From contig CBFGKH010000007.1 in assembly GCA_965649295.1 (NCBI GenBank), forward strand, positions 96,230-160,229: a DNA stretch of 64,000 bases. The letters are read 5' to 3'. Source of the DNA: a candidate division WOR-3 bacterium. Its GTDB lineage: Bacteria; Hydrothermota; Tepidihabitantia; Tepidihabitantales; Tepidihabitantaceae. Both the position numbers and the translations under genes were made by a program. The notes beneath the pieces were generated by a model. That model was not told the DNA's origin, ran no database searches, and saw only the letters and a list, made by a program, of their open reading frames with translations. Every line of letters begins with the position of its first letter. Within the stretch, counting starts at the first letter, position 1. Positions 1 through 64,000 of the stretch are shown piece after piece.

Positions 1-115
1 ACTGGCGCTTGGCCGGCAGGCCACCGGGCCGTGAGCGTGACGCTTGGGATCGAGCAATCGAGAAACTACGCGGTCGGCCGGGCACAAGCAGCGGAAACGA
101 AGGCGTAGCTAGCAG

Positions 116-712
116 ATGACAATGGCAGGAGACGACCGAGTTATTGGTCGGTGCCGAATCTGCAACGAGCCAATGAAAGCCGGACAGGTCTTCTGTTTCG
201 CCTGTGGCGCACGACCGAATGAGCGCGCACCGCATCCCGGGTTTCGATTCGGTCTCGGCACCTTCGCCGTACTCGCAGTTGCCTGGTTACTGCTGGCTGG
301 GCTGGTGGTTGTTCCGATTGTCTCAGGCCAGTCCTGGCGGACAGTGCTGGGGCGACCGGCGACTGCCGCAAGTGACGATGCTGACGAGGTCAGAGCTGCC
401 GCCAATCTGACTGCCCAATATCAGCGCCGGGTGAATCTGCTGCTGCGCGAGGTCGCCCACATTAGGCATGGCGGCGGCCGTCGTGCGTCGGTCGACTCGC
501 TGGCCGCGATACTCGACTGGGCCCGGGTTCAGCTCCAAGCAACCCGACAGATGGCCGGCGTCTTTGCCGTCGTCACTGACTCCGAAGCCCAGAGCGACGT
601 ACAGCGGTTTCTCGACGACCGGCTCCACAAGATACAGTCGCGGCTCGATCAAGTTTCGCCTGGCAGCCGCTACCAGCCTGCGGCCGCCCGCGCTGGAACC
701 GCGCTGCCCTGA
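116..712 (+). CDS. Zinc-ribbon membrane protein (N-terminal CxxC..CxxC, one TM helix, helical C-terminus)
   Basis: CRIC...FCFACGA motif followed by hydrophobic segment; same layout as 17541..18062. Confidence 0.6.
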   Translation: MTMAGDDRVIGRCRICNEPMKAGQVFCFACGARPNERAPHPGFRFGLGTFAVLAVAWLLLAGLVVVPIVSGQSWRTVLGRPATAASDDADEVRAAANLTAQYQRRVNLLLREVAHIRHGGGRRASVDSLAAILDWARVQLQATRQMAGVFAVVTDSEAQSDVQRFLDDRLHKIQSRLDQVSPGSRYQPAAARAGTALP

Positions 713-1024
713 CCGCGACGCGAGCCAGTCAGGGCAGGCTGTTCTCAGCCGTGTGCCGTGCCGCTGACAGTCGGGACAAGCTGCCAAGCTTCTGTCGCGC
801 GGGCAAACGCGGCCAGGGTCGAGTCCTTATTGCCGCCGCGGCGACCGTGAAGGCCATGGACAGCGAAGAATCAGTTAGCCGGTCGGTCGAACCAGAGAAA
901 CATGGTCGGCGCTACTGCGTCGCGTCTAGCCCGGCAAGTGGAGTTGGTTCAGCGGGAGCGAAGCTGGCGAACTGAGGCGTGGTCTTGTTTAAACACATCT
1001 GTGGCCAGGGATAGCCGTCGGGGC

Positions 1025-1052
1025 TTGACAGCATTATGTCAGCATCTATGAT
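1025..1052 (+). promoter_or_regulatory. sigma70-type promoter with overlapping TGACA-N6-TGTCA inverted repeat
   Basis: TTGACA 1025-1030, TATGAT 1047-1052; tgaca gcatta tgtca 1026-1041; RBS aaggagg 1061-1067. Confidence 0.55.
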
Positions 1053-1072
1053 TGGCCACAAAGGAGGACTGT

Positions 1073-1384
1073 GTGTATTGTAAGAACTGTGGTGCGGAGA
1101 TTAGCGACAACGCCGACGTCTGTGTCAAGTGCGGCGTGGCCGTGACGAAGCCAATTGAGAAGCCCGAGAAGCTGCCCGGCCAGAAGGATTGGCTGACAGC
1201 GCTGCTACTTTCGATATTCCTCGGACAGTTGGGCGTGGACCGGTTCTATCTGGGCTATGTCGGGCTGGGAATCATCAAGTTACTGACCGCGGGCGGGTGT
1301 GGTATCTGGTGGTTGATTGATGTCATCATTATTGCCGGCAACAACCTGAAGGACGCCCAGGGCAGACCTTTGTACAAGAGCTAG
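1073..1384 (+). CDS. Zinc-ribbon + TM2 domain protein
   Basis: GTG start after aaggagg; YCKNCG..VCVKCG, then TM2 signature LLSIFLGQLGVDRFYLG..KLLT.GGCGIWWLID. Confidence 0.85.
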   Translation: MYCKNCGAEISDNADVCVKCGVAVTKPIEKPEKLPGQKDWLTALLLSIFLGQLGVDRFYLGYVGLGIIKLLTAGGCGIWWLIDVIIIAGNNLKDAQGRPLYKS

Positions 1385-1397
1385 CAGAGAGCAGGTC

Positions 1398-1790
1398 GTG
1401 CAGCGACAGCAGCTTGTGACTGCGGCTTTGCTTTCGGCCGCAGTTGTTCTGCTGATAGTGATTCCGCCGTCATTCTTCGAGCGGCTTCCTTCGGTCTGTC
1501 TCCACCAATGGTTGTTTCGACTGGTCGGATTACGGGGGGCAGCTTGCTGCCCGGGCTGCGGTAGCGTGCGGGCGTTATCGCACCTGTTTCACGGTCAGAT
1601 TGCCCAGGCAGTCAGGTACAACGTCAACTGCCTGTTGATTGCGCCGCTCGTCATCGGTCTCATTGCCCTCAATTTTGGTCGCTGGCTGCACGGCCGGATA
1701 ACAAGTCAGAGCCGGATTACGGCACTCCGTGCTGGCGACTTGCCGGGTCGCATCGTCGAGCCGGATTGTGAGTCTTCGCGTATCATGTAA
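1398..1790 (+). CDS. DUF2752-like membrane protein
   Basis: CL...CPGCGSVRAL..LFHG.I..A.RYN motif; commonly found next to TM2 genes. Confidence 0.7.
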   Translation: MQRQQLVTAALLSAAVVLLIVIPPSFFERLPSVCLHQWLFRLVGLRGAACCPGCGSVRALSHLFHGQIAQAVRYNVNCLLIAPLVIGLIALNFGRWLHGRITSQSRITALRAGDLPGRIVEPDCESSRIM

Positions 1791-2289
1791 CTACCTTTCC
1801 GTCCGAACCCAGCCGGACCGTTCTCCATTCGTAGTTTCCGTGCTTGAGGACACGGCGAATCGAATCCTGAATCCGCTCGCGCCGCTTATCGCGCGCTGGG
1901 CCGTCAAGAAGCACGAGCCTTCGGACCGACTCGCGTAGCGTCATACCGTCGAATACCACGAAGTCAACTGGGTCGAACATCGGCTTTAGGTCCTGTGGAT
2001 AATAGCCGAGTCTGCTGATTGTGGGAACGCGCTTCTTGAGCATCGCCGGCAGTCGCCGTCGGCCCATCTCCTGCGCGCGTCGGCGCAGTTCTGCCTTTTG
2101 TTCCTCAAACCGCTCTTCGGCAAGGTCCATGCGCCGCTTTCTGTCTCGGAGTTCATCAAGCCACGTGCGTTTGGGCTTTGCTCGATACGATAGTTTCATC
2201 TCGCTGAGACGGTGGATTCCGCCACAACGCGGGCAGACGACTAGTATGCGCTGGAAGTCTTGGAATGCAGCCAGAATCGGAGTTCTCAT
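1783..2289 (-). CDS. Holliday-junction-resolvase-like (Endonuc_Holl) protein, possibly catalytically degenerate
   Basis: CPRC + coiled coil + DLKPMFDPVDFVVFDG; ATG at 2289 overlaps upstream stop (ATGA). Confidence 0.7.
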   Translation of the reverse strand: MRTPILAAFQDFQRILVVCPRCGGIHRLSEMKLSYRAKPKRTWLDELRDRKRRMDLAEERFEEQKAELRRRAQEMGRRRLPAMLKKRVPTISRLGYYPQDLKPMFDPVDFVVFDGMTLRESVRRLVLLDGPARDKRRERIQDSIRRVLKHGNYEWRTVRLGSDGKVVT

Positions 2290-2783
2290 AGCTTCCCTCG
2301 GTAAGTGGCCCAATTGACCTTCCCGCGTTCAACCGCGTCTCTTATCTGCTTCTGAGTTGGGGTGAGTTGTGCACCGCCAGTCTTCACATCGAAGAAGAGG
2401 ATTGAGTCAACTCTGCCGTTAGCAGCGGCAAGACCGTTGAACGCAACGTAGTCAATCGGCTCAAAGAGCGGCCTGAGGTCGCGGCAGTCCATGTCGAACC
2501 CGCTCATCGCGGGGGCTACCTTTTCAAGTATCTTGCCGATGTTGATTGAGACCGTGGCCGTTTGAGAACGTTCCTTGAGCTTGCGCCGTGCTTCGCGCAG
2601 GTTCTTTCTCCTCTCTTCCAGGCTGGCTTCCCATTCGTCCAGCACCGCTTTGGCTTCTGCGGGGACCGGGTCGCCAATGTAGAACATCACGGCGTCCGCG
2701 AGGGAGAACATCTCCCCGCTGTCCGGGCACTCTGCCAGTATTCGGCGGTCGGCCTGCAGCTCGGCGATAGTATTCTGTTTCAT
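2286..2783 (-). CDS. Holliday-junction-resolvase-like (Endonuc_Holl) endonuclease
   Basis: DLRPLFEPIDYVAFNG...FFDVKTGGAQLTPTQKQIRDAVERGKVNW, a PD-(D/E)xK pattern. Confidence 0.75.
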   Translation of the reverse strand: MKQNTIAELQADRRILAECPDSGEMFSLADAVMFYIGDPVPAEAKAVLDEWEASLEERRKNLREARRKLKERSQTATVSINIGKILEKVAPAMSGFDMDCRDLRPLFEPIDYVAFNGLAAANGRVDSILFFDVKTGGAQLTPTQKQIRDAVERGKVNWATYRGKL

Positions 2784-2983
2784 TCGTTTCTCCAGTTTCT
2801 CCCAGTCTCGTCCAAGCGGGACAAAAGCGCGGAGCTGTCGCCCCTGTCGGGAGCATAGGAGTGCGAGTGAGCGAAGTCAAGCAACGATAACGTCTGTCAT
2901 GTCATTGGAATATGTGTACTTTAACATTGGAAATAGCGGGCAGCCGGATGCGCAAGCGGTGGGACGTGGTACGTGGCCAGCGG

Positions 2984-3350
2984 TCAGCGGGAGCCGGTCG
3001 CCGGTCTGATTCGGACGCCGTCGCGGGTGATGATTATGAGACGGCCTCGTATTCTGTCCTCGGACAACGACTGGAAGTGACGCCGGAACGTCGCGGTTGC
3101 CTGTGCGACGGTCATCCGGTAGAGCTTGGCAACCACTATGCCGCCGCACTTTGCAGGTGGGAATCTGAGCGAGCGCGTGAAGTCCTTGTCCATTGTGACG
3201 ATAACCAGTTGCTCCCTGACCGCCCGTTCGAAGACCGCTTCGTCGGGTGCACCGGCCAGTTCAGTATGTTTAGTGTCGAAGACTGAGTGGCCGGCAGCGC
3301 AGATACTCTACGATCGGGTCGTAGAGATTCTCATTCGCCAGTATCCTCAC
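2984..3350 (-). pseudogene. DUF5615 PIN-like toxin, frameshifted near 3296
   Basis: GTG 3350 gives VRILANENLYDPIVEYLR; the continuation AGHSVFD..GAPDEAVF..VIVTMDKDF lies in another frame. Confidence 0.75.
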
Positions 3351-3571
3351 ATCGTGACGCCGGCTTCTTCTTCGGCCAGCATTGCCGCATAGCCGATACA
3401 GGCTTGGATGTCGTTATCGGTGAGGTCAGGATAAGCCCTTCTGATGCCGTCGTATGTCTCGCCGGCCGCTAGCAGGTCGAGGATGATATGGACAGGAATC
3501 CGGGTCCCTCTAATACAGGGCTTGCCGCTGCAGATCCGCGCGTCAGAGGAAATTCTGTCTTGCCAGAGCAT
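3347..3571 (-). CDS. DUF433 family antitoxin
   Basis: ICSGKPCIRGTRIPV..ILDLLAAG....I..AYPDLT..DIQACI.YA. Confidence 0.9.
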   Translation of the reverse strand: MLWQDRISSDARICSGKPCIRGTRIPVHIILDLLAAGETYDGIRRAYPDLTDNDIQACIGYAAMLAEEEAGVTM

Positions 3572-4015
3572 GATCTAGTCTATGTCGAGCACATAGGCAG
3601 TCGAGGGCGAAGAGTGCGTGCGCGGATGTCAGCCGTCAGAATGTGTCCGTGCGTCAAACAGGGAAACGCGGAGCGAAGCAGCCGCTGGTCTTGCGGTAGA
3701 TGCGGACGAGGAGGAGCATCACCGGGACTGGGATGAGCACGCCGACTGGTCACTTACTCGCTTTAGCGCAAGCGATTACGCAAATCTTGACATGAGACCG
3801 GCGGTACACATAATTAGCTCGTTTTGACTGGCCTGGAAGGGTAGGCCGTGATGCGCTGCAAGCGGATGCTGCAATGGCATCCATGTTCGAATCGTTGGTC
3901 CCTGACGACAAACTGAGTCCGTAAAGGCTGTGTCGGTTCTGCTAGTGGGCAGATGGGCAGCGCCGGCGCACCGAAGGGGTTATGGCGTTGCTCGTGATGG
4001 GAGGATCAAATCAGC

Positions 4016-4792
4016 ATGATGGCGCGGCTTAGTCTTGTCCTGGCTGCAGCCTTGTCAATAGCTGTGGCTGATGTGGTGATAACGAAGAATGATGCCTTCC
4101 GGGGCGAGATTGTGTCGGTGGATGCTATTGCCACTGATACCTTTGTTGTACGGTTGAAAATAGCCACGGGCGGCATCCGCGTAATTCCGGTGGCAGACAT
4201 AATCGAGGTGAGAACACCTGACCAGAGTAAGGCTGACTGGATTAGTGGAACCGTACCTAGTATGAAGGTTGTCGTGGGTGAAGACGGCGAAGTGCCACCC
4301 CTGACAATTCTGCCGACGCAGCCCGATTCCAATTCGTTGGCGAAGGATGACCCGATTCGAGCAGGAGCATGGTTGCTGGGTGGCGGCGCCAGCCTTTCAG
4401 TGCAGTCGGTGGCCAATGTAACCAGCACGACATTGTCTATCACACCAGGCATTAGTTACTTTGTTGCCCGTGGGATTGGGCTTGGTGGCGAGCTGAACGT
4501 CGCATCCACGGCTGTGGGCGGGAATTCAAATTCCACCACGTTTCTCGGGCTCAAGGCAACCGGTGCATTCGGCCCGAAGGACAGTAGGTTGTTCATGCTT
4601 GCCGAGTTCGGGCTTGGCACGGTTGGTAGTGGCGGTTCGACGACCAGAACTACTCTGGGCATAGGCGTCCTGCCGGTGGCAGCCAGCCATCTGGGCGTTC
4701 CTCTCAAACTTGCGCTTCATCTTGACCGCACCGGCGGGGCGACACTCTCAACCTGGCTGTTGTCGGTTGGCATGTGTGCGCTGGTGCATTGA
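4016..4792 (+). CDS. Secreted protein with probable C-terminal outer-membrane beta-barrel
   Basis: Signal peptide, RBS ggagg, alternating beta-strand pattern (GAWLLGGGAS, ITPGISYFVA, GLGGELNV). Confidence 0.55.
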   Translation: MMARLSLVLAAALSIAVADVVITKNDAFRGEIVSVDAIATDTFVVRLKIATGGIRVIPVADIIEVRTPDQSKADWISGTVPSMKVVVGEDGEVPPLTILPTQPDSNSLAKDDPIRAGAWLLGGGASLSVQSVANVTSTTLSITPGISYFVARGIGLGGELNVASTAVGGNSNSTTFLGLKATGAFGPKDSRLFMLAEFGLGTVGSGGSTTRTTLGIGVLPVAASHLGVPLKLALHLDRTGGATLSTWLLSVGMCALVH

Positions 4793-4845
4793 CACGCGGG
4801 AGTTTAGTTAGAGAGCACTGCTAGCACAAAGAAAGGAGGTAGGCG

Positions 4846-5798
4846 ATGATCAAGCTGCGGAGACGGGACGATTCCGGGAAGATAACCGAATGGGAGGTCA
4901 CATACGGTGAGCTTGAAATGGGGTTGATGCTGAACAAGATTGATCCCCTAATTGAAGTCTGGTCAGACACGCTGACCCAGGGCCAGTGGAAACCGGTCCA
5001 CGAGTTGACGCTGTACAAGGAGTTCGTTGGCGAACGTCAAGACAAGGGAGAGGGCAAGTGGACGTGCGGGGTGTGTGGCAGACAGTGCAAGGGCACCAAC
5101 GACCGCTGCTGGTACTGCAACATGCCAAAAGGCAGCGGACAAACAGCAGCAGCAATAGAACAGTCTTACACGGCTCTCGGCACACTAGAGTCGGATAGTC
5201 AATATAGTGGCTATCGTAGATTCTCCGCAGGTTTGTTCGCCCTCTTGCTCCTAGTATTTGCGCTGCCATTCGTGCGTTTGACATGCGGCGGCGACGAAGT
5301 GGCGAGATTCTCAGGCTATGAGCTGGCTGTCGGGAAAACCGTAGAGACTTCGAGTACCGGTGGCCATGAACAGCGCACGGTGCGCCCCAATTTTCTTGCG
5401 ATACTCGTCATTGCTACTGCGATCGCTGGTCTTTCCCTGTGCGTGATGTCAGACCGCGCAGGTGCTGTGGCTAGGACAGTGGCAAGTGGGATTGGGATAC
5501 TGCTTCTGTTTGTTCTATCGAGCAGCGTCACTGATGAAATCGCCAAGGAAGGGGGGGCGTACTCAAGGTGGAATTCCTTGGAGGCTACTACCTGAGCCTG
5601 TTTCTGTTTCTAGGCGCAAGTGTTCTCAACTTTCTGTCACTGCTTCCCAAGCCCGTGGCAGATGCGACTCCGGCAACCGGTCCGCCGACGCGATCTACGT
5701 CCAGACAGGTGAATTACTGTCCGAATTGCGGTAAACCCGTTTCGTCGGGGGATACCTTCTGCTCTAATTGCGGTGACCGGGTACGAGAAGATGTCTGA
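4846..5798 (+). pseudogene. Membrane protein (GYF_2-like N-terminus, RanBP2-like Zn finger, TM helices, C-terminal zinc ribbon) split by a G7 tract
   Basis: ORFs 4846..5595 and 5568..5798 join into EGGGVLKVEFLGGYY if the G7 at 5551-5557 were G8. Confidence 0.65.
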
Positions 5799-5816
5799 AT
5801 TCAAAGGAGGTAAGCC

Positions 5817-6110
5817 ATGAACAGACTGTCGTTCGGTTTATGCGTGGGTTTCATCCTCACACTTGTGGGAATTGACTGGGTTTGGCGGGCGCTTTACGGA
5901 ATCCTGGACGCTGCATTCGGGCGCAGACAGGTTCAAACGTTCAACATTGTACTCCTACTGGGAAGCGTGGTCGCTGTGTTTGCGGGTCTCTGGATGCTGG
6001 CGCGAGCGACGCAGCCCGGCAGCAGCGGTGCCGGACAATCTGTCTGCGCCTGTGGCGCAAGAGTAGCGCCCAACGCTAAGTTCTGCGCGAACTGCGGCCG
6101 ACAGGTCTGA
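5817..6110 (+). CDS. Two-TM protein with C-terminal zinc ribbon
   Basis: RBS aaggagg; CACGA..AKFCANCG. Confidence 0.7.
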   Translation: MNRLSFGLCVGFILTLVGIDWVWRALYGILDAAFGRRQVQTFNIVLLLGSVVAVFAGLWMLARATQPGSSGAGQSVCACGARVAPNAKFCANCGRQV

Positions 6111-6135
6111 CAAACAAACACAGGGAGGTCGTGCG

Positions 6136-6210
6136 TTGCCTAGCTGTGCTAGGTGTGCGGCCTTAGTCAAGGACGGTCAGAAGTTCTGTCACCGGTGTGG
6201 CGCGGATCTG
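6136..6210 (+). pseudogene. Truncated zinc-ribbon gene (first ~25 codons only)
   Basis: RBS gggagg; [18 protein letters not shown] then reads into the antisense of acr3. Confidence 0.55.
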
Positions 6211-6591
6211 GCCGATGAGGCCGCGGAAGAGCACACCGAGGAAGAGCAGCGCGATGGCGTACATCGTGAACGGCTTGACCGCCCAGTTGACAAAGAGCGT
6301 GAGCCCGACCGGCTTGGCGCTGCGGCCGGCCTTGAGCACCTCGGCGAAGTCTATCTTCACCATGATGGGATACATCATGAAGAAGAGGCAGACGGCAATC
6401 GGGATGGAGATGACCGGCGCGCCGCCGGAATAGATAGCGAGGCCGTCCAGAGTGCGCGCGACCGAAGGCGCAAGCCGGCCGAGCAGGATGCCCGCGCCGA
6501 TGCAGGCCAGCACCCAGACGGTCAGGTATTTCTCAAAGACGCTCAGGCCTTTGGGTTTCTTCTCGATACGGGCTTCAGTGACGGGGGACAC
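6163..6591 (-). pseudogene. acr3: ACR3 family arsenite efflux pump, 3'-truncated after ~127 aa
   Basis: [44 protein letters not shown]; homology ends near 6211, whereas full ACR3 proteins are roughly 350 aa or more. Confidence 0.85.
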
Positions 6592-6865
6592 CTGCCTGCC
6601 TCCTCAGGTGGACACTGACCGCGGCGAGCCAGCGCCGGCCGTAGTTGATAATCAGCGAGCCGAGCGCGCCGAAGATGCCGGCGACACCGATGCCGACCGG
6701 GCAGCCGGGATTGCCGCAACAGGGACAGACGCCACCGCCAATTGCAGCATAGGCGGCCGAGATAGCCGCCCAGAGCCCGAAGTAACGGAACAGGCCGGCG
6801 AGTGTCCGGGCAGCCCGGCCGCGGGGAACGACAGGCGTGGCCCGGGCAGAAGAAGGCAGAGCCAC
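6575..6865 (-). CDS. Small membrane protein with [10 protein letters not shown] motif
   Basis: Two hydrophobic segments flanking a Cys cluster; lies within the ars operon. Confidence 0.55.
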
Positions 6866-6876
6866 CTGTTCAGCAC

Positions 6877-7278
6877 TCAGGTCTGGCGGGCGGCCAGCGC
6901 GTCTGCTGTCGCGCCGACCACTCGGGCGATGTCGTCGTTGGTGTGGTCGAAGGCGTGACGCTTTTCGATTCCTAGCTCGGTGACGACGACATGGACCGCC
7001 GGGCTGACGCCGATGTTCTCCAGACTCTTGCGGACGCAGGCAACCGGACAGCCGTCAATTGCCACACAGGGCTTCGCCTGCGCGCTCCTGACGAAGCTCT
7101 CCAGTTGCGCGCCGACACCGACGGCACAGTACATCGAGCCCTGGCCGTAGCCGTCAAGCGCCCGGGCCGCATCGTTGGCAATCTGGCCGACGTTGGAACC
7201 GCCGGAGCAGGCAAGCAGCAGGACGTCCCTGGCGCCGCAGGTGCAGGTCGGCTTCTGCGACGAGTCGCTGCCCGCCAT
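6877..7278 (-). CDS. DGC domain (putative zinc-binding) protein
   Basis: ACSGGSNVGQIAN..MYC..AIDGCPVAC. Confidence 0.85.
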   Translation of the reverse strand: MAGSDSSQKPTCTCGARDVLLLACSGGSNVGQIANDAARALDGYGQGSMYCAVGVGAQLESFVRSAQAKPCVAIDGCPVACVRKSLENIGVSPAVHVVVTELGIEKRHAFDHTNDDIARVVGATADALAARQT

Positions 7279-7279
7279 G

Positions 7280-7519
7280 TCAGTTTCCTCCTGCCAGCAG
7301 TTTCTTCAGCTCGTCCATGGACGGGACTTTGCCCTGCGAGACGACCTTGCCGTCAATCACGAGGCCGGGGGTCATGAAGACGCCCATGGCGGCGAACTTC
7401 TTCAGGTCGGTGACATGTTCGATGTCGGCGGCGATGTTCAGCTCGGCGAGCGCGTCGCGAACCCTTTTCTCGAGTTCCTGGCAGCGCTGGCAGCCGATTC
7501 CGAGAACCTGGACTTTCAT
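7280..7519 (-). CDS. Small redox-active disulfide protein (thioredoxin family)
   Basis: MKVQVLGIGCQRC..GVFMTPGLVIDGKVVSQGKVP; ATG at 7519 with RBS aaggag. Confidence 0.9.
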   Translation of the reverse strand: MKVQVLGIGCQRCQELEKRVRDALAELNIAADIEHVTDLKKFAAMGVFMTPGLVIDGKVVSQGKVPSMDELKKLLAGGN

Positions 7520-7536
7520 GCTGTCACTCCTTTCGG

Positions 7537-8706
7537 TTACAGCAGGCCATACAGCAGTCCAACGACGGTTGAGAGCACCACAACCAGCAGGATGTAGGTG
7601 AATGCCTTCTTCGGGCCGATGGTGCGAATGATGACAATCATCGATGGCAGGGAAAGCGCCGGGCCGGAGAGCAGTAGAGCCAGTGCCGGGCCTTTGCCCA
7701 TGCCCGAGCCAAGCAGGCCCTGCAGAATCGGGATTTCGGTCAGGGTGGCGAAGTACATCAAGGCGCCGGAGACCGAGGCGAAGAGGTTCGACCAGAGCGA
7801 GTTGCCGCCGACTAGGCCGGCAATGATGGAGTCGGGAATCACGCCCGCGTTCAGGCCGGGCCGGCCGAGCAGGAATCCGGCGACGAAGACTCCGCCGAGG
7901 AGCAGGGGCAGAATCTGCTTGGCGAATGTCCAGGTCGAGAGCACCCAGGCCCTGCGCTCGTCGGAGTTGAACCAGCGCCAGACCATCAGCAGCACAGCCA
8001 GCAGGAACGCGCCGGCGATGAACCACTTCACCGAGTAGACCGCGCTGAAGAAGCCGATTGGCTCTCTGGGTTTGCCCCAGTTGGCAAAGACGAGGAAGAG
8101 AATCATCGCGGCGAAGTAAAGCATGTTCTGCCCGAGGTTGCGCCGGGACGCTTCCGGAGAGAGTCCGGCGATGCCCGCACCTTCGGCCCGCCGGCGCTCG
8201 GACTTCAGGAAGATGAGCGCCATCAGCAGGCCGATGACGATGGAGAAGACGACCGCGCCGACTGCCCGGGCGAGTCCGAGTTCGAGACCGAGCACGCGGC
8301 CGGTCATCAGGATGGCGAGGACATTGATGGCCGGGCCGGAGTAGAGAAAGGTCGTCGCGACGCCGAGCCCGGCGCCGGCGTAGTAGATGCCCATGAACAT
8401 CGGCAGGACGGTGCAGGAGCAGACCGCGAGAATCGCGCCCGAGACCGAGGCGACAGAGTAGGCCAGCACCTTGTTCGACTTCGGGCCGAAGTACTTGAGG
8501 ACGGCTTCCTTGGAGATGAAGTTCTGGATTGCGCCGGCGATGAAGAAGGCGGGCACAAGGCAGAGGAGGACGTGGAGCCGGGCGTAGTCCTGAAGCATCA
8601 GGAAGCCTTCGAGCAGCGCACCCTGAACCCGGGCCTTCTCGACCGGCAGGAAATAGAAGAGCAGAAAGGCGGCGAGGATGACGATGAACTTCGTGCGTTC
8701 CCTCAA
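7537..8706 (-). CDS. DUF318/ArsP-like permease
   Basis: HVLLCLVPAFFIAG, AVCSCTVLPMF, FLYSGPAIN, YFATLTEIPI, LLLSGPALSLPS. Confidence 0.9.
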   Translation of the reverse strand: MRERTKFIVILAAFLLFYFLPVEKARVQGALLEGFLMLQDYARLHVLLCLVPAFFIAGAIQNFISKEAVLKYFGPKSNKVLAYSVASVSGAILAVCSCTVLPMFMGIYYAGAGLGVATTFLYSGPAINVLAILMTGRVLGLELGLARAVGAVVFSIVIGLLMALIFLKSERRRAEGAGIAGLSPEASRRNLGQNMLYFAAMILFLVFANWGKPREPIGFFSAVYSVKWFIAGAFLLAVLLMVWRWFNSDERRAWVLSTWTFAKQILPLLLGGVFVAGFLLGRPGLNAGVIPDSIIAGLVGGNSLWSNLFASVSGALMYFATLTEIPILQGLLGSGMGKGPALALLLSGPALSLPSMIVIIRTIGPKKAFTYILLVVVLSTVVGLLYGLL

Positions 8707-8709
8707 GGA

Positions 8710-9231
8710 CTACTCCCAGCCGAACTGACGGAACTTCGCGACGATGGAGTCGCGCGGATAGACGCCGATGTGGCGGAAGAGCTCGTTGCCTTCCGGGTCG
8801 TAGAAAATCTGAGTCGGAATGACCTGAATCCGGGCCTCAGCCGTCAGTTGCTTCTCCTCGTAGACGTTGATGATGCGGATGTCAACCTTGCCCTGATACT
8901 CGGCCATCATCGGTTCGAGGATGTCTTTCATCGTCTGGCAAGGAATGCACCTCTCGGAGCCGTAGTCCCACATCCGGGGCAGGACTTTGGGCCTGGGCGG
9001 CGGCTCAGGCCTAGGTTCGGGCTTCGGCTCGGGTTTAGGTGCAGCCGGTTCACTGGCGGCGACGGCCAGGGTTTCCGCCGGGGGCAGCGTCTCGGGAATC
9101 TCGCTCTGCGCGGCGAGAGAGCTGTCAGCAGCGGCTGTCTTGCCGGCGGGTTGAGGAGCATTGGGACAGCCGGGCAGCAGCGCCAGCAGCAGGACAGGTG
9201 CAAGTAAGGTGAGGGTGGACTGTTTCATCAA
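8710..9231 (-). CDS. Thioredoxin-like lipoprotein
   Basis: Lipobox LPGC, PEPK-rich linker, CIPC active site, IPTQIF. Confidence 0.85.
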   Translation of the reverse strand: MMKQSTLTLLAPVLLLALLPGCPNAPQPAGKTAAADSSLAAQSEIPETLPPAETLAVAASEPAAPKPEPKPEPRPEPPPRPKVLPRMWDYGSERCIPCQTMKDILEPMMAEYQGKVDIRIINVYEEKQLTAEARIQVIPTQIFYDPEGNELFRHIGVYPRDSIVAKFRQFGWE

Positions 9232-9243
9232 TTGGCCTCCGGA

Positions 9244-9945
9244 CTAGCGTCTGACCAGTTCATAGGCGAAGTATGCAGCCACGAGCAGCAGCAGCACGCC
9301 CGAGGCTTTCCTGAGAATGACCGAGGCCTTGTTCAGGCCTTTGGAGTTGACCAGCGCTTCGGCAAGGCCGATGGAGGTGCCGGCGAGCAGCACCAGCACA
9401 GAATGGCCGAGAGCATAGGTGAAGAGCAAGAGCCCGCCGTAGACCACGTTGCCCTTTGACGCCACGTAGGACAGGATGACGGCGAGAATCGGCATGGCGC
9501 AGGGCGTGGCGATGACGCCGGTCAGAGCGCCGAGCAGGAAGGCGCCGATAACCCCGCCGGCCTTCGGGGCGAAGCCGCGCGGCAGCGGAAGTTCGAAGTT
9601 CGGGAAAAAGAGAATCTGGACGCCCATCACCACACAGACGATGATGATGAGGATGGGCCAGAACCTGGACGTCGTGCCGAAGAGCGTGCCGGCAAGGCCG
9701 GCAATCATTCCGAGCGCGGTGAATGCGGCGGCGATGCCGAGGAAGAGAAAGAGCGCAAGCAGCAGCGCATAGCTCTTGCTCCTGCCCGGCGTGTAGCCGC
9801 CGACAAAGCCGATGGCCAGAGGGATTGACGCCAGCACGCAGGGGTTGAGGGCGGTGACGAGCCCGCCGAGGAACACGACCGGGACCGCCAGCAGCGGCTG
9901 GGAGGTAATCAGCTTCTCGGCGTTGGCGAGCAGGGAGGAGAGCAT
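9244..9945 (-). CDS. ccdA: Cytochrome c biogenesis CcdA/DsbD-type thiol-disulfide membrane transporter
   Basis: ALNPCVLASIP and IATPCAMPIL Pro-Cys motifs, six TM segments. Confidence 0.85.
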   Translation of the reverse strand: MLSSLLANAEKLITSQPLLAVPVVFLGGLVTALNPCVLASIPLAIGFVGGYTPGRSKSYALLLALFLFLGIAAAFTALGMIAGLAGTLFGTTSRFWPILIIIVCVVMGVQILFFPNFELPLPRGFAPKAGGVIGAFLLGALTGVIATPCAMPILAVILSYVASKGNVVYGGLLLFTYALGHSVLVLLAGTSIGLAEALVNSKGLNKASVILRKASGVLLLLVAAYFAYELVRR

Positions 9946-9951
9946 CGCCTC

Positions 9952-10791
9952 TCAGGCTGCCGGTTTGGCTGCAGCGACCTTGATGCTCGTAACGCTGGCG
10001 GCAGCCGCCCGCGGTTCATCCGCGGTCAATCCCGACTCGCGCACGAGCGCCTGCAGAGTCGGGTCGCTGGCCGGGACTTCGACCGGGAACCGGTCTTCGC
10101 CGACTACGCTGATGTCCGTGAAGCCGGCAGCGGCGATTGTGGCGAGGTAGTCGGCTTTCAGATTTGCTCCGGATATGCAGCCGACATAGGCGGCTGCCGA
10201 GTCGAGCAGGGCCGGCGGCAGGGGCGCGGTGAGAACAATGTCGGAAACGAGCAGCCGGCCACCGGGTTTGAGCACGCGCAAGGCCTCGCGGAAAACCTGC
10301 GGCTTGTCCGGCGAGAGGTTGACGACGCAGTTGGAAATCACGACGTCAATTGAGTTGTCGGCAACCGGCAGGTGTTCGATTTCACCAAGTCGGAACTCGA
10401 CGTTGGCAATGCCCGCCTTGCGGGCATTCTGCCGGGCGCGCTCGACCATCTCCGGGGTCATGTCCACGCCAATGACCTTTCCGGTCGGGCCGACCTTGCG
10501 CGCGGCGAGAAAGCAGTCAAAGCCGGCACCCGAACCAAGGTCGAGCACGGTTTCGCCCCGCTTTAGGCTGGCGAGGGCGACCGGATTGCCGCAGCCAAGC
10601 CCGAGATTCGCATCAGGCGGAACCCCGGCCAAATCCTCGTCCGAATAGCCAATCGCGCGGGCAGTTGCAGTCGGGCTACCGTTGCCGCAACAACACTTAG
10701 TCTGCGGGCCGCAGCAGGAGTCTGATTGCCGAGGTATCGAGCCGTAAGCATCGCGGACCGCCTGCTTGATATCCTTGTCGTGACCTGACAC
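9952..10791 (-). CDS. arsM: Arsenite S-adenosylmethionine methyltransferase
   Basis: LGLGCGNP, VLDLGSGAGFDC, GVDMTPEM, ISNCVVNLSPDK, YVGCISGA. Confidence 0.95.
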   Translation of the reverse strand: MSGHDKDIKQAVRDAYGSIPRQSDSCCGPQTKCCCGNGSPTATARAIGYSDEDLAGVPPDANLGLGCGNPVALASLKRGETVLDLGSGAGFDCFLAARKVGPTGKVIGVDMTPEMVERARQNARKAGIANVEFRLGEIEHLPVADNSIDVVISNCVVNLSPDKPQVFREALRVLKPGGRLLVSDIVLTAPLPPALLDSAAAYVGCISGANLKADYLATIAAAGFTDISVVGEDRFPVEVPASDPTLQALVRESGLTADEPRAAAASVTSIKVAAAKPAA

Positions 10792-11159
10792 TAGCGGTGC
10801 GCTTCCTTGGTTGAGGATGTGCTACAGCTCGTACGCTCCGAGCCTTTGGGTCGGCGGGCCGTGCAGCGACCGGGCTTGCCGGCCTTGGCCAGTTGCCGAG
10901 CCTGGTCAAGGAACTCCAGCACCGACTCATCAGCCAGCCGGTAGCGCATCCCGCGGCCGTCGCGTCGGGAGACGATGATGCCGGCCTGCTCGAGCACCGA
11001 CAGATGGTGTGACACCACCGAGAAGCTGGTTGGAAAGTGGGGGGCAAGTTCACAGACACACCGTTCGCCAGCAGCCAACAATTCAACAAGCCGCATCCGA
11101 TACTCAGAGCCGAGCGCTGCCAGATAGGCCGTTGTCAACTGCCGACTGCTGATATCCAT
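10791..11159 (-). CDS. arsR: ArsR/SmtB family repressor
   Basis: GERCVCEL..VSHHLSVLEQAGII.SRRDG; likely start is the ATG at 11159. Confidence 0.9.
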   Translation of the reverse strand: MDISSRQLTTAYLAALGSEYRMRLVELLAAGERCVCELAPHFPTSFSVVSHHLSVLEQAGIIVSRRDGRGMRYRLADESVLEFLDQARQLAKAGKPGRCTARRPKGSERTSCSTSSTKEAHR

Positions 11160-11194
11160 ATTTCTAAAAATATAGAAATATCCGGCGATGTCAA
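11158..11194 (-). promoter_or_regulatory. ars promoter and ArsR operator
   Basis: -35 TTGACA at 11194-11189; perfect 9-bp inverted repeat atatttcta-N6-tagaaatat at 11158-11181 covering the -10 and start codon. Confidence 0.75.
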
Positions 11195-11710
11195 CGGTGT
11201 CGAAACGGCGGTGGGTGTTGGGCGGCGGCGGTTGATAAGGGCAGGGCTGGGTAAGGGTAGTTGGGTTTCGGGCGGCGCAGGGGCGGAGACCACCCGTGCC
11301 GCTGCGCCGCCCGGAGGAGGTTTCCATGCCGAGACGCTGTCGGTTCTGCTGTCTGCTCTGTCCTAGTTTCTTCTGTTGGACGAGCCGGAAATCCCGAGGT
11401 TGCATGGGAAGCGACTGACCAGCAGCGGCGGTAGCTAACTTATGGAGAATAAAGCAGATGTGTTGCGCAGCCCGGTCAGGCCGTATCAAACGCGGACAGC
11501 GACCAGTTCGCACCGGCCGCTGTCATCTGCGAGAAGGAGGCTTGTGTGCTCTGACTTGCCCGTTCTGCCACAGCAGTCTGCTGCAGCTCGATATGTATGA
11601 CGCTTTCTTGGACAGATGGTTGCACTGGTTTGCTTGACCGCTGGTTATGGGGCAATAGAATCGTATTGCTGGGCCGGTTCCATAACTCAAGAAGTCTCAT
11701 AGGAGTACAG

Positions 11711-13870
11711 ATGAAGTCTTACTTTCTTGTCCTGGCCGTTCTATTGGCGATTCCGGCGGTGGCTCGGCCGCAGTACCGGATGGGGTTCAATTACGCCGAT
11801 CTGGCCAAGGTTGCGCCGGACAAGGAAGTGATAGTGGTGCTGCCAGCGCCGGGCTGCCGTGATCACCGCGACCTAGTACGGGTTGACCTGACTGACCAGA
11901 TGCCGCCGGTTGGTGACCAGTTGGCGCAGGGTTCGTGCATGTCCTGGGCAGTGGGCTACTATCATCGCACTCAGCTTGAGTATCGGGAGCGGGGCTGGGA
12001 CCTGACCGATCCGCGCCACCGCTTCAGCGCCGCGTTTCTCTACAATCAGGTGAATGGCGGGGCTGACCGCGGTTCCGGATTTGAGGACAACATGCCCTTA
12101 GTCTGCGAGCAGGGCGCGGCAAGCGAGGCCTTGATGCCGTATGACCAGTATGACTGTGTCTCCTGGCCGTCCGAGGCCGCCTACTATGAGGCGATTCCTT
12201 ATCGCTGCCGCGACTGGGGCTGGTTGCGGGTGCGCAATGAGACCGAGCTAGCGAATGTCAAGCAGATTTTGGCCAATGGCAGCACCTGCGTCATCGCCAT
12301 CTGGTGCTGGGACAACTTCATGAACATCTCCCGTTACAACAACACCTACTGTGTTGCCGACCGCGCTGGCCAGAACGGCGGTGGCCACGGTGTCTGCATT
12401 GTCGGTTACGACGACACGCTGACCACCCGCGACGGCCAGGGTGCATTTCGGATAGTCAACTCCTGGGGCACGGGCTGGGGCGACCGCGGCTACTTCTGGA
12501 TGTCCTATCAGGCGGTGATGAACACCGACCTCTCCCAGCGGGTTGTCGGCTATCTTATTGACACGGTCGGTTACCAGCCGACGCTTTTTGCTCGGGTTCG
12601 GCTGAACCATCCCACCAGGGACCGAATTGGTCTGCAGTTTCTCGTTGGCCGGGCGAGCTCGCCGAGCTGGTATCGGGAGTTTCGCACCTGGCGTCAGGCT
12701 GCGGTTGACCAGCCGTTCCCACCGAACAACATCGTCTTTGACCTGACTGAGGCGAGCGAGTATCTCACCGGTCAGACTGCTGAGTCGGTCTATTTCTGCT
12801 GCTGGGACACGCGCCTTGACGGCCGGGACGGCGCGGTCGAGCAGATGGGCAGCAAGTATCTGCCTTGGTACAACTGGTATCCGAGCACTACCGTGCCGAC
12901 TGCGATTCCCGACAATGGCGGAATGGTGCTGGTCGGCACTCGGGTCGAACAGCACGACCAGGATGCGAGCGCGGCAACAGTTCTCGCACCGCTGGGCGTG
13001 GTCGAGCCGGGCCAGGCCTACCGGCCCCAGGCCAGGGTCTATAACTACGGCACTACCATTGCCAGCTTCCCAGTCTTTCTGCGCATCGCTCCAGACTGGC
13101 GCGACAGTCGTAATGTCAACGGGCTTGCGCCGGGCGAATCGTGCGATGTCGAGTTTGGCTACTGGACAGCGCCGCCAGAAGGCGTGGCAGTCCTGAGCTG
13201 CTCGACCGCGCTGGCCGGCGACTCCTACTATGCCAACGACACCGTCTCAGCAACGGTGCGGGTGCGCTATCACGATGTGGCAGTAGTCGAGGTATTGGCA
13301 CCACCAGCTAGAGTTGACTCAGGAGTCGGGCTGATGCCAAGGGTGCGCTGTCGTAACAACGGCACCCAGACCGAGACGTTTCTCTTGCGCTTTGTCATTC
13401 CGGGCGAATCCTACAACCGACTGGCCCAGCTTGGGCTAGCCCCTGGTGCTGAAGGCCAGGCCCTGTTTCCAACCTGGACACCGCGAGTTCTGGGCAGTCA
13501 TGCCTACACCTGCTCGCTTAGCCTGAGCAGCGACCAGAACCCAGAGAACAACCGCATCGAAGGAACGGTTGAAGTGGCGGCTGGTTCGGGTGTCGAGGAG
13601 CTGGCGGGCATCAGGCCGGGATTTGGTCTGGTCGAGGCCATGCCCAACCCGTTCGCCACAAGCACGGTAATTCGCTACTCGCTCGGCCGGCCCGGCCCGG
13701 CAACAGTCCACATCTGCGACGTTACCGGCCGCATCGTCTTCACAAGCGCACTTGACCATTCGACCACAGGAGCAGTTGTCCTTGACGGGCGTTCGCTTCC
13801 TGCCGGCACCTACATTGTCCGACTCGAAGCTAAGGGCCAGACAGCAACCGCAGCAATCGTCCGGCGCTAG
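11711..13870 (+). CDS. Secreted papain-family (C1) cysteine protease with CARDB domains and T9SS-like C-terminal domain
   Basis: RBS aggag, signal peptide, QLAQGSCMSWA, GGHGVCIVGY, IVNSWG; C-terminal PNPF..DVTGR..LPAGTYIVRL. Confidence 0.9.
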   Translation: MKSYFLVLAVLLAIPAVARPQYRMGFNYADLAKVAPDKEVIVVLPAPGCRDHRDLVRVDLTDQMPPVGDQLAQGSCMSWAVGYYHRTQLEYRERGWDLTDPRHRFSAAFLYNQVNGGADRGSGFEDNMPLVCEQGAASEALMPYDQYDCVSWPSEAAYYEAIPYRCRDWGWLRVRNETELANVKQILANGSTCVIAIWCWDNFMNISRYNNTYCVADRAGQNGGGHGVCIVGYDDTLTTRDGQGAFRIVNSWGTGWGDRGYFWMSYQAVMNTDLSQRVVGYLIDTVGYQPTLFARVRLNHPTRDRIGLQFLVGRASSPSWYREFRTWRQAAVDQPFPPNNIVFDLTEASEYLTGQTAESVYFCCWDTRLDGRDGAVEQMGSKYLPWYNWYPSTTVPTAIPDNGGMVLVGTRVEQHDQDASAATVLAPLGVVEPGQAYRPQARVYNYGTTIASFPVFLRIAPDWRDSRNVNGLAPGESCDVEFGYWTAPPEGVAVLSCSTALAGDSYYANDTVSATVRVRYHDVAVVEVLAPPARVDSGVGLMPRVRCRNNGTQTETFLLRFVIPGESYNRLAQLGLAPGAEGQALFPTWTPRVLGSHAYTCSLSLSSDQNPENNRIEGTVEVAAGSGVEELAGIRPGFGLVEAMPNPFATSTVIRYSLGRPGPATVHICDVTGRIVFTSALDHSTTGAVVLDGRSLPAGTYIVRLEAKGQTATAAIVRR

Positions 13871-13879
13871 CCTGCTCGC

Positions 13880-15433
13880 CTAGCGCCGGAACCGGCGGCG
13901 GATAGCGAGAAGAAAGAGGGCGAGCACACCGACGCCAACCAACGCCTGCGTCGCCATCAGGACGGTCTGATACCAGCAGCTCAGGTTTTCGAGTTGGAAC
14001 CGGAAGTAGCCCGGCACCATATTGACCAGACCAGAGAGCAGTGCCCAGCCGGTCCGTTCGAGTATCTGCGCTGGCGTGGGCCCGGGTCTGATTCGCCAGA
14101 GCACGGGCGCGGCACTGCCGTAGCCAAACCAGAAGTAGAGGTTCGCAAACGCGAGCCAGACCTGAGCCAGGCGCCCTAGCGCCAGTTGTGGTGACTCACC
14201 GTAGTTGCTGACGACCTTGTAGAGCCAGAGGGCAAAGCGGAAGAATCCGCGTGCCTGGGTTCGGCGATACTCCATCTCGGCAACGTGAAAGTCGCCGGCA
14301 TCAGAATAGGAACCGTACCTTTCGGTTGCGAGCCGAATTTCCCGCGCGACGCGCTCGACATCCTGCTTTACCAGTTGTTCGGTTCTACCCCAAATCTCTT
14401 GCTGGGGTCTTGTTTCTTGTTCGGCTGTCTCGCCTTCGAGCCCTGGCCTATCAGCAGAAAACAGCTCTGGTAGTGTCCCAACCTGCTCCTCGGGCAGCCC
14501 AGTTCTTTTTGCCAACTGTTCGGGATTCCATTCTTGGTGCGGCGTGAATGCGAACTGGGCGTCGAAGATGAACTTCTTGGGGTCGGTCTCCCACTTCACA
14601 TTGGCGAAACGTACGAGCAACCGGTCAGTGAGAATATCGGTATGCAGGAACGAGACGCGGTTCATATTCTCGCTAATGTCCCGGAACACAACCTGACCGG
14701 CCGGCGCAATGATGCGGCCTTGCCTATGGTCTTGCTCCATCGTGATGTCGGAAGTGCCGTGAACGAAGTCCAAGTCCCAGAGCAGGATGGTTGCCTTTTC
14801 GCCAATCTCGGTGCCGGCAAAGAGCAACTGATTGCGCAGGGAGGCGCGATTGAAGTCCACTGGGCCATCGAACTTGGCCCGAGTGAGGTCTGCAGGGCCA
14901 ATGAATCTCGTATGGCCGAAGATGGCCTCGGCGCGGAACCGCGCGAAGCTGAAGTCGGCCGTGTTGCTGAACCGCGCTCCGTGGAAGTCGGCCTTGGCGC
15001 GGAACTGCGCTCCCAAGAAGTCGGCCTTGGCGCGGAACTGCGCTCCGCGGAAGTCGCAGACGGGGAAGACGAACTGCACGAAGTTGTGCTTTCCGTCCAT
15101 CGCCGGAAAGATGAAGCCGGTGAACTGCCAGGGCTCGCTCGGGTTGATTCTGGCGGCATAGGCCTTGGTCAGCACTTCGTTGGCCTCGCCGAAGACCCAG
15201 TGCCTAGGATTGTTTTCCTGCCACTTCTTTGTTTTGTCGTCTCCGGCCTTGTTGAGCAGGGCGACTAGGTATGATGCCAGATGTTGCCAGAAGTTGGCAG
15301 GGTCTTTCTGTTCTACCGGTTGATGAAAGATGCAGAGGTCACTGCCGTGTTCGGCGTCGAAAGGGCAGCTCCAGCCTGATTGATACTGGTAGTTGCACCG
15401 TTTCTTCTCTGGCGCTGGGGTTGGGGCCTGCAT
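13880..15433 (-). CDS. Pentapeptide-repeat protein with C-terminal membrane (ion-channel-like) domain
   Basis: N-terminal C..C..CIFH, 11-aa repeats FxGAQFRAKAD, YKVVSNYGESP plus TM helices; ATG at 15433. Confidence 0.8.
   Translation of the reverse strand: MQAPTPAPEKKRCNYQYQSGWSCPFDAEHGSDLCIFHQPVEQKDPANFWQHLASYLVALLNKAGDDKTKKWQENNPRHWVFGEANEVLTKAYAARINPSEPWQFTGFIFPAMDGKHNFVQFVFPVCDFRGAQFRAKADFLGAQFRAKADFHGARFSNTADFSFARFRAEAIFGHTRFIGPADLTRAKFDGPVDFNRASLRNQLLFAGTEIGEKATILLWDLDFVHGTSDITMEQDHRQGRIIAPAGQVVFRDISENMNRVSFLHTDILTDRLLVRFANVKWETDPKKFIFDAQFAFTPHQEWNPEQLAKRTGLPEEQVGTLPELFSADRPGLEGETAEQETRPQQEIWGRTEQLVKQDVERVAREIRLATERYGSYSDAGDFHVAEMEYRRTQARGFFRFALWLYKVVSNYGESPQLALGRLAQVWLAFANLYFWFGYGSAAPVLWRIRPGPTPAQILERTGWALLSGLVNMVPGYFRFQLENLSCWYQTVLMATQALVGVGVLALFLLAIRRRFRR
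14984..15046. repeat. 30-bp perfect direct repeat with 33-bp period inside the pentapeptide gene
   Basis: gaagtcggccttggcgcggaactgcgctcc at 14984 and 15017. Confidence 0.85.
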
Positions 15434-15502
15434 TGGGCTGAGTGTAGGCAGTTGGGACAGGCCGGTCAAGTGGGCAAAGGTGGGGCGACGCGATACTCCC
15501 TC

Positions 15503-15631
15503 GTCATTCCGAGGGCTGTCCTTGCCCGAGGAATCGCCGAAGTGCTATGCCTGGGGGGTGCGAGGCGGGAAGGCGATCCCTCGTCGCTGCGCTCCTCGGG
15601 ATGACAGGAGAGAATGCGTCTCGGGATGACA
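15503..15631. repeat. REP-like GTCAT(C/T)CCGAG palindromic repeat cluster
   Basis: gtcattccgag at 15503 (+); two ctcgggatgaca copies (-) ending at 15606 and 15631; 15571-15606 matches 21691-21726 at 35/36. Confidence 0.75.
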
Positions 15632-15654
15632 GAGGGTGATGGCAGTTGTGGCTG

Positions 15655-16020
15655 GTTGCACCTCTTTTCGGGTGCAGGGGCGAATCGTGCCAGCAGGCGC
15701 TATCTCCTGAGCCCACAATATGTTGGCCAGGTTTTCCGCTGCCCCCACTCCTCTGTCCCGGGGATGGTCTCCATGGTTCTTTGTCGCGGGGTCTTTAGTC
15801 CTGTCTCTTGCGCTGACTCAGTAACCCTTGGCGATTGGGATTGCGGCCGAGTCTGCCTAAGACTTCGGGCTCGCGCTTCTGGGCCTCTTTCGGTTGATGC
15901 TCGTGACTGGGTTTGGCCCGTTCTTTGGGACAAAGTTACCCGCTCGGCCTTACGGGTTGCTTGTAGCAGTCCTTGCTACTCGCTTTTGGTCGCTGCCTGC
16001 GTCGGGCTTTGGGCCGGGCT
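15655..16020 (-). repeat. Dispersed element copy A: 22 x 12-nt periodic units plus conserved ~110-bp end
   Basis: End aligns with 37573-37681; terminal 23-mer is 22/23 identical. Confidence 0.65.
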
Positions 16021-16482
16021 TTAGCGTGGGTTTGTGGTGCTCAGTTCGAACAGGCGCTCAGCAAGGGAAGTGACAAGTTCGGCCCGGGCAAGGCCCTTGC
16101 GCCAGCGGGCAGGGATGGCATCCTCGCCGTAGTAGGCACCGGCAAGCTGACCATAGACCGCGGCAGTCGTGTCGGTGTCTTCGCCGAGACTGACCGCGAG
16201 CGTACAACCAGTTTCGAAATCATCTGAGTTGTAGAGCGCCCAGAGCGCCGCTTCGAGCGTGTGAACGACGTAGCCGGTGCCGCGGATATCGGGCGGCTGC
16301 TTCTGTTTGAACGAGCCGGCCGCGACTTGGTCAATCTTGGGTGCGAGCGGCTCGGATTGCCAGAGGCCGGGAACGGGCGAATAGTGGTCGGCGAGCAGGT
16401 CCTGTTTTGATGCGCCGAGCGCATCGCCGCAGGCGAGGCCGAGCAGCGAGCCGCGGATGCGGCTGCGTTTGTCGGGTGTCAT
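16021..16482 (-). pseudogene. ADP-ribosylglycohydrolase (DraG/ARH family) with large in-frame internal deletion
   Basis: [14 protein letters not shown] joins directly to the C-terminal half ([29 protein letters not shown]); no TDD motif; 153 aa. Confidence 0.8.
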
Positions 16483-16530
16483 CAGCCTAGAAGCAGCGGT
16501 GACATTGGGACGGGCCCAAACCGGTACTGG

Positions 16531-16998
16531 CTAGAGGCGCGCGAGGTGAGACTCGAACCCGAGGACTACGGTCTTCTGACCCCGGCGAGCGACCTTGTGG
16601 CCCTCGGCCCGAAGGAGCTTGGCGACGGCAGCAATGCCGCCGGGGTACTTCGGATTCAGTTCGCCACCGGCTTTGAGCGTGCGCCAGTAGGGGGTGATGC
16701 GTTTGTCGCCGGCAGCACGCCGTTCTTCGGCTGCGTGGGCGGCAATCCAGGCGAAGATGCCGGTTGTCAGCGGACAGGCGATGTCGGTTTTGTGCTTGCG
16801 AGCAAGGGCCTGCCGGATTTCGGTGATGGTCACGAGTTTGCCTTTGGGCACGCGGCGCATCAGTTCGTCCACCTCCAATGGAGCGGGGATGACAAATGTG
16901 CCGGTACCCCAACGTTTGTTCATCCGTTCGTCAATCGGCGCGATGCGGGGCAGGCCTTTGGCGTCGGTCAGTTTCTGCTGCCAGGTTTTCTTTTTGTC
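16531..16998 (-). CDS. MGMT/alkyltransferase-like DNA-binding protein (5' start unclear)
   Basis: VPKGKLVT..IR..LA, CPLTTGIF, TPYWRTLKAGGELNPKYPGG; frame is open upstream of ATG 16923 through DKKKTWQQKL with no start codon. Confidence 0.75.
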   Translation of the reverse strand, partial: DKKKTWQQKLTDAKGLPRIAPIDERMNKRWGTGTFVIPAPLEVDELMRRVPKGKLVTITEIRQALARKHKTDIACPLTTGIFAWIAAHAAEERRAAGDKRITPYWRTLKAGGELNPKYPGGIAAVAKLLRAEGHKVARRGQKTVVLGFESHLARL

Positions 16999-17037
16999 AG
17001 ACTGGCGGCGACTGGTCGTAGTTCTACCCTAGCCTTC

Positions 17038-17460
17038 TTAGCGTTGGATGCTGAGCGGAACGATGACGTCGTAGTTCGGAACGGTGTCGGCAGGGAAGTA
17101 TTCGGCGGTGTCGGCATAGGTGCGGCCGCCGTAGATAAACCAGGCGCGGGCGCGGACACCGGTGGTGTAGGTGCCGGTGGCCCGTTCGTAGCGGAAGGTG
17201 GTGGTATAGGCAAGTGTTGCCTCGCCGTTGCCGTCGGTGGTGCGGTCGTCGTCAAGCTCGAATCCGGGCAGGACATTGCCGCTGCGGTCAATGACGTCGG
17301 TGTGGATGAAGAGGCGCTGGCCCGCAACCGGCCGTCCCTGGGAGTCGGTGACGGTGACGACAGCGCGGATTATCCAGGTGCGGTCGGCATACTTGCAGGC
17401 GAAGAGCGGCAGCAGGAGCGCCGGCAGGAGAAAAGAGAGCAGGCGGAGCTGGTAGCGCAC
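17038..17460 (-). CDS. Lipoprotein with Ig-like domain
   Basis: Lipobox LFAC; VTVTDSQGRPVAG..TTDGNGEA. Confidence 0.65.
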   Translation of the reverse strand: MRYQLRLLSFLLPALLLPLFACKYADRTWIIRAVVTVTDSQGRPVAGQRLFIHTDVIDRSGNVLPGFELDDDRTTDGNGEATLAYTTTFRYERATGTYTTGVRARAWFIYGGRTYADTAEYFPADTVPNYDVIVPLSIQR

Positions 17461-17540
17461 AGTAGGTTATAGCACGGGGAAGTGGTCAAGTCAAAGGGCA
17501 AAGCGCAGCGGACAGATGGGAGAGAGTGGTGGATGCCGGA

Positions 17541-18062
17541 CTAGCGGCCGGCGTCCAGCTCGATTCGGGCTGAGTCGAGCTGGTTGACAATGGCCTGGCG
17601 CAGGGTGGCGAGTGAGTCGGGGTCGTCGGTCAGCTCGATTTCGAGGACGAGGTTGCGGGCCAGTCCGAGCCGCGCCCGAACCGGGCCGACTACTTCTTCA
17701 GCACCCGGGCCGATTCGGTCAGCAGCGGTCTCAGCAGCCTGTTCGAGTCGCTCAATTCGCTGCAGAACGGCAGTGGCAAAGGCTTCGGCACTGTCAGGGG
17801 TGACCTGGGCACGGAGCGGGTCGCGGTTGCGGAGGCTCGCGATGATAAAAGTGCCGATGGCGATGGCGCCGATGGTGGCGACCAGAATTGCGGTGATGTC
17901 GCGCCAGCCGGGACCGGTCGGTTTGGGTGCTGGCGGCAGGCCAATTTCCGGGCCGGTTGTGTCTGGGCTTTGGCGGATGCGGGGGTCGAGCTTGGTGCGG
18001 CACTCGCGGCAGAACCGGGCTGTGTCGTCGTTGGGCTGGCCGCACGCCGGGCAGACGTTCAT
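17541..18062 (-). CDS. Zinc-ribbon membrane protein
   Basis: CPACGQPNDDTARFCRECRT, one TM helix, helical C-terminus. Confidence 0.7.
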   Translation of the reverse strand: MNVCPACGQPNDDTARFCRECRTKLDPRIRQSPDTTGPEIGLPPAPKPTGPGWRDITAILVATIGAIAIGTFIIASLRNRDPLRAQVTPDSAEAFATAVLQRIERLEQAAETAADRIGPGAEEVVGPVRARLGLARNLVLEIELTDDPDSLATLRQAIVNQLDSARIELDAGR

Positions 18063-18174
18063 CGGTAGCAGGGGTTGGTGCTAGTCAAAGGGAAATCGCC
18101 CGGTCGGGGGAGAGCCGAGCGCGAGACTGCTGAGTTTGGCATGGCGGGCAGAATAGACCGCTGGCAGCGGGTTG

Positions 18175-18915
18175 TCAAATCGGGCTGGGGCGAAAGGAGC
18201 GGAGCAGGAGCGAGGGAAAGTGGGTTTGGACAAAATCGAGGATGACCGGCAGAAGTCGGGATACGATAGCGTCGGCATTGGTGAGTGAGGAGGCCGGAGT
18301 GTGGAGCAGGTGGTCGAGCAGCCCGATTTCGGCTGGGCTGAGGAGAACGCCGGGTTCATCGCCGGCGCAGGCCGGGCAGATGATGCCACCGGCCTCGGCG
18401 GCGAACCATGCCGACTGTTCGCGAATTGGCTGTCGACAGCGCAGGCACTGGCGTAGCCCGGGCCGGAATCCGCCAAAGCTGGCAGCCTTGAGCAGGAACG
18501 AGCCGACCAAGGTGGTGAAGCCGGTCTCGGCCTGCTCAATGACGCCGAGATAGGTGTCGAGCAGGCCGAAGAGTTGGGGATTCTGGTCTTGGGGAGGGGC
18601 AGTGCGCAGGGCAAGTTCGGTAACCTGTTCGGCAGCGAGATACCGTTCTGGTCGGAGTGCGATGCCGGAGTGGGCGTTGACCAGTTCGGCATCGGCAATC
18701 GTGTAGAGGGAGCGGCTTTCGTGCCAGTAGTAGATGATGCGGGAGCGGGCAAAGAGGTCGAGGGCGGCGCCAAACTTGCTTTTGGGCCGGCGCGCGCCTT
18801 TGGCCAGGCCGGTGACCCGGCCATGGTCGGCGGTGAGCAGGGTGACGAGCTTGCTCGATTCCTTGTACTCCTGAACGTGGAGGCAGATGGCGTCGAGGCG
18901 GAGGATGCGGCGCAT
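18175..18915 (-). CDS. recO: DNA repair protein RecO
   Basis: ESSKLVTLLTADHG..AKGARRPKSKFGAALD; CLRC..ICPAC zinc motif. Confidence 0.92.
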   Translation of the reverse strand: MRRILRLDAICLHVQEYKESSKLVTLLTADHGRVTGLAKGARRPKSKFGAALDLFARSRIIYYWHESRSLYTIADAELVNAHSGIALRPERYLAAEQVTELALRTAPPQDQNPQLFGLLDTYLGVIEQAETGFTTLVGSFLLKAASFGGFRPGLRQCLRCRQPIREQSAWFAAEAGGIICPACAGDEPGVLLSPAEIGLLDHLLHTPASSLTNADAIVSRLLPVILDFVQTHFPSLLLRSFRPSPI

Positions 18916-18975
18916 GTCAGGAAGAGACTGAGCAGCGGGCGAGATGCAATCGCAGGACTGAGCCGACAGCGGGCA

Positions 18976-19911
18976 TCAGGCTTCGGAGCGGATTTCGCCG
19001 ACGAGTTCTTCAATCAGGTCTTCGAGTGAGACGATGCCGGTGACACGGTCCTGCTCGTCGGTGACCACGGCCAGGTGCTCGCCGCGCCGCTGAAGCTGAC
19101 GCAGTACTGCCAGAGCGCGGCTCTGGCCGGGTACGCGGGAGATGCGGCGGATGCGATGGGCAGGCGCGGCCAGCAGGTCCTTGACCACGATTACGCCGGT
19201 GATGTTGTCAGGTCGGTCGGTATATACCGGAATGCGGGAGAAACCGTATTCGCTGGTGACGGCCATTATCTCGTTCAGGCCGGCGTCGTGGCGCACCGAC
19301 TTCACTTCCTCAATCGGTATCTGGATTTCGGCGACCGGCATGGCGGAGAAGCGGAACAGCCGTTTGGCAATCTGGGCGGTGCGGGGAGCAGCCGCACCGG
19401 CCCGGCGGCTGAGCGCGGCGACATAGTCTTCGGGTGTGATTGTCGGCTCGCCGCGAGTTGCCGGCCGCGGGCCAAGGAGTCGGCCAATGCCGCTTAGAAC
19501 AAAGACGAGCGGCCAGAAGAGAATTCGCACGGTTCCGAGTGGCAGGGCAGCGCGCCGCAGCCAGCGGTTGGGGAAGGCCTGACCAATGGTCTTGGGCAGG
19601 TATTCGCTGCCGACAAAGGCGGCCGCGACAGCAATCAGCACGGCGATGGGCGCGGCTGCTGGGCCGAAATGGAGGGTGAAGAATCGGGTGAGGAGGATGG
19701 AGAGGAAGTTGTAGGCAAGATTGGTGCCGATGAGAATCGTGACGATTGCCTGGTCCCGCTGGTCGAGCAGGGTCAGGGCAGCGCGGGCGCCGGCCAGGCC
19801 GCGTTCGGCCCAGTTGGTGAGTCGAATCCAGTTGGCGCGGTAGAGCGAGGCCTCGGTGGCGCAGAAAAACGCGCCGGCACCAATCAGGAAGAGGGCGGCA
19901 ATTGGTTCCAT
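18976..19911 (-). CDS. CNNM (DUF21) + CBS domain protein
   Basis: AFFCATEAS, ILIGTN, SEYLPK, GFSRIPVY, GIVSLEDLIEELVGEI. Confidence 0.85.
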   Translation of the reverse strand: MEPIAALFLIGAGAFFCATEASLYRANWIRLTNWAERGLAGARAALTLLDQRDQAIVTILIGTNLAYNFLSILLTRFFTLHFGPAAAPIAVLIAVAAAFVGSEYLPKTIGQAFPNRWLRRAALPLGTVRILFWPLVFVLSGIGRLLGPRPATRGEPTITPEDYVAALSRRAGAAAPRTAQIAKRLFRFSAMPVAEIQIPIEEVKSVRHDAGLNEIMAVTSEYGFSRIPVYTDRPDNITGVIVVKDLLAAPAHRIRRISRVPGQSRALAVLRQLQRRGEHLAVVTDEQDRVTGIVSLEDLIEELVGEIRSEA

Positions 19912-19914
19912 TGG

Positions 19915-21162
19915 CTAGTCGGCGTCGGGCTGGGAGCAGACCACGACTTTTTCGAGCTTGGTGCCGTCGGTTTCGCGGACGGTTATTTCGATCTGGCCAT
20001 GCCGGATGCGGTCGCCGGGAACCGGCAGCCGGCCCAACCGTTCGTGGATGAATGACGACAGGCGTTCGTGGTCAATGTTGCGGAAGGCGTTGGCAAAGAG
20101 CCGGTTGAGCGTGGCTAGGTCAATCTCGCCGTCAACGAGATAGCAGCCGTTCTCGACTTTGGAATAGGGCAGTTCTTCGGCCAGGTCGTATTCGTCGGTA
20201 ATCTCGCCGAAGACGGCTTCGAGCAGGTCTTCGAGAGTGACCAGCCCGGCAGTCTGGCCGAACTCGTCAACGACGATGGCGATGTGGGAGCCGCGGCGCC
20301 GTAGCTCGTCAAGGAGCTGCGGCAAGGGCTTGACCTCGGGCACAAAATAGGGTGGCCGGGCAATGGCTGAGACCGGGGTCTGCTCGTCGGTTGCAGCCAG
20401 CAGTTCCCGGACATGAATCGTACCGGTAATGCGGTCAACCGTCTCGCGATAGACTGGCAGGCGCGAGAATCCGGCCCGCCGACAGATGGCCGTCGCCTCA
20501 GCCACGGTTGTCGTTTCCGGCACCGCGACAATGTCAATACGTGGGGTCATCACTTCCGAGACAGTCCGGCGGTCGAGGTCAATCAGGTTGCGCAGCACCT
20601 CATCTTCGGTGCCCTGGAGGATGCCTTGGTTGCGGCCAAGCTCAACCATCGTGTGGAGCTCGTCGTCGGTGAGGGCATCGGGTTCAGGCCGGCGCGGAGC
20701 CAGGCGCCGGGCAAGACCGGCGACGAGTAGCACTGCTGGCCGCAGGACAAATCCGACGGCTGGTAGCGCCTGGGCCGAAACCAGCGCAAAGCGGGTCGGT
20801 ATGCGACTGGCAATGACTTTGGGCGTGACCTCGCTCAGCACCAGGACCAGCGCGGTCTCAACTATGCCGCCCAAGCCAATGATTAGTGCCTCGCTTCCGC
20901 CGGTGCGTCGAACAATGCCGAGCAGAACAATCGTGACCAGCGCGGCGATGACCATGTTGACTATCAGATTGCCGAGCAGAATCGTGCCGAGCAGCCGGCC
21001 CGGGTCACGCAGTAGCGACTCGATGCGGCGGCTCGTACCCGGATGGGTGGTGCGGAGTTTCTCGCGCTGGCCGGGCGTGAGCGAGAAGAGGGCGGTCTCG
21101 GAGCCGGAGAAGAAAGCTGAGCAGAGTAGGAGCAGGACGATGGCGAGAGCCGCGAAGAACAT
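19915..21162 (-). CDS. CNNM/CBS/CorC hemolysin-family transporter
   Basis: [39 protein letters not shown], CorC tail. Confidence 0.9.
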
Positions 21163-21219
21163 TGGCTAGCAGCGGGCAGCGGGTTTGGCGATAGCCGGTT
21201 TCATCGCTGTCGAGCCGAA

Positions 21220-21624
21220 CTAGTCGCGGCCGAGAAAGCGGCGGTAAAACGGCTCCATCTGGCGGTGAGTCAGGCCGAGCAGATGGAGAACGCCGTGCAG
21301 GATGAGTCGCTGCAGTTCATCGTGATAGCCGACACCGTAGCGGCGGGCCTGCTGGCGGGCAGTATCTCGGGAGACATAGACTTCACCAAGCGGAAGTGAT
21401 GGTTGTCGGTTGGGGACTAGTGGCTGAAGCTTGAATGACAGGACATCGGTGGGCCGGTCGCGGCGGCGATAGCGGCGGTTCAGGTCTTGAATATAGCGGT
21501 CGTTTACGAAGATGACCGAAACCGCGATAGCCGGTGATTTGAACTCGCGGTCGAGCTGCCGAACCAGCCGCCGAGTGGCCGCCAGCAGGCGCTGGTCACG
21601 GGTGCCAAATACCATTACTCTCAT
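21220..21624 (-). CDS. ybeY: rRNA maturation endoribonuclease YbeY
   Basis: LNRRYRRRDRPTDVLSF, LGEVYVS, HGVLHLLGLTH. Confidence 0.92.
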   Translation of the reverse strand: MRVMVFGTRDQRLLAATRRLVRQLDREFKSPAIAVSVIFVNDRYIQDLNRRYRRRDRPTDVLSFKLQPLVPNRQPSLPLGEVYVSRDTARQQARRYGVGYHDELQRLILHGVLHLLGLTHRQMEPFYRRFLGRD

Positions 21625-21690
21625 TGCTCAGTCAACACCAGTCCTGCTTCATACCTAGCCACCAGCATTAGACACCCGAGACTCTTCCTT

Positions 21691-21726
21691 TGTCATCCCG
21701 AGGAGCGCAGCGCCGAGGGATCGCCT
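21691..21726 (+). repeat. REP-like GTCATCCCGAG palindromic repeat
   Basis: tgtcatcccgaggagcgcagcgccgagggatcgcct; inverted copy at 15571-15606. Confidence 0.75.
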
Positions 21727-21801
21727 ATCCGTCGCCTCACATCGGCCCAGCATGGCATTCACTGCAACAGCTAGCCCGGTACTGCCTTCTATCATCAGGG
21801 C

Positions 21802-22797
21802 CTATTCGCGTGCAGCACTCGTCCCGTTGGTTCGGTCATAGGCCTTGATGATGCGCGAGACCAGCGGTGGCCTGACCACGTCGGCGTCGGTTAGCTGGAT
21901 AATGGCGATGCCCGGCACATTGGCCAGGCGCTCGCTTGCGTCAATCAGGCCGGAGACGTGGTGGCTGGCGAGGTCAATTTGAGTCACGTCGCCGGTAACA
22001 ATTGCCTTGGAATTCCAGCCCAGCCGGGTGAGAAACATCCGCATCTGGGTTGAGGTCGTGTTCTGGGCTTCGTCGAGGATGATATAGGCGTCGGAAAGAG
22101 TCCGGCCACGCATGAACGCCAGCGGCGCGACCTCGATGACCTCCTGTTCAATCAGACGCTGGGTGCGTTCCAGGGGCATCATGTCAAAGAGGGCGTCATA
22201 GAGCGGACGCAGGTAGGGGTCAACCTTCTCTTTGAACGAGCCGGGCAGATAGCCAAGCGATTCGCCGGCTTCGACTGCTGGCCGGGTGAGGATGATGCGG
22301 CTGCAGCGGCCAGAAGTGAGCGAGGCGAGGGCGGCTGCCACTGCCAAATAGGTCTTGCCGGTGCCAGCCGGACCAATAGCAAAGATGATGTCGTTGTCGG
22401 TCATCGCCGCGAGGTAGGCTCGCTGGTTGCGTGTCTTGGGGACTATCGTCTTGCGCGGAGTCTTGAGCGCCAATGCTTCGGATTCGGTCGGCTGGGCACT
22501 GCCGCCAGACCGCTGACTGCGCAACAGTCGCGAGGCAAGGGCGTCAATGAACTCCGGTGACACTGGCTCGCCGTTGCGGCAGCGAGTGATAATAGTGTTG
22601 ATGGTCTCCAGCAGGGCAGCCTCTTCCTCTTTTGGGCCGGAGAGATTGAGGCAGCCGGCGCGGGCGACGATACGGGTGCGGAAGTGACGGCTGAGCGCGT
22701 GGAGATTGGCGTCTGCCGGCCCAAGCAGGATTAGCGGGTCAATATCCTCAACCGTTATCGAATGGACGCAGTTATCAGACTGGGATGGCTCTTTCAT
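21802..22797 (-). CDS. phoH: PhoH family ATPase
   Basis: GPAGTGKTYLA, RPAVEAGE, APLAFMRGRT, LDEAQN, GDVTQID. Confidence 0.95.
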   Translation of the reverse strand: MKEPSQSDNCVHSITVEDIDPLILLGPADANLHALSRHFRTRIVARAGCLNLSGPKEEEAALLETINTIITRCRNGEPVSPEFIDALASRLLRSQRSGGSAQPTESEALALKTPRKTIVPKTRNQRAYLAAMTDNDIIFAIGPAGTGKTYLAVAAALASLTSGRCSRIILTRPAVEAGESLGYLPGSFKEKVDPYLRPLYDALFDMMPLERTQRLIEQEVIEVAPLAFMRGRTLSDAYIILDEAQNTTSTQMRMFLTRLGWNSKAIVTGDVTQIDLASHHVSGLIDASERLANVPGIAIIQLTDADVVRPPLVSRIIKAYDRTNGTSAARE

Positions 22798-23038
22798 TGT
22801 CGGGAATATGGGAACCTGGGCAGCGGTAGGCTGCCTTGTGCCGGACTGGTCTTGTGTCCAACTGCAATCGTATTTTATCCCTGACGGCTCAGACGGTCAA
22901 GCAAGATGAGGTCAGCGGGTCTGCTCGGCAATCTCTTGTACGCGGACGACACTTGGAACGATGATCGATTCGCGGCGTGCGACTGCGGTCTTCGCCATCC
23001 GGACGCTAACCTCAGCTATCTGCCTGAAGTGACGCGAC

Positions 23039-23067
23039 TTGACACAGGCTGTCGCGGATGGTATCAT
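23039..23067 (+). promoter_or_regulatory. sigma70-type promoter for the giant secreted protein gene
   Basis: TTGACA-N17-TATCAT. Confidence 0.6.
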
Positions 23068-23201
23068 TACTACGGTCTAATGCGGCCCAAGGAAAGGGTT
23101 ACAGAAAGAAAAGCCGCGGTCTCACAGAGGCTGCGCTATGCAATCAGCAAAGCAAGCGGGGAGACTAGAGCCCCGATTTGATTGTCAGCACGGGAGGTAA
23201 A

Positions 23202-26200
23202 ATGCTGAGACAGTTCCATTCTGCCAGAATCGCCCTCGCGGTTGTGCTGCTGCTAGGAGCAGCCGTACCGGCTTGGGCCATAACCGTAACCAGCACCGGC
23301 AGCGGAAACTGGGGTGCGGCAATCTGGACGCCCAGCCCACCGGCTTTCGGAGACGATGTCATCATCGCTGCCGGCCACACGGTTACTCTCAACGTCAATC
23401 CACCAGACCTTGGCAGTCTCACAGTCAATGGCACTCTGCAGCGACCCAGCGATGCCAGCAACTACCAGCTCTATGTTTTGGGTAACATCACAGTTGCTGT
23501 TGGTGGTTCAATTAACTTCTCGGCTGGAACCGGGGTTGTCACCGTGACCTGCGATGGGTCGGTGACAAACAACAGCGCCTCGGCCAGTGCACTGAATCTC
23601 ACTCGCTGCCCGCTGACTGTTGGCGGCACTTTGAATAACAATGCTGGTACGATTACCACGACGACTGGCAACGTTACTGTTACCGGTCTTTACACGAATG
23701 CCAGCGGAGCGACTCACAACCATACCGGCGCCGGCGTAGTGCAGTTCAACGGCGGTTTCACTAACTCCGGGATTTACGCACACTCCGGCACCGGCGCGCT
23801 GACAATCGGTGGCACCGGCCTGAATAATGCGGTTGCCGGTGCCTCCTTCACATGCGCGGCTGCTAGTCTGACAATCAATGGCGGGTTGCAGAACAGCGCC
23901 AATACCTGCACCTACAGCGCAGCTGGTCCATTCAACATCACTGGCAATGTGACGAACTCCGGTACTTTTACCATTTCCGGTGCCGCGAACGTCACCGTTG
24001 ACCCAAACTTCACCAACACTGGGACGGTGAATTTCTCCTACAATCCGGGTGCGGCGGCAAGCTGTTCGCTCTATGTTGTCGGCGACCTGAACAACAATGC
24101 CGGGTCGTTCACGCTGAACCACCACGGTCTGCGAGTGGGCGGCAACTTGACCAATGGCGGCACGTTCACCAAGGCCGGTACCAATAACTTTATCCGGCCG
24201 ATGCGGGTGCTGGGCAAGCTGGTGAACAACTCCAAGTTCTACGTCACTACCACCAGCACGATCTACAATCTCTATGTCGGCGACACCCTGCGTAATGAGG
24301 ACTCGATCAACGTCGCCGGTGCGACCACCCGGAATGACACAGTTGGTTCGCTCGTAAACAACAAGTCTATTGTCTATGGTGCTCAGGGACTGGTTGTCTG
24401 GCGTGAGGCCGGCGAGGCTAACTTCGCTAACAGCGTTGCGACCAGTCGCTTCAACCGCACCGGCAACGGTCTGACCGAGGTTAAGGACAACCACACCAAC
24501 GCCGGTCTTGATACGATTCAGGGAACCGGTGCCTTCACAGTTGGTGGTGTCTTGAACAACAGCGGCCGATTCCGTGCCACCAACACCGGTGCCTACACCG
24601 CTGATGTCAACGCGGGGCAGCTCATCAATTCCAATAGTTTCGTACTGGCTGGCACCCATGGCCTAAATGTCACTGGTAATGTGACGAATGCCGGTACCTT
24701 TTCGAGAAGCGCCGGCACCAATGCTCGGCCGATCCGTGTTGGCGGCGACTGGAGCAACGCCGGTGGCAGCAGTCTCTATGTGCTCGCGACCAACACCGCC
24801 TCGCGGTTTGTCGTGCTCGGTACCTTGACTAACAACGCCGACACGATGCACATCACCGGTGCGGGTTCGACTTACTACGATACCATCGGCACGCTGGTGA
24901 ATAACCGCGTTTTGAACTATGTGGCGGCCAATCTGCAGGTGAACAACAATTTCACCAATGGTACTGGCACCGCTGGTCGGTTCCGGCACACTGGTGGCGG
25001 CGCCATTCGTGTGACCGGTAACCTAACAAACAATGATACGCTCCTGTTCACGGCAACGAGCGGCCGACTCGTCGTACTCGGGACCCGGACCAACAACGAC
25101 TATGACACTCTGGTAGGCGCCAATAACCGCTGGGACACAGCCGGAACCTTGGTGAACAACGGCCGGATTGTCTACAATTTCCAGCAACTGCAGGTGCTGG
25201 ACGGTGGGTTCACCAACAACGCTGGCTGCACCTACCTGCGTCTGGGAGGAACAAACACGACCAACATGACCCGGGTGGACGGTGACCTGACTAACCATGG
25301 CGACCTGCTGTTCCGGTCGGCTGCCGGCGGTCGGTTTGTCGTGCTTGGCACGTTCACCAACTCTGCCACCGGTTACGACTCGATGGTCGGAGCCGGTCAG
25401 TGGGACACAGTTGGCGTGCTTGTGAACAACAACCGCATCGTCTATGGCAATCAGTGGTTGCAAGTGCTGACCAGTTTCACCAATGCCGGCGTTTACCAGC
25501 GACTGGCAACGACGAACCTTACCCGGGTTGGCGATGCTGCTCAGGGCACCGGCGATGTGCTGAACAACGGCAAGCTACTGTTCAACATCAATGCCGGTCG
25601 GTTCTGCGCGTTCGGCACAGTGACGAATAACGACTCAATCTACGTCAACGGAGTCACTACGAGCACGGATACGTTTGGCAACCTCATCAATAACAAGAAT
25701 CTCATCTACACAAATCAGAGCATCTGGGTTAGGGGCGACTTTACGAACAACGCACCTGATGGTGTGCACAAGCGCACCGCTCCCGCCGCAGCGACGATGC
25801 TGGTCGAGGGCAACCTGACCAACCATCGCATTCTTGACCTGTCCAATATGACGAGCTGGCTGCGGGTGCGCGGCACACTGACGAACAACGACTCGCTCTG
25901 CCACACCGCCAACGTGACCGACAGCGTGACGACGCGATTTGTCAACGGACCGTCCGCGCGGGCGTGGCTGCCACTGGCCAATCTTTGGACCGGGCCGAAC
26001 GGTGATATGGAGAACCACGGGCTGTTCTGGAAGAACACCGGCTCGGTGATTGTGGGCGATACTTACATCAATACTGGAATTGACTCGATTCGTGGCAGCA
26101 CGACTCGCAACGTTGGTACGCTGGTCAACAGTGGTACCATCTGTCAGCGAGTCAACGCCGCCACAACTTTCACGGTAAGCGGTAACTGCCAGAACAGCGG

Positions 26201-29200
26201 TTTCTTTGACAACCGCGGCTCCCAGCTTGCGCTGACGGTCGGTGGTGACTTCACCAATACCGGCATCTACCGCGACTCGGCTCAGTGTGTGCTGACGGTT
26301 GGCGGGCACCTCAATAACGGGCCGACTGGCGTGATTGACAAGTATCCAACGTCGCTGGGTACATACTGGCACCGCCGTAACTTCAACGGCAGCGTAACGA
26401 ACCAGAACTCGACGCCGGGCGCGTTTGACCTGACCTGGGCTTATGTCTATTTCGGCGGTAACAACCCGGGAACAGTAACAAGCGTGACCGAGCTGGTCTG
26501 TGACTCGGTTCGCGTAGAGAAAGGCGATGCAGCCACAACTCTGACGTTCAACAACACCGGGCTGCGGATTCCAGTGAACAACCTGACCATCGCCCGGGGT
26601 ACGATGATAATGAACGGTGGCAGTCTCTGGGTGGACAACTCCGGCGCGAACGTCGGCCGTGTACAGGGTCTGCAAGGTGCCGGGTTGACAATGCAGGGCC
26701 GGCTGCAGATTCAAGGAGGCTGCCAGGCCGACATCCGCTGGCTCGATCAGAAGAACTTAACCGGTGTGAGCCGGTTCGTCGTTGATGGGGCCGGAACGGT
26801 CGTCAACATAGACAGCATCCATGAGTTGAATGCTCTTTCGCCTTTGCCAGCACCGGTCTGCAGTATTCTCGGTGGTGCAGTGCACTACAAGGGTTCCGGT
26901 ACCGTCGCCAATAGTTCACTCTACATCATTCAGAACGGAACCGAAGGCGGTGGCTGGTATGCGACCGGTGGCGATGTTTACTTCTACGGCAACATCTACT
27001 GTACCGGTCCGACTAACTTTGTCGCTGGGTCAGGAGCAGCGCTTCACTTTGTTGGCAACAAGAGTTCGACCGTCACCATGACGACGGGGCCGATTATCGG
27101 TGTCACAAACTGGAGTCTTGGCACGTTGCTGGTCGAGAAACAATCTCCCCAGAATCTCTTTTTGACCTCAACTGCCTCGCTTGGTGACAACTATGTGCAG
27201 ACAGCGGATGTTTATGTCATATTCGGTGCAACGCTGAGTCTTGGCGGCACATTCTCGTCTTCAGCCTATGGTTACCGGATCAATGGCAGCATCCAGAACG
27301 ACGGGGTCATATCCATCGGTGGGACTCCGAACTATGGCATCTACGTCAGCGGCAACTGGATCGGCATCGGCTCTTATACGCACGGCCAGCGGCCGGTAAC
27401 TTTTGATGGCCCGGGCAATGCTACCCTGAACGTCGGAGCAAGTTCGCCGTTCTACAATCTGACCGTGACTAAGCCAAGTGGCAGTCTTACGCTTGGTTCG
27501 AACCTGCAGGTTCATAATCAACTCCAGGTGACCAATGGCACCCTGAACCTGGCCAGCAAGACGCTGACATTGGGCACCAATAGTGCTGCGGGCCAGGTTG
27601 TTGTTAGTGGCGCAAACAGTATCTTTTCGGCAGTCGGTCAGCCAGGCGCAACGATCACAGCGCAGAGCGCTTCCTACCCTTACGCTTTCAGTGTTCAGAG
27701 TGGTGGCCGGATTGCTGCGAGCTACGCGACTTTCAACCGGATGAATGCGAATGGTATCAACATTCCGGGTGGAGCTTTTGTTGACCCGCCCTATTTCCAA
27801 AACTGCACTTTCCAGAACGGTGCGGCGGCGCCGAGCGCGATGCTGACCATCGAGAACAACCAGACTCTCGACAACATGCGCTATCTCAACTTCGATGGCA
27901 GCGGTGACAAGAATATCCGCAAAACCCTGAACCAGGGCTATATTCGGGTGCGCGGCGGTTCGGGTTTGCGCTGGGGTGAGTCCTATGAACAGGATCCGAA
28001 CAACCTGATTGACTGGGGCGGCGAGCACGACGTGCGTGTCTCTCACATCATCGTACCGGCCGGCTCGCTCGATTCCGGAGTCTTGATTGCACCGCGTTGC
28101 TCGGTTGAGAACCTTGGACTGGTGACCGAGCCGTCCTACCAGGTGCGGATGAAGATCGGTTCGTTCTACGATGAGATGGTAACGGTGACGAACCACGAGG
28201 CGGACACAAGGCAGGAAGTCGTGTTCCCGGCGCGGTCAGACTGGCCGCGTGGCTTTGGGTACGCGGTTAGCTGCTCGACTCGACTGACCGGCGACCAGTT
28301 CCCGAGTAACGACCGGATGACCGGTACAGTTGATGTTCACGTCCATGATGCAGCGGCTGAGGCGTTCGGACTACCGGCCAACGGCGGCTCAATACTGCCC
28401 GGCACGGTTCTCAATCCGACCGGCGTAGTCCGAAACACCAGCTTCAGCAACGTGCCGACCGACATTCCAGCGACGCTGGTGTTTGGAACCGGACCGACGC
28501 CTTACAGCGGCTCTGGTACGGCAACCAATGTTGCGGTTGGCGCGACTGCGACAGTGAACTTCGAGGCAACACCACCGTTGGCAGCCGGCTATTACACGAT
28601 GACCTTGAGCACTGCTCACGTTCCGGATGTCGTGCCCGAAAACAACACGCTCAGCGGTGAGTTTTTGGTGATGGCGGCGGCGAGTGGCCTCAGTCCGGAC
28701 AATGACTCGTTCAACTACCGCAATATCGCACTTTCCTGGAGTCCGGTTGCGCAGGCTGACTCATATCGGGTTGAAGTTGACAACAACAGCGACTTCGCCT
28801 CGCCGGAGTTCGTTGCCAGCGGCATCACAAGTACGGGTGTGACGACCAGCGCGCTCCTCGACGGCCACTACTACTGGCGGGTCTGTGGTGTCGGTCACAA
28901 TATCCTTGGGCCGTGGGCCAGCAGCCAGTTTGACCTTGATGCGACGCCACCGGTAGCGCCAACGCTTGTTCAGCCGGCGCCCGGCGCAACGAATGTCAGT
29001 CGAATTCCGACGTTCGAGTGGACGGAGGTGACGTTCAAGTCCAAGGACCGGCTGGCAACGACCCAGCCATTGGGTACCGATCTTGTCGTGCACTACGACC
29101 TGACCCTGGCGCGCGATCCGGCATTCAGCGACATCGTGTTCAGCGTTCAGACCAGCGGACTTACTTATGTTTGCCCGGTGCAGCTTGATTACGCAACCGA

Positions 29201-31451
29201 TTATTGGTGGCGGGTGCGCGGCACCGACAACTTTGGTAACATCGGAGCTTGGGGTAGTGGCAACTTCCGCACCATCGGCACGGCAGCGCCGGTACTGGTC
29301 GAGCCAGTCCCGAACGCTCGACTGAACGACGCGACACCTTACTTTGACTGGCTGCCAGCAGTTGATGCAGACTACTACCAGTTGCAGGTTTCACTCTATC
29401 CCGACTTCCATGAGACCTCGATTGACATCGAAACCGATGCGACCGACTTCACGCCGGTTGCAGCACTGGGTGACGGCCACTACTACTGGCACGTTCGTTC
29501 TTCGGCCAATGGCGGCGTCTCCTACGGCGACTGGTCGGCGACGCGCGAGTTTGACCTCGATGCCACGCCACCGGCAGCACCGGCTCTCATCTATCCGGGC
29601 AACAACGCGACGAACATCCCAGTCTGGCTGACCTTTGACTGGAGTGATGTCTCGCTACTAGGCAAGAGCAAGCCAGCCGGCAATCAGGGACAGCAGGACG
29701 TCATTGACTACTACGATATCCAGCTTGCCACTGACCGGAACTTCACGAATCTCGTGTTCAGCACCTCGATTCCGACCTCGCAGTACACGCCGGTCAATCC
29801 GCTGCAGTATTCGACTCGCTACTGGTGGCGGGTGCGCGGGATTGATGACTTCGAGAACGTCGGTCAGTGGGCGCGGGATTCATTCACGACCACGGTGACG
29901 GTGCCGGGAGCGCCGGTACTCATCTCGCCGACAAACGGAGCTAACTACGTGGCGGTGAACGGCAACCTGGTCTGGTATTCGGCAGTCGGTGCAGCCGAAT
30001 ATGACATCTATCTCGACGTCGTCAATCCGCCGGTCCGCCTCCTGGCCGAGCATGTAACCGACACGACCGTTGCCTACGCGGACCTGCCGCCAGGCACGCT
30101 TCATTACTGGCGCGTGGTAGCACGCAACCCGGGCGGCACGACGCCGTCCGAAGTCTGGTCATTTACGACCGGGGCGGCCCTGCCGCCCGGTTGGACTGCG
30201 CGTCGTGATACGCTGACCGGTACGGCGGTGAAGGACGGCGGTGGCTTGGTTTGCGACCCCGATGGACGGCAGCTCTACGCCCTCAAGGGTAATAAGACCT
30301 TTGAGTTCTGGCGCTACACGCCGGCAGAATCAACCTGGACAACGATGCCGCTGGTGCCGCCGGGGCCGAACCTAAAGCAGGTTTCGAAGGGCGCAGCGAT
30401 TACCTACGGCAACGGCTATGTCTATGTGATGAAGGGCAACGGCACGACCGAGTTCTACCGTTTCAACACGACGACGAGAGACTGGGAGTCTGCCCTGCGC
30501 AGTATCCCGCTGGAGCCGACGCAGCGGATGACCAAGGGCAAGCCGGTCAAAGCTGGCGGCGGCCTGGCCTATGTCAACAAACAGGATACCGCTGAGTATG
30601 TGTATGTGCTCAAGGGCACCAGCACCGAGTTCTACAAATACGACATCGTTCGCGACACGTTCTACACGCTTGACGCCGCGCCCTACAATACCAAGGCGAA
30701 GTATGACAAGGGTTCCTGGATTGTCTATGACGGCAGCCGCTACATCTACGCGATGCAGGCGAAGTACAACGCCCTGTTCCGTTACGATGTTGTAGGCGAG
30801 CAGTGGGTGACAACGCCGGCACTCTCGCAGATGCCGTTTGTCGGCCGTTCGCGCAAGTCGAAGAAGGTTGGCGACGGTTCGGCTGCGACCTGGGACGGTC
30901 GGGCCATCTACGCGTTCAAGGGTAACAACACGCAGGAGTTCTGGACTTATCGGCCTGGGGCTGACGGCGATACCTGGGTTGAGCTGGAGACGATTCCGCA
31001 GGCATACGCGGAGGGCAAGAAGAAGAAGGTCAAGGCCGGAGCGGCACTGGCCTTCTACCCAGAGACCGGAGTCATCTATGCCCTGAAGGGCAACAAGTCG
31101 AACCAGTTCTGGGTCTATACTCCGAGCGCAACGCTCGCCTGGACACCACGGCCGAGCCGCGAAGGCGTGAGCGTCGAAGCCACCAGCCAAAACTCGCGAT
31201 CGGCGCTGGCGATAGTTCCGAATCCGCTGACTGGCAACCAGGCAGTAGTCCGTTACAGCCTGTCGCGGCCGGGAATGGTCAGCCTGAGCGTCTGTGATGT
31301 CACTGGTCGAGTGGTGATGACGCGAGCATTTGCGGCTGGCCGGACCGGCGCGCAGAACTTGGACCTGCGTGAGCTTGCTGCCGGAGTGTATCTGGTCAAG
31401 CTCGACGCGGACGGGTTCAGTTCGAGCCAGAAGCTCGTGGTCGAACGTTAG
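23202..31451 (+). CDS. Giant secreted surface protein: G8-like N-terminus, long Asn/Thr/Gly beta-helix, CARDB/FN3-like modules, Kelch-like propeller, T9SS-like C-terminal domain
   Basis: RBS ggagg, ATG 23202, signal peptide; many GxLTNN repeats; YYWRV modules; YALKGNKT-type blades; PNP..DVTGR..AGVYLVKL. Confidence 0.85.
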   Translation: MLRQFHSARIALAVVLLLGAAVPAWAITVTSTGSGNWGAAIWTPSPPAFGDDVIIAAGHTVTLNVNPPDLGSLTVNGTLQRPSDASNYQLYVLGNITVAVGGSINFSAGTGVVTVTCDGSVTNNSASASALNLTRCPLTVGGTLNNNAGTITTTTGNVTVTGLYTNASGATHNHTGAGVVQFNGGFTNSGIYAHSGTGALTIGGTGLNNAVAGASFTCAAASLTINGGLQNSANTCTYSAAGPFNITGNVTNSGTFTISGAANVTVDPNFTNTGTVNFSYNPGAAASCSLYVVGDLNNNAGSFTLNHHGLRVGGNLTNGGTFTKAGTNNFIRPMRVLGKLVNNSKFYVTTTSTIYNLYVGDTLRNEDSINVAGATTRNDTVGSLVNNKSIVYGAQGLVVWREAGEANFANSVATSRFNRTGNGLTEVKDNHTNAGLDTIQGTGAFTVGGVLNNSGRFRATNTGAYTADVNAGQLINSNSFVLAGTHGLNVTGNVTNAGTFSRSAGTNARPIRVGGDWSNAGGSSLYVLATNTASRFVVLGTLTNNADTMHITGAGSTYYDTIGTLVNNRVLNYVAANLQVNNNFTNGTGTAGRFRHTGGGAIRVTGNLTNNDTLLFTATSGRLVVLGTRTNNDYDTLVGANNRWDTAGTLVNNGRIVYNFQQLQVLDGGFTNNAGCTYLRLGGTNTTNMTRVDGDLTNHGDLLFRSAAGGRFVVLGTFTNSATGYDSMVGAGQWDTVGVLVNNNRIVYGNQWLQVLTSFTNAGVYQRLATTNLTRVGDAAQGTGDVLNNGKLLFNINAGRFCAFGTVTNNDSIYVNGVTTSTDTFGNLINNKNLIYTNQSIWVRGDFTNNAPDGVHKRTAPAAATMLVEGNLTNHRILDLSNMTSWLRVRGTLTNNDSLCHTANVTDSVTTRFVNGPSARAWLPLANLWTGPNGDMENHGLFWKNTGSVIVGDTYINTGIDSIRGSTTRNVGTLVNSGTICQRVNAATTFTVSGNCQNSGFFDNRGSQLALTVGGDFTNTGIYRDSAQCVLTVGGHLNNGPTGVIDKYPTSLGTYWHRRNFNGSVTNQNSTPGAFDLTWAYVYFGGNNPGTVTSVTELVCDSVRVEKGDAATTLTFNNTGLRIPVNNLTIARGTMIMNGGSLWVDNSGANVGRVQGLQGAGLTMQGRLQIQGGCQADIRWLDQKNLTGVSRFVVDGAGTVVNIDSIHELNALSPLPAPVCSILGGAVHYKGSGTVANSSLYIIQNGTEGGGWYATGGDVYFYGNIYCTGPTNFVAGSGAALHFVGNKSSTVTMTTGPIIGVTNWSLGTLLVEKQSPQNLFLTSTASLGDNYVQTADVYVIFGATLSLGGTFSSSAYGYRINGSIQNDGVISIGGTPNYGIYVSGNWIGIGSYTHGQRPVTFDGPGNATLNVGASSPFYNLTVTKPSGSLTLGSNLQVHNQLQVTNGTLNLASKTLTLGTNSAAGQVVVSGANSIFSAVGQPGATITAQSASYPYAFSVQSGGRIAASYATFNRMNANGINIPGGAFVDPPYFQNCTFQNGAAAPSAMLTIENNQTLDNMRYLNFDGSGDKNIRKTLNQGYIRVRGGSGLRWGESYEQDPNNLIDWGGEHDVRVSHIIVPAGSLDSGVLIAPRCSVENLGLVTEPSYQVRMKIGSFYDEMVTVTNHEADTRQEVVFPARSDWPRGFGYAVSCSTRLTGDQFPSNDRMTGTVDVHVHDAAAEAFGLPANGGSILPGTVLNPTGVVRNTSFSNVPTDIPATLVFGTGPTPYSGSGTATNVAVGATATVNFEATPPLAAGYYTMTLSTAHVPDVVPENNTLSGEFLVMAAASGLSPDNDSFNYRNIALSWSPVAQADSYRVEVDNNSDFASPEFVASGITSTGVTTSALLDGHYYWRVCGVGHNILGPWASSQFDLDATPPVAPTLVQPAPGATNVSRIPTFEWTEVTFKSKDRLATTQPLGTDLVVHYDLTLARDPAFSDIVFSVQTSGLTYVCPVQLDYATDYWWRVRGTDNFGNIGAWGSGNFRTIGTAAPVLVEPVPNARLNDATPYFDWLPAVDADYYQLQVSLYPDFHETSIDIETDATDFTPVAALGDGHYYWHVRSSANGGVSYGDWSATREFDLDATPPAAPALIYPGNNATNIPVWLTFDWSDVSLLGKSKPAGNQGQQDVIDYYDIQLATDRNFTNLVFSTSIPTSQYTPVNPLQYSTRYWWRVRGIDDFENVGQWARDSFTTTVTVPGAPVLISPTNGANYVAVNGNLVWYSAVGAAEYDIYLDVVNPPVRLLAEHVTDTTVAYADLPPGTLHYWRVVARNPGGTTPSEVWSFTTGAALPPGWTARRDTLTGTAVKDGGGLVCDPDGRQLYALKGNKTFEFWRYTPAESTWTTMPLVPPGPNLKQVSKGAAITYGNGYVYVMKGNGTTEFYRFNTTTRDWESALRSIPLEPTQRMTKGKPVKAGGGLAYVNKQDTAEYVYVLKGTSTEFYKYDIVRDTFYTLDAAPYNTKAKYDKGSWIVYDGSRYIYAMQAKYNALFRYDVVGEQWVTTPALSQMPFVGRSRKSKKVGDGSAATWDGRAIYAFKGNNTQEFWTYRPGADGDTWVELETIPQAYAEGKKKKVKAGAALAFYPETGVIYALKGNKSNQFWVYTPSATLAWTPRPSREGVSVEATSQNSRSALAIVPNPLTGNQAVVRYSLSRPGMVSLSVCDVTGRVVMTRAFAAGRTGAQNLDLRELAAGVYLVKLDADGFSSSQKLVVER

Positions 31452-31477
31452 TATCCGGCCGCTTGGGGGCGGCAAGC

Positions 31478-31511
31478 AAAGGGAGCGGCAGGCTGGTCTG
31501 CCGCTCCCTTT
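31478..31511 (+). terminator. Intrinsic terminator hairpin
   Basis: aaagggagcggcag-N6-ctgccgctcccttt; followed by TTGACT-N16-TAAGAT promoter at 31510-31537. Confidence 0.75.
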
Positions 31512-31637
31512 GACTTTGGGCAGAGACTGGCTAAGATTAGCTGTTGAAACGGTGCCGTTGCTTGGACCGCAGCAGCCTCGTGAGCGGGTCTGGGCCGGTG
31601 CCGGAAGACTGGTGAAAAAGCCGAGCGCGAGGGTTAC

Positions 31638-34600
31638 ATGCGGAAATGTCTGTTGCTCTTGTCCATTGCGGCCTTGCCGCTGTTCGCCGAGTCCATCGCG
31701 ACAACTGTACGTTTTGATATCAAGGAGCTGTCGCTGTCAGTAACTGACGGCGGCGATGTTGTTGAGTTAGCAGGTTATCCGGCACTGGTTCAGCCGGGAA
31801 TGCCGCGTCTGCCACGGGTTGTGCAGACGGTGGTAATTCCGGCTGGTGCCGAGCCAACCGGTGTCGAGGTAACCGAAGTTGAGTGGCAGCCGGTACCGGG
31901 CCGGTTCAACGTCGTACCGGCCCAGCCCGATGTGCCGCTACCGATGCCGGGCAAGAGTTTTGCGTTGCCCAACGTGGCGCGAGATGCTGCTGTTTACAGT
32001 TCAACTGCTCCTTATCCGGCAGCGGTTGTTCGGTTGCTCGATGCCGGCACGATGAACGGGTATCGCCTCGCTCATGTTGAGCTGCGGCCGGTGCGCTATA
32101 TTCCGGGAACTGGCGAGCTTCTGCTGGCGACGCGTATCAGCTACCAGCTGGAGTATGCCCGTTCGGCCGAAGTCGGAACTGTCCCAACGCAAGCACAACT
32201 GGAAGAGGCTGGCCGGCGGTTGCGGCAGCTTGTTGTCAACCCGGGTGATGTCAGTCGTTTCGCACCGCGGGTGTCTAGGTCTGCGCTCTCGACGCTACCA
32301 CCGGGCAACTATCCTTATGTCATCATCTCGGCGCCGCCGGTTGACACCTGTTTTCAGCGCCTGGCTGATTGGAAGACGCGCAAAGGCGTGCCGGCAACTG
32401 TTGTTACGGTTTCTTATATTGCTGCTAACTACACTGGCACTGATACGCAGACGAAGATTCGGAACTTCATCATTGATGCTTACCAGACGTGGGGCACGAA
32501 CTACGTCCTCTTGGGTGGTTCGGGCGACCAGAAGAATTCGGGGCAGAACCTGGTGCCGGCGCGGCGCTGCTACTATACTGCATCAGGAGCGGGCTACTAC
32601 AGCGACGAGGACATGATTCCCTGCGACCTCTATTACGGCGGGCTTGACGGAACCTGGAACGCCGACGGCGATACTATCTGGGGCGAGCGGACCGATAACG
32701 CCGACATGTACGCCGACGTGCACGTCGGCCGGGCCTCGGTCTATACCGTGGCACAGGCCCAGAACTTCGTCAACAAGGTGCTGACCTATGAGCAGAACCC
32801 GCCGACGAACTATGTGCGCAAGATGCTCCTGCCGGCAGCGATTCTCTGGTCGAGCTACAACGAACGGCCGACGCAGGAGTCTATTGCCCGGATGACGCCG
32901 ACTGAATGGCTTGATGCCAAGCTGTATGAGCGGACGAGCACACTGTCGCGGACAAGAATGCGCGATTCGATGAACTCGGGTTTCGGCATGGGCCATTGGG
33001 TTGGTCATGGTGACGAGTATGGTATCTACATGGGCTCAAGCCCCTATCTCAACTCTAGCGATGCGCAGACCCTGACTAATGGTGACAAGATTGGCGTCCA
33101 TGCTTCGATTGCCTGCTTTACCGGCGCCTGGGACGAAGTTCCTTCGGGTGGTGATTGTTTTGCCGAGCACCTGATGAATCGGGTCGGCGGTGGCACCGCG
33201 GCAGTGCTGATGAACTCGCGTTATGGCTGGGGCGCGTATATTCCTGGCACTGGTTACGTATTCGGGCCGTCAGAGCGCCTGGACACGACCTTCTGCTCGG
33301 CGGTGCTCAATCAGAACAACTTCCGGGTTGGGCCGGCTCTCACCTATGCCAAGAGCTCATGGGTTCCTTATGCCGATTCGACCGGCCGTTACGATATGAT
33401 GCGGTGGTGTATCTATGAGCTCAATATCTTTGGAGACCCGGAGCTGCCAATCTGGACCGACGAGCCAGCGACCCTGACGGTCGCGCATGCCGGGACGATT
33501 ACAACCGGTATGAATCTGCCATATACCGTGACCGTTACCACGGGCGCAAGCGTGCCACTGGAGTCGGCCAGGGTCGTGCTCTGGAAGGGTAATGAGGTCT
33601 ATGCGAGCGGTCTGACCAATGCCAGCGGACAGGTAATCTTGCTCGTGTCGCCGCAGACTGTCGGCACAATGCTTCTGACAGTTACGAAGCGCAATTATCG
33701 GCCTCATCTGGGGACAGTGAACGTGACAGCCGGACCAACCTACGATGTCGGTTGTGCGACAATTCTCGTGCCGAGCGGCACGATTGACTCCGGCACAGTT
33801 GTGACGCCGGCGTGCACGGTGGCGAACTATGGCACCGGCACAGCGAGCTACACGGTGCGGATGAAGATTGGCGCGGCCTACAATCAGACCGCGACCGTGA
33901 CAAACCAGCCAGCCGGCGCCCGAACTTATGTCACTTTCCCGGCTTGGACAGCAACTGGTCGGGGCAGCTTCAGCGTGAGCTGCTCCACCGAACTCGGCAG
34001 CGATGTGAACCAGGGCAATGACAAGCAGACCGGCAGCGTCATGCTGGCGGTGCGCGATGTCGGTTGCGCGGCGATTGTTGCGCCGAGCGGTACGATTGAC
34101 TCCGGCACAGTTGTGACGCCGGCGTGCACGGTGGCGAACTATGGCACCGGCACAGCGAGCTACACGGTGCGGATGAAGATTGGCGCGGCTTACAATCAGG
34201 CCGCGACCGTGACAAACCAGCCAGCCGGCGCGCGGACCTACGTCACCTTCCCAGCCTGGACAGCGACTAGCCGGGGCAGCTTCAGTGTGAGCTGTTCGAC
34301 TGAACTGGCGGGTGACGGTGTGGCTAGCAATGACAAACAGACCGGCACTGTGACGGTGGTAGTGCGCGATATCGAAGTCATGGCGATTCTAGCACCAACC
34401 GGCACGGTTGATTCGGGCACGGTGATTACACCGCAAGCGACAGTCCGGAACAACGGTACTGCTGCGGCAACGTTCACGGTGCAACTGACGATAGCCGGCG
34501 GCTCGTATTCGAACACGCAGACCGTGACCAATCTGGCTGCGGGCGCGGCTCAGACGGTGACATTTGCGAACTGGACAGCGTTGCCGCGAGGCGGGCCGTA

Positions 34601-37220
34601 TGCGGTGAACTGTGTGGCGGTGCTGACCGGCGACATGGTGCCGGCAAACAACTCGGCAAACGGTAGCGTGACAGTAGCGGTGCGCGATGTCGGCTGTTCG
34701 GTGCTGCTGGCACCAAGTGGGACAGTTGACTCCGGTACGGTGGTGACACCGGCCTGCACAGTGGCAAACTACGGGACTGGCCCAGCAAGCTACACGGTGC
34801 GGATGCGGATTGGCGCGAGCTATGAGCAGACAGCAGTAGTGACGAATCAGCCGGCCGGTGCGCGAACCTATGTCACTTTCCCGGTTTGGACCGCAACTGG
34901 CCGGGGCACCTTCGCCGTGACCTGTTCGACCGAGTATGGGAATGATATGGTCAGCGATAACGACAAGCAGACGGGCAACGTGACTCTGGCAGTGCGCGAT
35001 GTTGGCTGCCTGGCCATTCTTGCGCCGCTGGGGATGATTGACTCCGGCACAGTGGTGACGCCGGCTTGCAGTGTGGTCAACTACGGGGCCAGTCCAGCGA
35101 CTTACACGGTGCGGATGCAGATTGGGGCTGACTACGATGAGATTGCGCAGGTGACCAGTCAGGCACCAGGGGCTAGGAGCCTGATTCTTTTCCCGGCCTG
35201 GACTGCCCAGAGGCGGGGTGGCTTCGCGGTGAGTTGTGCCACCGAATACAGTGACGACATGGTGCCGGACAATAATACTGCGAGTCAGGCTGGGTTGGTC
35301 GCGGTGCACGATGCTGCGGTCACGGCTGTGACCTGGCCAGTCGGCGCAGTGCCACCAGGGCCGCTGGTGCCAACCGCGATGCTCAGCAATCGTGGCAATC
35401 TGCGGGAGCCGGTTAGAGTCTTCTGCTCTATCAACTCACTGCCTAGTTATCAGGACAGTGTCGTGCTGGCGGCTGGTCTGCCGGTTGGGCTTGATACCGT
35501 GATTAGTTTCAGTCCGTGGCTGGCGAGTTTTGGCGATTATGTCGTACGTTGCTCGGTTGCGCTGGTAACAGAGCAGCAACCGGCGAACAACGTCACCGGC
35601 CACAGCTTCCACGTTATTGGGCTGCCCGATGTGGGCTGTGCAGCAATTGTCGCGCCGACCGGCACGATTGACACAGCGACGGCCGTGGTGCCGAAGGCGT
35701 GGGTGCGCAACTGGGGCAGCGTCACGGCCAGTCTTGATGTGGTCTGTCGCATTCAGCGCGGAACGACGACGGTTCATAGCGACACGCAGTTCGTGGCGGC
35801 GTTGGGGTCAGGCGAGAGCCTGCTCGTGTCGTTTGCTGCCTGGCCGCAGCCGCACCAGCCGGGTCGTTATCTCGTCGCCTGTTCTACGCGCTGGGTGATG
35901 GACAGCGTGCCGACCAATGACCGCGTTGAGACTGAGTTCCTAGTCACTGTCGGGCAGACCGTAACCGGCTGGCAGCCGGCGGAGTCGCTGCCAAGCAGCG
36001 TTCCGGTTCGTGAAGGCGGCGCACTCTGCTGCGACCAGGAGTGGCAGATGGTCTTCTCGCTCCTTGGCAACCGTACCCGCGAGTTCTTCGGATTTGATCC
36101 ATACAGCGGTCGCTGGACTCAACTGCCGCCAATGCCAGCTGGCGCTAGCAATCGGCCCGTGGCTCGGGGCGGAGCGCTTTGTGCGGGCGGTGGTCAGGTC
36201 TATGCCCTGAAAGGGAACAGTACGCGCGAGTTCTACCGCTACGACCCAGCGACTGGGACCTGGACGGAGTTGGAGCCGGTGCCGCTGGCCCTGGATCAGT
36301 CGGCAACGCGGGGTCGGCCGGTGCGGGCCGGCGCGAGCCTTGCCTATGTCAGTCGTAATGACTCAGGGTTCGTGTATGTCCTAAAGGGCTATGGCACTGA
36401 GTTCTATCGCTACGATGTCGCCAGCGATACGCATGTCAGCCTTGGCAGTGTGCCGTATTCGACGCAGCCGCGCTATGACAAAGGCTCGTGGCTTGTCTAT
36501 GACGGCAGCCGCTATCTCTATCTCCTGCAGGGGCGTTACAATGCCCTGTTCCGTTATGATGTAGGGGCTGAGCAGTGGGTGACGGCGCCGGCGTTGACAC
36601 CAATGCCTTTCAACAGCAGCCGGCCCAGTAACAAGAAATCGGGTGACGGCGGCTGCGCCAGTTCGGATGGTCGGGTCATCTATGCGCTCAAGGGCAACAA
36701 TACCCAGGAGTTCTGGCAGTACCGACCTGGTACGACGGGCGATACCTGGGTTGAGCTGGAGACGATTCCGCGCTCGATGTTCCCGGGTGGTCAGCGCAAG
36801 AAGGTAAGGTATGGCGGTGGGATTGCCTATTTCGCTCCGACAGGCGTGCTCTATGCCCAGAAGGGTAACAGCTCACGCCAGTTCTGGGTCTATACACCGG
36901 CCCGGACAGTGCTGGCACAGCGGCCGCAGCGCGATGGTGTCCAGGCAGAAGAGGCAGTGAACGACGATTCTCCAATGAGGCTTGGGCCGAACCCGCTCCG
37001 TTCCGGGTTCCTCAACCTGAGCATTGGTGCGTTCTCGCAGCCGGTTACCATATCCATCCACGATGCGCTCGGCCGCTCGGTTCTCACTCGCCAGTTGGGC
37101 GTCGGCCGTAGCGGCACGCGCGCTACGCTTGACCTGCGGGCGCTGCCGGCTGGAGTCTATCTTGTCCGGCTCGATCGCGGGGATCGGTGCGAGTCACGCA
37201 AGTTGGTCATCGAAGAGTAG
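31638..37220 (+). CDS. Gingipain-like C25 cysteine peptidase with propeptide, tandem CARDB repeats, Kelch-like propeller and T9SS-like C-terminal domain
   Basis: LADWKTRKG, VHVGR, WVGHG (His), SIACFTG (Cys), IFGDPEL; ~104-aa repeats; C-terminal LPAGVYLVRL. Confidence 0.9.
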   Translation: MRKCLLLLSIAALPLFAESIATTVRFDIKELSLSVTDGGDVVELAGYPALVQPGMPRLPRVVQTVVIPAGAEPTGVEVTEVEWQPVPGRFNVVPAQPDVPLPMPGKSFALPNVARDAAVYSSTAPYPAAVVRLLDAGTMNGYRLAHVELRPVRYIPGTGELLLATRISYQLEYARSAEVGTVPTQAQLEEAGRRLRQLVVNPGDVSRFAPRVSRSALSTLPPGNYPYVIISAPPVDTCFQRLADWKTRKGVPATVVTVSYIAANYTGTDTQTKIRNFIIDAYQTWGTNYVLLGGSGDQKNSGQNLVPARRCYYTASGAGYYSDEDMIPCDLYYGGLDGTWNADGDTIWGERTDNADMYADVHVGRASVYTVAQAQNFVNKVLTYEQNPPTNYVRKMLLPAAILWSSYNERPTQESIARMTPTEWLDAKLYERTSTLSRTRMRDSMNSGFGMGHWVGHGDEYGIYMGSSPYLNSSDAQTLTNGDKIGVHASIACFTGAWDEVPSGGDCFAEHLMNRVGGGTAAVLMNSRYGWGAYIPGTGYVFGPSERLDTTFCSAVLNQNNFRVGPALTYAKSSWVPYADSTGRYDMMRWCIYELNIFGDPELPIWTDEPATLTVAHAGTITTGMNLPYTVTVTTGASVPLESARVVLWKGNEVYASGLTNASGQVILLVSPQTVGTMLLTVTKRNYRPHLGTVNVTAGPTYDVGCATILVPSGTIDSGTVVTPACTVANYGTGTASYTVRMKIGAAYNQTATVTNQPAGARTYVTFPAWTATGRGSFSVSCSTELGSDVNQGNDKQTGSVMLAVRDVGCAAIVAPSGTIDSGTVVTPACTVANYGTGTASYTVRMKIGAAYNQAATVTNQPAGARTYVTFPAWTATSRGSFSVSCSTELAGDGVASNDKQTGTVTVVVRDIEVMAILAPTGTVDSGTVITPQATVRNNGTAAATFTVQLTIAGGSYSNTQTVTNLAAGAAQTVTFANWTALPRGGPYAVNCVAVLTGDMVPANNSANGSVTVAVRDVGCSVLLAPSGTVDSGTVVTPACTVANYGTGPASYTVRMRIGASYEQTAVVTNQPAGARTYVTFPVWTATGRGTFAVTCSTEYGNDMVSDNDKQTGNVTLAVRDVGCLAILAPLGMIDSGTVVTPACSVVNYGASPATYTVRMQIGADYDEIAQVTSQAPGARSLILFPAWTAQRRGGFAVSCATEYSDDMVPDNNTASQAGLVAVHDAAVTAVTWPVGAVPPGPLVPTAMLSNRGNLREPVRVFCSINSLPSYQDSVVLAAGLPVGLDTVISFSPWLASFGDYVVRCSVALVTEQQPANNVTGHSFHVIGLPDVGCAAIVAPTGTIDTATAVVPKAWVRNWGSVTASLDVVCRIQRGTTTVHSDTQFVAALGSGESLLVSFAAWPQPHQPGRYLVACSTRWVMDSVPTNDRVETEFLVTVGQTVTGWQPAESLPSSVPVREGGALCCDQEWQMVFSLLGNRTREFFGFDPYSGRWTQLPPMPAGASNRPVARGGALCAGGGQVYALKGNSTREFYRYDPATGTWTELEPVPLALDQSATRGRPVRAGASLAYVSRNDSGFVYVLKGYGTEFYRYDVASDTHVSLGSVPYSTQPRYDKGSWLVYDGSRYLYLLQGRYNALFRYDVGAEQWVTAPALTPMPFNSSRPSNKKSGDGGCASSDGRVIYALKGNNTQEFWQYRPGTTGDTWVELETIPRSMFPGGQRKKVRYGGGIAYFAPTGVLYAQKGNSSRQFWVYTPARTVLAQRPQRDGVQAEEAVNDDSPMRLGPNPLRSGFLNLSIGAFSQPVTISIHDALGRSVLTRQLGVGRSGTRATLDLRALPAGVYLVRLDRGDRCESRKLVIEE
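33744..35310 (+). repeat. Tandem ~312-bp CARDB-coding repeats
   Basis: Units start at 33744 and 34056, with further copies downstream; ~98 nt identical between 33780-33877 and 34092-34189. Confidence 0.85.
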
Positions 37221-37241
37221 TTTCTGAAAGGCGGCAACAAT

Positions 37242-37266
37242 GGCGGCGGGCGAAAAGCCCGCCGCC
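37242..37266 (+). terminator. GC-rich hairpin after the C25 gene
   Basis: ggcggcgggc-gaaaa-gcccgccgcc; weak U-tract. Confidence 0.6.
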
Positions 37267-37304
37267 TCAGCTTCTGTTCGGGTCGTCTTTCTGAAGCAGC
37301 TGGC

Positions 37305-37681
37305 AGAACGGCCAAGGCCGGTGCCAGAACCGGGTCAATAGCAGCTTGGGCGACGCACTTGCAGGTAGTGAGCCAAGCCGATTTCCGAACCTGAACCCAA
37401 GTAGCTCCGACAATTGGTCGGATAATCTGTCCTTCGGGGGTTGTCGTCGGACTCTTCCTAGCTGGTTTCGTCACCATTGGCGAGACCTGTCTTGAGATTC
37501 AGCCGGAAAGAGTGGCAGAATCAGCGGGCAAGGCCGACTGAGAGAGCTGTCGGCTAGGAGTCGGCGAGGCAGTCCCGGGGACAGGGGAGGGGGAGGAACG
37601 AGAAATTGGCTATCAGATTGCAGGAGCCAGAGTTAGAAGCGATGAGGGTGATCCGGCTCTGCACCCCAAAAGAGGTGCAAC
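37305..37681 (+). repeat. Dispersed element copy B: 23 x 12-nt periodic units plus conserved end
   Basis: Same layout as 15655-16020 (minus strand); ends ctgcaccccaaaagaggtgcaac. Confidence 0.65.
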
Positions 37682-37793
37682 TGGGGTTTGTTGCCAGCCA
37701 AACCGTAGGCATTTGCGGAGCACGTAGTGCGGCCGGAATGCGGGGCGGCTCTGAACTCTTAGGTGAGTAGGCACGCCTAGCAGCAGGGATGGG

Positions 37794-38588
37794 TCAGGGC
37801 AGGAAGTGGCGGTAGAGGTCGGCGCGGCGGTCAGCGAACAGGTCGTTGCGCGGTGTGGCGTGTTTGTCCAGAGCGCGGAGCGGGTCGATCTCGACGATGC
37901 GCACTTCTTCGGTTTCGGCAGGGGCCTGGTCGAGAATCGCACCGTCAGGGCCGACAATCTGGCTCTTGCCGGTGAAGTGGAGGGTGTGCCGGCCAACAGT
38001 CTCAAAGCCGGTGCGATTGGCGAGAACCCAGTAGAGGCGGTTTTCGATTGCTCGGGAACGAGTCGTGGTCTGGGCAACGTCGAGCACGAGGTTGGCACAG
38101 TGGCAGATAATCTGCGCACCCTGAAGGGCAAGGCAGCGGGCAGCCTCGGGAAAGAAGTGGTCAAAGCAGACGAGCATTCCGACTTTGACACCGGCGTAGT
38201 CGAAAACCGGGAAAGGCAGGTTACCGGGCGTGAAGATATCTTTTTCGTCGAGGAAGAGGTGGGCTTTGCGATAGAGGCGGGTTGTCCCATCAGGCGTGAC
38301 CATGGCGGCTGAGTTGTAGATACTGTCGCCGGCACGTTCAGGCAGGCCGAAAACGATGGCGAGCTGGCGCTCGCGGCTGATGTGGAGCAGTTCGTCTGTT
38401 GACGGCCCGGGGATCGGCTCGGCCGCAGCGATGAGGGCCTCTTTCGATGGAAAGAGGTAGCCGGTCGTGCACATCTCGGGCAGGACAAGGAGGTCGGCCT
38501 CGACTTTTGCCAGGGCCTGCCGGATACGGTGCAGATTGTCGGTCTTGTCGTGTAGAGTTGGACAGAACTGAAAAAAGCCTATTCTCAT
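37794..38588 (-). CDS. Carbon-nitrogen hydrolase (nitrilase superfamily)
   Basis: E-K-C triad: VLPEM, YRKAHL, VCFD. Confidence 0.92.
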   Translation of the reverse strand: MRIGFFQFCPTLHDKTDNLHRIRQALAKVEADLLVLPEMCTTGYLFPSKEALIAAAEPIPGPSTDELLHISRERQLAIVFGLPERAGDSIYNSAAMVTPDGTTRLYRKAHLFLDEKDIFTPGNLPFPVFDYAGVKVGMLVCFDHFFPEAARCLALQGAQIICHCANLVLDVAQTTTRSRAIENRLYWVLANRTGFETVGRHTLHFTGKSQIVGPDGAILDQAPAETEEVRIVEIDPLRALDKHATPRNDLFADRRADLYRHFLP

Positions 38589-38600
38589 GCTGGTGTGCCC

Positions 38601-39458
38601 TCAGCTTCTCGGTTTGAACCCTTCGCCCAGAACCTCATAGACATCGGTGATGATGATGAACGCCTTGGGGTCAATCTGGCGGGCGATTTCGCGGCACTGG
38701 CCGACTTGACGTTTGGCAAGAACACAGAAGACAATCGGCCGGCTTTCGCCGGTCCAGGCGCCGGTTGCCGGCAGGACCGTGGCACCGCGGCGGAGTTCTT
38801 TGGTGACAGCATTGGCAATCGCTTCAGCCTGAGTCGAGACGATGAACATTGCTCGGGTGTAGCTCAGGCCTTCGAGCACGAGGTCTATTGCCCGGGTTTG
38901 AAGGTAGAGGTTGAGGAAACCAAAAAGCGCTAGCTCGAAGTTGCTAAAGGAGATGCCGGCAGCCGAGATGACTATCGCATCAACGACAAGGATGGCAGTG
39001 CCGGTCGAGAGGTTGGAACGGGCATTGATGACCTGGCCGATGATGTCGGAACCGCCGGTTGAACCACCACCGCGGAAGACAAGACCGAGTCCAGTACCGA
39101 GTAGAATGCCGCCGAAGACACACGCAAGAATCGTGTTGTCGGTCGCAGGTTTGATGTGGAGCAGGTAAGTCGCACCGTCAATCATCAGCGATGAGACTGC
39201 AACACCGATTAGCGAACGGACAGCATAGCCGCGACCAAGCACAGTGAAGCCAAGGATGAAAAGCGGGATGTTGAGAACAAGAATCGTCGTGCCGACCGGC
39301 CAGCGGAAGAAGTAGTTGAGAATCATTGCGATACCGCCGACGCCGCCCGGAACGATGCGGTGAGGCAGTAAGAAGAGATTGTAGGCCATCGCCATCACAA
39401 TCGCTCCGGTTGTGATGAAGAACGCCTGCGACAACCAGACCTTTGTACGATTCGGCAT
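38601..39458 (-). CDS. YitT family membrane protein
   Basis: IVPGGVGGIA, LNIPLF, GGSTGGSDII, RGAT, IDPKAFIII..EVLGEGF; ATG at 39458. Confidence 0.9.
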   Translation of the reverse strand: MPNRTKVWLSQAFFITTGAIVMAMAYNLFLLPHRIVPGGVGGIAMILNYFFRWPVGTTILVLNIPLFILGFTVLGRGYAVRSLIGVAVSSLMIDGATYLLHIKPATDNTILACVFGGILLGTGLGLVFRGGGSTGGSDIIGQVINARSNLSTGTAILVVDAIVISAAGISFSNFELALFGFLNLYLQTRAIDLVLEGLSYTRAMFIVSTQAEAIANAVTKELRRGATVLPATGAWTGESRPIVFCVLAKRQVGQCREIARQIDPKAFIIITDVYEVLGEGFKPRS

Positions 39459-39614
39459 GGGACAGTCTAGTTGGAGGTGCGGCAATAGTCAATGCGGCAC
39501 AGGTCTCAGTTTGTTAAGTTATAGTAAAGCAATCTAATAGCAGTAATGTCGCACTAACGGAGAATGTCGCATTGGGTATTGACAACCGAGTCACGGCTAA
39601 CTACAATCACTTTG
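39458..39614. promoter_or_regulatory. Divergent sigma70 promoters with AATGTCGCA direct repeats
   Basis: Minus strand TTGACT-N17-TAGACT (39492-39464); plus strand TTGACA-N17-TACAAT (39579-39607); aatgtcgca at 39545 and 39563. Confidence 0.65.
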
Positions 39615-42600
39615 TGCAGCAGGCTGTTGGAAGTCTTCTGCCAGACCAGGTCGTATCCGACCGGTATCAGATTCTATCCTATCTGGGCGGAGGGGAAGCA
39701 ACTGAAGTCTATAAAGTTAGGGACTTAGTTGGTGGTAGGGTGCTGGCGCTGAAGGCGCTGCGACCTGACGCGCCTAAGGATGCTGAGCTCAGGCTGTCGC
39801 GTGAGTTCTACCATCTGTCTCGTTTCTCGCATAAAGGAATTGTCGCAGCACTCGACTACGGGTCAACTGCCGAACGCAGGCCATTCTTTACAATGGAGTT
39901 CGTAGATGGTCTGCCGATAACTTCTTTCTTTAAAAACGGTTATGAGCCCAGCTTGGTAGATGTTACTGTTGGGATACTGCGTGCGCTTGACTCGATCCAC
40001 GCGCAGGGACTGATTCACTGCGACCTGAAGCCAGCAAACATCCTTGTGACAACCGAAACCGGCGTGCCAAGTCCTAAGCTCCTTGACTTTGGTTTCGCGG
40101 AGCAGATGAGCCTGACTGCAACTGCCCAGCCACGCGGGACACTAGGCTATGTCGCGCCAGAAGTGTTTAAGGGTACTGATGCTGATGCCAGGGCAGACCT
40201 ATACTCTCTGGGTTTGGTGCTTTACGAGGTGATTACCGGGCGCGGTCCGGCCCGCGAGCGCAACCTGCGTCAATGGCTGAAGATGCAGTACCGGTCTGAT
40301 TTTGAGCCGCCCCGCAGCATTGACCCGAAGATTCCGGAGGCATTCGAGGCGGTTGTTCTTTCGTTGCTGCAGCGGGAGCCGGAGCGCCGACCCCATTCAG
40401 CAGCAGCAGTTATTGAGCTTCTGACCGGCAGGCAGGAAGAAGCTGTCATCGAGGCTGGCCCACGCAAGTACCTGATGGCGCCGGGATTTGTCGGGCGCAG
40501 TGATGAGCTGGGTGAGTTGCGCGACGCTCTTGATGCCGCAGGCCGCGGCAAGCCAGGAGCTGTCGCAGTGTCGGGCGACCGTGGTGTTGGCAAGAGCCGG
40601 CTACTGGCTGAGTTCAAGTTCCTGGCCCAGCTTGAGGGTGCGACAATTCTCTCTTGCGAGCCGGTCTCGCTTGGTGCCAGGCCGCAGTCCCTAATCGAGA
40701 CAGTTCTCAACTACCTGCGGGTCTATGCCAACACGGTGCTGCCAGTCGCTGAGGAGGGCCGAGGCGGGTCCGAGGAGAGCAAGTATCGGCTATTTGAGAC
40801 AGTCGCCCAGCGGCTGAAAGAGCTATCAGCTTCGCACCGGGTTGAGCACTCTTTGGTGCTGCTGGTTGATGACTTCGAGCTGTTTGATCCGACCAGCCTT
40901 GAGTTTCTGCGCTATCTCGTCTTCAGTCTCGAAAAGGAACGGCTGCTAGTCCTTGTCGCGGGGCTGAAGGAGAAGCGATTTCTAGACCTGATTGAGGAGT
41001 TGGGTCGGCGGCCCAACTCCCGCCACATCGCCCTGCCGCCGATGGGACGGGCCGAAGTGCGCAGTCTGGCCATTTCCCTGCTCGGCGATATTGCGGCAAT
41101 TGACAGCCTGGCAGAGTGGCTCGAAGGGACGACTGGCGGCAATCCGCTTTTCGTTATCGAGACAATCCACTCGCTCATCGAAGGGAAGATACTGACTCTG
41201 CGCGGCGGCCGCTGGGTGCTGGTCGAGGAGGCGCTCGAGTCGTACCGACCGCCGAACACAGTCACGGAGGTGGTACGCCGTCGGCTAGAGGGTCTCTCCA
41301 ATGACGAACTGGAGATTCTCCAGGTTGGTGCGGCAGCGGCTGGGCCGTTCACCCTTGAGTTCCTGCGCGCGGTTTCAGGTCTGGACGAACGCGTGCTGTT
41401 CAACGCCATTGGCCGGTTGCGGTCAATGGGTTTGTTGCGGTCTTTTGGCGGGGATGGCCAGGGACAGTTTGCTCTTTCGAGCAAGATTCTTGAGGCAGCG
41501 GTCACTGAGCGACTATCGCCCAGTGCCCGACGGGACAATCATCGTCGAGTCGCGCTGGCGATTGAGCTGCTCTATCCAGACCGGCTGGACCGGCTGGTAT
41601 TTGACCTTGCCCATCACTATACACAGGCAGGCATAACCGACCGGGCGTATAGCTACGCACTGAAGGCCGGGACAAGGGCACGCGAGTTTGGGCTGACCGA
41701 GCTTGCGCTTGGTTTCTATGAGACCGCCTTCTCACTGGCTGGACAGAGTATTACGCCGCGGGAGCGGGTAGAGCTGATTGAGAGAGTGGGTGAGCTTCGT
41801 GAGGCGACCGGCCGTTACCACGAAGCGATTGACATTTACAAGCAGGGGATGAGCATCGTTGTGGCCGAGTCATCCGCTGGCCGGCCAGCGCTGGCTCGGT
41901 TCCTACGCAAGCTCGGATTGGTCTATCAGAAACTGGGTAACCAGGAAGAGTCAATAAGCTATCTAAGTCAGGCGCTCGCCTTGCAGCGGGACAAGGTGTC
42001 GGCCGACTATGTTCACATCCTGAATGACTTGGGCTGGTCCTACAGCACCGCCGGTCAGTTGGCAAAGGCGGAGGAGGTTCTGACTCAGGCGATGCAACTG
42101 GTTGAGCGGTTGCGGTCGCAGGATGAACGGACTTACCAGCAACTCTCTGCGCGCACATTGTATAACTTCAGCGTGCAGGCCTATTCGCGGCGTGACAATG
42201 TGCTAGCTTTGCAGCTTGCCGAACGGTCGCTCGCCGCCTACGAGGCGTTGCAGGATGAGTACTACACGAGCAAAGTCAGTCAGTTCATTGCTACACTTTG
42301 GTGGCGGCGGGGTGAGTTGGGCCGAGCTCGGGCCTGTTATCAGCGTTACCTGCCAGGTCAGCGCAAGACGGGCGACGTCTATTTCCTGCTCCGTTCGCTG
42401 CAAGGACTGGGTATTATCAGTCAACAGGAAGGCGACTGGAATAGCGCCCATGACTGCTATGCCGAAGCTCTGACCCTAGCTGAGCGGATTGGGGACCGGG
42501 CAGCGATGGTTGATCTTTACTCGAATATTGGCACGACCTGCGATGAGCGGGGTGAATGGTCGGCAGCCCAGGAGCACTTCACCCGAGCGCTTGATCTTAT

Positions 42601-44842
42601 TGCCGGCGAGAAAGGTCAATCGCCAGCGCGGCGAGCCATCATCATGGCCAATCTCGCGTATCTCCGTACAAGACAGGGCGAGCTGGAAGAGGCTGAACGG
42701 CTGTTTGCCGAAGCGGAGCAACTGGCCGCAGCCGACCCTAGTGAACCTGACCTTGGGTTCTATTTGCCGCTTTATCGGGCGCATTACTTCCTGCGCGCGG
42801 AGAAGCACGACCTGTGCCGACAGGCACTGGGCCGGGCATTCGCGGCTGTGCGGCGGCGAAATGACCGGCACCAGAAGGCACTTGTTCACGTCGCTGCTGC
42901 TGAGTATCGGCTGGCCTGCGGGGAGTTTGACCGGGCCCAGCACAACGCGCTCCAGGCTTTGCTCTTGCTGGCGGAAGTCCCGACTTCACGAGAGTATGCA
43001 ATTGCCTTGCGCTGGTCAGGTCTGGCTAAGAGCCTTTTGGGCAAGCCAGAACGGGGAACGCAGGAGATCAAGCGCAGCATCGAGTTACTACGTGAGGTCG
43101 GGGCGAAGTATGACCTGGCGCTGTCACTAGTTGCTTCGGTTCAAGCTTTGGCCACTGCGGATCGGTCGGATATCACTGTGGATATGAAGATGCCGATGGC
43201 ATTCCGGCCGCTGCCCCAGCAGGAGGTAACCGAAGCGGTAGCCAACCTTAAAGAGGCACAGGTTCTCTTGCGCGGACTGGGAGCGACACTTGATGCGCGG
43301 CGGTGTGATGAGTTAATGCAGACCATCACTCAGGTCTCAGCAACGATGCAGCTCAAGTCGCGGGAACGGGGAGAGTACCTCAAGGTCTTCTATCAGCTTT
43401 CAGAGCTTATCAACCTTGGTCTCGACAAAGAGGACTTTGCCGAGCGGCTGCTCGATTTGGTAATTGATGTGACCCGAGCTGAGCGGGGACTGCTATTCTT
43501 GGTACAGAACGACAAGCTTGTGCCAGCCGCGGCCCGTAATGTTGACCGGACAACAATTGAGGACGCTGAGACGATTTCCCATTCGGTCCTGCGCAAGGTC
43601 AAACGGCGCGGTGAGCTGACCTACTCGGCGGATGCTTTGTCTGACCCACGCTTCAATACCGCTAACTCGGTGATGCTCAATAAGATACGGTCGTTGCTCT
43701 GTGTTCCGCTGCGGGTTGATTCACGGGTAATTGGCACGATCTATCTTGACTCACGGATAACTGCCCATCTCTTCTTGGAAGAGGACAAGAATCTGTTATC
43801 TTCGGTGGCCAATCTGCTGGCAGCGACAATCGATAAGTCAGTTGCGTTCAAACGTCTTCAGGAGGAGATTGAGCGGTCGAGCGAGAACATTCTTGAGGAC
43901 GCGGTAACCGGCTGCTTCCTCGGCAAGTCCAAGGCGATACGTGAGGTCTATCGGGTAATAGACCGCATCGCACCTACCGATTGCACAGTGCTGCTCACGG
44001 GTGAAACGGGCACCGGCAAGGGAGTGCTGGCTAGGTTAATTCACTCGAAGAGCGACCGGTCGGCAAAGCAGTTTGTCTCAATAAACTGCGGGGCGCTGCC
44101 CGAGCAACTCTTTGAATCAGAGCTGTTTGGCCATATCAAGGGGGCATTCACTGGTGCAGTTAGCGACAAGGAAGGGTTATTTGAGACAGCGGACGGCGGC
44201 ACGATTTTCCTCGACGAGATATCGAATACAACGCTTGGGGTGCAGGCCAAGCTTCTGGAGGTGCTCGAGGAACGGGTCATCCGTCGGGTTGGCGCGACCC
44301 AGACTCGGCACGTTGATGTGCGATTGATCTGTGCGACCAACCGCGACCTCGAGGAAGAAGTTAGGGCAGGCCGGTTTCGTGAGGACCTGTACTACCGAAT
44401 GAACGTAGTCACGATCAGGGTCCCGCCGCTGCGAGAACGGGCTGCCGACATCCCGTTGCTTGCCAACTACTTCGTCAAAAGGATTGCGGTTCAGCTCAAC
44501 AAGCCGGTAGCTGGATTTGAGGACGATGTTCTGGCCCGCTTTGCTGCCTATCCCTGGCCGGGTAATGCCAGAGAACTACTGAACGTCGTCCAACGTGCGA
44601 CAATCATGACCCAGAAGCGCCGGATTACACTGGAAGACATCGGTGACAAGTTCCAGTCGATCCAGCCAAGAACTGAACTGCCAACAACAAAGAGGAAAGT
44701 TATTGACCGACTGCAGGTTGTGAATGCACTCCGCGAGACTGGTGGCAATGTATCGAAGGCTGCGGAGTTGCTATCAATCCATCGGCGTCAGTTGCAGCGA
44801 CTAATTCGAAGGTATCGGATTGACAAGACGAATCTTGTCTAG
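39614..44842 (+). CDS. Ser/Thr kinase - STAND-type AAA ATPase - TPR - GAF - sigma54 enhancer-binding activator (Fis HTH)
   Basis: ALK, HCDLKPAN, DFG, APE; FVGR..GDRGVGKS, TGGNPLF; TPRs; GAF (SLLCVPL, GTIYLD); GETGTGK, ESELFGH, GAFTGA, FREDLYYR, WPGNAREL; GGNVSKAAELL. GTG 39614 is the likely start. Confidence 0.92.
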   Translation: MQQAVGSLLPDQVVSDRYQILSYLGGGEATEVYKVRDLVGGRVLALKALRPDAPKDAELRLSREFYHLSRFSHKGIVAALDYGSTAERRPFFTMEFVDGLPITSFFKNGYEPSLVDVTVGILRALDSIHAQGLIHCDLKPANILVTTETGVPSPKLLDFGFAEQMSLTATAQPRGTLGYVAPEVFKGTDADARADLYSLGLVLYEVITGRGPARERNLRQWLKMQYRSDFEPPRSIDPKIPEAFEAVVLSLLQREPERRPHSAAAVIELLTGRQEEAVIEAGPRKYLMAPGFVGRSDELGELRDALDAAGRGKPGAVAVSGDRGVGKSRLLAEFKFLAQLEGATILSCEPVSLGARPQSLIETVLNYLRVYANTVLPVAEEGRGGSEESKYRLFETVAQRLKELSASHRVEHSLVLLVDDFELFDPTSLEFLRYLVFSLEKERLLVLVAGLKEKRFLDLIEELGRRPNSRHIALPPMGRAEVRSLAISLLGDIAAIDSLAEWLEGTTGGNPLFVIETIHSLIEGKILTLRGGRWVLVEEALESYRPPNTVTEVVRRRLEGLSNDELEILQVGAAAAGPFTLEFLRAVSGLDERVLFNAIGRLRSMGLLRSFGGDGQGQFALSSKILEAAVTERLSPSARRDNHRRVALAIELLYPDRLDRLVFDLAHHYTQAGITDRAYSYALKAGTRAREFGLTELALGFYETAFSLAGQSITPRERVELIERVGELREATGRYHEAIDIYKQGMSIVVAESSAGRPALARFLRKLGLVYQKLGNQEESISYLSQALALQRDKVSADYVHILNDLGWSYSTAGQLAKAEEVLTQAMQLVERLRSQDERTYQQLSARTLYNFSVQAYSRRDNVLALQLAERSLAAYEALQDEYYTSKVSQFIATLWWRRGELGRARACYQRYLPGQRKTGDVYFLLRSLQGLGIISQQEGDWNSAHDCYAEALTLAERIGDRAAMVDLYSNIGTTCDERGEWSAAQEHFTRALDLIAGEKGQSPARRAIIMANLAYLRTRQGELEEAERLFAEAEQLAAADPSEPDLGFYLPLYRAHYFLRAEKHDLCRQALGRAFAAVRRRNDRHQKALVHVAAAEYRLACGEFDRAQHNALQALLLLAEVPTSREYAIALRWSGLAKSLLGKPERGTQEIKRSIELLREVGAKYDLALSLVASVQALATADRSDITVDMKMPMAFRPLPQQEVTEAVANLKEAQVLLRGLGATLDARRCDELMQTITQVSATMQLKSRERGEYLKVFYQLSELINLGLDKEDFAERLLDLVIDVTRAERGLLFLVQNDKLVPAAARNVDRTTIEDAETISHSVLRKVKRRGELTYSADALSDPRFNTANSVMLNKIRSLLCVPLRVDSRVIGTIYLDSRITAHLFLEEDKNLLSSVANLLAATIDKSVAFKRLQEEIERSSENILEDAVTGCFLGKSKAIREVYRVIDRIAPTDCTVLLTGETGTGKGVLARLIHSKSDRSAKQFVSINCGALPEQLFESELFGHIKGAFTGAVSDKEGLFETADGGTIFLDEISNTTLGVQAKLLEVLEERVIRRVGATQTRHVDVRLICATNRDLEEEVRAGRFREDLYYRMNVVTIRVPPLRERAADIPLLANYFVKRIAVQLNKPVAGFEDDVLARFAAYPWPGNARELLNVVQRATIMTQKRRITLEDIGDKFQSIQPRTELPTTKRKVIDRLQVVNALRETGGNVSKAAELLSIHRRQLQRLIRRYRIDKTNLV

Positions 44843-45010
44843 CTGAAGTCGCACGACAAAACCCATAGTTCTAAGTTACAACTAGTCTGATAGTTACTGC
44901 ATAGGCGCAGTTGTCGCGACATTTTGCGGTCGCGGGACGATGGTTGTAACAACTGCGACGCAGTCGCTTATCTATTTACTGGTATGTCGGTTAGGAGCAA
45001 ACGTCGCCAG

Positions 45011-45025
45011 TGGCACCGAACATGC
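45011..45025 (+). promoter_or_regulatory. sigma54 (-24/-12) promoter
   Basis: TGGCAC-CGAACA-TGC with exact GG-N10-GC spacing, ~170 bp downstream of the activator gene. Confidence 0.8.
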
Positions 45026-45065
45026 GTAATAGGGTGAGTCGGTAAACAGCTAAACGGAGGTACCT

Positions 45066-45128
45066 ATGCCCGTATTTGGCATACCGATCCCGCCGCGGCC
45101 GGGTCCTGTTGCGCCGCCGGTGCGGTAA
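45066..45128 (+). CDS. 20-aa proline-rich small peptide MPVFGIPIPPRPGPVAPPVR
   Basis: RBS ggagg at 45056-45060, 5 nt before the ATG; lies between the sigma54 promoter and a terminator. Confidence 0.65.
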   Translation: MPVFGIPIPPRPGPVAPPVR

Positions 45129-45171
45129 GACGCATCCCTGACGAGCGGCACTTGGGCCGCTTGTGGGCGTA

Positions 45172-45207
45172 TTCCCGGTCGGAGTTTTCTCCGACCGGGA
45201 ACTTTTT
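45172..45207 (+). terminator. Intrinsic terminator
   Basis: 13-bp perfect stem ttcccggtcggag-tttt-ctccgaccgggaa then cttttt. Confidence 0.85.
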
Positions 45208-45222
45208 GGTTAGTTAGCTGCG

Positions 45223-45250
45223 TTGACTCCTGATACGGGTAATCTATAAT
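45223..45250 (+). promoter_or_regulatory. sigma70 promoter of smpB (probably leaderless)
   Basis: TTGACT-N16-TATAAT, 8 nt before ATG 45259; no SD. Confidence 0.7.
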
Positions 45251-45258
45251 CGTTTGCT

Positions 45259-45711
45259 ATGAAAGCTGTGGCCACGAATCGTCGGGCCCTGCGTGATTAT
45301 GAGGTCTTTGAAAAAACCGAGGCCGGCATCGAACTGACCGGGACTGAGGTAAAGTCATTGCGGGCTGGTACGGTCTCGCTCGACGAAGGCTACGCCGCTA
45401 TTGAGGGTGGTCAGGCCTGGCTCTATGGGGTAAATATCGCCCCTTACGCGCAGGGCAATATCCATAACCGTGACCCCAAGCGTCGGCGCAGGTTGCTTCT
45501 CCACAAAGAAGAGATTGGTCGACTTTTCGGCCGCACCACGCTCCGCGGTTACACTCTAATACCCTTGCGCGTCTATTTCAATGATCGGGGTAGGGCTAAA
45601 GTCGAACTAGCCTTGTGTCGGGGCAGGAAGTCGGTTGACCGGCGCGAGGTGCTGCGGCGGCGGGCGATGGAGCGTGATGAGCGTCAGGAAGGAGCTGCAC
45701 GAAAGAGGTGA
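45259..45711 (+). CDS. smpB: SsrA-binding protein
   Basis: NRRALRDY, EAGIELTGTEVKSLR, RRLLLHKEEI, LIPLRVYF. Confidence 0.97.
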   Translation: MKAVATNRRALRDYEVFEKTEAGIELTGTEVKSLRAGTVSLDEGYAAIEGGQAWLYGVNIAPYAQGNIHNRDPKRRRRLLLHKEEIGRLFGRTTLRGYTLIPLRVYFNDRGRAKVELALCRGRKSVDRREVLRRRAMERDERQEGAARKR

Positions 45712-45753
45712 TGCCGGGTTTTTGTTGGTCCCGAACTGAGAAGGGAGTTTGGG

Positions 45754-47169
45754 TTGAATAGACTGGTAGCGGCTTTTGGGCTTGGAGTCGTGCTGGCCGG
45801 GATTGCGGCCGGCTCGGCTCTGCTTGTGGCTGGCAAGTCGGTACCAGTGACGACACTGGCTGGTAACGAGTATGTGGCCTTGTCCGACCTGGCAGCAGCT
45901 CTGGGCGGACGGAGTTGGCAGGTTGGCTCGCGGCTGATTCTCATCGTGCCGAGTGGAAACAGCAAGACTCCTGACAGCAGTGCTGCCGGGCCGCGCGAAG
46001 GTGAGCCGGGTAATGAGTATCTATTCCGGCTGGACTCAGCGTTTGTGCTAGCAGCCGGCCAGCGAATAGCGCTACCATTTCTGCCACTGCTGCGCGATAG
46101 TGAGGCATATGTGCCAGCAGCAGTTCTGGCCCAGTTGTTTCCGGCAGTCCCTGCTCCGCGACTGACTGGTGTTGAAAAAATGACACGGGGCGACACAACC
46201 CTGCTGCTACTGCGGGTGACAAAGCCAGCCGGATATGGCCCGCTGGTAGTCTCGGGCCGGAGTCTGTCGAGCCTGGAATATCGGCTGGTAACCGGAATCA
46301 GGTTTGATTCTAGCCTGCTGGTACTTCCGGCTGGTGGGAGTGGCATTATTCGTGCTCTCAGTATCGAACAAGGCGAACTCGTTATGGGATTCCGTCAGCC
46401 AACGTATGTTGCTGCGACCGGAAGGGATGATGGAGTTGAGGTGCGGGTGTGGCCAAGACCAGAACGTCGCTTGCAGACGATTGTGCTTGACGCTGGCCAC
46501 GGCGGCAAAGACCCGGGTGCGGTCGGTAGAGCACATGGCACGCAGGAGAAAACCATCGTTCTTGATATCGTCATGCGGCTCAAGGCCAAGCTTGAGAAAC
46601 AGGGTCTGACCGTCCTGCTGACACGGGACAGAGACTGCGATCTCGGCCTGGCGGAGCGGGCCCGGATGGCGAATAGCTCACGGGCTGACCTGTTTGTCAG
46701 TATTCATGCCAACTCTGCGCCCAACCGGACTGCCTGCGGTTTCGAGACCTATTTTCTCTCGGAGGCGAAGACTGACTGGGAGCGGGCAGTAGCGGCGCGG
46801 GAGAACGCGGGCATTGATACGATTGCCGGAGCCGATTTCGCTTCGGGCGACATCGGCCTGATTCTGGCTGACCTTGCTCAGCATGAGCATCTCTTTGAGT
46901 CGAGTGAGCTGGCAGCGCGAATTCAGGAGGCGGTCGTGCCGCACGCTCGAGTGATGGATCGGGGAGTGCGGCAGGCAAACTTCTATGTCTTGCGCAATGA
47001 CTTTATGCCCGCGGTCCTAGTTGAGTGTGGCTTTCTGTCGAACCGCAGTGAGGAGAAGCTGCTGCGTCAGCCAGCGCACCGGGAGAAACTAGCTGAGGGC
47101 ATCTGCCGTGGCATCCTTGCCTACCGTGATAGCTTTGCTCGTCGGGGCAACGGCAACGGCCGCGGGTGA
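45754..47169 (+). CDS. N-acetylmuramoyl-L-alanine amidase (Amidase_3)
   Basis: IVLDAGHGGKDPGA, FVSIHAN, GFETYFL, PAVLVECGFLSN. Confidence 0.92.
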   Translation: MNRLVAAFGLGVVLAGIAAGSALLVAGKSVPVTTLAGNEYVALSDLAAALGGRSWQVGSRLILIVPSGNSKTPDSSAAGPREGEPGNEYLFRLDSAFVLAAGQRIALPFLPLLRDSEAYVPAAVLAQLFPAVPAPRLTGVEKMTRGDTTLLLLRVTKPAGYGPLVVSGRSLSSLEYRLVTGIRFDSSLLVLPAGGSGIIRALSIEQGELVMGFRQPTYVAATGRDDGVEVRVWPRPERRLQTIVLDAGHGGKDPGAVGRAHGTQEKTIVLDIVMRLKAKLEKQGLTVLLTRDRDCDLGLAERARMANSSRADLFVSIHANSAPNRTACGFETYFLSEAKTDWERAVAARENAGIDTIAGADFASGDIGLILADLAQHEHLFESSELAARIQEAVVPHARVMDRGVRQANFYVLRNDFMPAVLVECGFLSNRSEEKLLRQPAHREKLAEGICRGILAYRDSFARRGNGNGRG

Positions 47170-48020
47170 ATCTTGCCAATCAGCCGCAAATGAACAGCGT
47201 CAAGGAGATTCAGAATAGCGCGCCGATTGGTGTCTTTGATTCTGGTATCGGCGGTCTAACAGTGGTTCGTTCACTGCGGGCGAGACTGCCGGCTGAGAAC
47301 ATCATCTATTTTGGTGATACGGCCCGGTTGCCCTACGGAACAAAGTCGGCCGAGACGATTGTTCGGTTTGCGGTTGAGGATGCCCAGTTCCTCGTCAGTC
47401 GGGGAGTAAAGCTGGTGGTTGTGGCCTGTCACTCGGCGTCTTCGGTTGCACTGCCCGAGCTTGAACGACGGCTGCCAGTGCCGGTTCTGGGTGTTATCCA
47501 GCCAGGTGCCCGGGCCCTGGTGGCAGTGACCCGGCGTGGTCGCGTCGGAGTCATCGGTACGGCGGCGACAATTCGGGCTGGTGCCTATGTGCAGGCAATC
47601 CGTCAACTGCGCAGTGACATTGAGATTGTCGCGTTGGCAACGCCGCTTCTCGTGCCGCTAGCTGAAGAGGGCTGGCTGGACAATGAGGTGGCACGGGCTG
47701 CGGTCGAGCGCTATCTTTCGCGGCTACGGGACGAGGGCATTGATGCCGTTCTTTTGGGCTGTACCCACTATCCGCTGTTGGCGCCGCTGATTCGGGAGGT
47801 ACTGGGCCCCCAGATAGTATTGGTTGATGCAGCCGAGGAAACTGCCGCTGCCGCCGCGGCGCTGCTTGGGGCCGGTACAGAACAGGCGGCTGGTTCGGAC
47901 CGGCGGGGCAAGTTGACCTGCTATCTTTCAGACCTGGGGCCAAGTTTTGAGACGGTGGGCAGTCGGTTTCTGGGTGAGCCGCTGGGCGAAGTGCTGCGGG
48001 CAACAGTCGGCGAGGGCTGA
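47166..48020 (+). CDS. murI: Glutamate racemase
   Basis: IGVFDSGIGGLTV, DTARLPYGTKS, VVACHSA, LGCTHYP. Confidence 0.96.
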   Translation: MNLANQPQMNSVKEIQNSAPIGVFDSGIGGLTVVRSLRARLPAENIIYFGDTARLPYGTKSAETIVRFAVEDAQFLVSRGVKLVVVACHSASSVALPELERRLPVPVLGVIQPGARALVAVTRRGRVGVIGTAATIRAGAYVQAIRQLRSDIEIVALATPLLVPLAEEGWLDNEVARAAVERYLSRLRDEGIDAVLLGCTHYPLLAPLIREVLGPQIVLVDAAEETAAAAAALLGAGTEQAAGSDRRGKLTCYLSDLGPSFETVGSRFLGEPLGEVLRATVGEG

Positions 48021-48078
48021 TAAGTAAGCAGGGCGACAAGATTCATGAACCAAAACCGCTCCGGAGATGGGAGACCTA

Positions 48079-48786
48079 ATGAGAAGCGACGGCAGACGGC
48101 CGAATGAGCTGCGGCCAGTGAAACTGGAGATGGGCTATCTTGACCATGCTGAGGGTTCGTGTCTGGCAATAGCGGGCAGGACGAGAGTGCTCTGTGCTGC
48201 TAGTGTCGAGCGCCGGGTGCCGCCGTTTCTGGTTAACTCTGGCCAGGGTTGGGTGACAGCCGAGTATGGCTTATTGCCGCGCTCGACCCACGAACGAGTC
48301 GGCCGGGAGACAATCCCGCGTGGCCGGACCCAGGAGATTCAGCGGTTCGTCGGCCGATCGCTGCGAGCAGTTTGTAACCTGGCAGCGCTCGGTGAGCAGC
48401 AGATTATTGTTGACTGCGATGTTCTGCAGGCAGATGGCGGAACCCGGGTACTGGCCTTGACCGGCGGTTTTTGTGCTCTTTGGCAAGCGGTGGCAGGCCT
48501 CGGTCGGGGAATTCGGGTGAGCGATGTTATACTTGAGCACGTCGCGGCAGTCTCAGTTGGGATTGTTGGGGGCGAACTATTGCTTGACCTTGCCTACGAT
48601 GAGGACTCGCGGGCCGACACCGACATGAACGTGGTGATGACCGAGAGTGGGCGGATTGTTGAGGTACAGGCAACCGCTGAGCACATGCCGTTCACGTTTG
48701 AACAATTCCGCCAGTTGTATGAACTTGCGGCTGGCGGTATCAGTGAGCTTATCCGGCTGCAGAAAGCTGCCCTTCAGAAAGGTTAG
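48079..48786 (+). CDS. rph: Ribonuclease PH
   Basis: RSDGRRPNELR, GWVTAEYGLLPRST, GRTQEIQR, DCDVLQADGGTR. Confidence 0.96.
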   Translation: MRSDGRRPNELRPVKLEMGYLDHAEGSCLAIAGRTRVLCAASVERRVPPFLVNSGQGWVTAEYGLLPRSTHERVGRETIPRGRTQEIQRFVGRSLRAVCNLAALGEQQIIVDCDVLQADGGTRVLALTGGFCALWQAVAGLGRGIRVSDVILEHVAAVSVGIVGGELLLDLAYDEDSRADTDMNVVMTESGRIVEVQATAEHMPFTFEQFRQLYELAAGGISELIRLQKAALQKG

Positions 48787-48804
48787 TCCTCAGCCGAAGC
48801 GCCA

Positions 48805-49863
48805 ATGCCCAAGACCCGCAAGGAAGTTGCCAGCACGGCGCCGGCTGCGGCGCACGAAACCGCTGCGGATCCGGTGACGGCAGTTACGACTAGATTTCAT
48901 CGCATCGCCTCAGAACGGTTATGGGGTAAACGGCTAGACAGCTATCTGGTTCAATCTGGCCTTGGTGTTTCGCGCACCCGGGCGGCACAGCTTATCGAGA
49001 AGGGCTGTGTGCTAGTCAATGGTCAGCCGACCAAGCCAAGCTATCGGGTGAAGCCAGGCGACGAGGTGACGGCGGTGTTCGAACGTGAGCCAGAGCTGGT
49101 GATTACACCGCAGCCGATGAAGCTGGCAATCGTCTATGAGGACGAAGACGTGTTGGTGTTGGACAAGCCGGCTGGCATTGTGGTCCATCCGGCCCGGGGT
49201 AATCGCGATCATACTCTCGTCAATGGGCTGCTTTACCACTGTGGCAGTCTGCCTCTGCGACCGGACTCGCTGGTGCGGCCAGGAGTGGTGCATCGTTTGG
49301 ACAAGGACACCACTGGGCTGCTGATGTTTGCTAAAACCGATGCGGCCTTGGCCAGTCTTGGCAGGCAGATTGAGCAGCGGACCGTGGTGCGGGAGTACGC
49401 TGCTTTTGCCTGGGGCGATTTCGAACAGGACGAAGGAACGGTTGATGCACCAATTGGCCGGCACCTGATTGATCGGACTAGGATGGCAGTGACGCCATTT
49501 GCGGCCCGCAGCGCGATTACGACCTACGAGGTGTTTCGACGCTATCCAGCCTGCACCTACCTGCGGCTGCGACTGAAGACAGGTCGTACCCACCAGATTC
49601 GTGTCCACATGCAGCATATCGGCCATCCGATCGTCGGCGACCCCGAATATGGTGGCCGCAGCCCGACAGTCGTGCAGCGGCCGGAGCACCAGTCGTTGTT
49701 CCGAGAGTTGCTGGCGATCATGAAGCGACAGGCACTGCACGCGGCCCGGCTTGGTTTCAACCATCCTCGCACCGGTCGCTACATAGAGTTTACATCGGCC
49801 CTGCCGGCAGATATGGAGCAGTTGCTCTTCTATCTCGAAAAACGGCGGCAGGAACGGCTGTAA
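48805..49863 (+). CDS. RluA family pseudouridine synthase (RluD-like, with S4 domain)
   Basis: RLDSYL, DKPAGIVVHP, VHRLDKDTTG, TGRTHQIRVH, QALHA. Confidence 0.93.
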   Translation: MPKTRKEVASTAPAAAHETAADPVTAVTTRFHRIASERLWGKRLDSYLVQSGLGVSRTRAAQLIEKGCVLVNGQPTKPSYRVKPGDEVTAVFEREPELVITPQPMKLAIVYEDEDVLVLDKPAGIVVHPARGNRDHTLVNGLLYHCGSLPLRPDSLVRPGVVHRLDKDTTGLLMFAKTDAALASLGRQIEQRTVVREYAAFAWGDFEQDEGTVDAPIGRHLIDRTRMAVTPFAARSAITTYEVFRRYPACTYLRLRLKTGRTHQIRVHMQHIGHPIVGDPEYGGRSPTVVQRPEHQSLFRELLAIMKRQALHAARLGFNHPRTGRYIEFTSALPADMEQLLFYLEKRRQERL

Positions 49864-49973
49864 CCGGTGACGAGTTCTTGTGTTGGCTGAGTTTGCTGGC
49901 ACACTCGACTTGAACGACAAGACAATGCCTGGCCAGCCTTGACCGATGCCCGATTAGGCCTAGGATTGAGCCG

Positions 49974-50750
49974 ATGACGGCGCGGGTTCTGGTACTGCTC
50001 GTGTGGCTGGTTGCCGGTTGCGGCCCGGTCTTCGACAGAGGGCCGTTGCCACGACTCGTGGCAACGGACTGGGTTGACGGTGAGACAGCGGTCTATGGCG
50101 TCAGTCGCAATGATTCTTTGCTCTACACGACAACTGTGGTATTGACACTTGACGAAGAAGCTGAGCTAGTACCGGGTAGTGGCCGGCCGATTCCGACGCT
50201 AGTCATGACCAGCATCACCGAGCCGGCTGATGCAGCTGAGTTCTTCTTTGACTCGGTGACGGTGGTGCTGCGGCGAGATTCGCTACTGCCGTTGCGCTCA
50301 GTAAGAGTCATCGAGACGACGGTGGCCGAGTTTCGAGTGACCGCCAGCTACCGGTCGGGAGCAGTGGCAATTCGGAAGGAGACAATTGACGGCGCGACTG
50401 AGGATGTGCTGAACCTGCCAGCGCGGACTTTTGCGAACGATGCAGTGCCGGTGCTGCTCCGGGCAGTGCCGCTTGAGCCGAGTACCACCTTCCGAATCAA
50501 CCTGGCCGTGCCATTGGAATTCCGGACGATTCCGGCACGGGTGCAAGTGCTCGGCACGAGACTGATCGCGACCAAGCTGGGCGATATCCTCTGTCGGGAG
50601 ATAGCCTTGACCACGCCAGGACGGACACTACGTTACTGGTACGAACTGGCAGCGCCGCATCGGTTTGTCGGACTCGTTGACCGCAGCAGTGACCTGCAGG
50701 TGGTTCTCGAAGAGTGGGCGGTGCCGGTTTTGGACAGTGTTGCCGATTAG
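49974..50750 (+). CDS. Beta-rich lipoprotein of unknown function
   Basis: Lipobox VAGC; upstream TTGACC-N16-TAGGAT. Confidence 0.6.
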   Translation: MTARVLVLLVWLVAGCGPVFDRGPLPRLVATDWVDGETAVYGVSRNDSLLYTTTVVLTLDEEAELVPGSGRPIPTLVMTSITEPADAAEFFFDSVTVVLRRDSLLPLRSVRVIETTVAEFRVTASYRSGAVAIRKETIDGATEDVLNLPARTFANDAVPVLLRAVPLEPSTTFRINLAVPLEFRTIPARVQVLGTRLIATKLGDILCREIALTTPGRTLRYWYELAAPHRFVGLVDRSSDLQVVLEEWAVPVLDSVAD

Positions 50751-51001
50751 TGGCACACAGAATCCAGCAGGAGTTGACCACCAAGTTTTCCCTGGTTCGA
50801 GTCGAGGGGAAAACTAGCCGCCACCACCCAGAGAAGATGGCACAATTGGCTGGGTCATCAGAACTCTTGCGTTGACCTCTCTTTCTTCGTGTCTTGGCGT
50901 TGCTGGTGATTGCTGTCTTGTCTGGAACCGGTCTTCCTTCGTCTTTTTGGTCCTGCGGCTGACAGCGTTGACACCCTGAGCTAATCAGCTAGATTACCCC
51001 A

Positions 51002-51808
51002 ATGGCCCGGCGAATTGCGGTTTGTAATCAGAAAGGTGGCGTCGGCAAGACGACGAGCGCCGTCAATTTGGCGGCAGCTCTCGCCATCCGCACCGGTCGG
51101 GTACTCCTGGTAGATATGGATCCCCAGGCTCATGCTACCCTCGGCTTGGGCGTGGACCGGACTCGACTCGCGACCTCGGTCTATGAGGCAATTGTTGAGG
51201 CACAACGGGTTGATGCCGCCATCCTGACCGACCGAGCCGAGCAGCTCGACCTGCTACCAGGCTCAATTGCACTGGCTGGTGCTGAGGTCGAGCTGATTGA
51301 TGCCGAACAGCGTGAGTTTCGGCTGGGTCGGGCTCTTGCCTTGGTCGAGCCGCGCTACGAGTTTATCATCATTGACTGCCCGCCGTCGCTGGGGCTGCTT
51401 ACCCTCAACAGTCTGACCGCAGCCCAGAGTGTGCTGGTGCCGGTGCAGGCCGAATACCTGGCACTGGAGGGAATCTCGCGGCTGCTCGATACGATCAACC
51501 TTGTGCGTCGTAGTCTCAACCCAGCAATTTACATCGAAGGTGTGCTGATTACGATGTACTCAAGCCGGCTCAGTCTGGCTCAGCAGGTGGCCGAAGATGT
51601 CCGGCGTTTTTTCGGGCCACAGGTGTTTGATACTGTCATACCACGTAGCGTGCGGCTGGCAGAGGCGCCAAGCTTCGGCAAGACAATCTTTGGCTACGAC
51701 GGCCATTCAGCCGGGGCAAAGGCCTACTTGGCACTGGCCGACGAGGTACTGGCCCGACATCAGGCCACGGTCAAGCCGGCTGTCACAGAAGTCAATAATG
51801 CTGGCTAA
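51002..51808 (+). CDS. parA: ParA/Soj ATPase
   Basis: NQKGGVGKTT, DMDPQ, DCPPSLG, IPRSVRLAEAPSFG. Confidence 0.96.
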   Translation: MARRIAVCNQKGGVGKTTSAVNLAAALAIRTGRVLLVDMDPQAHATLGLGVDRTRLATSVYEAIVEAQRVDAAILTDRAEQLDLLPGSIALAGAEVELIDAEQREFRLGRALALVEPRYEFIIIDCPPSLGLLTLNSLTAAQSVLVPVQAEYLALEGISRLLDTINLVRRSLNPAIYIEGVLITMYSSRLSLAQQVAEDVRRFFGPQVFDTVIPRSVRLAEAPSFGKTIFGYDGHSAGAKAYLALADEVLARHQATVKPAVTEVNNAG

Positions 51809-51886
51809 ACAGCTTGACCGGTTTCCCTGGCGTCCAGGAGGCCTGAGGGGCGGTCCTGATTGTGGCAGCTGGTATCAGGAGAAAGA

Positions 51887-52732
51887 ATGACCCGCAAGGC
51901 GCTGGGCAAAGGCCTGGACGCGATTATCCCCCAAGAAACGCAGGAGGCCCTTGCCAGTGAGGCGCGGCCGATAGCGATTGCCGAGATTCGGCCCAATCCG
52001 TTTCAGCCGCGGCAGAACGCCGGCGAAGATATTGCCGAGCTCGTCGCCTCGATAAGAGAGAAAGGGGTTATTCAGCCGGTGCTCGTCCGGCGTCGGCGCG
52101 ACGGCTACGAGTTAGTCTCGGGCGAGCGACGTTTGCGGGCAGCGCAGCAGGCCGGACTTGCCAAGATACCAGCAGTTGTGCGGCTCGTTGACGACCGGGA
52201 GATGCTTGAACTGGCACTGGTCGAGAATCTCCAGCGAAAGAATCTGAATCCGGTGGATGAGGCGTTGGCCTACAAACGGTTGGCCGATGAGTTCAAACTG
52301 ACGCATGAGGAGATTGCGCAGAAGGTCGGCAAGGACCGTTCGACAGTTACCAATGCGCTGCGGTTGCTCGAACTGCCGTTCAAAGTGCGCGATGCGCTGG
52401 CAGCCGGGTTGATTACGTCTGGTCATGCTCGACCGTTGCTGGGTGTTGCCAATCGACGGCTGCAGGTTGAGATCTGTGAGCGAATCATCAAGGAAGGTCT
52501 ATCGGTGCGCGCAGTTGAGCGGCTTTGCGGTGAGGCCAGACCGGCCCCGGTGCGGCGGGTTGCGGCCGAGAAAGACATCTATCTTCGCGAGATCGAAGAG
52601 TCACTGCAGGAGTATCTTGGCACGCGAGTCGTCATCCAGCCACTGCGTAGGGGTCTGGGCCGCATTGTGCTTGAATATCACTCGGAGGAAGACCTCAACC
52701 GACTGCTTGGCCGCATTCGACCTGGCCGCTAG
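51887..52732 (+). CDS. parB: ParB/Spo0J partitioning protein
   Basis: KALGKGLDAII, PNPFQPR, GERRLRA, ENLQR, HTH. Confidence 0.96.
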   Translation: MTRKALGKGLDAIIPQETQEALASEARPIAIAEIRPNPFQPRQNAGEDIAELVASIREKGVIQPVLVRRRRDGYELVSGERRLRAAQQAGLAKIPAVVRLVDDREMLELALVENLQRKNLNPVDEALAYKRLADEFKLTHEEIAQKVGKDRSTVTNALRLLELPFKVRDALAAGLITSGHARPLLGVANRRLQVEICERIIKEGLSVRAVERLCGEARPAPVRRVAAEKDIYLREIEESLQEYLGTRVVIQPLRRGLGRIVLEYHSEEDLNRLLGRIRPGR

Positions 52733-52735
52733 TCT

Positions 52736-53491
52736 ATGCCCAATCGGCGCGAGGTTTCATTCCTCGTCACTGCCAACTACACGACCAAGATAATCAAGAC
52801 CACCCAACCACTCTGGCTCGTGCGACTGGTGGTTGGGCTGGTGCTTCTGGTCGGATTGCTGACGGTTGCGGCCTTACTCATCGGTATCTTGGGTGCGGTT
52901 CGGACTGCCGAGCTTGGGTTGCTTCGGCAGCGCAATCGTCAGCTTGAGGCCGAGTTGCGCAAGGTTACTACACTCAGGCAGGAGCTGGCCAGGCTCGAAG
53001 AACAGAGCCAGCGCATGGCCGCATTGCTCGGAGTTGACAAGACTCCTCCGCCCGTCAACTGGGATTCAGTGCCACTCGATTCGGCCAGCCTGCCGGAGTG
53101 GCTGCAGGGTAGTGTTTGGGGCAGCCAGCCGGTGCCAAAGGTCGCCCCGGTTGATAAATACGTAGTATCGCGGGGAGTTGGGCCGCGGCATACTGGGATT
53201 GACCTAGCGGCCGCTGCTGGCAGTCCGGTTCGAGCAACTGCTGACGGAGTTGTCAGCGGCCGCGGCACCGACCGTGTCTTTGGTCGGTTCATCCTCCTTA
53301 GCCACGCCCAGGGCTATCAGAGTTACTATGGTCATCTTGAGGACTGGAATGTGGATAAGGCCGATACGGTCTCTGCTGGACAGACTATTGGCTGGGTCGG
53401 CTCAACTGGGCAATCAACTGCTCCGCATCTGCATTTCGAGATCCGCAAGGATGGCAAGCCAGTTGACCCGGCGACGCTGATTCAGTTCTAG
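52736..53491 (+). CDS. M23 family metallopeptidase (TM + coiled coil)
   Basis: HTGIDLA, YGHL, GSTGQSTAPHLHFEI. Confidence 0.92.
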   Translation: MPNRREVSFLVTANYTTKIIKTTQPLWLVRLVVGLVLLVGLLTVAALLIGILGAVRTAELGLLRQRNRQLEAELRKVTTLRQELARLEEQSQRMAALLGVDKTPPPVNWDSVPLDSASLPEWLQGSVWGSQPVPKVAPVDKYVVSRGVGPRHTGIDLAAAAGSPVRATADGVVSGRGTDRVFGRFILLSHAQGYQSYYGHLEDWNVDKADTVSAGQTIGWVGSTGQSTAPHLHFEIRKDGKPVDPATLIQF

Positions 53492-53632
53492 ATTTGGTTC
53501 GTCGGGTCAAAGTCTGAGTTGGCTGGCCGTCGGTAATATGCGATATGAACCAAGAACTCTTCACACTGAGCAGTCAACGTCGGCAGGTGGCTGCGTTGAC
53601 AGGCTGGGGCGACCTTTTAGAATGGCTCAACT

Positions 53633-54907
53633 ATGATCAAGTTGCGTTCAAGTCTTAGACTTGTTCTGACAAGTGGGTCGCTGATTGCGTTAGCGTTGCT
53701 TTTGTTCGGCTGCGACAACGCCGACAAACGGAGGGTGAAGGTGACCTTCTGGCATGCTATGGGCGGCGAGTCGCAGAAGACACTGAAGCTGATGGTGGAG
53801 CGATTCGAGAAGCTCCATCCGGAGATCGCTATCGAGCTCGTGGGCATGGGTAGCTATGATGCGCTGGCCCAGAAGCTGATGGGCGCGATGGCAGCGAAGA
53901 ACCCACCGACGATTGCCCAGCAGTATGAGAACTGGACCTCCCAGTTGTTGGCCGGGGACCAACTTGTTTACCTCGATTCGTTCGTTTATGGACCGGACGG
54001 AATTGATTCGGCCGAGCTGGCCGACATCTATCCGGCCCTGCTGGCCAACAACTCCTGGAACGGCAGGCTGGTGACGCTACCGTTCAACAAGAGTGTACCA
54101 GTGTACTACTACAACGTAGCGATGTTTGATTCGGCCGGGTACAGTGAGTTTCCGCGAACCTGGCTGGAGTTTCGGACCGCGGTGAATCGGCTAACCAAGC
54201 GCGACGCAAACGGTGTGCCGCTGGTTTGGGGTGCGGCTGGCGGCACTGATATCTGGATTTTCGGCTCGATGCTCTTTCAGAAAGGTGGTAGGTTTGTTGC
54301 CTACGAGGACGGGCCGGCCGAGTTCAACAGCCGACTTGGCGTTGAAGCTCTGCAGTTTCAGGTGGAGATGGTGCTCAATGACCGGGTACAGACGACCGAT
54401 GTCGGCCGGACACCGATGGATGACTTCTTGGTGGGACGAATGGCCTGCCTGACTGGTAGCTCTACCTGGCGGGCGCCGGTCAAAGACAAGGAGCAGTTCT
54501 TGGTGGGGATGGCGCCGGTGCCAATCTGGGACCGGCCGGCAGCTATCATTTATGGCACGAATATCGGCATGTTCAAATCGGCGACTGCTGCTGAGAAGGC
54601 GGCGGCGTGGAAGTTTATCCGTTGGTTTGTGGCGCCGGAGCAGCAGGTGGAGTGGTCGCTTGGCACCTGGTATCTACCGATTCATCGTCGGTCCCTCGAC
54701 GACCCGCGTATTCGGGAGCGACTGGCAGAGACGCCGGGGCTGGCTGCAGCGTACCGGCAGGTTGAGTATGCGGTTTTCGAGCCGAGGGGACTGCGGTGGA
54801 TGGCCGGGCGCAAGGCACTGGTTGAGGAGTTGGAACAGGCGATGCTTGGGGCCAAGACGCCAAAGCAGGCACTGGACGATGCGGCAGCGAGATACGAGCA
54901 ACAGTGA
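53633..54907 (+). CDS. ABC transporter substrate-binding lipoprotein (UgpB/sugar type)
   Basis: Lipobox LFGC, VTFWHAMGG, LPFNKS..YYN, AAWKFIRW. Confidence 0.88.
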   Translation: MIKLRSSLRLVLTSGSLIALALLLFGCDNADKRRVKVTFWHAMGGESQKTLKLMVERFEKLHPEIAIELVGMGSYDALAQKLMGAMAAKNPPTIAQQYENWTSQLLAGDQLVYLDSFVYGPDGIDSAELADIYPALLANNSWNGRLVTLPFNKSVPVYYYNVAMFDSAGYSEFPRTWLEFRTAVNRLTKRDANGVPLVWGAAGGTDIWIFGSMLFQKGGRFVAYEDGPAEFNSRLGVEALQFQVEMVLNDRVQTTDVGRTPMDDFLVGRMACLTGSSTWRAPVKDKEQFLVGMAPVPIWDRPAAIIYGTNIGMFKSATAAEKAAAWKFIRWFVAPEQQVEWSLGTWYLPIHRRSLDDPRIRERLAETPGLAAAYRQVEYAVFEPRGLRWMAGRKALVEELEQAMLGAKTPKQALDDAAARYEQQ

Positions 54908-54945
54908 GCAGGAATACCGAGTTCTGAATCTTCAGTTCGGGAGTG

Positions 54946-55701
54946 CTAGTATTCTACGCTGTCGAGCCAGAGACCGTGCGCTGGTGCAGTTGGGAACGGT
55001 CGGTGGTTGCGGCCGGCGAGAGCAAGGCGGATGTCGGTTCTGGTGATGCGGCCAGCTCCGTAGGCAACGAGCGCACCGACTATCCGTCGGACCATCTTGT
55101 AAAGGAATCGGTCGCCGCGGACCAGGATGGTTAGCTCGTCGTCGGCCGGGGTTAGGTTGATTTCGAATATGGTGCAGCGGCCGCACTTGTCCTTAGTCTG
55201 GCAGAATGCGGCAAAGTCGTGGGTACCAACGAAGAGGGAAGTGGCTGAGTGGAGCCGGTTGATTGCCAACGGGTACTTGAACTCCCATGCCTGGTTGCGA
55301 CGCAGCGGCGAGATGCCGAGGACGATGCGGTAGCAGTAGGTTTTGGCGCGGGCGTCGTAGCGGGCATGGAAGTCAGGCGGTGCGTCAGTAACTCCCTGGA
55401 TGTGGACGGTGTCAGGCAGGTGCCAATTGAGGGCCAGGCGCAGTCGGTCGTTGTCTAAACGAGTGCTGGTATGAAAGCTGGCGACGTAACGGCGGGCAGA
55501 GACGCCGGCATCGGTGCGACCGCAGCCGTAGAGCCGGACTTTTTCGCCGGTGACCTGCCGGATTGCTTCCTCGATGGTGCGTTGGACAGTAGGGCGATTG
55601 GGCTGGGATTGCCAGCCGGCGAAGCCGCTGCCGTCGAACTCGATTATCAGTCGTTTGTTCTGCCGGGGCGCGGGTTGGACAGCGCTATCTGCCGGCAGCG
55701 T
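54946..55701 (-). CDS. truA: tRNA pseudouridine(38-40) synthase; no canonical start codon
   Basis: Continuous frame with IEFDGSGFAGWQ, GRTDAGV, FHARYDA, GTHDFAAF, FLYKMVR, TAPAHGL; only ACG (55701) or CTG (55698) available as starts. Confidence 0.88.
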   Translation of the reverse strand, partial: TLPADSAVQPAPRQNKRLIIEFDGSGFAGWQSQPNRPTVQRTIEEAIRQVTGEKVRLYGCGRTDAGVSARRYVASFHTSTRLDNDRLRLALNWHLPDTVHIQGVTDAPPDFHARYDARAKTYCYRIVLGISPLRRNQAWEFKYPLAINRLHSATSLFVGTHDFAAFCQTKDKCGRCTIFEINLTPADDELTILVRGDRFLYKMVRRIVGALVAYGAGRITRTDIRLALAGRNHRPFPTAPAHGLWLDSVEY

Positions 55702-56044
55702 GTTTGACGCAGAACCGGGCGTAGGGCATCACCTCAAGCCGAGCCTTGGCTATCGGTTTGCCGCAGACGGCACAGATGCCATAGCTGCCGTCTGCAATCC
55801 GCTGTAGCGCCAGGTCAATCTCGCGCAGGGTCTGGTATTCGCGAGAGCGGTGGCGCGACGCCATCTCGCTCTGGAAGCTCTCGGTGCCCTGATCGGCGGT
55901 GTGAGTACGATGACTAGAGAGGTCGCCGGTAACGTCAGGGCCGCTAGCTTCCATCACTTCGCTGGTGAAGCTAGACTGCCGAAGCAGGCGCTGCTTTTCT
56001 TCTAGTAGAAGCTGGTGGAACTTGCGGAGTTCGGCTTTAGTCAT
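55685..56044 (-). CDS. TraR/DksA family zinc-finger protein
   Basis: Coiled coil with HTADQG tip; YGICAVCG..IAKARLEVMPYARFCVKH. Confidence 0.88.
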   Translation of the reverse strand: MTKAELRKFHQLLLEEKQRLLRQSSFTSEVMEASGPDVTGDLSSHRTHTADQGTESFQSEMASRHRSREYQTLREIDLALQRIADGSYGICAVCGKPIAKARLEVMPYARFCVKHAAGR

Positions 56045-56046
56045 GG

Positions 56047-58983
56047 TCAGGTTACCTTCCTGATGGCAAGTTTGACTGGTTCTTGGTTCACCCGGGTGTC
56101 CCGGCAGATGGCCGCATCAGCCGGCAGTTCGTTGCTCTCGGTCAAGCCAGTGGCCAGGGTCTCGCGGACGATGTGGTCGTAGGCGGCGGCGATGGCAGCG
56201 GTAAGACGGGGCGATGCTTGGTAGTAGATGCTGATGCGGTCAGTAACCGCAAGGTCGGCTTGCTTACGTAGTCCCTGGATCGTGTGGACAAGCTCGCGGG
56301 CTAGACCCTCGTTTTCTAGTTCGGGCGTCAGCCGAGTGCAGACCCCCACCGCAGCGTCAGCCGCTTCCTCAACCACATAGTCAGTCGGGAAAGCGGCGCC
56401 GGGTTCGGTGAAGAGCACGGCTCGAACGTTCAGTTCTTCTTCGATTGATTCGGCATGGCGGAGCAGGATTGCTTGGCCAGCCGGATCAGCTAGCCGGATC
56501 ATCACTGCGCTCAGCGGCTGTCTTACCTTGAGCCGGGATTTCTCGCGGGCTGCCCGACCAAGTGAGACAATGTCACGAACGAGCCTGACTTCAGCTTCAA
56601 GCACCGGATCAATGAGACGAGGGTCAGGTTCGGGATAGCTCGTTAGGTGGACTGACTCGGGGGCACTCGGATCGACCGAGCGGACCAGGTTCTGGTAAAT
56701 TTCCTCGGTGAGGAACGGCATTATCGGTGCAATCAGCCGAATCAGAGTGACCAGACATTCATAGAGGGTTGTGTAGGCGGCGTTCTTGTCAGAATCAGAT
56801 AGTGATTTCCAGAACCGGCGCCGGCTACGGCGAACATACCAGACTGATAGGTCATCAACAAATTCCTCGACCGCCCGAGTGACAGCAGCGCAGTCGTAGT
56901 CGTCAAGTCGCTCCCGGCTGAGTCGGACGAGGGAGTGAAGCCGGGAGATTATCCAGCGGTCGAGCAGGGAGCGGTCGAGCTGGCGATTGGCTGGTGTCCA
57001 GTTATCAATGCGAGCATAAGTAACAAAGAAGCTATAGACGTTCCAGAGCACGAGCAGCTTGCGTCGTACCTCGTGAGCACCGTGATAGCCGAAGAGCAGG
57101 TTCTGGGCCGGATTCTGGCTGGCGAAAATCCAGCGCATCACATCGGCCCCCATCCTATCAACGGCGTCCTTGACTTCGATGGCGTTGCCCCAGGACTTGT
57201 GCATGTCGCGGCCGTCTTCGGCTTTCATCGTTGCATAGCCAAGGACGGTTAGGAACGGTGTGCACTTCTCCAGCACTGTTGACATCGCCAGGATGGCGTA
57301 GAACCAGTTGCGGAACTGGCCGGGGAACGATTCAGTAATGAAATCAAACGGAAACCACTGCTGCCAGTACTCGCGGTTGGTCAGATAGTGGGTTGTCGAG
57401 AACGGGACGATGCCGGCATCAAGCCATGGATTGCCGACATCCCGAATCCGCGATACCGGCTTGCCACACTGTTCGCACCGGATCTGGACCTCATCGATCC
57501 AAGGCCGGTGGGGCGTGTGTCCCTCGAATTTGTCCCAGCCAGCGATCTGCCGGGCCTTCAGTTCCTCGCGGGAGCCGATTACGTCAAACCAGCCGCACTC
57601 ACAGCGATAGATTGGCAGAGCCAGTCCCCAGTATCGCTTCTTGGAAATGCACCAGTCGGCCATATTGCGCAACCAGTCAAGCTCGCGTTCCAGCCCGAAC
57701 TCGGGAATCCAGCGTACCTGGCGGGCCGATGCCATTATCTCCTCGCGCAGGTCATCCATGCGAATGAACCACTCGTCAACCAGCCGGAAGACAAGCTCAG
57801 AGCCACAGCGCCAGCAGACCGGATAGCGGTGAGTGTGGTCCTCGACCCGGAAGAGCAGGTCCTTTTCTTTTAGGTCGGCAAAAACCATGGGCGCGACCTC
57901 GGCAGCGGTTTTGCCAGCAAACCGACCGAAGCTGGCGTCGAAGGTACCGTCTTCGTGCAGTGGAGCGATAACGGCAAGGCCGTTCTCCTGCCCGAGTAGG
58001 AAGTCCTCTTTGCCGCAGCCGGGCGCAATGTGGACGATGCCGGTGCCGTCAGTGGCGCTGACCTCATTCCAGGCAACAACGCGGTGGACGATGCCTTGCT
58101 GTGGTGCTAGTTCGTCATAGGGGCCCTGATAGGTCAAGCCGACAAGTTTGGCACCGGGTAGTTCTTCCAGCACCTGGGCGCCCGGGCCGAGCACTGTCAG
58201 TAGTGGCTTGGCTAGGATATAGATGGCGTCACCTTGGCGGGCGCGGACGTATTCGAGGTCAGGATGGACAGCTGCCGCGACGTTGGATGTCAGGGTCCAG
58301 GGCGTGGTGGTCCAAACCAGCAAGTACTCGTTCGTTCGACCGATGATGGGCAGGCGGAGAAAGACCGCCGGATGGGTCAGCTCGCGGTAGCCCTCAGTTA
58401 CAATCTCCTGATCGGAGATGGCGGTGCCGCAACGGGCGCACCAGGGCATTACATCAGTGCCTTCATAGATTAGCTTGCGCTCATGGCACTTCTTGAGAAA
58501 GTACCAGATGGTGTAGTTATTCTCCTCGGACATCGTGTAGTAGGAGTTTTCCCAGTCCATCCACTGGCCGGTACGGATTGACTGCTCGGTTTGAATCTGA
58601 GAGTACTTACGGACTCGCTCCTTGCACTTCTCGACAAACCGGTCAATCCCGAACTTCTCGATGTCCTTCTTGGAACGGAACCCGAGTTCCTTCTCGACTT
58701 CCACCTCAACCCAGAGGCCTTGGCAGTCGAACCCGTTCTGCCAGCGCTGGTCAAATCCGAGCATCGCCTTATAGCGCTGATAGATATCTTTGTAGGTGCG
58801 GCCCCACGCGTGGTGCACGCCCATCGGATTGTTAGCAGTTATCGGACCGTCAAGGAAGCGAAACTTGGGATTGCCGCGATTGCGCTCAACGAGCTTGTGG
58901 AAATGGCGGCCTTCGCGCCAGAAGTCGAGAATGCGTAGTTCAATCGCGCGGTGATCAGGCTGGCGGGGAACAGGTTGAAACAT
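56047..58983 (-). CDS. ileS: Isoleucyl-tRNA synthetase (type 2-like)
   Basis: DGPITAN..GVHH, WTTTPWTL, GTGIVHIAP, DWCISKKRYWG, DMHKS, KVRQPL. Confidence 0.95.
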   Translation of the reverse strand: MFQPVPRQPDHRAIELRILDFWREGRHFHKLVERNRGNPKFRFLDGPITANNPMGVHHAWGRTYKDIYQRYKAMLGFDQRWQNGFDCQGLWVEVEVEKELGFRSKKDIEKFGIDRFVEKCKERVRKYSQIQTEQSIRTGQWMDWENSYYTMSEENNYTIWYFLKKCHERKLIYEGTDVMPWCARCGTAISDQEIVTEGYRELTHPAVFLRLPIIGRTNEYLLVWTTTPWTLTSNVAAAVHPDLEYVRARQGDAIYILAKPLLTVLGPGAQVLEELPGAKLVGLTYQGPYDELAPQQGIVHRVVAWNEVSATDGTGIVHIAPGCGKEDFLLGQENGLAVIAPLHEDGTFDASFGRFAGKTAAEVAPMVFADLKEKDLLFRVEDHTHRYPVCWRCGSELVFRLVDEWFIRMDDLREEIMASARQVRWIPEFGLERELDWLRNMADWCISKKRYWGLALPIYRCECGWFDVIGSREELKARQIAGWDKFEGHTPHRPWIDEVQIRCEQCGKPVSRIRDVGNPWLDAGIVPFSTTHYLTNREYWQQWFPFDFITESFPGQFRNWFYAILAMSTVLEKCTPFLTVLGYATMKAEDGRDMHKSWGNAIEVKDAVDRMGADVMRWIFASQNPAQNLLFGYHGAHEVRRKLLVLWNVYSFFVTYARIDNWTPANRQLDRSLLDRWIISRLHSLVRLSRERLDDYDCAAVTRAVEEFVDDLSVWYVRRSRRRFWKSLSDSDKNAAYTTLYECLVTLIRLIAPIMPFLTEEIYQNLVRSVDPSAPESVHLTSYPEPDPRLIDPVLEAEVRLVRDIVSLGRAAREKSRLKVRQPLSAVMIRLADPAGQAILLRHAESIEEELNVRAVLFTEPGAAFPTDYVVEEAADAAVGVCTRLTPELENEGLARELVHTIQGLRKQADLAVTDRISIYYQASPRLTAAIAAAYDHIVRETLATGLTESNELPADAAICRDTRVNQEPVKLAIRKVT

Positions 58984-59002
58984 CGTCAGTAAACGTAGCT
59001 AA

Positions 59003-60463
59003 TCATCTTGCCCGACCGGTCGAGCCTAGGTCGCGGCCAAACATCGGCCAGGGAGCATTGCCCGGACCGCTGGTGCCGCCCACCACCCAAGCCTTGGTGC
59101 CGCTGCCGACCCAGATAAGGCCGTTGGCATCAATCTTGGGTGCCGACATCAGATCACTGGCTCCGCCCTCGCCTAAACCGCAGGCCCAGTGTCGGGAACC
59201 GTCGCTTCTGACCGCGTAGAGGCTATCAACGCCGGGATTGAGTTGAGCCCGTTTGTTGCTGCCGACGACGAAATAGACATAACCGGCGCTGGATACAGCC
59301 GGGGTTGAGGCAGTTCCAGCCAGCGGTGGAGTGAAGACCCATTTTGGTGTACCGTTGTTGTCGGGATTCAGCGCATGGAGGCGGCCGCCACCACTGACAT
59401 AGACGGTGTTGTCAGCGCCGACAACCGGGCCCGACGGGTCAGCACCAACGGTGACGCGCCACAGCTCGTCGCCCTCGTTAGTAAGGTCGAGGGCTACAAC
59501 CGTACCGTCGTCAAACGGCACATACAACTCGTTGCGGCCTGAATTGATCGCTGGAGCAGAGATGTTGGCGCGGCCGGCATAGAACTGTACCCATTTCGGC
59601 AGACCGGTCGCCAGGTCATGGGCAATCACCGCTCCGTCAGCCGTGACGGCGATTACCGTGCCGTCGGTTGTAATTACCGGCGGCGACTCGCCGCCGTTAG
59701 TATAGACTGCCCAACGCCGAGTTCCGTCGGCATTGAGTACCAACAGTGAATCGTCAGTCTGAAAAGCGACCGAGCCGTCAGCGCCCAGGGCCGGTGGTGC
59801 GGTAACGGTGCTGGGATAGGTCCAGCGTCGGGTTACGGTCGGTCGCAGACTGTAGAACGAATCGTTGTCGCAGCCGGCAAAGACACAGCCCGAATCGTCA
59901 ACAGCGACGCTGGCGGCAAAGGCGTCCATCTCCTGCGTTACAAAGGCCCAGGCCCGACTCGTACGTGGCTTGACAACGAGGCCAAAATCACAACCACAGA
60001 AAGCCGTACCGTTTGGCGCAAAGGCCAGGGTTGCTGTTGAAAAGTCAGCCGAGTCCTCATAATCCTCGGGATTGAAACAGCCAAAGGAGTCAACTACCAC
60101 GCCCTCGGCTACGACCAGCAGATTCTTGGGTTGGGACCAGGCCGAGACGCTGCTGCGGCCAGAACGGCGCAACCGCGCCCTTACTGCAAAAGTGCCAGTA
60201 CTGGCATAGGTGTGGGTATCAGACCAGACAAGACCGGCATCCATTTCAGGCGACCAGGCCGATTGGCTGTTGTCGCCCCAATCGAACTGATACGCAACGA
60301 GCCCAGCGCCATCCTCAGCCTGCGTGGAACAGGCGACTGCGACGCCACGCACGACAATGGCCGGTCCCCACGGCTGCTTTGGGGCTTCTGGTTTAGGACA
60401 ACCAGCCAGTGCGAGCAAGCCGGCCAGACCTAGAAGCGTCAGATTGTGACGAATAGTGCTCAT
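59003..60463 (-). CDS. Lipoprotein with PKD-like domain and PQQ/BamB-like beta-propeller
   Basis: RBS aaggag, ATG 60463, lipobox LAGC, YQFDWGD, repeated DGTRRW/GTPKW blades. Confidence 0.8.
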   Translation of the reverse strand: MSTIRHNLTLLGLAGLLALAGCPKPEAPKQPWGPAIVVRGVAVACSTQAEDGAGLVAYQFDWGDNSQSAWSPEMDAGLVWSDTHTYASTGTFAVRARLRRSGRSSVSAWSQPKNLLVVAEGVVVDSFGCFNPEDYEDSADFSTATLAFAPNGTAFCGCDFGLVVKPRTSRAWAFVTQEMDAFAASVAVDDSGCVFAGCDNDSFYSLRPTVTRRWTYPSTVTAPPALGADGSVAFQTDDSLLVLNADGTRRWAVYTNGGESPPVITTDGTVIAVTADGAVIAHDLATGLPKWVQFYAGRANISAPAINSGRNELYVPFDDGTVVALDLTNEGDELWRVTVGADPSGPVVGADNTVYVSGGGRLHALNPDNNGTPKWVFTPPLAGTASTPAVSSAGYVYFVVGSNKRAQLNPGVDSLYAVRSDGSRHWACGLGEGGASDLMSAPKIDANGLIWVGSGTKAWVVGGTSGPGNAPWPMFGRDLGSTGRAR

Positions 60464-60667
60464 CAGAACTCCTTTGCCGGTCGAAAGGCGGACGCGCAGG
60501 TTGTTGCAGGTCAACTAGTTAGCAACTGCGGGCCGTTTCCGGCGGCAGCCTATAGAATAGCCTGATCTACGAGAGAGTCAAGCAGAGGAGAAGGATATGA
60601 CGATGTGTTTGCGATGCCCGAAGTCTTTTATACCAACAATCTACTTCTTTTGTTCTTCGGCTGCTCG

Positions 60668-61255
60668 CTACGGCCGCGTGACTGAGATTTCGAGGCGGGT
60701 TATCCAGTCGTCAGCTTCCACGTGGGCTGCCGGCTGGGCCTGATCGCGGTAACGCTCATCAAGCAGTCTGACAAGTTGCAGCTCGGCGACTCGGCTTTCG
60801 GCAGTTGTACCAGGGCAGGCGGCGGTCAGGAGCAGGCGAAGTGAGCGGCTATCGGCGATCAGGCGTAACACTTCGCCCCGGAAGAACATGGTCCAGGCGG
60901 TCTGGACGCTATCCCTTGGCTGGTAATAGCCAGCCTGTGACCGGCGGAAAGCGGTAGCGATCCGACGATAGAGGAGTAGCAGCACGGGTCTAGCTAATTG
61001 TTCCTGGGCGCGCACAGCTCGGGCCAGCGGCGTATCGCGGCCGACCAGGGCGGCAGCCGCCATTAGTCGGGTACGCGCACGCCCATAGATATCAGCAATC
61101 AGCAGCGAATAGGTTGCAGACTGGATGTTTTTGAGTTCGACGTTGGTATCATTGGGGAATTCGGGCCCGTCCTTCAAGACAACAGCATCGGTCCAAGCCG
61201 GTAGCTGGCCGGTTGTCAGACCCTTGGCGGTAGTACCGTTTTGTTCTTCCTTCAC
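60668..61255 (-). CDS. Hypothetical protein
   Basis: 195-aa ORF with upstream TTGACT-N17-TATCAT; no recognised motif. Confidence 0.5.
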   Translation of the reverse strand: MKEEQNGTTAKGLTTGQLPAWTDAVVLKDGPEFPNDTNVELKNIQSATYSLLIADIYGRARTRLMAAAALVGRDTPLARAVRAQEQLARPVLLLLYRRIATAFRRSQAGYYQPRDSVQTAWTMFFRGEVLRLIADSRSLRLLLTAACPGTTAESRVAELQLVRLLDERYRDQAQPAAHVEADDWITRLEISVTRP

Positions 61256-61360
61256 CTTATTGCGCTCAGTATTAATGATACAGCGATACCATCGGAAGTC
61301 AACGCATGGGCAGTAGAATTGAACAGTCCTGCTCGCGCTGTCAGCTTTGGGCCAGAAAGG

Positions 61361-61392
61361 AGCGTCGGAGGCGAGACTTCGCCTCCGACGCT
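61361..61392 (-). terminator. Hairpin terminator after the S8 protease gene
   Basis: agcgtcggaggcga-gact-tcgcctccgacgct, a 14-bp stem. Confidence 0.75.
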
Positions 61393-61407
61393 AACTGAAG
61401 CAACAGC

Positions 61408-64000
61408 CTAACGGGTGATGACTAGCTTGGTCCAGACTTGGGATTCAGAGGTGCTCACCCGGCTGAAATAGATGCCGGGCCTGACGCGGTTGCCAGCGTT
61501 GTCAAGACCGTCCCAGATAATACTGGCATGGGTTGCTACCTGCTGGCCGACAGCTAGGGTGCGCACCAGGCGGCCGTTGTTGTCGAACACAGCGGCCGAA
61601 ACTCGAGCTGGGCTAGGGAGCGAGAGCAAAAGCTGAGTAACAGCGCTGGACGGGTTAGGTGTGGCAGTCACCCTGATGGGCTGCCGCTGCACCGGGCCTG
61701 AGCCTTCGGCCAGGTCAACAAGGCCATAGTTGAACCCGACTACCTTGACAAGCTGATTGTCGGTCGTACCACCCTGCATAATCGTTACCCAGTAGGAGCC
61801 GTTGCGCGGGTCGTACTCAATGCCCCGCATGTTCCAGGCTATATTGCTGAAACGGAAGCTATTGATAATCGCGCCGCTGGTACGGTCGAGTTCGTACATC
61901 ACGCAAGAGTCAAGAAAACTACCCGAGGCATCAAAGAAGGTAAACATGTTGAGCAAGGAAGGTGGGTTTGTCGGCTGGCGGTAGTCGAAAGACAGGCAGC
62001 GGGCACCATAGGTGGCGTTGCGGGGGTGGTTAAAAACACGCAGTTGATTGCCAAGCGTGTCGGTGACATAGATGCGGGTGCCGACGCCGGCCGTGGTGCG
62101 GCGGTCAGAGATGTAAAGTTCATGGGTTGCAGGATGCTCGGCGATGCCACACGGATACTCGATGTAGGGGACCGGGAATGAGCGCAGCACTGTACCGGTG
62201 GGCGAAATCTTGTAGATGGTGCGACTGGCATTGCCGACGAGCCAGAAGGTGTTGTCGTAGCTGTTGTAGAAGATGTCGGTACAGGAGTCCTCGGGTGCCG
62301 GGATTGTGCCGTATTGGGTGAGCAGACTGTCGGAAGAATAGACATAAATAAGCGGCGACATATAGTAGGCGCAGTAGAGCCGGTCGTTGTTGGTGTTATA
62401 GGCTACGCCATAGAGTCCCCACTGCGAAGGCATGCCCGGTGCAGTCAGCGGTCCCCAGATTATCTCACCGGGCTGAGGCGGCGGCACACCGACGGTTAGG
62501 ACAATCGGGATTCGGGTCTCGTAGTCAGCGCTGTCGCCGGTGACATGCAAGGTGCAGGTGATACGGGTGCCGGGTGGAATCGTACCGCTGGCATGAATTA
62601 CAATTGGATCGGCAACGTTGGTGGTTTCAGTACCGACAGCGATATTGGGCCAGCTTGCCAGCGAGTCGGTGATAGTGAGCCGAGGGTCGGTGGAGCGAAA
62701 CCGGCCGGTGATGTTGGCGCAGGCCGCACCGCCAGAGTTGCGCAGACGGAACAGGAGGTTGGCGTCTTCAGCCGGGTCAACCATGCCGTTGCCGTTGCCG
62801 CCCGGGGCCGGGTCGAGAATCAGAGTTGCTCGCAGGACAAGCATTGGGCCACCAGAGCCAGTGACGTAGTTGACAGCAGCCAGTGCATCAACGCAGCCGG
62901 CACCAAAGTCGTTGTCTTTGCCGGGGGCGCCGAGGTCACGCGCAGTTACTTCGAGGATGGAGTCAATGACTGCTGGGGAGAGGTTTGGGTTCTTTGAAAG
63001 CATCAGACAGACCACTCCCGCTGTGTGCGGCGTGGCCATCGAAGTGCCGTCCATCAGTTGATAGCCGCTGCCAGTGTAGCTGCACGACTTCACTGCCACA
63101 CCCGGTGCCGACACATCCGGCCGCGTCAGCCCTGGCGGATAGGCATAGTCGTTATACGGCGCAACCGACTGCCAGGTCGTTGGGCCAGGGCTGGAGAAAC
63201 TGGCAATTGCGTCCATACTGTCGGTAGCACCGATTGAGGTTATCCCCGAGAGCGTACCGGTGCCGGTGTTCTGCGGGTTGCGCCAGGGCGGTGGCGCGTT
63301 GCCCGGACAACGGCAGGCATTAGGAGGAGTGAAGTAGCCGCGTTCGTTCCCCGCAGCCACCATCTGGGTCAGACCAGCCGCGTTCACCACATCCGCAGTC
63401 TGCCGCCACACCGCCTGCGCCGGATTCCACGAAATGTACCAGCCCAAGGACATCGTGTAGAGGTCAGCGCCGTTCGCCGGCGACAATGGCGGCGACACGC
63501 AGAACTGCATCGCCTGCCAGCACTGGCTCTCGGCTATCGAATCTGCCACTGTCCGCACCCGACAGATCATCAGCTGCGCATCTGGCGCCACCCCACACTG
63601 ACTGCCACCAGTCCCGTCACTAGCCACTGTCCCAGCCGTGTGGGTCCCATGACCCTGCACGTCCATCGGATTGTTGTTGTTGTTCTCGAAGTTCCAGCCG
63701 TGATACGGATAGTTCGGATCGGTCCACATATGGTCGGCCAAGTCCGGATGGTTGTAGTTGCAGCCGGTGTCAATGTGGCCGCAGACCACTCCCGCCCCAG
63801 TATAGCCCTGGGCCCAGACCGCCGGCGCGTTCACCTTCCGCACGCCCCAAGTTATCTCATCGCCCCCGTCACTGGCGCGGGCATTGGTTTCAAGCAGATC
63901 AGGACAGTGCTTCAGGTCATAGTCAACAAAGTTGACCTCTGGCCGCTCACTCAGGGCCCGGATTACTGCCGGCGTCGCCTGGCAGTAGACCGCGTTGACC
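61408..64000 (-). CDS. Secreted S8 subtilisin-like protease with beta-propeller and FlgD/T9SS-like C-terminal domain (5' end outside window)
   Basis: HIDTG, GHGTHTAG, AAGNE, GTSMATP; WDGLDNAGNRVRPGIYF; frame open to 64000. Confidence 0.92.
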   Translation of the reverse strand, partial: VNAVYCQATPAVIRALSERPEVNFVDYDLKHCPDLLETNARASDGGDEITWGVRKVNAPAVWAQGYTGAGVVCGHIDTGCNYNHPDLADHMWTDPNYPYHGWNFENNNNNPMDVQGHGTHTAGTVASDGTGGSQCGVAPDAQLMICRVRTVADSIAESQCWQAMQFCVSPPLSPANGADLYTMSLGWYISWNPAQAVWRQTADVVNAAGLTQMVAAGNERGYFTPPNACRCPGNAPPPWRNPQNTGTGTLSGITSIGATDSMDAIASFSSPGPTTWQSVAPYNDYAYPPGLTRPDVSAPGVAVKSCSYTGSGYQLMDGTSMATPHTAGVVCLMLSKNPNLSPAVIDSILEVTARDLGAPGKDNDFGAGCVDALAAVNYVTGSGGPMLVLRATLILDPAPGGNGNGMVDPAEDANLLFRLRNSGGAACANITGRFRSTDPRLTITDSLASWPNIAVGTETTNVADPIVIHASGTIPPGTRITCTLHVTGDSADYETRIPIVLTVGVPPPQPGEIIWGPLTAPGMPSQWGLYGVAYNTNNDRLYCAYYMSPLIYVYSSDSLLTQYGTIPAPEDSCTDIFYNSYDNTFWLVGNASRTIYKISPTGTVLRSFPVPYIEYPCGIAEHPATHELYISDRRTTAGVGTRIYVTDTLGNQLRVFNHPRNATYGARCLSFDYRQPTNPPSLLNMFTFFDASGSFLDSCVMYELDRTSGAIINSFRFSNIAWNMRGIEYDPRNGSYWVTIMQGGTTDNQLVKVVGFNYGLVDLAEGSGPVQRQPIRVTATPNPSSAVTQLLLSLPSPARVSAAVFDNNGRLVRTLAVGQQVATHASIIWDGLDNAGNRVRPGIYFSRVSTSESQVWTKLVITR

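Follow-up and report, generated by a model that had tools for sequence, protein, structure and literature searches.

In the PlcR/PapR pair and the other RRNPP cassettes of Firmicutes, a cytoplasmic TPR regulator switches on an adjacent small peptide gene. PapR is made with a signal peptide followed by a short C-terminal active part, and it acts on PlcR. GAF-bearing enhancer-binding proteins of the NifA, NorR and FhlA type form another described group, and the Qrr small RNAs are sigma-54-dependent transcripts under the control of LuxO. Proline-rich antimicrobial peptides (PrAMPs) such as Bac7, oncocin and apidaecin are strongly cationic, with Arg-rich PRP repeats, and bind in the exit tunnel of the ribosome. 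A further regulator with a small partner is AfsR. The passages of PMC10832544 that bear on this system describe AfsS as a small, sigma-like repeat protein without a DNA-binding domain, which is encoded directly 3' of afsR and binds AfsR via its repeats.

Here we compare these systems with a locus in a candidate division WOR-3 bacterium (assembly GCA_965649295.1). The window, meaning the whole stretch of DNA analysed, covers 64,000 nucleotides of contig CBFGKH010000007.1. A large activator gene is followed in it by a gap (44843-45207) and then by smpB. A preliminary description had placed a full monocistronic transcription unit in this gap, and direct reading of the sequence found every listed feature in place:

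39547..39571, plus strand: two TGTCGCA sites, 39547-39553 and 39565-39571, at the activator gene's 5' end
39572..44842, plus strand: activator gene, an open frame of 1,756 aa from a TTG (domains from Pfam)
44848..44967, plus strand: putative upstream activating region with GTCGC/GCGAC-type half-sites and palindromes (sites at 44848-44857, 44912-44921, 44928-44938 and 44955-44967)
44912-44921, plus strand: palindrome TGTCGCGACA
44955-44967, plus strand: palindrome GCGAC-GCA-GTCGC
45011..45025, plus strand: sigma-54-type promoter TGGCAC-N5-ATGC with GG-N10-GC spacing (predicted transcription start near 45037)
45052..45066, plus strand: ribosome-binding site (RBS) region AAACGGAGGT, then spacer up to the A of the ATG
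45056-45060, plus strand: RBS core GGAGG
45066..45128, plus strand: 20-codon ORF for a proline-rich peptide, stop included (ATG at 45066, TAA at 45126-45128)
45145-45162, plus strand: small hairpin of the 3' untranslated region (from sequence and fold)
45172..45207, plus strand: intrinsic terminator with a 13-bp stem (9 G-C), a 4-nt loop and a T run (stem-loop 45172-45201)
45223-45250, plus strand: sigma-70-type promoter of smpB, TTGACT-16-TATAAT (11/12 positions)
45259-45711, plus strand: smpB (Pfam SmpB, E 1.4e-52)

The ORF starts 224 nt past the activator stop codon and translates as MPVFGIPIPPRPGPVAPPVR, in which 8 of the 20 residues are proline. With a predicted sigma-70-type promoter of its own, smpB lies outside the peptide unit. 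An Rfam search of 44000-46000 at E up to 10 returned chance-level matches only. The true start of the activator probably lies slightly downstream of the TTG. Its Pfam domains are Pkinase, AAA_16 (a STAND NTPase), a TPR array matching TPR_12/TPR_MalT, GAF, Sigma54_activat (E 2.1e-71) and a Fis-type HTH_8. The HCD, DFG and APE motifs, the Walker A sequence GDRGVGKS and GAFTGA are all present. Full-length orthologues occur in 26 of the 41 genomes of an order-level sample.

The arrangement resembles AfsK/AfsR/AfsS in several respects. As in the parts of that system described in PMC10832544, a STAND NTPase and TPR activator comes with Ser/Thr-kinase control, a very small gene lies directly 3' of it, and the small product consists of short repeated units that are poorly conserved outside the repeats. 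The gene order is conserved among the orthologous loci, with one unit in this genome and tandem units in some others. These likenesses are drawn from written descriptions, and there are clear differences: the kinase is here fused to the regulator, a GAF domain is added, and the unit is proline-rich and Sec-exported in many lineages. The output also differs: where AfsR has an N-terminal SARP domain, this protein has sigma-54 AAA+ and Fis-type HTH domains. Pfam gave no SARP or Trans_reg_C/BTAD match in the activator, whose output domains are Sigma54_activat and HTH_8.

PlcR/PapR is similar in other ways. A cytoplasmic, TPR-bearing regulator stands beside a small peptide gene that is its predicted target, the exported forms of distant relatives (about 46-61 aa) match the PapR format, and a palindromic box is repeated before several genes, here in one family of the phylum (f43). 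The candidate receptor differs from those of RRNPP systems, however, in being a kinase-STAND-TPR-GAF-AAA+-HTH protein of about 1,750 aa rather than a TPR domain that leads straight into an HTH or a phosphatase-type output. In addition, the peptide here lacks an export signal, only one of the five genomes tested yielded an OppA-type importer, and the host belongs to an uncultured phylum outside the Firmicutes. The GAF, sigma-54 AAA+ and Fis-HTH core with its GAFTGA motif is that of NifA, NorR and FhlA, to which about 1,270 N-terminal residues (kinase, STAND and TPR) are added. Two further likenesses to this group, Qrr included, are sites some 50-150 nt ahead of a GG-N10-GC promoter and a very short, dedicated transcript as the target. 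That target differs in coding for a conserved peptide, and is neither an enzyme operon nor a purely non-coding RNA. Our literature search found neither a sigma-54 enhancer-binding protein with STAND, kinase and TPR domains nor a sigma-54 system with a proline-rich small peptide, and a regulator-peptide pair of this kind has not been described in the literature searched.

The mini-gene is conserved well beyond this genome. A proline-rich small ORF lies 3' of the activator at all 28 order-level loci with a readable flank, 24 of them detected by script and four both by eye and by a looser filter. The same holds for 10 of 12 phylum-level loci; of the remaining two, one ends at a contig end and one is ambiguous. 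The whole unit recurs at every orthologous locus with a readable 3' flank: TGTCGCA-type sites, a promoter with GG-N10-GC spacing, a strong RBS, the proline-rich ORF and a terminator. A hairpin with a T run is seen by eye 3' of the ORF in relatives as well. The unit and the peptide core are kept across genera, in GC-rich and AT-rich DNA alike. Judged from this conservation, the mini-gene and the kinase-STAND-TPR-GAF-sigma54 activator form a constant association throughout the phylum. The genes flanking the pair differ, also on the 3' side of the peptide unit, and the regulator is the only gene that always accompanies the peptide.

Within the core, ΦPxxPxPxP, the amino acids are constrained while third codon positions are free. 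Across 42 distinct units, the nine core codons have entropies of 6.0, 6.3 and 14.9 bits at positions 1, 2 and 3, respectively, and the wobble positions of the three invariant proline codons reach 1.7-1.8 bits. Two strain variants, found as DNA contigs in runs labelled hot-spring metagenomes, differ in the core by synonymous changes only (at 45104 and 45107) and in the tail by V15I and V19A. Their RBS region (45052..45066) is invariant, and the GG and GC of the promoter are identical. By this codon signature the 20-codon ORF is a real coding gene, as had been proposed. A second copy was sought in this genome, but the other motif matches were out-of-context frames and were set aside. Fifteen forms of the peptide gave nothing above any cut-off in Pfam or NCBIfam. 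A homologue search with the 90-aa exported form of one locus (L028) found one match, which was uninformative, and ESM Atlas, queried with one exported form, gave a best score of 0.75, which was unusable.

We then considered transcription. No RNA sequencing run containing the locus was found. The 2.28-Mb genome has 47 matches to the pattern TGGCAC-N5-NTGC, so by itself the -24/-12 motif is near chance frequency, and the -12 element here is ATGC, not TTGC. It is raised above chance because the whole unit is conserved. A simple -24/-12 score (maximum 16) was applied to the 130 nt ahead of the small ORF. A value of at least 15/16 is reached by 24 of the 44 orthologous loci, compared with 1.2% of 4,380 windows of equal length drawn at random from these loci. 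The promoter lies 28-60 nt from the start codon in most loci. A single rpoN gene is present in the genome (PF04552 at C1:358265-358720 of G000, 161.7 bits). Taken with the GAFTGA motif, these results make it most likely that sigma-54 and the adjacent activator drive the unit, as the preliminary description had suggested; the -24/-12 box, the RBS and the proline-rich ORF are conserved next to activator homologues.

There are also putative activator sites. Between 30 and 190 nt 5' of the peptide promoter there are six GTCGC/GCGAC words, the highest count among 69 sigma-54-like sites in the genome; the runner-up has three. Relatives carry clearer GTGCGACA/TGTCGCA sites at the equivalent position, with TGTCGCA/TGCGACA upstream of the peptide promoter, and the sites in this genome are degenerate versions of that motif. 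In relatives, TGTCGCA-type sites occur at both ends of the activator gene. Counted from -350 to +120 of orthologous activator genes, TGTCGCA 7-mers number at least two in 15 of 20 and at least one in all 20, against a gene-body background of 0.11 per 470 nt. The pair at 39547..39571 is probably the activator's own operator, which would make the gene autoregulated. Elsewhere in the genome, the strict pattern of two sites plus promoter had one other match, inside uvrA, and was dismissed as chance; a TGCGACA pair at the start of a lipoprotein gene (C2:7265) was also dismissed. No homologue was found in 40 relatives for a third promoter-like site, which comes with TGTCGCA sites (C1:292478, minus strand).

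Other genes appear to share this control. On contig C1, a conserved RNA of about 660 nt and of no known kind has the same sites and promoter type as the peptide unit; its predicted start is some 12 nt past C1:10749 on the minus strand. Family f43 has the same enhancer module ahead of several further genes, whose N-termini look by eye like signal peptides or those of lipoproteins; the peptide could therefore be one output among several. The preliminary description had taken a peptide or sRNA to be the activator's only visible output, and these loci speak against that: the peptide is probably not the sole output. A loop of the large RNA contains a perfect 15-nt complement to the peptide RBS region (45052..45066). 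In six genomes (G000, G018, G009, G005, G019 and G004) the predicted duplex with the genome's own partner ranks first or nearly so, and the complementarity holds in about 6 of 11 genome pairs, being absent in five. In three genomes of group g8 (G024, G016 and G007) the RNA was not found, though the same RBS context is kept. A mixed alignment of its GC-rich and AT-rich 5' parts gave no structure. The RNA is limited to two families, whereas the peptide gene is phylum-wide. Masking of the peptide RBS by this co-regulated RNA is possible, though the balance of our judgement lies against it.

The peptide itself occurs in two formats. In distant relatives the unit, usually preceded by DG, stands behind a Sec signal peptide in one to five copies, often two to five in tandem, and most phylum-level orthologues have a classic Sec signal peptide. 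Two to five tandem units, joined by hydrophobic-ADG linkers, are found in seven loci from distinct genomes (L003, L010, L011, L019, L020, L028 and L037), and one leaderless form has two units (L061). The 20-aa form here is a single unit with neither leader nor signal peptide. Leaderless forms of this kind, 16-21 aa long, occur frequently and show the same constraint, and the activator tree implies two or more switches between formats. With 2 Arg in 20 residues here, and in most orthologues one Asp with one Arg or Lys, or no charge at all, the peptides differ from the cationic, Arg-rich PrAMPs. An OppA-type binding protein (PF00496) was found in one of five genomes (G266) and not in G000, G014, G025 or G268; SbmA was found in none of the five.

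As a whole, the reading that we tentatively prefer, short of an even chance, combines a real translated mini-gene, sigma-54 transcription driven by the activator, and a partner or feedback role for the peptide. The activator would bind TGTCGCA-type sites that precede both its own gene and the peptide promoter and, with sigma-54, would transcribe an mRNA of about 170 nt encoding the 20-aa peptide. This peptide would be a leaderless single copy of the unit that other lineages export, often in tandem. It would then act back on the regulator, as AfsS does on AfsR and PapR on PlcR, probably via the TPR array, whose nearest solved structures by sequence (kinesin light chain, LGN/Pins and OGT) are of the peptide-binding type. 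A complex prediction that paired the TPR region of one orthologue (L011, alignment A2) with its 47-aa mature peptide scored 0.09 against a mark of 0.32 in a run without controls, which speaks neither for nor against binding. Lacking an export signal, the peptide of this genome would make the loop a cell-autonomous one, and RBS masking by the large RNA may add a further layer. The partner role taken on its own is possible but somewhat doubtful. A more specific version, a non-Firmicute peptide-signalling circuit that works along the lines of PlcR/PapR with a sigma-54 receptor of about 1,750 aa, an export-less peptide and an RBS-pairing RNA of about 660 nt that curbs its translation, we regard as rather unlikely; in it a pheromone gene would have lost its export signal in this lineage and come to encode a cell-autonomous feedback peptide.

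The peptide might instead be purely an output of the regulon, exported or acting at the envelope, with no feedback. It could signal to other cells, form part of the surface or matrix, or be aimed at competitors, and the leaderless form would leave by another route or do the same job inside. The Sec signal peptides of most phylum-level orthologues, the resemblance of the tandem, linker-joined units to a multi-copy precursor and the secretion-type N-termini in f43 are all consistent with this. To act on the regulator, the exported forms of other lineages would have to re-enter the cell. Opp and SbmA importers were not found in most tested genomes, and an outward-acting product fits this better than a re-imported signal. 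Yet the leaderless forms are common, equally constrained, and too polar and short for unaided membrane crossing, and the regulator is the peptide's sole constant neighbour while the flanks differ. We consider this account doubtful, though a serious possibility. A role mainly as RNA, with the transcript acting as an sRNA or decoy that pairs with the loop of the large RNA and the peptide secondary, would explain the perfect 15-nt match, the preference for the own partner in six genomes and the sites and promoter type common to both loci. It leaves unexplained the amino-acid-level constraint with free wobble, and the five pairs without complementarity and the restriction of the large RNA to two families also weigh against it; we judge it unlikely.

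The preliminary description had further raised a ribosome-tunnel or dormancy effector, and in this form the peptide would arrest translation inside the cell as PrAMPs do, or its ORF would sense EF-P or proline supply through its poly-proline stretch. The sequence is indeed rich in proline, with PP and PxP runs, and some relatives have PPPP stretches. Such stretches require EF-P for their translation, and those of the relatives are expected to do so. The idea loses ground on the orthologues, which are mostly neutral rather than Arg-rich, are in many cases Sec-exported and resemble no Pfam or NCBIfam family. The strong terminator and the varying downstream genes also mean that the ORF is not a leader peptide. 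This account is very unlikely. That the ORF arose by chance, in a gap made up of the activator's 3' UTR, a terminator and a fortuitous promoter-like motif, agrees with the near-chance genome-wide frequency of the -24/-12 motif but is scarcely credible given the conservation of the whole unit and peptide core across genera, in GC-rich and AT-rich DNA.

The mini-gene is thus a phylum-wide gene of a length that ordinary gene calling likely misses, and through it a giant multi-input sigma-54 regulator gains a concrete, testable target. The RNA of about 660 nt is of interest by itself: it is a large RNA of no known kind that has a defined promoter and for which a possible target can be named. Should the peptide indeed feed back on the regulator, the partner-peptide logic of AfsR/AfsS and RRNPP systems would hold for sigma-54 enhancer-binding proteins too, and would reach an uncultured lineage. 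In that case the repeated changes between exported multi-copy forms and leaderless single-copy ones would amount to a natural experiment on how a shared signal becomes private.

The gap between the activator gene and smpB holds a transcription unit for a 20-codon proline-rich peptide. Each element named in the preliminary description, from the palindromes to the smpB promoter, lies where it had been placed.

44840-44842, plus strand: activator stop codon, ending a 1,756-aa open frame
44912-44921 and 44955-44967: GC-rich palindromes, read in the sequence
45011-45025, plus strand: sigma54-type promoter TGGCAC-N5-ATGC, with GG-N10-GC spacing
45056-45060, plus strand: ribosome-binding site (RBS) GGAGG, read in the sequence
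45066-45128, plus strand: peptide ORF of 20 codons, with proline at 8/20 residues
45145-45162, plus strand: small hairpin, from folding
45172-45201, plus strand: terminator, a 13-bp stem followed by a T run
45223-45250, plus strand: smpB's own promoter TTGACT-16-TATAAT, separate from the peptide unit

The promoter motif by itself is unconvincing: the 2.28-Mb assembly contains 47 matches to TGGCAC-N5-NTGC. The peptide gene is single-copy in this genome, and no Pfam or NCBIfam family matches its product. The organism is an uncultured bacterium, and its nearest strain variants come from runs labelled hot-spring metagenomes in two studies.

Full-length activator orthologues (open frames of 1,743-1,805 aa) are present in 26 of 41 order-level genomes, and contig-cut pieces in 4 further genomes of this sample. 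The preliminary description had proposed looking for the unit beside such homologues, and it is conserved there. In all 28 order-level loci with a readable flank, the activator stop codon is followed by a common arrangement: between one and four sites of the GTGCGACA/TGTCGCA type, then a promoter with GG-N10-GC spacing, a strong RBS that often reads AAACGGAGGT, and a proline-rich small ORF. A script detected this ORF in 24 of the 28, and it was recognized by eye and with a looser filter in L007, L010, L012 and L030. In a subset of loci inspected by eye, without a count, a hairpin and T run usually follow. The unit lies farther from the stop codon in L002, after an insertion, and in L009 and L030, about 620 nt downstream. 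A simple -24/-12 score of at least 15 of 16 was reached, no more than 130 nt from the start codon, in 24 of 44 loci (for L077 the set contains a wrongly picked ORF, and for L013 a weak promoter), against 1.2% of 4,380 windows of 130 nt taken at random from those loci.

Codon-level variation indicates that the peptide ORF is translated. In a set of 42 distinct 14-codon units, drawn from 30 loci, the entropy sums of the 9-codon core at codon positions 1, 2 and 3 are 6.0, 6.3 and 14.9 bits. Three proline codons of the core do not vary at positions 1 and 2 and carry 1.7-1.8 bits at position 3. Two strain variants of the window locus, recovered as contigs from public runs, differ from it at 19 and 32 of 901 positions, with four changed sites in the ORF. 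The two in the core are synonymous (45104, 45107) and the two in the tail conservative (V15I, V19A); the promoter GG and GC and the RBS are unchanged in both variants. The core is thus constrained at the amino-acid level while its wobble positions vary, which answers the earlier suggestion to compare synonymous with non-synonymous change. Between the terminator and the smpB promoter, the X2/X3 strain variant carries a 4-nt deletion (45209-45212) and several substitutions. The terminator stem is constant in the variants and its loop variable (45185).

The conserved peptide unit is ΦPxxPxPxP, usually preceded by Asp-Gly. Within the window's family most genes are leaderless, encoding 16-21 aa, in effect the initiator Met plus one unit. 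A different form, in which two to five tandem units stand behind a Sec signal peptide and are joined by short hydrophobic-Ala-Asp-Gly linkers, is encoded at seven loci, each from a different genome (L003, L010, L011, L019, L020, L028, L037). One leaderless gene holds two units (L061), and genome G221 (L034/L073) has two leaderless genes in tandem, each with its own RBS, that differ only in their last residues and at one synonymous core position. In other families of the phylum, where the activator matches have E values of 1e-98 to 1e-175, the partner is a protein of 46-61 aa that carries a signal peptide and, at its C-terminus, a single short proline-rich part. Such a partner is found in 10 of 12 phylum-level loci; L065 is cut by a contig end and L069 is ambiguous. 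When exported and leaderless forms are mapped onto a tree of 20 activators, three changes of form are required, at least two of them forced by well-supported branches. These switches indicate that the window's 20-mer corresponds to just the mature part of a peptide that other lineages export.

The activator contains Pkinase, AAA_16, TPR, GAF, Sigma54_activat and HTH_8 domains, with intact kinase HCD, DFG and APE motifs, Walker A and GAFTGA, and the genome has one rpoN copy. By sequence, its TPR array is nearest to peptide-binding TPRs (kinesin light chain, LGN/Pins, OGT). A Deferribacteres-labelled MAG contig (L047) encodes a 1,740-aa protein of similar build with an altered GAFTGA region. Downstream of it lie the palindrome TGCAC-N8-GTGCA in three copies, a promoter reading TGGTAT-N5-TTGC, and a gene that opens with a signal peptide and runs off the contig end.

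The 7-mer TGTCGCA, or its complement, marks the activator gene at both ends. A pair spaced 18-21 nt lies immediately 5' of the gene, in the window at 39547-39553 and 39565-39571. Of 20 loci, 15 have two or more such 5' sites and all 20 have at least one; the background rate in gene bodies is 0.11 per 470 nt. In relatives the motif is also found upstream of the peptide promoter. In the window these upstream sites are degenerate, with six GTCGC/GCGAC words 30-190 nt upstream, the maximum among the genome's 69 sigma54-like sites (runner-up, 3). We infer that TGTCGCA is the activator's putative own binding site. In front of the activator gene it would be an operator, and for the peptide gene it would function as an enhancer.

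The regulator probably has targets besides the peptide. The preliminary description had called a micro-peptide or sRNA the only visible output, a view at odds with like sites and promoters at other genes in family f43 and at a gap on contig C1 of the window's own genome. In f43, another family of the phylum (L062-L064, L067, L071, L080-L086; genomes G265, G266, G268, G269, G271), the enhancer consists of three 19-bp palindromes that read GTGTAA-N7-TTACAC. Counts in the five genomes are 3, 3, 9, 13 and 10, and 0, 0, 0, 1 and 0 in the reversed control. Six further modules examined, all with a TGACAC-N5-TTGC promoter-like element in which the -24 GG is replaced by GA, lie upstream of other genes. 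One of the genes so headed encodes a receiver domain, and several have signal-peptide- or lipoprotein-like starts, judged by eye. This repetition before several other genes makes a ready-made regulon. The window's genome has five TGTCGCA pairs no more than 80 nt apart, where 2.7 are expected. One is at the activator's 5' end; two lie in gene-poor gaps on C1, both with a promoter-like TGGCACGAC-N2-GATGC on the minus strand. The remaining two are inside coding sequence and were discarded as targets.

About C1:10080-10860, minus strand: large RNA, about 660 nt non-coding, with a promoter-like site at C1:10763
C1:292478, minus strand: second site (L089, about 900 nt around), nearly identical to that at C1:10763, with TGTCGCA/TGCGACA upstream in a gene-poor gap

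The gap at C1:292478 has no homologue among 40 relatives. The large RNA (L088, C1:9600-11200; relatives L091-L099 and L103-L115) is preceded by two TGTCGCA sites and a sigma54-type promoter. By BLAST it is present in 13 of 41 relatives and, across the order, in 20 of 66 genomes. Its 3' domain contains a 27-nt block that hardly varies and that was located in 17 of 272 phylum genomes, all in families f1 and f2. A script could anchor this block in 14 loci; a sigma54-type promoter lies about 440-600 nt upstream of it in 12 of these, and at least one TGTCGCA site still further upstream in 13. RNAalifold backs a 12-bp 5' hairpin (two pairs with compensatory change) and 26 pairs in the 3' domain, six with changes on both sides. 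The sole recurrent opposite-strand ORF lacks conservation, and no Rfam family matches. RNase P RNA, 6S RNA and tmRNA are all located elsewhere in the genome.

The loop of the 5' hairpin holds a perfect complement of window positions 45052-45066, which span the peptide mRNA from the RBS through the A of the start codon. Such a 15-nt antisense match to the transcript of about 170 nt is in itself not a great surprise, with an estimated 0.3 expected in the whole genome. The match is noteworthy because it sits in a hairpin loop of a transcript with a like site and promoter type. When the peptide 5' region of each of 11 genomes was paired with the first 120 nt of each RNA, the own partner ranked 1 of 11 in the window's genome and G018, 2 in G005 and G004, and 3 in G009 and G019. 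In G014 (loop deleted), G003, G025, G001 and G002 the own duplex was no better than a reversed-sequence control. By eye, the SD-AUG spacer varies across genomes in step with the RNA loop. The RNA was not found in G024, G016 and G007, genomes of group g8 that retain the same RBS context. Functional pairing between the RNA and the peptide RBS is a tentative reading that we consider possible but less likely than not.

The regulator is the only gene that constantly accompanies the peptide gene, as flanking genes vary, and leaderless and exported forms substitute for one another. Together with the peptide-binding-type TPRs, this makes the regulator itself the peptide's proposed partner in the simplest single account. 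Against re-import of an exported form speaks that an OppA-type binding protein was found in just one of five genomes tested and SbmA in none of the five, which leaves the rival view that the peptide is solely an output of the regulon strong. A proline-rich antimicrobial or translation-arrest peptide, the latter proposed earlier with a dormancy or defence role, is a poor fit: the charge of the orthologues is close to neutral, many of them are exported, and the ORF is directly followed by a terminator.

For a regulator partnered by its peptide there are precedents in format. The exported forms of 46-61 aa, and the palindromic box repeated in f43, are reminiscent of the PlcR/PapR format. In the AfsK/AfsR/AfsS system of Streptomyces, a kinase-controlled STAND-TPR activator turns on a tiny repeat-built gene just downstream, whose product AfsS binds AfsR via its repeats (PMC10832544). 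No description of a system like the present one was found in full-text searches of the literature outside subscription journals. The system falls outside the RRNPP and SARP families, as it has the defining architecture of neither. It would represent a regulator with an adjacent partner peptide, a known kind of arrangement.
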